Source of the DNA: Isorropodon fossajaponicum endosymbiont JTNG4
GTDB taxonomy: Bacteria > Pseudomonadota > Gammaproteobacteria > PS1 > Pseudothioglobaceae
Length of the DNA: 32,000 nucleotides
NCBI RefSeq assembly: GCF_016592615.1
Contig: NZ_AP013043.1
Span: 1-32,000, forward strand
Reading direction: 5' to 3'
In this document: one piece after another, positions 1 through 32,000 of the stretch
Position numbering within the stretch: the first letter of the stretch is position 1
Layout of the letters: each line of letters starts with the position of its first letter
Translations under genes and position numbers: made by a program
The notes under the pieces: generated by a model
The model's database searches: none
Told to the model about the DNA's origin: nothing
What the model saw: the letters and a program-made list of their open reading frames with translations, nothing else

Positions 1-39
1 TACTTTAGTATATCATTACTTAATTTTAATTTAGCTTTT

Positions 40-1341
40 ATGTCGCAAACTTGGTCACAATGTTTAAACACGCTTAGAGACAACATTCCCCTTTCTCAAT
101 ATAGTGTATGGATACAACCCTTAAAAGCACTTGAAAATAACAATACCTTGTCTTTATTAGCACCCAATTCACAAGTGCTTAACTACATTAATAAACACCT
201 TAAAGCGCAAATCAAAAATGCGGTTGCACAACACAACAAAAATCTAAAAATTTTTATCAGTATTGCATCCAATCAAAATTCACAAAATACCCAACAGCAC
301 ACCACCCCTTTATTTGAAGACTATACATTTGATAATTTAGTACTGGGCAATGCCAACCAAATGGCCTATGGCGCAACTAAGCAAATTGCTGAAAATATAA
401 AAACCTCGCCCTATAATCCTTTTATTATTTACGGCAGCTCTGGGCTTGGAAAAACACACTTGATGCAGGCGGCTGGACACTTAGCAAAAGAAAAAAATCC
501 AAATATTAAAATAATCTATGTGCCTTTGATGGACTTTGTTAGGAATATTACTTCTAGCCTGAGGCACAACACCATTGAAAATATTAAAACTTTTTACCAG
601 TCTGCTGATTTATTATTAGTCGATGATATCCATTTAATTGCAGGCAAAGAAAAATCTCAAGAAGAATTTTTTCATATTTTCAATTTTTTGTTTAGTGGCA
701 AAAAACAAATTATCTTCACCTGTGACCAGCCACCTAAAAACATTAAATCATTAGAAGACCGCCTAAAAACCCGATTTTCCCAAGGCTTAAACCTGCATTT
801 AACCCCGCCAGAACTAGAAATGCGCGCTGCTATTTTGCTTAAAAAATCACAAAATGAAAGAATTAACATCAACTTAACAGAGGACACCGCTTTGTTTATT
901 GCTGGTCATATTGCTTCTAATGTTAGAGACCTTGAGGGAGCACTTCTTAAGCTCAAAGCTTTTGTTGATTTTTCAAAAATAAATCATGATTTTATTTCTA
1001 AAGAAATTGTTGAAGCAGCCTTAGGTGATTTAATTAAACCTCAAATTAAAAATATCGATATTAACGATATACAAAAAGAAGTGGCTAAACATTACGCTTT
1101 AACCATCTCTGATTTAAGCTCAAAATCCCGTAAACAACATATGGTACTTGCCAGGCAAATGGCAATATTCATTTGCCATGAACTTAGCTCTCTTTCACTA
1201 AGTAAAATTGGAAAACATTTTGGAAATCGAGATCATTCCACGGTTTTACATGCAATTAAAAAAATCAAAGAAAAACACCTAGAAAGCATTGAAATAAAGA
1301 ATGATTACGAATTAATAAAATTAAAATTAGCCAATTTATAA
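40..1341 (+). CDS. dnaA: Chromosomal replication initiator protein DnaA
   Basis: 433-aa ORF. Walker A 'GSSGLGKTHL', Walker B 'LLLVDDIH', and C-terminal DNA-binding helix 'RDHSTVLHAIKKI'. Followed by the dnaN-recF-gyrB synteny. Confidence 0.97.
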   Translation: MSQTWSQCLNTLRDNIPLSQYSVWIQPLKALENNNTLSLLAPNSQVLNYINKHLKAQIKNAVAQHNKNLKIFISIASNQNSQNTQQHTTPLFEDYTFDNLVLGNANQMAYGATKQIAENIKTSPYNPFIIYGSSGLGKTHLMQAAGHLAKEKNPNIKIIYVPLMDFVRNITSSLRHNTIENIKTFYQSADLLLVDDIHLIAGKEKSQEEFFHIFNFLFSGKKQIIFTCDQPPKNIKSLEDRLKTRFSQGLNLHLTPPELEMRAAILLKKSQNERININLTEDTALFIAGHIASNVRDLEGALLKLKAFVDFSKINHDFISKEIVEAALGDLIKPQIKNIDINDIQKEVAKHYALTISDLSSKSRKQHMVLARQMAIFICHELSSLSLSKIGKHFGNRDHSTVLHAIKKIKEKHLESIEIKNDYELIKLKLANL

Positions 1342-1358
1342 ACATATATACAGCCAAC

Positions 1359-1459
1359 TTATCCAATCAACTGTGAACAACACCAACAACCTAAACACTT
1401 TACAAAATTTATGCACATATCCACATTTTTTTACATAAAATACTTAAATGTTATCAACA
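1359..1459. promoter_or_regulatory. Cluster of DnaA-box-like 9-mers in the dnaA-dnaN intergenic region
   Basis: One perfect TTATNCACA box, TTATGCACA (1409-1417), abuts ATATCCACA (1417-1425). Near-consensus boxes are TTATCCAAT (1359-1367), TGTGAACAA, which is the reverse complement of TTGTTCACA (1372-1380), and TTATCAACA (1451-1459). A very AT-rich tract follows at 1430-1550, containing AAAATAACCAT twice. Confidence 0.5.
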
Positions 1460-1555
1460 GACTAAAACTTTATTTTTTAAAGAAAAATAACCATTATTAA
1501 CATAAAATAACCATACTAATATTAATAATAACTTTTTAATAAAAGGATTTTTTGA

Positions 1556-2659
1556 ATGAACACACAACTCAGCGTTAAAGAACTACTTGAACCCTTGCAA
1601 ACAGTTATTAGTGTGGTTGAGAAAAAACAAACATTACCTATTCTTTCTCACGTCCTTATCCAACTTAAAGATAATTTACTAACTTTAGCCACAACAGATA
1701 TGGAAATTGAGATAAGAGTTTCTCAAGTTATAAAAACCCAAGAAGAAGTTTCTTTTACAATTTATGCAAAAGATTTAATTGATATTATCAAAAAATTATC
1801 AGAAGATACAATCATCGAATTTATCATTGAAAGTTCTAAAATTTATATCAAAGCTAATAAAAATTCATTTGAACTTAACACCTTTAATCATCAAGATTTC
1901 CCATCATTACCAAAAATAGAAAATAGTGATATCATTAAAATTAAACGACACGTTTTAAAAGATTTAATTGAAAATACTAGTTTTTCAATGGGTAACCAAG
2001 ACATTAGAGCTTACTTAAATGGTTTATATCTTGAAGTTGATAAAAATAGTATCATTGTTGTTGCAACTGATGGGCATCGACTTTCTATTGGCGAAGTAAA
2101 ACAAATCAATAACTTGCCCAATAAAAAAACAGTTATTTTGCCAAGAAAAGCAGTGCTTGAATTAACCAAGCTACTTAACAAAAATAGACATGAAGATATT
2201 AACATTCATTTATCAGATAATTATTTTTATCTTATTAGCGATAACACAACCATTATTAGTCGATTAATTGATGGTAATTTTCCTAATTATTTACAAGTAT
2301 TACCTACAGATTTTAACAATACTATTATTATTGACCGCCTAGCTTTTTTAAATTCACTACAACAAGCTTCAATTTTTGTTGAAGAACGAACTAAAGGGGT
2401 TAAATTAGTATTTAAAAACTCACAACTACATATTTTTTCACATTCTGAAAGAGGACAAGCTAAGACACAAATCAACACCAAAAATTTTGATAAAGAAATT
2501 GAAATTGCATTTAATATCCATTACTTAATTTCAATTTTAGAAAAATTACACACCAATGAGATTAATATGGTGATACCTGGTGGAGAAAATCAATCTTGTT
2601 TATTAAGTAGTATGAATGATGACATTTATCAATATATTGTTATGCCTATGCGCATTTAG
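1556..2659 (+). CDS. dnaN: DNA polymerase III beta sliding clamp
   Basis: 367-aa ORF with the typical length and position after dnaA. Motifs 'ATDGHRL' and C-terminal 'YIVMPMRI'. AGGA-type RBS at 1544-1547, upstream of the ATG at 1556. Confidence 0.95.
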   Translation: MNTQLSVKELLEPLQTVISVVEKKQTLPILSHVLIQLKDNLLTLATTDMEIEIRVSQVIKTQEEVSFTIYAKDLIDIIKKLSEDTIIEFIIESSKIYIKANKNSFELNTFNHQDFPSLPKIENSDIIKIKRHVLKDLIENTSFSMGNQDIRAYLNGLYLEVDKNSIIVVATDGHRLSIGEVKQINNLPNKKTVILPRKAVLELTKLLNKNRHEDINIHLSDNYFYLISDNTTIISRLIDGNFPNYLQVLPTDFNNTIIIDRLAFLNSLQQASIFVEERTKGVKLVFKNSQLHIFSHSERGQAKTQINTKNFDKEIEIAFNIHYLISILEKLHTNEINMVIPGGENQSCLLSSMNDDIYQYIVMPMRI

Positions 2660-2664
2660 TATTA

Positions 2665-3491
2665 TTGATTTTTATAACTATTATTAATAAACTGCTTATT
2701 AATCAGTTTCGCAATCTCAATAATCAATTCATCAACCCTGGTAAAAATATTAATTTATTTATTGCTGATAATGCACAAAGTAAAACTAATTTAATTGAAG
2801 CTATTTATTATTTGGGCCATAATCGATCCTTTAAAACCAAAGTTATTAAAGAGTTAATCAATGTAGATCATGATAATTTTCAGCTCAATACCATTACCGA
2901 CACACATAGAATTAAATTAGAAAAATACAGAAAAAAATCATCGTTAACATCAATCAACAACGATTGAAAAACACCAGTGAATTAGCACAAATACTACCCA
3001 TGCAAATTATGACACCTGACAAAGGGCTTTATTGTTAATGGCACACCAAAAACAAAAGATCCTATCTTGATTGTGGATGTTTTACGTGAAACTAACTGTT
3101 TCAAGTTATTTTAAAAATATTAATTTATTACTTTTAAGTAACAAAGTACAAGAGCTTGACTTTTAGTTTTTAGAAATTGCAAAAAAATCCACTCAAATGA
3201 AATATTACCCTTATGGTCCGAATTGTTTAACTCAGTTAAGACTTTTGACTATCAATTTAAATCAGGCTAACCCAAGTATTAACATTGGTTAAATCAGGTA
3301 CTAATCCAATTGTGCTTATTGATGACATGTCATCTGAATTAAATAAGGAAAAAATTAAAATAATATTACATTATTTAAATACCTTAAATGTGCAAACTTT
3401 TGTGACTAATATCCATCATAATTTACCTTTGATTAAGGATGATAGGACAAATATTTTTCATATTAACAAAGGCGTAATCACACCCTCATAA
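2665..3491 (+). pseudogene. recF: recF pseudogene (multiple frameshifts and stops, degenerate P-loop, shortened)
   Basis: The N-terminal fragment (2665-2967) matches RecF ('INQFRNL', 'LIEAIYYLGHNRSFKT'), but the P-loop reads 'ADNAQSKT' where GxNGxGKT is expected. The frame switches at the A7 run 2931-2937 to '..IIVNINQQRLKNTSELAQILPMQIMTPDKG'. Several further stops follow. The C-terminal fragment (3285-3491) retains 'PIVLIDDMSSELN' and 'QTFVTN'. The locus is about 830 nt, whereas a typical recF is about 1.1 kb. Confidence 0.82.
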
Positions 3492-3587
3492 TCTGATAAT
3501 AATTCTTGCTATATCCCTTTAAACATAACAGTATAAACCACAATCAAAACCATAAATAAATAGGATTTATCTGTTTGCATGGTATAA

Positions 3588-6020
<2,433 letters not shown>

Positions 6021-6039
6021 TAAAAATAAGGAGACAAGT

Positions 6040-6927
6040 ATGTCAAATAAACATCCAGTTATTGTAGTGACAGGCTCATCTGGCGCTGGAACAACCTTTG
6101 TTAAACGTGCTTTTGAGCATATTTTTAGAAAAGAAAGTATTAATCCTTTGATTGTTGAAGGGGATAGTTTTCACAAATATGATCGTACCTCAATGAAAGA
6201 AAATGTTAAAAAACAAGAGGATTTAGGCAACAATTTCTTTTCTCATTTTGGCCCTGACGCTAATTTATTTGACAAAATCGAACAAACTTTCAAAGATTAT
6301 GGCGAAACTGGCAAATGTAGTCGTCGTTATTATTTGCACTCTGAGGAAGAGGCTACTAAACACAGCCAATGTCTAAATACCGATTTAAACTCAGGCGAGT
6401 TTACCCCTTGGGAAAAAGTAGGTAGTGGTACAGATTTATTATTTTATGAAGGTTTGCATGGCACAGTAGTTACAGACGATGTAGACATGGCACAATATGG
6501 TGACTTAAAAATTGGCGTTGTGCCCAGTGTTAATCTTGAATGGATTCAAAAAATTCATCGTGATAATGCAGAAAGAGGTTATTCAGCAGAAGAAACAGTC
6601 GATACTATTTTGCGTAGAATGCCAGACTATATTAACTATATTACACCACAATTCTCACAAACAGATATTAATTTTCAACGCGTAGCAACGGTAGATACTT
6701 CCAACCCTTTTATTGCCCGAGATATTCCAACACCGGATGAAAGTTTTGTAGTGATTCGCTTTAATAATTTAGACAAAACACCCGTTGATTTTATGTACTT
6801 ATGTAGTATAATTAACGGTTCGTTTATGTCTAGGCGTAATACAATCGTTGTTCCAGGTGGAAAAATGAGCTTAGCAATGGAAATTATTCTTTATCCAATT
6901 ATTAAAAAAATGATTGAAAATAAGTAA
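6040..6927 (+). CDS. prk: Phosphoribulokinase
   Basis: 295-aa ORF with P-loop 'VTGSSGAGTT' and a bacterial PRK-like sequence throughout ('EGDSFHKYDR', 'LFYEGLHG'). AAGGAG RBS at 6028-6033. Confidence 0.9.
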   Translation: MSNKHPVIVVTGSSGAGTTFVKRAFEHIFRKESINPLIVEGDSFHKYDRTSMKENVKKQEDLGNNFFSHFGPDANLFDKIEQTFKDYGETGKCSRRYYLHSEEEATKHSQCLNTDLNSGEFTPWEKVGSGTDLLFYEGLHGTVVTDDVDMAQYGDLKIGVVPSVNLEWIQKIHRDNAERGYSAEETVDTILRRMPDYINYITPQFSQTDINFQRVATVDTSNPFIARDIPTPDESFVVIRFNNLDKTPVDFMYLCSIINGSFMSRRNTIVVPGGKMSLAMEIILYPIIKKMIENK

Positions 6928-6972
6928 GTTTTTCTTTTTAAGTAGATGCAAACAACAAGCATCCCTTTAAAG

Positions 6973-7013
6973 CCCAGTTTTAACCAGTAAATAAAAAACT
7001 GGTAAAAACTGGG
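6973..7013 (+). terminator. Long imperfect hairpin downstream of prk
   Basis: CCCAGTTTTAACCAGT (6973-6988) pairs with ACTGGTAAAAACTGGG (6998-7013). This is a 16-bp stem with one mismatch. There is no clear T-run after it. Confidence 0.4.
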
Positions 7014-7207
7014 GTATCATTAGTATTGCTGGCCCTACTACTGGCGGCACAAAAAATAAGCCTGTGAGTATGGTTTGTTTCGGTTTTTGTTTTCATAAAA
7101 AATGCACAACCACCACACAATACTTTGATGGTAATAGGCATGAGGTGGTTAAGCAGAGTGTTGCGTTTGTAGTTAGTGCTTTAGAAAAAACAACTGTCAA
7201 ACAATAA
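7013..7207 (+). pseudogene. C-terminal remnant of a CinA/PncC-type nicotinamide-nucleotide amidase gene
   Basis: The in-frame translation 'GIISIAGPTTGGTKNKPVSMVCFGFCF..YFDGNRHEVVKQSVAFVVSALEK' matches the conserved PncC C-terminus ('TGIAGPxGGxxxKPVGTVxxxx...FxGxRxxVRxxA'). Only about 64 codons remain, with no start codon. The reading frame opens at 6995, inside the hairpin. Confidence 0.6.
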
Positions 7208-7247
7208 ATTATAATATTGTTTTTAAATAAACAACAGGACAACCAAA

Positions 7248-7469
7248 ATGCACGCAATATCAGATCTAAAAAAACAACAAGTTGGATTTAGAATGCCTAC
7301 TTATTTATTGAATGAGGTTGATGAGGTTGTTAGTAAATATGAAATTAACCGTTCTGAGTTTCTAAACGAAGCCGCCAAAGACTACCTACAAGCAATTAAA
7401 AAACAAGAGGTTTATAGCCGTCTTGGCGAGGCATCTGTAATACCCCAAAAAACCACCATTCTAAAGTAG
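7248..7469 (+). CDS. Ribbon-helix-helix (CopG-like) protein, 3' end replaced by the IS3 inverted repeat
   Basis: 'VGFRMPTYLLNEVDEVVSKYEINRSEFLNEAAKDYL' has the beta-strand, helix, helix pattern of RHH antitoxins and repressors. The last 11 codons ('VIPQKTTILK*') are read out of the IS left end, which begins at 7436. Confidence 0.55.
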   Translation: MHAISDLKKQQVGFRMPTYLLNEVDEVVSKYEINRSEFLNEAAKDYLQAIKKQEVYSRLGEASVIPQKTTILK

Positions 7470-7502
7470 AAAATTCTATAATAAAAAATAAGGAGTTTTC
7501 AC

Positions 7503-7772
7503 ATGAAAAAATCAAGATATACAGAGTTATAAATAGTCAACATACTCAAACAAAACCAATCAGGCATATCTGTGGCTGATCTATGCCGTGAATACGCAAT
7601 GTCTCAAGCCACATTTTACAAATGGAGATCTAAATACGGTGATACAGATTTTGTCTCTATGGTTAAACGCTTAAAAGAGCTAGAATCAGAAAATGCTCAA
7701 TTCAAGCGTATGTATGCTGAGAGTGAGTTGAAACTGCAAATTACAAAGGATGCCTTAGCAAAAAAGTTCTAA
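7503..7772 (+). pseudogene. IS3-family orfA (HTH) with an in-frame TAA at codon 10
   Basis: Translation is 'MKKSRYTEL*IVNILKQNQSGISVADLCREYAMSQATFYKWRSKYG..'. AAGGAG RBS at 7490-7495. The nonsense codon is at 7530-7532. The slippery heptamer A_AAA_AAG is at 7760-7766. Confidence 0.8.
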
Positions 7773-7787
7773 AGCCATCCCAGTGGC

Positions 7788-8573
7788 GTGAGGATGGCTT
7801 TAAACATCAATGAACAAAATAAGAACACAAGTATCAAACTTATTTACGAAGTTTGTAGCATTAGTAAAAGCACTTATTATTATCAACCAAAACTCAGTGA
7901 TGACAATGCTTTAATTGCCGATTGTCTACTGCGCTTAACCGCAACGCACAAGCGTTGGGGTTTTAAACTGTGCTATTTATATCTACGTAATGTTAAAGAC
8001 TACAAATTTAACCATAAACGAGTGTATCGCATTTACCAAGAACTGGAGCTCAATCTAAGAATCAAGCCAAGAAGAAGAATCAAAAGAGATAAACCCGAAG
8101 CACTGAGTGTGCCAACAACTATTAACCAAACTTGGTCAATGGATTTTATGTCAGACTCACTCACTGATGGCAGGCACATTAGAACTTTTAATGTTGTCGA
8201 TGATTACAATCGGGAAGGCTTGAATATTGATGTGGACTTGTCCATGCCAGCAAGACGAGTTATTCAATCATTAGAACGTTTGATTCAGTGGCGTGGCAAG
8301 CCCAAGGCTATCAGATGTGATAATGGTCCTGAATACATTAGCCAAGCATTAAGAGACTGGGTACAAGCCTTAGGTATTGAGTTAATGTACATCCAACCAG
8401 GTAAGCCAACTCAAAATGCCTACATTGAGAGATTTAACCGTACAGTAAGACAAGAGTGTTTAGATCTGCATTTGTTTGATTCTGTTGAGCAAGCACAAGA
8501 TGCAACCACACAGTGGTTATGGGTTTATAATAACGAACGACCGCACTTTGCCCTAGGTGGCGTGATAAGATGA
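7788..8573 (+). CDS. IS3-family orfB (DDE integrase-core transposase), out of register with the frameshift site
   Basis: Motifs 'WSMDFM', 'NVVDDYNRE', 'DNGPEYIS', 'ERFNRTVRQE'. It lies in the same frame as orfA, not in the -1 frame. After slippage at 7760-7766 the -1 frame reads 'VLKPSQWREDGFKHQ*' and terminates. Confidence 0.8.
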   Translation: MRMALNINEQNKNTSIKLIYEVCSISKSTYYYQPKLSDDNALIADCLLRLTATHKRWGFKLCYLYLRNVKDYKFNHKRVYRIYQELELNLRIKPRRRIKRDKPEALSVPTTINQTWSMDFMSDSLTDGRHIRTFNVVDDYNREGLNIDVDLSMPARRVIQSLERLIQWRGKPKAIRCDNGPEYISQALRDWVQALGIELMYIQPGKPTQNAYIERFNRTVRQECLDLHLFDSVEQAQDATTQWLWVYNNERPHFALGGVIR

Positions 8574-8620
8574 CTAGCCTCTACTTTAGAGTTGTATGGA
8601 AAATTGGGGTATTACACTCC

Positions 8621-8748
8621 AAGTTACATAGTGCTGCTCAATCCTTACATGCAAATAATGTTCAGCAGATGATGGAATACAAAGAAGTTACATAGTGCTG
8701 CTCAATCCTTACATGCAAATAATGTTCAGCAGATGATGGAATACAAAG
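8621..8748. repeat. Perfect 64-bp tandem duplication (2 copies)
   Basis: Positions 8621-8684 and 8685-8748 are identical (AAGTTACATAGTGCTGCTCAATCCTTACATGCAAATAATGTTCAGCAGATGATGGAATACAAAG). The duplication starts 4 nt after the IS3 right end. Confidence 0.95.
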
Positions 8749-8937
8749 AACTGCATATGGACCATTCATCGCGGAACCATTGTAAACTTAGAATTTGTTA
8801 GCAAAATATCCAAAAACAAACAGGATAAATTGATGGTTCATCTAGATAATGACACTACATTATCAGTAAGTCGTAACCATATTAACTTATTTAAAAAAAA
8901 TGTAGCCTTGTATTGCTCAAGGGCTTTTTCTTGCTAA
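8737..8937 (+). pseudogene. C-terminal remnant of a LytTR-domain DNA-binding regulator
   Basis: 'WTIHRGTIVNLEFVSKISKNKQDKLMVHLDNDTTLSVSRNHINLFKK' matches the LytTR signature (F.RIHRS.IVN....I......L..G..L.VSR.Y). There is no start codon, and the frame is closed upstream by TGA at 8734. Confidence 0.65.
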
Positions 8938-9021
8938 ATTTAGCTGCTATATTATTTTATGCCTACCATTTATCAAACAAGTCACACAAAAATATTTGTG
9001 TACTGTTGTTTTTCAGACAAT

Positions 9022-9075
9022 AAAACCACCCAAAGGGTGGTTTTATTTAACCTTGCTGCTAGATTAATCTAGCAG
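9022..9075. terminator. Bidirectional rho-independent terminator plus an adjacent 20-bp perfect palindrome
   Basis: AAAACCACCC-AAA-GGGTGGTTTT (9022-9044) is flanked by A and T runs on both strands. The palindrome is CTGCTAGATTAATCTAGCAG (9056-9075). Both lie just downstream of the minus-strand gene that ends at 9089. Confidence 0.6.
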
Positions 9076-9088
9076 TCAATTAGGTGTC

Positions 9089-9622
9089 TTACTTAGCAAT
9101 CACTTGATCACGACTGTCAGCAGTTGCGTTAGCTTTAGCATAAGCATAACCTTTAGCATAAGCATCAGCTTGTGCTTTAGCGAATGCATCAGCTTGACCT
9201 TTGGCATAAGCGTCAGCAACACCTTTAGCGCTAGCATCAGCAGTACCTGCATATTTGCCATCGGCAGTTGCGCTAGAAACGTTCTTAGTCGTGTTCTTAT
9301 TATTATAATGGAAACCCCAATCAGAATCGTTGTTCATATCGTTGTTGTTTGAAAAAGGACCCCAGTTGTTAGCGCCGTTGAAAGGACCCATGTTAGAACC
9401 ACCATTCATTGGACCCCAGTTGTTACCACCTGAAAAAGGACCCCAGTTAGAACCACCATTCATTGGACCAAAGTTAGAACCACTATCAAATGGACCCCAG
9501 TTAGAAAGACCATTGCCAGTACCCCAGCCGTTGTTATTATTGCCATAACCGTTGTTGTTATTCCAAAATGCTGATGCAGATGTAGCAGCTACTAAAGTAG
9601 CAATTGCAATTATTTTTTTCAT
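9089..9622 (-). CDS. Secreted low-complexity repeat protein (Gly/Asn/Trp 'NWGPF' repeats plus Ala/Asp/Lys 'ADAYAKG' repeats), a possible sulfur-globule or envelope structural protein
   Basis: ATG at 9622, preceded by GGAG. Sec signal peptide 'MKKIIAIATLVAATSASA|F'. About six 9-aa repeats (NGGSNWGPF and variants), then about five 'A(D/K)AYAKG' repeats. The ORF-track start at 9634 is a TTG upstream of the better ATG. Confidence 0.8.
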   Translation of the reverse strand: MKKIIAIATLVAATSASAFWNNNNGYGNNNNGWGTGNGLSNWGPFDSGSNFGPMNGGSNWGPFSGGNNWGPMNGGSNMGPFNGANNWGPFSNNNDMNNDSDWGFHYNNKNTTKNVSSATADGKYAGTADASAKGVADAYAKGQADAFAKAQADAYAKGYAYAKANATADSRDQVIAK

Positions 9623-9706
9623 ATTAATCTCCAAATTAAAAAGTATTAACGCTCTTATTGTTAAGCGGGTTTTTAAGTAATCAGACTTTGTGGTCTTGAT
9701 GGGGGT

Positions 9707-9734
9707 ATTATATGGTAAATATATTATAAGTCAA
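9707..9734 (-). promoter_or_regulatory. Near-consensus sigma70 promoter for the repeat-protein gene
   Basis: On the minus strand it reads TTGACT (9734-9729), 16-nt spacer, TATAAT (9712-9707). It lies about 85 nt upstream of the ATG at 9622. Confidence 0.55.
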
Positions 9735-9816
9735 TGGTATTCTAATATATATTTTAGAAAGTGTCTAGCAAAGCTGATTCAACATAGGATTATCAGAATA
9801 ATTTAGCATTACTATA

Positions 9817-11104
9817 TTAAAGAATCACGCTGCTTTTAGCAAAGCATACGCTAAACACAGAGCCTTTGCCAAGTTCACTTTTTATATCTAATACACTACC
9901 GTGCCTTTGGGCGATGTGTTGAACAATTGCTAATCCAAAGACCAGTTCCACCTTTTTTTGACCTCTAGATCTGCCCTTATCAATACGATAAAAACGTTCA
10001 GTTAGTCGTGTTAAGTGCCTTGCAGGAATGCCAGAACCGTAATCTTGAACCTCAAAACACGCCCCGCCTTCTAGCCCTTGACGCCAGCTAATATAATTTT
10101 AGTGCCATCTGGTGTGTGTCGTTTTGCATTAAATATCAAATTAGAACAAGGACTAATAATTTCAGTTTCAATGCCAAATACTTGGCGCCTTTGATGATAT
10201 TTTGGTAATCATTAAACCATCTTCACTGTTACAAATATGATTAATGACCTTTTCCATGTTAATCCCTACACTTGCTTCACGAGTTAACCTGGTGCTTTCC
10301 AAGCGTAAAAGCGTTAAAAGATCTTCAATGATATTGCCCATTCTTTCTGATTGCTCATAAGATGACTGCACAGCTTTAAATAGTGACTCTGGCAAAAGAT
10401 GGCTGTCTTGCATCATCTCCAAGTAGCCTGAAATAACTGTTAGTGGCATGCGTAATTCATGTGATGCATTAGAAATAAAGCTTTTACGCATATCTAAAAT
10501 TTGAGCTCTCTCGCTAATATCTCGTGCAATTAATAATTTTAAATCAGCATTAATGACAATAACTCTTAACGATAGTTTAATGGCTGAATTTTTTGGTGAT
10601 TCAATTTCAACCTCATGATTACTTTGTGTTGTAAGTAGTTTATGCAGCTCAGAAGAGCGAATTAAATCATCAATACACTGTCCGCGATCAACTTTCATGC
10701 TAATGCCTAATAATTGACCAGATAACTTGTTAGTCCAATCAATTTCATTGTTGCCATTGAGCACAACAGTGGCATATGGTAGTCCTTTTACGATGCTTTG
10801 GGAGCGTTTTAGCAGGGCATTCATGCGCCTTTTTCGCTCATTACTTTTGTTCTTGGTTTGCTGTACTTGGGCGTTAATTTTCTCCCAAACTCCGTTGCTG
10901 TCTGGTACCTTAGCTTGCTCTGTGCCGTTAGCCATCCGCCAATAAAACTGTTGAAGTTTAAAATGAATCCAAATCACGTAGCCTGCTAAACTCACTGCCA
11001 GGCTTACCACTCACCCATGCATTAGTCAATAAACCGCCCAGCACTGCTATGAATAATACAAGTGCAGTACGCCATTTTTCTGCATGTCTTATAAAAGGCT
11101 TCAT
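9817..11104 (-). pseudogene. phoR: PhoR-like sensor histidine kinase pseudogene (at least 4 frameshifts)
   Basis: H-box 'SHELRMPLTVISGYLEMM'. N-box 'SNLIFNAKRHTPDGT'. 'FEVQDYGSGIPARHLTRLTERFYRIDKGRSRG' and 'GLAIVQHIAQRHGSVLDIKSELGKGSVF' are all recognisable. They lie in different frames, with shifts near 11000, 10180, 10095 and 9950. Confidence 0.82.
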
Positions 11105-11114
11105 AGCATTATCT

Positions 11115-11655
11115 CTAGTTGAAACGACAGCCTATGCTTCTTACGGTTTGAACACACGATTCTAGCTGGTAACGCTTTAAAATTTTTCTCAATCTCAAAA
11201 TATGAACATCAATTGTTCTTTCATCAATCACTGTTAATTTACCCCAAACCTCATCAAGTAACTGCGATCTACTAAAAACTCTGCCTTTATTTTTCATTAA
11301 AAAATAAAGCAGGCGGAATTCTGTCGCACCAATTTCTACTGTGTCGCCCCTAATTTATAACAAATGCTGGGTGAGGTTGATCGAAATTTCCTGAATGGTT
11401 AATTGCCCATCATTATCCAGCCCTTGAAAACGACGTAATAAAGAGTGAATGCGTGCATTTAGCTCTTTTAACAAAACCAGCTTGGTCATATAATCATCAG
11501 CGCCCACATTAAGTCCTTTAACTTTGTCAGACTCTTGTGCTTTAGCAGTTAGCATGATGATAGGTATAAAGTCCAACCTGAATAACCAACAATCTATTGA
11601 TACAACAATACAAAACACCATTTTTCATTGGCAAAAATTGCAACTTTTTGGTAAA
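11115..11655 (-). pseudogene. phoB: PhoB-like response regulator pseudogene (5'-truncated, frameshift, in-frame TAA)
   Basis: Winged-helix C-terminus 'VFSRSQLLDEVWG..DERTIDVHILRLRKIL..VQTVRSIG'. In-frame TAA at 11355-11357. The receiver segment '[25 protein letters not shown]' is present, and the phospho-acceptor region reads 'FVLLYQ*IVGYSG' in another frame. The first 30-40 codons or so are missing. The upper boundary is approximate. Confidence 0.8.
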
Positions 11656-12560
11656 ATAGACCCCAATTCCTTGCAAATATTTTGTCAAAAATGAAGCCTA
11701 AAAATACCCTCATACCTCAAGATGATTTGTTTAAAAATCGACTTGAAAATATGATTGATACTAAACACAAATTAGTTGCTCTATCAAAGCTAATTGATTG
11801 ACAAAGCTTTGACAAAGCTTTGATCAAGACTGGGGCAGTTGTTTCTCTCAGACCAAGGTGCGCCAGCCATACCAACAAGAATGATTGCAGGGTTGCATTA
11901 CCTTAAGCACCTTTATGATTTATCTGATGAACAAGTTGTTGAACGTTGGGTTGAGAATCCGTACTGGCAGTACTTTACTGGTGAACATTTCTTCTTACAC
12001 ATTCTGCCCATCCATCCAACGTCAATGACCAAATAGCGTAATCTCCTTGGCAAAGACGGTGTTGAAAAGCTATTAGTGGAAACCATCAATACTGGACTTA
12101 AAAGCAAAACCATCAAACCAAGCAGTTTGACAAAAGTAACGGTTGATAGTACTGTACAAGAGAAGAATATCACCTTCCCAACCGACTCAAAGTTGTTTAA
12201 CAAAGCTAGAATAAATTTAGTCAAAGTCGCCAAAGCACACAACATCAATCTCAGACAAAATTATAATCGAAAATGCAAAACCTATGCCTTAATGGCAGGA
12301 CGCTATGCGCACGCTAAGCAATTCAAAAGAATGCGGGCAATGAATAAGAAATTAAAGAGCAGACTGGGTAGAATTGTTCGAGACATTGAACGCCAATTAC
12401 CAGTAGACAATCCATTGCTTTTATACATGCCCACTCTAAGAACCCAACCAAGAATCCAGTCGCAAACACCTCAGGCATTACAACAAATTCTTCTGACTCT
12501 GGGTAGAGGGCTGGAACTGTCTTTGAGTTTGGCACAACAAACTTGTGCTCGTATATTCCA
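11656..12560 (+). mobile_element. IS5-family transposase remnant (frameshifted, 3'-truncated)
   Basis: The pieces are 'MKPKNTLIPQDDLFKNRLENMIDTKHKLVALSKLID', 'PTRMIAGLHYLKHLYDLSDEQVVERWVENPYWQYFTGEHFF', 'VTVDSTVQEKNITFPTDSKL..LRQNYNRK..GRYAHAKQFKR..LGRIVRDIER' and 'AGTVFEFGT'. They lie in three frames and the catalytic C-terminal half is absent. Both boundaries are approximate. Confidence 0.75.
11800..11821. repeat. 11-bp tandem duplication inside the IS5 transposase remnant
   Basis: GACAAAGCTTT occurs twice in tandem (11800-11810 and 11811-11821). This changes the reading frame right after the first stop in the transposase. Confidence 0.9.
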
Positions 12561-12857
12561 ATTGGCTCTTACATCGCCATATTCCAACGCTTTTTTATAC
12601 CAGTATATTGCTTTTTGTTTATTTTGATCAAGATCAGTTTTGTCTCTAACAGAACAATGATCTACAGAAATACCATAATCATACATTCTCGCTAATTTAA
12701 CTGTTGCCAACAGATCTTTTTGGTTTATTGAATGCCATTCATATAAATTTCTAGCCTGTTTCGCATGACAACTACGCATTGCCGCATCTCCTGGAGTTTG
12801 GCTGATACACGATGATAGTGCTGTTGTAAAAAATAATAAACTTATTATTTTGTACAT
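12561..12857 (-). pseudogene. Sel1-repeat lipoprotein, 3' end truncated at the IS5 remnant
   Basis: Lipobox signal peptide 'MYKIISLLFFTTALSSC'. Sel1-like repeat 'KLARMYDYGISV....KQKAIYWYKKALEYGDVRA'. Beyond about 12560 the ORF (track 12471-12857) reads antisense through IS5-derived sequence. Confidence 0.6.
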
Positions 12858-13093
12858 TATGAACTCCTAACTATTATTATAAGAACATATTTCCTTATAT
12901 TGCGATCAAAATAAAGCTATGTAAAAAATGATGTTTCCAGCCGTTATAAAAAATAAAAGGTCGAGATAACTTTTTACTTAATATGTGACATTAAGAATAT
13001 AAAACATATTTGTACAACTCAATTTAGACTTCACGTATTAGTAACAGATGAATCTTGTTATTTGGTGAGTGCATGATTTAAGAGATTGAGTGG

Positions 13094-15574
13094 TTATTTT
13101 TCAATACGACAAAGCAAATCAAACTCACAATAGTCACAGGCATTTTTGTTGGGTAAGACAGTGGCGATGCCATGTTGAAAATCAAGACTAGCGGTATTTA
13201 AGGTTTGCTGCCAGATTTTAAGCTGCTCGTCCCAATCTTGGCATTTGCCTTTGTATTTGGATTGTTTGGGTAGAGAGTCTGGGTCTTTTGAGAGTCCTTT
13301 GAAGTTGATTTTGTTTGAGGCCAGTTCAATAAAAGCAGCGCCTTGAACGTTGTTGGTGAGAGCATAAATAGGGAGTTGTGGATCACTGATGGCGCTGCCA
13401 CACCAGCTGGCGATTGAGGTGGTGCCTGTTTTGTAATCAAAGATTATTTTGTCGCCATTATTCATTTGGTCGAGTCTATCTAATCGGGTTTCAAATTCTA
13501 AATTGGCAATATTGGCAGTGATGTTTTGTTCGGTTGCTAGTATGCAAAAATCTTCTCTTTGTTTGTCGGTTTCAATAAAAGTGTGAATAAGGCGAGAGAG
13601 CCTGAGTTTTTCTATTTTTTTAAAACCAGAGTTTGGATGGCGTTTGAGAGCGACGTTTATTTTATTAAGAATAAGGCTGTCAAGTTCTTTGGTGCTAAGG
13701 GCTAGGAGTTGTTCTTTTGAGGTAATTTCTTGATAAATATATTGCAAGGCGTTGTGGATAATACTGCCTTGTTCTAATCGGTTGATGCCAATATGTGGCG
13801 CATCGAAACTTGGGGTATTGAGTCGATGTGCAAAGCCTTTAAAAGCGCAAGCCATTTGGTCTTTTAAAATGCGAACACCTGATTTGATTTGGGGTTTTTC
13901 TAAATGAGTTGTGCGGGTATCAATAATAGACTCTAGCGCAATGGGGGATATTTTTTGAATATGGCTTGTGTTTATGGCTGGGTTAAATTCTATCAGTGGT
14001 GAGGGTAATTGCTCATTTTCAAGGTGTGTTAGTGCATAGGAAAAAACGACTTTGTCGGCAAGTGAGCTTAAACTTTTCAGTGTGTTTTTAGCGTCAGTTG
14101 CAATCAGTTCGTAATCTGTGTGTGGGATTTGGTGTGTTACGCTGATATCATGTGCAATAAAACGAGTTGAGTTGAGTCGCGCGGGTAGGAATTGGTTGGT
14201 CATACCTAGTACCCAAGCCTCGTAAAAATATAAGCCTTGTGCCTCTAAAGCACCTAGAATTTGGATATTAGTTTTACTTGCTTGCGCTTGGAAAATAACT
14301 TGCGTGGTTAGATTGTTTAATTGAGCGATGGCAGATTGGGTACTAACTTTAGCGTGATAAAGTGAAAGCCGATTAAGCCCTAAACTGGTTTTTAAGTATT
14401 TTTTAAATAGTTGATATTCGGTACTGCTTAGGTTTCTATCAGTAGCAAACCCCCAAGTTTCAAGTGTGCTATTAAAGCTTAAAAGATGGGATTCAAGTGT
14501 GTTATTGCTTGGTTTTTTACGCTTAATATTGTTGATAATAGCCTCTAATATTGGGCATTTTGACAAAGCCTTGTCAATTTTATCCAAACTAAATTCATCA
14601 ACAGATAAGGACAGAACTTGGTTCATTAATAGGCTTCTGGCTGATCTTTCTTGCTGGTAGCCAGAAACATAAACGCAAGTGGCAATTTGGTTGAATAATG
14701 CGCTTTGGATTTTGTTGTATTGTAATTGGGTGGATAGTGTCAAAATTGATAATAAATCTTGAATCAGCGGGTATTGATTTAAGCGCAGCCCTAAGGATAT
14801 GTTGTAAGATTTTTGCCCAATTTCAGTGAGTAAGTTGTCAAACACTTGATCAAAAATAGAACTTAACTGATGTTGTATATCATTAAGTTGTGGGCTAACG
14901 ATGACGACTGATTTATCAGGATTGGTATCAAAATGTGCTTTTGCCCATTTAGCAGCTTTGAGGATTTCGCTTGTGGTGGTATCAAAAGTGAGGGCTGATA
15001 TATGGTGAGTGTTGTTAGCGTTAATTTGTTGATATCCGATTGTATCAAACAAAAGTTGTTGTTGAGGTGTTAGGGTTTTAAAGCCGTATATATAAGGCTT
15101 GGTGATTGATACATTGGCTTTAATAATTAAACTTGGCAGGTCATGTAAATCAATCAAACTTAGGGCTGATTTGGTGTTTTTATAGGCATTAACCCAAGTG
15201 CTAAACAATTCAGATGAGCGTATTTTTGAGCAAGTTAACTCGGATAAATCAATTAAATGATTGGCACAATAATCATTATTTTTAACCACTTCATCCAATA
15301 GGCGTTGGTCTGTGCTTTGCCCCAGTTTTTGCATGGATTGTTTGATAAGGTGTCTTGATTCAATCTGGTCAATAAAGCGTAAGTTTGAATTAGGGTTAAT
15401 TTGGCGCCAAGTGTGGTATAAATATTGCCCCCAAGATAAGGCTTTTGGCAGTTGGGTATTGCCATGTTGAATGGCAAAAGTTTTTTTAAAAGCTAGTACT
15501 TGTCGATTATTGGCTAAAACAACGGTGTCTTGAGTGTTAAGTTTGGTTAACTCGGCATTAATCAACATAGCCAA
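13094..15574 (-). CDS. AddB-like PD-(D/E)XK nuclease family protein (probable DNA repair protein)
   Basis: 826 aa. The C-terminal nuclease domain has 'RLDRLD....IIFDYKTG'. It also has the AddB-type Fe-S 'staple' cysteines: '[11 protein letters not shown]' upstream, plus a terminal C-x2-C-x5-C ('[10 protein letters not shown]'). It overlaps engB by 17 nt. Confidence 0.8.
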
Positions 15575-16157
15575 AAAAGGTGTCTAATCGAGTCCATAAT
15601 GTTTCTAAGCCCTGTTTTTTTAGGCTAGAGAATAATTGCACATCAACATAAGGATACTTTTTAATTTGATTACGGACTTTAAGGTAGGTGTTGCTGGCGG
15701 CGCCTTTTTTGAGTTTGTCGGATTTGGTGAGTATGATTTGTGCGGGTAAATTAATACTATGACACCAGTCAAGCATCATTTGGTCAAAAGGCTTGAGTGG
15801 ATGGCGAACATCCATAACCAGCACGGCACCGCGAAGGCAGTCGCGCTTGTTAAAGTATTCATTCATATCTTCGTGCCATTTGGCTTTGACACGTTCTGGC
15901 ACTTTGGCGTAGCCATAGCCAGGCAAATCAACCAGACGACGGTCTTTGTCAAGCTCAAAGAAAACCAAATGTTGAGTCCTACCAGGCGTGCGCGATACTT
16001 TGGCAAGTTTGTTTTGTAGCGTGAGTGTATTAATGGCACTTGACTTGCCTGCATTTGACCGACCAGCAAAAATAACCTCATAGCCTTCGTCTGGCGGACA
16101 GCCTTTTAAAGAGGGGCAAGAGAGCATGAATTTAGTTTGGTGGTAGTGTTTGCGCAT
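15558..16157 (-). CDS. engB: Ribosome-biogenesis GTPase EngB/YihA
   Basis: G1 motif '[14 protein letters not shown]', then '[10 protein letters not shown]' and 'TKSDKL'. The start is set at the Met of '[15 protein letters not shown]', by comparison with the usual EngB N-terminus. The ORF itself opens at 16193. Confidence 0.9.
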
Positions 16158-16231
16158 TGTTAAAACGGTGTATAATCGAAAATTCGTGATCATTTATTGA
16201 TCATTAATTTTAATGATAAAGAGAGAGAGTA

Positions 16232-16519
16232 ATGAAGAGAATTTTATTAGTAGCAACTGTCGCTACATTTACAATGGGTTTTGCTCAAGCAAATGGCGCA
16301 TCAGATTATGCTAGCGGTGGCTGTGCTAGTTGTCATGGCGCCACAGGTGTATCAGTCTTTCCAACTTATCCTAACCTTGCTGGACAAAATGCGGCTTATA
16401 CCGTTAAGCAACTAAAAGATTTTCAATCAGGCGTACGTCAAGACCCAACTATGAATGCAATAGCACCAATAGTTGCTGGCCATGAGCAGGCAATTGCTGA
16501 TTATTTATCCCAGCAATAA
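16232..16519 (+). CDS. Monoheme class I c-type cytochrome (resembles half of cytochrome c4)
   Basis: Signal peptide 'MKRILLVATVATFTMGFAQA'. A single CxxCH ('CASCH'). Met-ligand region 'DPTMNAIA'. 'YPNLAGQ' resembles the c4-domain motif. Confidence 0.85.
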   Translation: MKRILLVATVATFTMGFAQANGASDYASGGCASCHGATGVSVFPTYPNLAGQNAAYTVKQLKDFQSGVRQDPTMNAIAPIVAGHEQAIADYLSQQ

Positions 16520-16602
16520 AAAAACCACCCTTCATTTCACTATTTTAGTAGACCAAGGTTAATGTATGATGTTGACTTTTTTTTTCAAAAAACGCATATA
16601 TT

Positions 16603-17244
16603 ATGAATAAATTAGCCTCAATTTTTATTATTGCAATCGCTTTTACTTCAATCAATATTTTTGCATCTGGCGATGTTGCCAAAGGCAAGGTTACTGCAAC
16701 AACTTGTGTTGCTTGTCATGGTGTTCAGGGTAATTCAGTGGTGGCTACATTTCCTAAATTAGCCGGGCAGGGCAAAGGTTATTTACTAAAACAGTTACAA
16801 GATTTTAAATCAAATACTCGTCAAGATGCGATTATGAAAGGCATTGTTGCACCATTAACCAAGGACGATATGGCGAATTTAGCCGCTTATTTTTCTAAGC
16901 AGCCTACCACCCAAGGTGTTGCAAGTAAAAGTGCCAATATTGCTTTGGGTGAGCACCTTTATAGAGGTGGCAATAAGGACAAAGGCGTAACGGCTTGTAT
17001 TGCTTGTCATGGTCCTACAGGAGCTGGCATTCCTTCTGCTAAGTTTCCAGCTCTAGCTTCTCAGCACGCGACTTATATAACCAAACAACTCATCGCTTTC
17101 CGCCAAGATGCGCATAATGTACAAATGGGTGTCAATGCGCCTGAACGTAATAATGATTATGAAGGCATGATGAGAAACATCACTAAACATTTAAGCAATA
17201 AAGAGATTGAAGCGGTTTCTCAATATATTGCTGGACTGCATTAA
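16603..17244 (+). CDS. Diheme cytochrome c4
   Basis: Signal peptide. Two CxxCH motifs ('CVACH', 'CIACH'), each followed by 'FPKLAGQ' or 'FPALASQ' and 'QL..F'. The divergent engB / cytochrome c4 arrangement is common in gammaproteobacteria. Confidence 0.9.
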   Translation: MNKLASIFIIAIAFTSINIFASGDVAKGKVTATTCVACHGVQGNSVVATFPKLAGQGKGYLLKQLQDFKSNTRQDAIMKGIVAPLTKDDMANLAAYFSKQPTTQGVASKSANIALGEHLYRGGNKDKGVTACIACHGPTGAGIPSAKFPALASQHATYITKQLIAFRQDAHNVQMGVNAPERNNDYEGMMRNITKHLSNKEIEAVSQYIAGLH

Positions 17245-17284
17245 ATTAAAAGATGAGTCAAGGCTGAACAGCCTTAATTAATAC

Positions 17285-17309
17285 AAAAGGCGGTTATACT
17301 GCCTTTTTT
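17285..17309 (+). terminator. Rho-independent terminator after the cytochrome c4 gene
   Basis: AAAAGGCGG-TTATA-CTGCCTTTT followed by a T-run. Confidence 0.65.
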
Positions 17310-17371
17310 ATTTACCTGTGTTTTAGGTATAATTGGCTCTTTTTTCAAGTATAAAAACGGATTTGAACGCA

Positions 17372-18661
17372 ATGAAAACTTCACTAGAAACATTAAAAGG
17401 CCTGGCTAGATCATTAAAAGTAGACCTGCCTATTGATACTTTTAACCAAAAAACGGATAAAATTTTACAAAAAATGGCATCGCAAGTGAATATTGACGGC
17501 TTTAGAAAGGGCAAAGTTCCTGTTTCTGTTGTGCGTAAACGCTTTGGTGGCAATGCCAAGTCAGATGCCATTAATGAGATTGTGAGCGAAACCTTGACTG
17601 ATGCATTAGCACAAGTCAAAGTAACGCCTGTTGCGCAGCCAGTTATCAGCAAAGTTGACTCAGAAGATGAGAAGAATTTTTCTTATACAGTAACGTTTGA
17701 AGTGTTTCCTGAGATTAAAGTGGCTGATTTTTCAAAGCTTACTATTGGGCAAACCAAGGTAGAGATTACTAAAGCTGATGAGCAAAAAACACTGAATGGA
17801 TTAAAAGAACAATTGACCGAATATAAAGCTGTTAAACGCAAATCTGAAACAGGCGATAGATTGTCGATTGATTTTAAAGGTTCGACTGATGGAGAAACCT
17901 TTGATGGCGGTGAAGCTAAAGACTTCAAAATAGTACTTGGTAAAGGCTCAATGATTAAAGGTTTTGAAGAAGGTTTAATGGGCGCAACTGCTAACAGTGC
18001 GCTGGCATTGGACTTGGTATTCCCTAAAGATTATCATATGGATAAATTATCAGGCAAAGCCGTTACTTTTGAGATTAATATTAATGAAGTGGCCTCACCC
18101 AAAGAGCCAAAGTTAGATGAAGCATTTGCTAAGAAGTTTGGCGAAAAAAACATGGACGCTTTAAAAGTGAGTATGAAGGTACAAATGAAGGTTGAAATTG
18201 ATGGCCGTACTAGCCATTTAAATAAAAATGCTATTTTTGATGCACTTTCTGAAGCCAATCAATTTGACGTGCCACAGTCTAGCATCGACAATGAAGCACA
18301 AAACTTACTCAAAGAGATGAAAGAGCGTATGCAACAGCAAGGTTTGCCAGCACAAGGCGAAATTCCTGCTTCTACCTTTAATGATGAAGCGCAGCGTCGT
18401 GTTAAATTAGGCTTGTTGGTTAATCAAATCTCTAGTGAGAACAAATTAAGTGTCAACATGAAACAAATTGATGCAAAGCTACAAGAAATGTCTCAGGCGT
18501 ATGGTGAAGATGCTCAGAAAATGATTGATTTTTACAACCAAGACCCAACAAGAAAATCAAGTATTGAGTTGTTAGTGGTCGAAAAAATGGTTCAAGACTT
18601 AATCTTGGATAAAGCCAAAGTGACTTTCAAGCAGAAAAAATTTCAAGAAATTACACAGTAG
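17372..18661 (+). CDS. tig: Trigger factor
   Basis: Ribosome-binding signature 'GFRKGKVP', a central FKBP-type PPIase region ('DRLSIDFKGSTDGETFDGG') and the position upstream of clpP-clpX. The start is set at the Met of 'MKTSLETLKG'. The ORF opens at 17333. Confidence 0.93.
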   Translation: MKTSLETLKGLARSLKVDLPIDTFNQKTDKILQKMASQVNIDGFRKGKVPVSVVRKRFGGNAKSDAINEIVSETLTDALAQVKVTPVAQPVISKVDSEDEKNFSYTVTFEVFPEIKVADFSKLTIGQTKVEITKADEQKTLNGLKEQLTEYKAVKRKSETGDRLSIDFKGSTDGETFDGGEAKDFKIVLGKGSMIKGFEEGLMGATANSALALDLVFPKDYHMDKLSGKAVTFEININEVASPKEPKLDEAFAKKFGEKNMDALKVSMKVQMKVEIDGRTSHLNKNAIFDALSEANQFDVPQSSIDNEAQNLLKEMKERMQQQGLPAQGEIPASTFNDEAQRRVKLGLLVNQISSENKLSVNMKQIDAKLQEMSQAYGEDAQKMIDFYNQDPTRKSSIELLVVEKMVQDLILDKAKVTFKQKKFQEITQ

Positions 18662-18665
18662 CTAA

Positions 18666-19262
18666 ATGGACATTGAAAATTTAAATCAAATCCCGATGGT
18701 GGTGGAGCAATCTGCCCGAGGTGAAAGAGCTTATGATATTTATTCGCGTCTTTTAAAAGAGCGTATTATTTTTTTAGTGGGTCCCGTTGAAGACTACATG
18801 GCAAATGTAGTCGTGGCGCAATTACTTTTTTTAGAATCTGAAAATCCTAATAAAGACATTCATTTATATATTAACTCTCCTGGTGGGTCGGTTTCTGCTG
18901 GTTTGGCGATTTATGATACCATGCAATTTATCAAGCCTGATGTGTCTACCTTGTGTATTGGTCAAGCGGCAAGTATGGGCGCTTTATTATTAACAGCAGG
19001 GGCTAAAGGCAAACGCTTTGCACTGCCTAATGTTCGGTGTATGATTCACCAGCCTTTGGGTGGGTTTTCTGGTCAGGCGAGTGATATTGATATCCATGCA
19101 CAAGAAATTTTAAAAGTGAGAGAAAAGATCAATCAAATTTTAAAACTGCATACGGGTCAAACAATTAAAGCCATCCAAAAAGACACTGATAGAGATAATT
19201 TTATGTCAGCAAATGAAGCTGCCAAATACGGCTTAATTGACAAAGTATTGACAAAACGTTAA
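18666..19262 (+). CDS. clpP: ATP-dependent Clp protease proteolytic subunit
   Basis: Catalytic Ser in 'GQAASMGA', His in 'MIHQPLGG', and '[15 protein letters not shown]'. Confidence 0.97.
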
Positions 19263-19266
19263 ATTT

Positions 19267-20532
19267 ATGAAAGACGATATTCAAGAATTGGTTTGTTCAT
19301 TTTGTGGCAAGGGTAAATCTGAGGTTGAGCGTTTAATTAAAGGTCCTGGTGTTTATATTTGCAATGAATGTATTGAATCGTGCCATGATTTAATTGAAGA
19401 GCAGGCATCACAAGAAGAGGCTAATGAGTTTGAGGATTGGAATTACACACCCAAACAATTAAACAACTTTTTAAACGATTATGTGATTGGTCAAGACCAT
19501 GCCAAGAAAGTGCTATCTGTTGCAGTTTACAATCATTACAAACGCCTTCAAAGTGACTATGTATCTAATAAAGTAGAACTAGATAAGTCTAATATTTTAA
19601 TGATTGGTCCTACAGGCTCAGGCAAAACATTACTAGCACAAACATTAGCACGCATCTTAGATGTTCCTTTCACAGTGGCTGATGCAACGACATTAACTGA
19701 GGCAGGTTATGTGGGTGATGACGTTGAAAATGTGATTAAAAATTTATTATCAAAATGTGATTTTGATCCAAAACGTGCTCAACGCGGTATTATTTTTATT
19801 GATGAAATTGATAAAATTTCTCGTCGTTCTGACTCGCCTTCTATTACTCGTGACGTCTCAGGCGAGGGTGTACAGCAAGCCATGCTTAAACTGATTGAAG
19901 GCACTGTGGCAAGTGTACCACCTCAAGGTGGGCGTAAGCATCCTAATCAAGAAACCATTGATGTGGACACTTCAAAGATTTTATTTATTTGTGGTGGTGC
20001 TTTTGATGGTTTGGATAAAATTATTAACAGACGTGTTGAAAAAGTGACAGGCATTGGTTTTGCTGCGAATGTAAAAGACCAAAAAGAAGAAAAAACACTG
20101 AGCGATTTATTTGCACTAATTCAACCAGAAGATTTAATTAAATTTGGCTTAATTCCAGAGCTTGTTGGTCGTTTGCCAGTACAAACAGCACTAGGTGAAT
20201 TAGACGAAACTGCCTTGGTGCAAATTTTAACACAGCCTAAAAATTCAGTTATTAAACAGTTTCAAGAAATATTTTCTATGGAAGATGTTAAGCTTATTTT
20301 TAGAAAGCCATCCTTGCTGGCAATTGCAAAATTGGCCATTAAACGCAAAACAGGCGCTAGGGGCTTGCGTTCTATTTTAGAAGATTTGTTATTAGATACG
20401 ATGTTTGAATTGCCATCACTTTCTGATGTGACCGAGGTGGTTATTGACAAAGCAGTGGTAGAAAAGAAAAAAGCACCACTGATTGCCTATCAATCCCAAA
20501 AACGTCCCAACAAGCCTAAAAGAGTTGGCTAA
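19267..20532 (+). CDS. clpX: ATP-dependent Clp protease ATP-binding subunit ClpX
   Basis: Zinc-binding 'CSFCGK..CNEC', Walker A '[11 protein letters not shown]', Walker B 'IIFIDEIDK' and 'GARGLRS'. Confidence 0.97.
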
Positions 20533-20533
20533 C

Positions 20534-21862
20534 ATGAAGGCATTATTTGAACAACAAAAAGACGCCGTTGGCAAAGGCGAAAGAACGCTTTTGGTGTATG
20601 TTGAGTTGCCAAGTAATAGACAATCGCACAATGCCCAAGCTGAATTTAAAGAACTGGCTGGGTCATCAGGTCTGGATATCGTTAAAACCATTAAAGTGAA
20701 TCGTAATTCAGCCTTAGCTCGGTTTTTTATTGGCACAGGCAAGGTTGAAGAAATTGCAATAATGGTAGAGGATTTAGCATTGGACTTGGTGATTTTTTCT
20801 CCTGAATTGTCACCCTCGCAAGAACGTAATTTAGAAAAATCTCTAAAGTGCCAAGTGATGGATAGAACGGGATTAATCTTAGATATCTTTGCTTTGCGTG
20901 CTAGTTCTTTTGAAGGTAAGTTGCAAGTAGAGCTGGCGCAACTTAGGCACTTATCAACACGCTTAGTTCGTGGCTGGACGCATCTTGAGCGCCAAAAAGG
21001 CGGCATTGGGCTACGTGGTCCTGGTGAGACTCAGTTAGAAACCGATAAGCGACTGATTGCTGTGCGCATTAAAAATATTACCAAGCGATTGGACAAAGTA
21101 CACAAACAGCGTGATTTGGGCAGAAAATCACGCACTAAAAATGAATTGCCTATGATTGCTTTAGCAGGTTATACCAATGCAGGCAAATCAACTTTGTTTA
21201 ATACCTTAACCAATGCACAAGTGTTTGCCAATGATCAACTTTTTGCAACCCTTGATTTAACCATTAGACGCGTGATACTGCCTGCGTCTGGAGAAGCAGT
21301 GATTGCTGATACCGTGGGTTTTATTCAAGACTTACCTCATGACCTTGTTGATGCGTTTAAATCCACATTAGAGGAAACTAAGCGTGCTAATGTTTTATTA
21401 CATATTGTTGATGCAGCTGATGAGTACAATATTGAGAAAATTGCTCAAGTTGAAGATATTATTTTTGAGATTGGTGCAAGCACCATCCCAAGTATATTAG
21501 TGATGAATAAAATTGATTGTTTGGATAATTTTGCACCACGCATGGATCATGATGAACATGGGCATATTTATCGAGTTTGGCTTTCAGCACAAACAGGAAA
21601 AGGCGTTGATTTTCTTCATCAAGCCCTAGCCGAACGGCTTAGTGGTATGATGACTCGTGCAAAGATTCACTTGGATGTTAATAGTGCTTATATTCGTAGT
21701 AATATTCATGATATTGGACATATCCATCATGAAAAAGTGGATGATTTTGGGGCTTGGGTACTTGAAATATTTGTTACTAAGCACTATCTATCTAGATTAC
21801 TAAACTTCAAAGGCGTTACATTGCTATGGGAACAGAGCTCACCAACGAACAAATTGATTTAA
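20534..21862 (+). CDS. hflX: GTPase HflX
   Basis: HflX N-domain ('GKVEEI', 'QERNLE', 'DRTGLILDIFA.RA'). G-domain 'GYTNAGKSTLFN', 'DTVGF', 'NKID'. ATG 20534 lies 1 nt after the clpX stop. The ORF opens at 20483. Confidence 0.9.
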   Translation: MKALFEQQKDAVGKGERTLLVYVELPSNRQSHNAQAEFKELAGSSGLDIVKTIKVNRNSALARFFIGTGKVEEIAIMVEDLALDLVIFSPELSPSQERNLEKSLKCQVMDRTGLILDIFALRASSFEGKLQVELAQLRHLSTRLVRGWTHLERQKGGIGLRGPGETQLETDKRLIAVRIKNITKRLDKVHKQRDLGRKSRTKNELPMIALAGYTNAGKSTLFNTLTNAQVFANDQLFATLDLTIRRVILPASGEAVIADTVGFIQDLPHDLVDAFKSTLEETKRANVLLHIVDAADEYNIEKIAQVEDIIFEIGASTIPSILVMNKIDCLDNFAPRMDHDEHGHIYRVWLSAQTGKGVDFLHQALAERLSGMMTRAKIHLDVNSAYIRSNIHDIGHIHHEKVDDFGAWVLEIFVTKHYLSRLLNFKGVTLLWEQSSPTNKLI

Positions 21863-24162
21863 GCAAAGGTAATATTCCACTATTGCCCTTAAGAGATGTG
21901 GTGGTTTTCCCCCATACCGTTATGCCATTATTTGTTGGCAGAAAAACCTCTGTTAATGCAATTACTCAAGCAATGGGTACCAATAAATACATTTTTTTAG
22001 TGACTCAAAAAGATGATAAAGTAGAAGAACCTTTGAATGATGATTTGTATCAAGTGGGCACGTTAGCGACTATTCTACAAATGTTAAAATTACCCGATGG
22101 CACCATCAAGGTTTTGGTTGAAGGAGTCAGACGTGCTAAGATTGAACAAATTGTACAAGTTGATGGTTTTTCTGAGGTGAGTTTAAGTGAATTTAGCTTA
22201 AAGTCAAATGATGATACTGAAATAAAAGCAATGATGCGCTTGGCGTTAGGTGGTTTCGAGAATTATATTAAGTTAAATAAAAGAGTGCCAGAAGAGGTAC
22301 TCAAAGTGTTACAAGAAGTGAGCGATGTTGAGCGTTTTAGTGATGTTATTATTGCCAATCTAAACCTTAAGGTGTCTGAGAAACAAGCCTTGTTAGGTGA
22401 TGATAATGCCCAAGATAGGCTTAATAAAATCTTATCGGTCATTCAAGGCGAGATTGATGTATTAGGCACTGAGAAGAAAATTCAATCACGCGTTCGTAAG
22501 CAAATGGAATCCAATCAACGTGATTATTATTTGAATGAACAAATGAAGTCCATTCAAAAAGAGTTGGGTCAGGCTGAAGATGAAAATGAAATTGAGGAGT
22601 TGCAAGCCAGTATCAACAAGGCTAAGATGTCAAAAGAGGCTAAGAAAAAAGCACAAAGCGAGTTAAAAAAACTTTCTCGCATGTCATCACACTCATCTGA
22701 TGCCTCTATTATTCGCACTTATATTGAAAACTTGTGCGATACGCCATGGAAAAAGAAAACCGTTATTAACAAGGATCTTAATAAGGCGCAAAAAATTCTT
22801 GATGATGATCACTATGGCTTGGATAAAGTTAAAGAGCGTATCTTGGAGCATTTAGCAGTGCAAACACGTGTGACTCATAACAGGGCTAATATTTTGTGCT
22901 TGGTGGGCCCTCCGGGTGTGGGTAAAACCTCTTTAGGCGAATCCATTGCTAAAGCAGTTAATCGTAAATACGTTCGCATGGCACTTGGTGGTGTTCGAGA
23001 TGAGGCAGAAATTCGTGGCCATAGGCGTACTTATATTGGCGCTATGCCAGGCTCAATCATACAAAAAATGCAAAAAGCAAAGGTTAAAAACCCACTTTTT
23101 TTGTTAGATGAGATTGAAAAAATGGCAAGTGATTATCGTGGCGATCCTTCTTCGGCGATGTTAGAGGTATTAGACCCAGAACAAAACCACACTTTTAATG
23201 ATCATTATTTAGAGGTCGACTATGACTTATCACAAGTCATGTTTGTAGCAACTGCTAACTCACTTGATTTGCCACAGCCACTTTTAGACAGAATGGAAAT
23301 TATTGAATTGGCTGGCTATACCGAAGATGAAAAAGTTGAAATTGCCAAGCGTCATTTAATTAAAAAAGCAATGAATGGCAATGGCATTAAGGACAGTGAA
23401 ATTAAGTTTCAAGATGGCGCTATTTTAGACATGATTCGCTATTACACACGTGAAGCGGGTGTGCGTGGTTTGAGTAGGACGATTAGCACCATTTGTCGAA
23501 AGGTTGTTAAAGAAGTGGTTTTAAAAAAACGTAAAACTAAAGCCAATATTGACGTTACAAGTTTGGAAAAATATTTAGGTGTGAGGAAGTTTCGTTTTGG
23601 ACTGGCTGAACAAAATAATCAAGTGGGCGAAGTAACAGGGCTTGCTTGGACTTCGGTGGGAGGGGATTTATTAACCATTGAGGCGACAGCTTATAAAGGC
23701 AAAGGCAAACTCAACTATACAGGCCAATTAGGCGATGTTATGCAAGAATCAATCCAAGCAGCAAAATCTGTAGTTAGAAGTAGAGCCAAGAAATTTGGCA
23801 TTGATGAGAATTTTGATGAAAAACTAGATATTCACATTCACGTACCTGATGGCGCAACGCCAAAAGATGGGCCTAGTGCAGGTGCAGCGATGACAACAGC
23901 ATTGGTATCAGTACTCACAGGTAGAAAGGTCAAAGCCGATGTTGCTATGACAGGGGAGATCACACTTCGAGGTGAAGTCACCCCAATTGGGGGACTAAAG
24001 GAGAAAATGTTAGCCGCATTGCGTGGTGGTATTAAAACAGTGATTATCCCTGATGATAACGAGCGTGAATTGTCTGAAGTGCCTGAGAAAATCAAAGGCA
24101 AGCTTAAGATTATTCAAGTGAAGTGGATTGATGAAGTGTTGGATATTGCTTTGGAAAAATAA
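21826..24162 (+). CDS. lon: ATP-dependent protease Lon
   Basis: N-terminus 'LPLLPLRDVVVFPH', Walker A 'GPPGVGKTS', catalytic 'PKDGPSAG' and 'GGLKEKMLAA'. It overlaps the hflX 3' end by 37 nt. Confidence 0.96.
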   Translation: MGTELTNEQIDLSKGNIPLLPLRDVVVFPHTVMPLFVGRKTSVNAITQAMGTNKYIFLVTQKDDKVEEPLNDDLYQVGTLATILQMLKLPDGTIKVLVEGVRRAKIEQIVQVDGFSEVSLSEFSLKSNDDTEIKAMMRLALGGFENYIKLNKRVPEEVLKVLQEVSDVERFSDVIIANLNLKVSEKQALLGDDNAQDRLNKILSVIQGEIDVLGTEKKIQSRVRKQMESNQRDYYLNEQMKSIQKELGQAEDENEIEELQASINKAKMSKEAKKKAQSELKKLSRMSSHSSDASIIRTYIENLCDTPWKKKTVINKDLNKAQKILDDDHYGLDKVKERILEHLAVQTRVTHNRANILCLVGPPGVGKTSLGESIAKAVNRKYVRMALGGVRDEAEIRGHRRTYIGAMPGSIIQKMQKAKVKNPLFLLDEIEKMASDYRGDPSSAMLEVLDPEQNHTFNDHYLEVDYDLSQVMFVATANSLDLPQPLLDRMEIIELAGYTEDEKVEIAKRHLIKKAMNGNGIKDSEIKFQDGAILDMIRYYTREAGVRGLSRTISTICRKVVKEVVLKKRKTKANIDVTSLEKYLGVRKFRFGLAEQNNQVGEVTGLAWTSVGGDLLTIEATAYKGKGKLNYTGQLGDVMQESIQAAKSVVRSRAKKFGIDENFDEKLDIHIHVPDGATPKDGPSAGAAMTTALVSVLTGRKVKADVAMTGEITLRGEVTPIGGLKEKMLAALRGGIKTVIIPDDNERELSEVPEKIKGKLKIIQVKWIDEVLDIALEK

Positions 24163-24174
24163 TAGTTAATCTAT

Positions 24175-24200
24175 AAAAAAGCACTCATTGAGTGCTTTTT
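24175..24200. terminator. Bidirectional rho-independent terminator between lon and the convergent DsrE-like gene
   Basis: AAAAAA-GCACTC-ATT-GAGTGC-TTTTT. Confidence 0.75.
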
Positions 24201-24206
24201 AAAAAC

Positions 24207-24623
24207 TTAAGGGCGAATGTAGGAATAGCCTTGTTGTTGCAATTTCCCAATGCGAACCACACCAGAAGGCACGATGTTAACCCCATCTGTTAGGGTTGGA
24301 AATTTGCCTTTTTTGCGCTTAACGGCTTTCATTGTATTGTGACAAGCGCTAAAAATAATGTTATTCATTGCCATAGATTCAACACGATCAGTATTTTTAT
24401 TGCTTTGGGTTAATAGACTTAACCCAGGACCGTAAGCCACAATTTCAACATCAACATTGTCAATACCGTAGTGTTTTTGTAAATTAGCGGCGTTATTTAA
24501 AACAATTTTTTGTGTTCTAGCATTATCTATGCTAATGTGAATCACGTATTTCTGATTTGCCGCTTGGGCGTTTAGCGTTAATAGCATAAGTGTTACAATG
24601 CTGAGTAATATTTCTTTCCTCAC
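24207..24623 (-). CDS. Exported DsrE/DsrF-like family protein
   Basis: 138 aa with a GTG start. Signal peptide 'MRKEILLSIVTLMLLTLNAQA'. '..VEIVAYGPGLSLL....FSACHNTM......L..GV.IVPSGVVRIGKLQQQGYSYIRP' matches the small DsrE-like (COG1416-type) fold signature as I recall it. Confidence 0.7.
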   Translation of the reverse strand: MRKEILLSIVTLMLLTLNAQAANQKYVIHISIDNARTQKIVLNNAANLQKHYGIDNVDVEIVAYGPGLSLLTQSNKNTDRVESMAMNNIIFSACHNTMKAVKRKKGKFPTLTDGVNIVPSGVVRIGKLQQQGYSYIRP

Positions 24624-24845
24624 TATGGTTAAAAAATATCTTTTGATAAAAAGTAAGTATTATTTTACTTGAATTTATATTATAAGCAAAATACAGCTTT
24701 AGCTGTCAGCTAAGGATACCCTATTTTTACTAAGGATACTCCTGACTAAACCCAACACAAATCAGTACAATCTACCACTAGTTTTAAAAATACTGCTATA
24801 TAAGTAATAATTGAATTATACAATCCTAGGCCGTCTTTACAAATA

Positions 24846-24924
24846 TTAGATTAAGTGGTATATTCATTGGCATATATTTGAATATATACTAGTATCTCTG
24901 TAAAAATATATACCACTTAACTAA
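24846..24924. repeat. Inverted repeat (13-bp perfect core, about 17 bp imperfect) separated by 44 nt
   Basis: TTAAGTGGTATAT (24851-24863) and ATATACCACTTAA (24908-24920). The arms extend to TTAGA.. and ..ACTAA. The repeat sits immediately upstream of the IS256-family fragment. Confidence 0.7.
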
Positions 24925-24941
24925 TTTAACGAGAACTATCA

Positions 24942-25115
24942 ATGCTTACAGACCCTAAAACCGTCAAAGGCAATCATGGTGAAGTTGAACTTGCTATCCC
25001 AAGAGACCGCAGAGGTAGCTTTGAACCTTTAATTATTGAAAAAGGTCAAACGCCGATTGGGTGCTTTTGATAGTCAGATATTAAGCCTATATGCCAAAGG
25101 CATAGGTACCCGTGA
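24942..25115 (+). mobile_element. IS256-family (mutator-type) transposase internal fragment, left part, interrupted by an IS3 insertion
   Basis: 'GEVELAIPRDRRGSFEPLIIEKGQT' followed, after a frameshift, by 'RRLGAFDSQILSLYAKGIGTRD'. This matches the conserved IS256 transposase block (PRDR.G.F.P......R....D..I..LYAKG.STRDI). The N-terminal third of the transposase is absent. Confidence 0.7.
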
Positions 25116-25181
25116 TTGCAATAGTCTAATTTTATTGGACACAAAGATAGCCTTATAATACAAACCATAAGGAGGTCAGTA

Positions 25182-25533
25182 ATGACACAATATAAATCAA
25201 GAAAACAACGAGTGACTTTTACCGTTGAACATTCTGTTCAATACCCCCTTGAGGGGGGAACACTAGATTATGCCAAACTCATGGTGCATGAGAATTACAC
25301 CAATAAAAAAAATCATGATAATATCAGGAGCTTGCTCCTCAGCAGTTAGCAGATGGAGAAAACAATACCTAGCAGAGCTTGGTGGACAAACACCAGAGTC
25401 AGGCAAAGCGCTGACTTCTGAACAACAAACAATACAACTGCTTGAGAAACAACTTTGGCGCGCACAAAGGGACAATGAAATCTTAAAAAAGGCAACAGCC
25501 TTGTTCGCTGTGGACAATCACCAAGTGATATGA
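25182..25533 (+). pseudogene. IS3-family orfA, frameshifted at an A8 run
   Basis: AAGGAGG RBS at 25169-25175. Frame 0 reads 'MTQYKSRKQR..DYAKLMVHENYT' up to the A8 run (25305-25312). The HTH and leucine zipper ('SSAVSRWRKQY...LLEKQLWRAQRDNEILKKA') then continue in the +1 frame. Confidence 0.8.
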
Positions 25534-26387
25534 TTATCAAGATAAACAAGGCTTGCCAACAATACAATACTAAAGAATTATGAGCATTACTCAAACTTCC
25601 TCGCAGTAGTTATTACTATCAAGTCAAAGATAAGCGAGTAAACAACAACACCAACGCTATGATTAAATTAATCAAACAAACTGCTATTGAAGTTGGATAC
25701 ACCTATGGCAAACGCAGAATGCGAGTAGTTTTGAATAACCAAGGTTATAACATTGGTATTTACCAAACTGCAACGCTAATGAAAAAAGCCAATGTAGTTG
25801 CCATACGCCCAAGAAAGCGTCATTATTACCCTAATACTAGATTGATGTTTAAAAAGGCAAAAAACCTATTAAATCGTGTGTTTGAGCAGCAATCAATTAA
25901 TACGCATTGGGTTGGTGATATTACCTATATCAAAACCTATCAAGGTGGGAGTTATTTAGCCAGTGTGTTGGATTTAGGCTCAAGACAAGTTGTTGGTTGG
26001 GCATTGTCAAAACAGCCTAATGCTCAGTTGGCAAAGGATGCGCTTAGTAATGCTGTGTCTAGACACCAGCCCAATACAAATAAACACATGTTCCACTCTG
26101 ATCAAGGGACTCAATACTCTTCTAAAGTTTTTATTGATTATTGCAACAAGAACAACATTACTCAAAGCATGAGCAGGCGAGGTAATTGTTGGGATAATGC
26201 GGTCATGGAGCGTTTCTTTAGAAGTCTGAAGACTGAGAGATTAAATTATCAAAGTTTTGCAAATCATAGTGAAGTCGTGCAAAATGTAGAGGGTTATATC
26301 TACTTGTATAATTACAAAAGGATTCATTCAGCGATTGGGTATTTAACACCTGCTCAAAAGATGGCTGAATTGAAAAAAGCGGCTTGA
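25491..26387 (+). pseudogene. IS3-family orfB (DDE transposase) with an in-frame TGA
   Basis: The -1 frame after the slippery site reads '..INKACQQYNTKEL*ALLKLPRSSYYY'. The TGA is at 25581-25583, where relatives have Cys. The DDE core is intact downstream ('WVGDITYI', 'LDLGSRQVVGW', 'HSDQGTQY', 'ERFFRSLK'). Confidence 0.8.
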
Positions 26388-26416
26388 AATGTGTCCAAGT
26401 AGGTTAGAGCATTGCA

Positions 26417-26470
26417 TCGAAAAAACTGGTCAACTGCCTGATAAAAATCTACTTTTTGCGATTTTGACAC
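26417..26470 (+). mobile_element. Possible continuation of the IS256-family transposase remnant to the right of the nested IS3
   Basis: The call rests on position only. The sequence after the IS3 right end reads 'SKKLVNCLIKIY..', which resembles the region after 'TRDI' in IS256 transposases only weakly. The extent is uncertain. Confidence 0.3.
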
Positions 26471-26561
26471 TGTTGACCTTTGGCTGGATATTGTCTTTTT
26501 CTGCCTCGCTTGGACATTTAAGCATTGTTTATATTATATTGATGAATCATCGCAAACTAAT

Positions 26562-27668
26562 ATGAAAAGAAAAAAAATATTTTAGCCATATCCAAGAGAA
26601 TATTAATGACCCACATTATTTTGAAATTTATAAAAAAGTCAGAACAGGGAAGCAGGCTAGTCTTAATCATAATAAAAGGTGTGTAAAGAAAATAATCAAA
26701 CAAGAAAAGTCTGCCCATTTTCCTAGTTGCGTTATTAATTTCAAGGAGAAAGTAGACCTTTATAGTTCAGAACATAGTGATACGACAATTAAATATGCCA
26801 ATAAAATTTCTGATGCAAAAACTAAAAGAGTTTTCTTAAATTTTAAAAAAATAGATTTTATGTCGGCTGCTGGCTGCGACTGCCGTACTACTCTTTGCAA
26901 TATATCGAACAAAATCAGCAAATAAGCATATTACTTGCAACTATCCCACAAGCCCTAAAACTTGCGCCATTATGAAGCAAGTCGGAATTTTTGATGCGAT
27001 AGGTAGAATGCCACCAAAAAACTGCAATATAGATGACTTTCCAGATGTTAAACATTGGTATAAATTTGTGGGTGATGCATTGATTGACCCACAAGAAATT
27101 TCTCAAGAAGCGCACAATATAATTGATTTTTGTTGTAATAAAGAAGTGAAAAACATAGATGATTATAGGGATAATTTAGAGTTGAATATTGGGGAAACTA
27201 TATTAAACATTTTTGATCATGCATATGAAAAAAGCATAGGAAAACATTGGGTTTTATTTGCACAGTATACTGTTGATAAAAAATCATTGTGTCTTATTGT
27301 GAGCGACCATGGTATCGGTATTCCAAAAACGTTTTAAAATTATCATGAGCAAGACAGTAAGTGGGATATATTTTGGAATAATCTTACGCCATCACGCCGT
27401 GCTAATGGCTATATAAAAGAATCAATTGAAAGTCTTTTTAAGGTTGACAAAAGGTCAAAGTTATAAAGGTAATTTAACACAAAATAGAGCAGGAAGAGGG
27501 ACAGGGTTGAAGAAAATAAAAGATGAAATAGATAAATATAATTCAGGCTTTTTAAATGTTTATAGCCATGATGGTTTTTATAGTAGTGTAGGTAATAAAT
27601 CAACGTTTAAAACCAAGATTTTTGGCACTATAATTGAAATTGTCATTCCTATCAAGGCATTCGAATAA
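26562..27668 (+). pseudogene. STAS-like / GHKL (histidine-kinase-like) ATPase fusion, pseudogene with at least 4 lesions
   Basis: STAS-like 'RVFLNFKKIDFMSAAG'. GHKL N-box 'GETILNIFDHAYEKS', G1 'VSDHGIGIPKT', G2 'NRAGRGTGLKKI' and 'GTIIEIVIPI'. The lesions are: a frameshift in the A-run at 26571-26577 just after the ATG, a frameshift at about 26870-26900, an in-frame TAA at 27335-27337, and a frameshift at about 27450-27470. Confidence 0.65.
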
Positions 27669-27700
27669 TGTACAATATGTTTTACTTATGCTCCATGTGA

Positions 27701-28036
27701 ATAATAGCAAGCGATAAAACACACACAATTGTAATTGCTGAAGACTTTAGCAAATATACTGGTTATCGTTATAAAAGTCAAAGTGCAGGCTCGTCAGGCG
27801 AAGAATTTAGAGAGGAATTTCTCTTGCCTAGTATCAAAGAGTATACATTTATAAAAGTTGACCTTAATGGTGTTAAGAATAGAATTTTACCCTCGTTTCT
27901 TGAAGAGGCATTTGCAGGACTTGCTCGAAGTAAAAAATGGGATTTAGAAACATTCAAAAAACACATTGAGATTATTTCAGATCGAACCGACTACATTGAA
28001 GATATATATATTTATATAAAAAATACACAAAAATAA
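27701..28036 (+). CDS. DUF4325-type STAS-like protein (no canonical start codon at the homologous N-terminus)
   Basis: The open frame from 27701 reads '..KTHTIVIAEDFSKYTGYRYKSQSAGSSGEEFREEFLLPSIKEYTFIKVDLNGVKNRILPSFLEEAFAGLAR..'. This matches my recollection of DUF4325 proteins (I.I.EDFS..PG.RY...G..SGE.FR....L.......V.LDF.GV.....SFL.EAF..L). The ORF track starts only at TTG 27824. No ATG or GTG is in frame between 27701 and 27823. Confidence 0.6.
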   Translation: MIASDKTHTIVIAEDFSKYTGYRYKSQSAGSSGEEFREEFLLPSIKEYTFIKVDLNGVKNRILPSFLEEAFAGLARSKKWDLETFKKHIEIISDRTDYIEDIYIYIKNTQK

Positions 28037-28431
28037 TGCCTTGGTTTTTGGAAAATATTCTTATTCCAATAGTTATATCGCTAGTATTTATGTGGAGTAG
28101 TGAAGATATATGAATCAGGTAAATCGTTGCAATAGTTTTCAAAAATATATTAAAAAAATTAAAAATTTATTAATATTAACCAACCACTCCGGGTAATTTT
28201 AATGAAGATAAAGAGGCTGAAATTGCACTAGCTATAGATAATTTATTATCCAATTTGAGTTTAAAAAATAAAAAACAGAATAATGAGGTAAAAGAAAAAC
28301 TTAGTGGCATTAGGAGGAACTTGTCCACTTTAAGCAAAAACATAAAAGAGCAATTATATCAAGAGACATCCGCATTAATGATTGAAAATTTAGGCAGTCT
28401 TCTTAAAGAAGTAAAGCGCAAACATTTCTAG
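28036..28431 (+). pseudogene. Small membrane-anchored coiled-coil protein, split over three frames
   Basis: ATG 28036 overlaps the upstream stop (TAATG). It encodes 'MPWFLENILIPIVISLVFMWSSEDI*', a single hydrophobic helix. The sequence continues in shifted frames as 'MNQVNRCNSFQKYIKKIKNLLILTNHSG*' and 'GNFNEDKEAEIALAIDNLLSNLSLKNKK..LMIENLGSLLKEVKRKHF*'. I do not recognise the family. Confidence 0.3.
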
Positions 28432-28482
28432 TTTATTTATTGAATTTTTGACAAACAGAACTACCTCTACTTATTATCTTTG

Positions 28483-28832
28483 CTAGCTTTTGTCAGCTTG
28501 ATGACTTTTCTCTAAACTATTTTCTCTCCGATTTTCCATCTCCAGCATATGTTGGCTTTGTTTAAAACTCCTAACCTGTTTTTGATTAATAACCCCATTG
28601 TTAAGAGCTTGTTTCAATTCATTATCATGAATTGACTGATGCGCCTGTTTAAGGCTATTTCTGCTAATGGCATATGCTTTTTTTGCTTGGCTTCTTTACG
28701 TTCACCTAGAAAATCGGTATTTTTGTTAAGATTTTCTCTATCTTGCACATAACAACTGTTTACATACTTAAAAGAAGTAAATTTTTCTTTTGTAGTATTA
28801 TCTTTTGGATTAAAAACAGTCTCTGTAGCCAT
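28483..28832 (-). CDS. Hypothetical protein, possibly frameshifted at a homopolymer
   Basis: The 72-aa ORF at 28614-28832 starts 'MATETVFNPKDNTTKEKF..'. At the T7 run (28678-28684, which is A7 on the coding strand) an alternative frame continues as '..KAYAISRNSLKQAHQSIHDNELKQALNNGVINQKQVRSFKQSQHMLEMENRRENSLEKSHQADKS*' down to 28483. I do not recognise any family. Confidence 0.35.
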
Positions 28833-28875
28833 GCCGATATTATAATATACCCAATCAATTTAACTTACTATTTTA

Positions 28876-29073
28876 ATGTCCCATAAAAAATTTGACGATG
28901 ATTTTATCAATATTGCCAATAATATGGGTGTTCCTTTGTACGGCAGATTTGACACCAAAGGAGCTGGTTTGTTTTTACGCACCAGTGAAAAAGAGCTAGA
29001 AAGTTTAATTACCAGCAATCAAATCAATTACATCAAATCCAAAAATTATGGGTTTTTGGCTATCAGTTGGTAG
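28876..29073 (+). CDS. Hypothetical protein with a possible excisionase/MerR-type helix-turn-helix
   Basis: 'DTKGAGLFLRTSEKELESLITSNQINYIKSK' resembles HTH_17/Xis-type motifs (A..L.vS..tL..li..g.i.y.k). The frame appears to shift near 29050 into '..GYQLVEYLLSQ..'. Confidence 0.3.
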   Translation: MSHKKFDDDFINIANNMGVPLYGRFDTKGAGLFLRTSEKELESLITSNQINYIKSKNYGFLAISW

Positions 29074-29129
29074 AGTATTTACTCAGTCAAACAACACAAA
29101 ATAACATCACACCTAACACCAATGATAAA

Positions 29130-29297
29130 GTGGACAGAATTATCAGAATACAAGAGTTGCAAGAAATGATAGGATTATCACGCACTACCATTTGGAGAAT
29201 GGAGGGCTACGGCTCTTTTCAAAAAGAGTAAGCCTTTGGTAAAAATAGCATAGGTTGGAAACTCAGCGAAATCAATCAGTGGCTAAAAAATAAATAA
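29130..29297 (+). pseudogene. AlpA-family (prophage CP4-57-type) transcriptional regulator, frameshifted
   Basis: From GTG 29130: 'DRIIRIQELQEMIGLSRTTIWRMEGYGSFQKE*'. It continues in another frame as 'GKNSIGWKLSEINQWLKNK*'. Together these match the AlpA signature (LR..EV...tGLSRSTIyR....G.FP.PV.LG.RSVGW...EI..Wl). Confidence 0.55.
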
Positions 29298-29356
29298 ACT
29301 CACTACAAAAAATAACTGGTATACAAAGTGGTATATTTTTTGAAAACTGGAAATAA

Positions 29357-29391
29357 AAAACCCTCTTAAATACTTGATTTAAAAGGGTTTT
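29357..29391 (-). terminator. Rho-independent terminator downstream of tRNA-Met
   Basis: AAAACCCTCTTAAAT (29357-29371) pairs with ATTTAAAAGGGTTTT (29377-29391). This is a 15-bp stem with one mismatch and a T-rich tail on the minus strand. Confidence 0.6.
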
Positions 29392-29404
29392 ATTATAAAA
29401 AATA

Positions 29405-29481
29405 TGGTGGTTATAGGTGGACTTGAACCACCGACCCCAGCATTATGAATGCTGTGCTCTAACCAGCTGAGCTACATAACC
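29405..29481 (-). tRNA. tRNA with CAT anticodon (elongator tRNA-Met, though a lysidine-modified tRNA-Ile2 is not excluded)
   Basis: The minus strand reads GGTTATG-TA-GCTC-AGCTGGTTA-GAGC-A-CAGCA-TTCATAA-TGCTG-GGGTC-GGTGG-TTCAAGT-CCACC-TATAACC-ACCA. It is 77 nt, folds into a full cloverleaf and has an encoded CCA. The D-arm and variable loop closely resemble E. coli elongator tRNA-Met. Confidence 0.88.
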
Positions 29482-29558
29482 ATAAGAAGGGGGTATTATC
29501 GAAAGATTTAACGTAAATGTCAATAGATAAAGCGTAATATTGATAAAATCAATTTACT

Positions 29559-30164
29559 ATGTCAATCATTAAAATAGCACTAACGGGTGGCATTGCTTGT
29601 GGCAAATCAAAGACAAGTCAAATCTTAAGCGGTTTGGGCGTGGATGTTATCAGTCTTGACAAACTTGCACGTCAAGTTGTCAAACCTGACATGCCTGGAC
29701 TTAAAGAGTTAGTAAAACACTTTGGTAATGACATTTTTAATACTAATAAAAGCCTTAATCGTGGCGTTTTGCGTCAGCTTTTATTAGAAAGTAAATCTAA
29801 TCAACAATTAATTGAAACGGTATTGCATCCAGAAATACTAATGCGCATGCAAACTGAAATTGAGAAATTAGAAAGCAAACTAGTGGTGGTTGAAATACCA
29901 TTATTAGCTGAAAAAAACCTTACTCATTTGTTTGATAGGGCAATTATTGTTGAGTGCAATAAAGAGCAACAACTAAAAAGGCTAATTATTCGCGACAATA
30001 TTAATCTAAAAGAAGCAAAAAACATGGTTTCTGTACAAATTAGTCATTTACTGCGCTTAGAATTGTGTGACAAATTGCCTGTTGATATTATTGAAAATAA
30101 CCTAGGTATCGCTGACTTAACTCAGAAAATTAATCAATTGTATAAAAAATTAATCAATTTGTAG
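29559..30164 (+). CDS. coaE: Dephospho-CoA kinase
   Basis: P-loop 'LTGGIACGKS', and 'VVEIPLL.E' typical of CoaE. 201 aa. Confidence 0.9.
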   Translation: MSIIKIALTGGIACGKSKTSQILSGLGVDVISLDKLARQVVKPDMPGLKELVKHFGNDIFNTNKSLNRGVLRQLLLESKSNQQLIETVLHPEILMRMQTEIEKLESKLVVVEIPLLAEKNLTHLFDRAIIVECNKEQQLKRLIIRDNINLKEAKNMVSVQISHLLRLELCDKLPVDIIENNLGIADLTQKINQLYKKLINL

Positions 30165-30461
30165 TCTTTTAACAACATTACCATTAATTAGATGTTTGGT
30201 GATAATATCATTAATATCCTCTTCATCAATATACTGATACCAAACATTATCAGGATAAACAACTACCACAGGTCCATATTCACAGCTCCCAAACAGCGCG
30301 ACTCACTGACCCCAATTTTACCCTCGCCCATAAATACCCTCTTGGCGACATTTATCTTTAGCGTAACGATACATCACTTTAGCATTAAGTTGTGCGCAAC
30401 ACGCCTTGCCGTTTTTACGCATGTTGTTACAAAAGAAAATATGCCGTGTATAAAAGCTCAT
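30150..30461 (-). pseudogene. Thioredoxin-like [2Fe-2S] ferredoxin-family gene with two compensating frameshifts
   Basis: The minus strand reads 'MSFYTRHIFFCNNMRKNGKACCAQLNAKVMYRYAKDKCRQEG' in frame 1. '..GEGKIGVSESRCLG' follows in frame 2. 'CEYGPVVVVYPDNVWYQYIDEEDINDIITKHLINGNVVKRLQID*' is back in frame 1. Frame 1 has TAA and TGA stops in the middle segment. Confidence 0.6.
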
Positions 30462-30472
30462 CAAAAAAATCC

Positions 30473-31303
30473 TTATAAACCAATAGCGCGCTGATAGCAG
30501 TATTTTTTATCAATACCAGTTATTTTGGCTGCAAGCTTAGCGGCTTTTGCTGCACCCATCTCAGCGAGTAAAATGGGTAATATTTTATCCAACACCTCCT
30601 CTCCTGATATTTTATTATCTTTATCTACCGCAGAAATAAGAATCACAAACTCACCTTTTTGGTGTGCGTCATCTGTTTGTAAATAATCAATCAAATTTGA
30701 CAAAGTGTCTGTTTTAATCGTCTCAAACGACTTAGTCAACTCTTTGGCAAAACAAACAATGCGCTCATTACCTAGTACCGTTTGTAAATCTTGCGCACAG
30801 GAAAGAATGCGTTTAGGCGATTCATAAAAAATAACCACTTCATTGATGTGAGCAATTGAACGAATTGCTTTCAGACGTGCTGATTGCTTACTGGGTAAAA
30901 AACCAAAAAAACTGAATTTATCGCTAGCAATCCCTGATGCACTAATTGCGCTAATCATGGCGTTAGAGCCAGGAATGGGTGACACACTAATACCTGCTTT
31001 TTTTGCCTCGCTCACTAATACATAGCCTGGGTCGCTAATAAGTGGTGTGCCTGCATCGCTAATCAACGCAATATGCTTGCCTGCTAATAATTCACTGATT
31101 ACATCGGGCGTTTTATGCCTTTCATTATGTTCATGAAAGGCATACATGGGTGTTGTAATGTCATAATGATTAAGCAAGTGTTTGGAATGGCGTGTGTCCT
31201 CTGCTAGAATAATATCAACTATTTTTAGCATTTCAATCGCCCTAAAAGTGATATCATCTAGGTTTCCAATTGGTGTGGCAACAATATAAAGCGTTCCGTT
31301 CAT
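30473..31303 (-). CDS. rsmI: 16S rRNA (cytidine1402-2'-O)-methyltransferase
   Basis: 'LYIVATPIGNLDDITFRA...LAEDTRHS', 'SDAGTPLISDPG', and a C-terminal HTH-like tail. The start is set at the Met of 'MNGTLYIV'. The ORF opens at 31330. Confidence 0.92.
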   Translation of the reverse strand: MNGTLYIVATPIGNLDDITFRAIEMLKIVDIILAEDTRHSKHLLNHYDITTPMYAFHEHNERHKTPDVISELLAGKHIALISDAGTPLISDPGYVLVSEAKKAGISVSPIPGSNAMISAISASGIASDKFSFFGFLPSKQSARLKAIRSIAHINEVVIFYESPKRILSCAQDLQTVLGNERIVCFAKELTKSFETIKTDTLSNLIDYLQTDDAHQKGEFVILISAVDKDNKISGEEVLDKILPILLAEMGAAKAAKLAAKITGIDKKYCYQRAIGL

Positions 31304-31649
31304 GTTTAGTTTTAAAAGAAAAATTGGCAATCAGGCAGAAGACATTGCATTGGCATATTTGTCCAAACAGCGTCTTAAACTCATTGAAAAAAATTATTTA
31401 ACCCTATTGGGTGAAATAGATATTATTATGCTTGATAAAATTAGCCAAACATTAGTTTTTATTGAAGTTCGCTATCGTGCTAATATTCGTTTTGGCACTG
31501 CGATAGAAACGGTTACTCACAAAAAGCAAGCAAATATAATTCGCACTGCTGAATTATATTTACAAAGACATCAAAAATATCAAGATTATCTGTGCAGGTT
31601 TGATGTTATCGGGCTTGAATCTGATTTAAAATATCCTAAAATCAATTAG
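31302..31649 (+). CDS. yraN: YraN-family (UPF0102) putative endonuclease
   Basis: 'G...E..A..YL', 'GEIDIIM', 'LVFIEVRYR' and 'RFDVIG'. 115 aa. Confidence 0.85.
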   Translation: MFSFKRKIGNQAEDIALAYLSKQRLKLIEKNYLTLLGEIDIIMLDKISQTLVFIEVRYRANIRFGTAIETVTHKKQANIIRTAELYLQRHQKYQDYLCRFDVIGLESDLKYPKIN

Positions 31650-31678
31650 ATAAAAGACGCTTTCGAAAACTAAACATC

Positions 31679-32000
31679 ATGAAAAAAATCACTCTATCAA
31701 TACTTCTAATAGCAATCTCTTTATTTCTAACAAGTTGTGCACCAACCATTCAAGGCGCCTCAACCGTTAGTTCGGTCATTTCAATAAGTAATGACAGACG
31801 TAGTATTGGAGAAATACTAGATGATAAAACTATTGCTTTAAGGCTATTAACCTGGTCTGGCGAAGATTCAACACTAAGTGATGCGCATCTTAATTTCATG
31901 GTTTATAACAAAACAGTACTCATTACTGGAGAAGTATCAACACCCGAAATGCGCATTTATGCTAGCAAGCAAGCACAACTTCAAGTGCCAAAAATTTCAC
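31679..32000 (+). CDS. BON-domain lipoprotein (DolP/YraP-like), 3' partial at the window edge
   Basis: Lipobox 'LFLTSC'. 'RRSIGEILDDKTIALRL' and 'NFMVYNKTVLITGEV' are BON-domain-like. It has the usual position downstream of yraN. Confidence 0.75.
   Translation, partial: MKKITLSILLIAISLFLTSCAPTIQGASTVSSVISISNDRRSIGEILDDKTIALRLLTWSGEDSTLSDAHLNFMVYNKTVLITGEVSTPEMRIYASKQAQLQVPKIS

Follow-up and report, generated by a model that had tools for sequence, protein, structure and literature searches.

A decayed kinase, STAS protein and membrane protein operon in a clam endosymbiont: a candidate VapKSC-like switch with a membrane-protein output

The genome of the Isorropodon fossajaponicum endosymbiont JTNG4 carries three broken genes tightly packed on one strand. 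They raise the question of whether this locus is debris or the remains of a working system and, if it was a system, what it did. We addressed this by comparing the window (the whole 32,000-nucleotide stretch analysed) with intact relatives, with sequence and structure profiles, and with the neighbourhoods of related loci.

Structure and decay of the locus

Positions 26542 to 28431 of the window (+ strand) hold three co-oriented pseudogenes, here called gene 1 (K), gene 2 (S) and gene 3 (TM). Disabling lesions were called by DNA alignment to an intact relative, L006 (mean column identity 92%), and number seven in all, in agreement with the original prediction of three same-strand broken genes forming a fossil. 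The features of the locus are as follows.

26511–26540, + strand: putative promoter-like site (TGGACA, 18 nt, TATATT), from a consensus scan and the L006 alignment
26542–27668, + strand: gene 1, VapK/CapK-like pseudogene, intact length 374 aa, from homologues, the L006 alignment, profiles and an AlphaFold model
26563–26565, + strand: gene 1 lesion 1, TGA nonsense at codon 8 (CGA in L006), from the L006 alignment
26869–26872, + strand: gene 1 lesion 2, +4 nt GCTG tandem duplication causing a frameshift, in the STAS helix motif FMSAAA
27191–27226, + strand: GHKL N box, GETILNIFDHAY; all 142 homologues keep E217 and N221, and nearly all keep H225, A226 and Y227
27305–27325, + strand: GHKL G1 box, DHGIGIP; D255 and G257 invariant in the same 142 homologues
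27335–27337, + strand: gene 1 lesion 3, TAA nonsense (CAA in L006), from the L006 alignment
27442, + strand: gene 1 lesion 4, +1 nt (G) causing a frameshift, from the L006 alignment
27492–27509, + strand: GHKL G2 box, GRGTGL; G321 invariant, R318 and G319 nearly invariant in the 142 homologues
27707–28036, + strand: gene 2, DUF4325 STAS-like pseudogene, a presumed kinase substrate of VapS/CapS type, intact length 110 aa, from Pfam
27893–27895, + strand: Ser64 codon of gene 2, predicted phospho-acceptor, from the motif (S/P)-S-F-L-E-E-A-F
28036–28431, + strand: gene 3, pseudogene, intact length 130 aa, from the L006 alignment, the family alignment and hydropathy
after 28101, + strand: gene 3 lesion, -1 deletion, from the L006 alignment
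28178–28181, + strand: gene 3 lesion, +4 nt AACC duplication, from the L006 alignment

Homology to L006 starts just upstream of the promoter-like site, at whose first hexamer L006 has a perfect TTGACA. The true start of gene 1 is the ATG at 26542, 20 nt upstream of the start originally proposed at 26562, where the 'ATG' is out of frame; what had been taken for a homopolymer frameshift right after the start codon is instead an in-frame CGA to TGA nonsense change. The expectation of at least four lesions in gene 1 holds as a count of four, with two other frameshifts where two were expected and a real TAA at 27335; only the type of the first lesion was misjudged. Genes 1 and 2 are separated by ~32–38 nt (32 nt as first measured), and gene 2 overlaps gene 3 through a TAATG stop/start at 28034–28038. 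The reading frame of gene 2 is intact; its canonical start is missing, as had been noticed, because a 3-nt deletion after 27706 relative to L006 took the ATG. Gene 3, described earlier as split over three frames, is indeed split into three segments, but these occupy two frames, owing to the single-nucleotide deletion and the 4-nt duplication.

The local context comprises an IS3-type transposase, an AlpA-like fragment and tRNA-Met, and neither a sigma factor nor a PP2C phosphatase is present in the window, consistent with the earlier description of a mobile-element-rich island next to a tRNA gene. At the lon-linked locus of sister symbionts no remnants of the trio were found, and synteny stops at window position ~24794. 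A tblastn match of gene 2 to the start of a trigger-factor gene was set aside as probably due to chance.

Intact trios encoding proteins of 373–377, 110 and 130 aa, with 60–89% identity, occur in SUP05/Thioglobus-type metagenomes. The dN/dS between the window and L006 is 0.22–0.28, and most of the divergence therefore predates inactivation. Judged by these comparisons, the window operon is real and was once functional.

Domain assignments of the three products

The product of gene 1 begins with basic N-terminal helices (aa 1–58), followed by a STAS-like domain (aa ~62–176) and a GHKL kinase domain of the SpoIIAB/RsbW type (aa ~182–374). Its N, G1 and G2 boxes form the complete GHKL set that had been recognised from the sequence alone, and the N box aligns with EAVTNAIIHGY of SpoIIAB and EACTNAVQHAY of RsbW when the family profile is compared with the PDB. 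The repaired protein scores 20–21 bits against Pfam HATPase_c, under the gathering cut-off; single-sequence evidence of this kind is insufficient, and family profiles were therefore needed. A profile of 142 sequences returned SpoIIAB and RsbW as top PDB matches (E 1.3e-4), while for the N-terminal domain its matches to STAS proteins in the PDB were weak (E 0.1–0.7). An AlphaFold model built from only 7 close homologues was unusable (pLDDT 44.8); the model built from the 142 sequences, which was used instead, reached a pLDDT of 84.3. Foldseek with this model retrieved SpoIIAB (E 1.8e-4) and also SpoIIAA, TM1442 and RsfB. The three N-terminal helices of the model have no Pfam HTH match, and the hhalign comparison with CapK did not extend to them. 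The assignment of gene 1 as a STAS plus GHKL protein is thus supported by family profiles and the structure model, and the predicted pairing of the two domains survives the profile and model searches.

Gene 2 scores 30.9 bits against Pfam DUF4325, for which the gathering cut-off is 23, as the original prediction had anticipated; with its homologues the range is 31–47 bits, and VapS scores 62.7 bits. Ser64, the predicted phospho-acceptor, is invariant in 47/47 homologues. When hhalign aligns the family with VapS, this serine falls no more than one residue from S48, and the surrounding motif S-S-F-x-x-E is common to CapS S54. The family also has a conserved C-terminal S-x-E-D-P-x-L segment. In direct profile-to-sequence comparison the family matches VapS with an E value of 0.06 and CapS with 0.095, neither of which is significant, and its profile did not recover the VapS or CapS chains among PDB sequences, the top match being a generic STAS protein (E 0.18). 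The proposed link of S to VapS and CapS therefore rests on shared Pfam membership and the serine motif. Across the gene 2 family (104–130 aa) Pfam identified STAS/DUF4325 only, and no wHTH or other HTH domain.

The N-terminal hydrophobic helix first seen in gene 3 is present: one transmembrane helix is predicted at aa ~1–22, and the tail first described as coiled-coil-like is a conserved helical domain. The hydropathy peak falls inside the first 50 residues in 63 of the 64 family sequences, and in the same 64 sequences the net charge rises from -0.6 ahead of the helix to +2.8 over the 15 residues that follow it; the positive-inside rule predicts a cytoplasmic C-terminal domain. The family has no assignment in Pfam, PHROG, NCBIfam or PADLOC, no recognisable toxin or pore domain was found in it, and its profile gave only chance-level helical and transmembrane matches in the PDB. 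By these searches gene 3 appears to belong to no described family. Gene 1 belongs to phrog_3364 and gene 2 to phrog_5816, neither of which has a functional name.

Conservation and genomic neighbourhoods of the trio

That the three genes should be found together elsewhere was part of the original prediction, and the survey of related loci accords with it. In all 51 untruncated IMG/VR loci the kinase gene is followed by the DUF4325 gene and then by a gene for a protein with an N-terminal membrane helix, and about 23 of the 26 loci from bacterial genomes have the full trio. Of 5,426 complete E. coli genomes, 30 carry it, and it also occurs in three sequenced phages or prophages, including Marinobacter phage AS1 and a Helicobacter prophage. 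An intact E. coli copy, that of strain EcPNK006 (NZ_CP071436.1, 2417608–2419565; J1137_RS11620–11610), encodes the ATP-binding protein WP_250269058, the STAS-like protein WP_000691548 and the hypothetical protein WP_000013905. A search seeded from gene 3 returned trios only. Hosts and phages span Gamma-, Beta- and Alphaproteobacteria and Campylobacterota, and include Rac-like E. coli prophages. Wherever the third gene was readable (~80 loci), it encodes a protein of 130–210 aa with a single N-terminal transmembrane helix. No PIN or other Pfam domain was found in these third genes, a result that cannot show that intermediates do not exist, since the search for related loci used a 6-sequence alignment and patterns tailored to the window's subfamily. 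No conserved fourth gene follows gene 3, because homology between loci ends within ~100 nt of its stop codon.

Many of the neighbourhoods are those of phages and islands. A co-oriented CI-type repressor gene (Peptidase_S24/HTH) lies at most two genes upstream of the trio in 16 of 41 distinct viral loci, and P2-like portal and terminase genes adjoin it in about 9 loci. In Gallionella the order is hsdR-hsdM-hsdS-K-S-TM, co-oriented and with overlapping ends; other loci adjoin type IIG, Dcm plus EcoRII, or Eco47II restriction-modification genes, HEPN_Toprim_N, or toxin-antitoxin genes. Enrichment in defence islands was assessed qualitatively, and only a handful of recognised defence genes lie within three genes of the trio in the 24 bacterial-genome loci considered. 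A sigma factor or PP2C phosphatase was found near the trio in none of about 85 related loci. Sporadic Sigma70_r4_2 matches near trio loci coincide with matches to the phage terminase small subunit (Terminase_5). PADLOC-DB v2.0.0, a catalogue that runs to 2023, gave no credible match to the repaired window proteins, to nine proteins of intact trios at three viral loci or to a tenth kinase, and no paper describing the trio was found in the literature library searched.

Relationship to known kinase–STAS systems and a possible mechanism

The closest characterised relatives are the anti-phage toxin-antitoxin system VapKSC and the CapK/CapS controllers of immune operons (Chambers et al., EMBO J 2026; PMC13373217). 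In these systems CapK, activated by single-stranded DNA, phosphorylates CapS at S54; VapS is the antitoxin of VapC, and the phosphomimetic S48E frees the toxin; against one phage, VapKSC protects by about 2 logs (PMC13373217). CapK and CapS, which respond to DNA damage, are regulators rather than effectors: CapS represses through a C-terminal wHTH, and CapK has an HTH-STAS-GHKL architecture (PMC13373217). Activation by single-stranded DNA needs an aromatic residue, W68 in CapK and F54 in VapK (PMC13373217).

The 142-sequence gene 1 profile aligns with E. coli VapK over 256 columns covering both domains (hhalign 98.1%, E 1.1e-13), with the shared motifs E..xN..(E/D)H, D.G.GIP, RG.GL, YS..G and GT.i, and with CapK over the STAS and GHKL core (96.3%, E 1.7e-9). 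The likeness to VapKSC extends to the order kinase, STAS protein, third protein; to a homologous STAS plus GHKL first protein; to a DUF4325 second protein of ~110–116 aa that ends in a short C-terminal segment and has a conserved serine where helix 2 begins; and to a location near restriction-modification and other defence genes. The third gene differs, encoding the VapC PIN nuclease in VapKSC and, in the trio, a protein that spans the membrane once and whose family is undescribed, and K has about 60 additional basic N-terminal residues compared with VapK. The residue equivalent to the single-stranded DNA contact is F106 in the window's subfamily, where it is invariant in 7 sequences; across the K family the position equivalent to VapK F54 is not conserved, the 142 homologues having K in 32, R in 24, F in 15, S in 14 and L in 11, and therefore the trigger may differ.

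CapK is similar to K in size (368 versus 374 aa) and in its active-site asparagine (N218 versus N221), and D-S-S54-F-P-R-E of CapS matches the serine motif S-S64-F-L-E-E of S. CapK/CapS, like the trio, are often immediately downstream of restriction-modification systems. K may differ from CapK at its N-terminal helices, which hhalign did not place on the CapK HTH. Gene 2 lacks the wHTH of CapS and therefore cannot be a CapS-type repressor; moreover, no further immune operon follows the trio, whose constant partner is a membrane protein. With SpoIIAB/SpoIIAA and RsbW/RsbV the trio shares the kinase fold, the N box pattern E-x-x-x-N-x-x-x-H-A/G-Y and a STAS substrate whose serine is located at helix 2. 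It differs from them in that K is fused to a STAS domain, in that the module is mobile and phage-borne, and in that the third component is a membrane protein, with neither sigma factor nor PP2C phosphatase. The original prediction knew of no assigned function for the trio, which still holds for this membrane-protein version; the kinase plus DUF4325 pair, by contrast, has described functions in CapK/CapS and VapK/VapS/VapC (PMC13373217).

Taken together, these comparisons lead us to favor, with a probability of roughly 55%, the reading that the window holds an inactivated copy of a conserved three-gene K-S-TM operon, in which a VapKSC-like kinase–STAS switch would act on a membrane-protein output; most probably, K-S-TM is a relative of VapKSC that acts at the membrane and awaits characterisation. 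On this reading K is a cytoplasmic GHKL ATPase of the Ser/Thr-kinase type and TM a protein of ~130–170 aa. From the analogy with the characterised systems we infer phosphorylation of S by K, interaction of S with TM, TM as a toxic output, the nature of the trigger and an anti-phage role, and it is from genomic context that we infer a role in defence or superinfection exclusion. In the proposed mechanism, S would bind and restrain the cytoplasmic domain of TM in the resting cell. A signal of infection or DNA damage (single-stranded DNA in the case of CapK) would turn K on, K would phosphorylate the invariant Ser64 of S, and phospho-S would release TM. The freed TM would then damage membrane integrity or otherwise arrest the cell, such that phage replication would be aborted or a superinfecting phage excluded. 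The earlier suggestion of a partner-switching-like, island-borne, defence-type module fits both the neighbourhoods and the VapKSC precedent. A more specific form of this proposal, which we put somewhat short of even odds, is that the gene 3 family consists of a new kind of membrane-acting abortive-infection effector, which a phosphorylatable STAS 'antitoxin' would restrain and a VapK-like kinase would set off, as a distinct prophage-borne system of immunity or superinfection exclusion.

The position behind prophage repressors is open to another construction, namely that the trio is a regulatory switch of the prophage or island, in which K senses DNA damage while S and TM control induction, lysis timing or superinfection immunity signalling, as a CapKS-like controller that does not kill the cell. 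The frequent placement immediately downstream of CI-type repressors also fits lysogeny control, as do the neighbouring Cro, antitermination Q and lysis genes and the regulatory, non-effector nature of CapK and CapS; in phage AS1, no S24 autocleavage domain can be recognised when the sequence of the repressor-like protein AS1_42 is read by eye, so that this phage would profit from another sensor of damage. We nevertheless consider this switch unlikely, since gene 2 has no counterpart of the wHTH through which CapS represses, the membrane protein lacks a holin-like multi-TM architecture, and the trio is complete outside prophages, behind restriction-modification operons and near housekeeping genes, where there is no phage decision to be made. 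The flow of signal might also be reversed, with TM sensing envelope perturbation or DNA injection and holding or releasing S, and K being the output that phosphorylates host or phage proteins and so stops the infection, in the way of kinase-based abortive systems. TM is always present and has no toxin-like domain, and the basic N-terminal helical region of K and its own STAS domain could be subject to partner-switch regulation; classical STAS proteins (SpoIIAA with SpoIIAB, RsbV with RsbW) govern the availability of their kinases. Reversal has about the same low standing as the regulatory switch, given that the relatives characterised so far all use the kinase as sensor and the partner of the STAS protein as output, and that the invariant serine argues for S as a dedicated substrate.

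Far less probable is a classical anti-sigma/anti-anti-sigma pair regulating a sigma factor encoded elsewhere. SpoIIAB, RsbW and SpoIIAA are the top matches among solved structures, and JGI annotators called homologues 'anti-sigma regulatory factor / anti-anti-sigma factor', yet neither the window nor the related loci provide a sigma factor or phosphatase, the module moves in phages and islands across four bacterial groups, and the third partner is invariably a membrane protein rather than a sigma factor. That unrelated fragments were juxtaposed by deletions in a decaying symbiont genome has a negligible probability: the region is rich in lesions and adjoins an IS element, but the same gene order with overlapping stop and start codons is intact in dozens of unrelated genomes and phages, and these synteny data refute accidental adjacency.

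Returning to the VapKSC-like reading, lambda rexAB lies directly after cI, and the trio resembles RexAB, by analogy only, in its position directly downstream of and co-oriented with a prophage repressor gene and in pairing a cytoplasmic sensor with a membrane component. There is no relationship in sequence or fold, RexB has four transmembrane helices, and the likeness is one of position and logic only; if the proposal of membrane-acting effectors is true, K-S-TM would do the work of RexAB with the parts of a partner-switching module. Trios directly behind restriction-modification operons fit the idea that kinases of this kind couple DNA cleavage, as the first line, to suicide of the cell as the second. 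The hypothesis lends itself to testing, as intact copies exist in E. coli and in cultured phages. In the endosymbiont itself, which is vertically inherited in vesicomyid clams, the operon is dead, a gene set lost to reductive evolution, and the low dN/dS suggests that the loss of this copy was recent. For the wider family, if our inference holds, the kinase–STAS pair of CapKS and VapKSC would gain a third class of output, a small membrane protein without described relatives, and on the more specific effector proposal the pair would be a general plug-in trigger for unrelated effectors: a repressor, a PIN nuclease and a membrane protein.

The broken trio and its island

Between 26542 and 28431 on the forward strand lie three co-oriented reading frames, every one of them broken: gene 1 (K, a STAS protein with a GHKL kinase-like domain), gene 2 (S, DUF4325 STAS-like) and gene 3 (TM, with an N-terminal membrane helix). 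Lesions were listed from a DNA alignment to L006, a 2.2-kb metagenome contig with 92% mean column identity that carries the closest intact relative.

Features of the window trio and its flanks (lesions relative to L006)
25182-26387: IS3-family element, immediately 5' of the trio
26511-26540, +: promoter-like site 5' of gene 1, TGGACA in the window and TTGACA in L006
26542-27668, +: gene 1, start ATG 26542
26563-26565, +: gene 1 nonsense codon, CGA>TGA
26869-26872, +: gene 1 4-nt tandem duplication, GCTG
after 27226, +: gene 1 in-frame 3-nt deletion, harmless
27335-27337, +: gene 1 nonsense codon, CAA>TAA
27442, +: gene 1 1-nt insertion (G)
27707-28036, +: gene 2, frame intact, ATG start lost through a 3-nt deletion after 27706
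28036-28431, +: gene 3, broken frame
after 28101, +: gene 3 1-nt deletion
28178-28181, +: gene 3 4-nt duplication, AACC
29405-29481, minus: tRNA-Met, right flank of the island

The original prediction of a decayed three-gene module on one strand is right in substance, and both the TAA at 27335 and the missing start of gene 2 are borne out by the alignment. The start of gene 1 had been placed 20 nt too far downstream; what had been taken for a homopolymer frameshift after that ATG is a nonsense codon in frame, and the 26562 ATG is an out-of-frame artefact that overlaps the TGA. The dN/dS ratio between the window and L006 is 0.22 for gene 1 and 0.28 for each of genes 2 and 3; these low values indicate that most of the divergence arose under purifying selection and that inactivation was comparatively recent. 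Gene decay is expected in vertically inherited symbionts with shrinking genomes, such as the vesicomyid-clam group. The window trio is a dead relic, of interest only as a pointer.

In a homology search, Lon (21826-24162) is 100% identical to the protein of the Isorropodon fossajaponicum endosymbiont JTNG4 and 94-99% identical to those of other symbionts of vesicomyid clams in the Ruthia/Vesicomyosocius group. Synteny with two sister symbionts extends through lon and a DsrE-like gene, ending at ~24794. From there to the tRNA-Met gene follow an IS3-type transposase with a damaged orfA, the trio, more broken ORFs and an AlpA-like fragment, which makes the earlier description of a mobile-element-rich island next to a tRNA a fair one. 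The ~4.5-kb insert holding the IS element, trio and AlpA-like fragment is flanked by a 17-nt imperfect direct repeat (24853-24869, AAGTGGTATATTCATTG; 29326-29342, AAGTGGTATATTTTTTG), with an inverted copy at 24903-24918. The synteny break lies just outside the left copy, and ~63 nt separate the right copy from the tRNA-Met 3' end. The repeats may be att-like island boundaries, or a 17-mer in two copies could be chance. The IS3 orfB (242 aa, rve/DDE domains) looks intact yet short, while the orfA region is in fragments with a weak HTH_Tnp_1 match alone (25270-25533); the right end of the element is within ~120 nt of the promoter-like site of the trio. Further debris occupies 28483-29231, between the trio and tRNA-Met, and no integrase was found in it. 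On the minus strand, neighbouring ORFs at 28483-28617 and 28614-28832, which differ in frame, resemble a single broken gene without a family match, and the AlpA-like fragment (54 aa, 29067-29231; sub-threshold Phage_AlpA) overlaps a 65-aa ORF.

Just past the island lie rsmI (30473-31330) and yraN (31302-31649). A divergent trio (243, 130 and 163 aa) from an unrelated metagenome assembly (L094 6878-9568, L095 1287-3977) lies immediately 5' of rsmI with yraN near, which may reflect a recurrent insertion site or coincidence. A tblastn search with an intact gene 2 protein gave a 64-residue match (37% identity, E 4e-5 in a 36-kb database) overlapping the 5' end of tig (L097 5471-5629, L096 5471-5626; window equivalent near 17333); this match at the start of the trigger-factor gene is probably compositional chance.

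Domains and conservation of the trio

In an alignment of 142 gene 1 homologues, E217, N221, D255, G257 and G321 are invariant and H225, A226, Y227, W236, I260, P261, R318, G319, S341, G344, G361 and T362 nearly so; the conserved residues map to the N, G1 and G2 boxes of the Bergerat-fold ATPase. Against the PDB, the family profile has SpoIIAB and RsbW as its top matches (E 1.3e-4), and the N-terminal domain matches STAS proteins weakly. An AlphaFold model built from the same 142 sequences (pLDDT 84.3, pTM 0.83) begins with three helices (aa 8-58), continues with a STAS-like α/β domain (aa ~62-176) and ends in a GHKL domain (aa ~182-374); Foldseek matched it to SpoIIAB (E 1.8e-4), SpoIIAA, TM1442 and RsfB. 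Profile and model agree with the STAS-GHKL fusion first proposed. The DUF4325 assignment of gene 2 is confirmed by its Pfam match; among 47 homologues R22, G32, F35, S64, F65, L66, E68 and F70 are invariant. Gene 2 homologues match just positions ~330-440 of the 441 in the PHROGs profile phrog_5816, a partial match that suggests a DUF4325 protein fused to a larger protein, possibly the kinase, in some phages.

Gene 3 has no match in Pfam, PHROGs, NCBIfam, PADLOC or the PDB. The family is nevertheless alignable. Its members share one hydrophobic helix with G-W at its end, basic residues following that helix, a further helix of the pattern I..L..E..A..FW, the motif L-R-x-x-x-T and a C-terminal helix. 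The hydropathy peak falls within the first 50 residues in 63 of 64 distinct sequences, and a second candidate helix is seen in only one of the 64. The helix is followed by a net charge of +2.8 and preceded by one of -0.6; this asymmetry and the position of the helix predict an anchor in N-out, C-in orientation and a cytoplasmic domain.

A search with repaired gene 1 returned seven intact proteins (373-377 aa, 60-89% identity), and every sufficiently long contig among them carries the same trio, with genes of 373-377, 110-117 and 130-132 aa and with the stop of gene 2 and start of gene 3 overlapping or abutting. For one of these contigs, from a sponge-associated Candidatus Thioglobus sp. (GCA_900180405.1, FXLE01000018.1; L001 9294-10056), the deposited calls leave out gene 2 and cut gene 3 short; its DNA matches the intact L002 trio exactly, which makes this a gap in annotation rather than decay. 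The trio also occurs in Marinobacter phage AS1 (AS1_41/40/39) and in a Helicobacter prophage, and a published table for Francisella prophage KIRK has a matching run of 293 aa, 112 aa (DUF4325) and 125 aa (TM) proteins after the CI repressor. An IMG/VR scan gave 54 loci; in all 51 that are not cut off, a DUF4325-type gene directly follows the kinase gene, and the third ORF encodes 139-210 aa with an N-terminal hydrophobic helix. A bacterial scan of one genome per species, in a set from which the window's own genome is absent, found 26 loci in Gamma-, Beta- and Alphaproteobacteria, Helicobacter and Wolinella, ~23 with the full trio; the remainder are one locus with genes 1 and 2 and an unclear third ORF, and two weak Bacteroidota matches. 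Seeding with gene 3 recovered 51 small unannotated proteins, and the three on long contigs all lie in trios. Among 5,426 complete E. coli genomes 30 carry the trio, which PGAP names 'ATP-binding protein / STAS-like domain-containing protein / hypothetical protein'; the one locus looked at is inside a Rac-like prophage. HMMER, run exhaustively against 1.84 billion cluster representatives, gave 515 relatives of gene 1 (E ≤ 1e-3). The gene 1 family is real, not large, and the trio is a conserved operon. As a pointer to intact homologues the relic leads to tractable copies in E. coli prophages and a cultured Marinobacter phage.

Genomic contexts and relation to kinase-STAS switches

Within two genes upstream of 41 distinct viral loci, Peptidase_S24 occurs in 16, HTH_3 in 12 and Phage_CI_repr in 3, typically as proteins of 200-240 aa encoded on the same strand as the trio. 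The trio of phage AS1 comes straight after an HTH gene that resembles a repressor and diverges from cro, the position that rexAB holds behind cI in lambda. P2-like portal and terminase genes lie downstream in ~9 viral loci; P2-like phages are reported to have accessory-gene hotspots near this region. Gallionella capsiferriformans ES-2 has the trio outside a prophage, in the arrangement hsdR-hsdM-hsdS-K-S-TM, where the ends of genes overlap; another non-prophage trio is behind a type IIG/ISP enzyme, and SUP05-type copies adjoin Dcm and EcoRII, Eco47II, HEPN_Toprim_N and toxin-antitoxin genes. Recognised defence genes (type I and type IIG restriction-modification genes, RT, AbiLi, mad2/mad5) are only a few of the neighbours within three genes of 24 bacterial loci, and the association with defence is qualitative and suggestive.

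Two characterised relatives are known (PMC13373217). The HTH-STAS-GHKL kinase CapK, activated by ssDNA, phosphorylates Ser54 of the STAS-wHTH repressor CapS and so de-represses adjacent immune operons. [quoted passage not shown] A phosphomimetic substitution, S48E, makes VapS let go of VapC, and the operon confers protection against one phage. An older survey describes one VapC group as 'transcriptionally coupled to DUF4325 genes'. Using sequences from the supplementary files of PMC13373217, the gene 1 profile aligns to VapK over both domains (probability 98.1%, E 1.1e-13) and to the STAS and GHKL core of CapK, not its HTH (96.3%, E 1.7e-9). VapS scores 62.7 bits on DUF4325, the Pfam family of gene 2; by hhalign the gene 2 motif falls within one residue of VapS S48, although the alignment alone is not significant (E 0.06). 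The invariant S-S64-F-L-E-E mirrors D-S-S54-F-P-R-E of CapS, the CapS alignment itself not being significant. By contrast, the trio lacks both the defining PIN toxin, its third component being different, and the wHTH of CapS. On these comparisons the trio is, within the CapK/VapK-STAS module family, a paralogous branch whose third component differs; a membrane-protein variant is not mentioned in PMC13373217, nor was a description found in a literature search.

We favor, at a probability of about 0.55, a VapKSC-like kinase-STAS switch with a membrane-protein output. Judging by homology and by the example of VapKSC, the probable roles are sensor kinase for K, output for TM, and for S that of a substrate dedicated to K which also inhibits the third protein. 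Domain identities, homology, the invariant serine, conserved order and contexts are shown directly, and the other steps are what we infer: K would become active on a signal, which may be ssDNA derived from restricted or damaged DNA; active K would phosphorylate S, quite likely at Ser64; phosphorylated S would let go of the TM cytoplasmic domain; and freed TM would perturb the membrane or otherwise halt the cell. A toxic-effector role for TM, kept in check by S, is a tentative part of this reading, at slightly under even odds. The trigger is the weakest part of the mechanism, since the required aromatic residue (CapK W68, VapK F54), although F in the subfamily of the window, varies over the gene 1 family as a whole and is there mostly basic.

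With repressor-type genes so often upstream, the trio might instead have a regulatory role in lysogeny control; loci beside restriction genes lie outside prophages, and we consider this role unlikely. Equally doubtful is a reversed signal, with TM as sensor and K as output, set against the homology and precedent behind the roles assigned here. A classical sigma-factor switch would recall the SpoIIAB and RsbW matches, but the trio differs from anti-sigma modules in having no sigma factor, and this reading is highly improbable. Accidental adjacency, of negligible probability, is refuted by the synteny data. The interpretation of the window copy as the fossil of a conserved STAS-GHKL, DUF4325 and membrane-protein module is supported, and the trio represents a moderately widespread, so far uncharacterised variant of a type of system whose first description dates from 2026.
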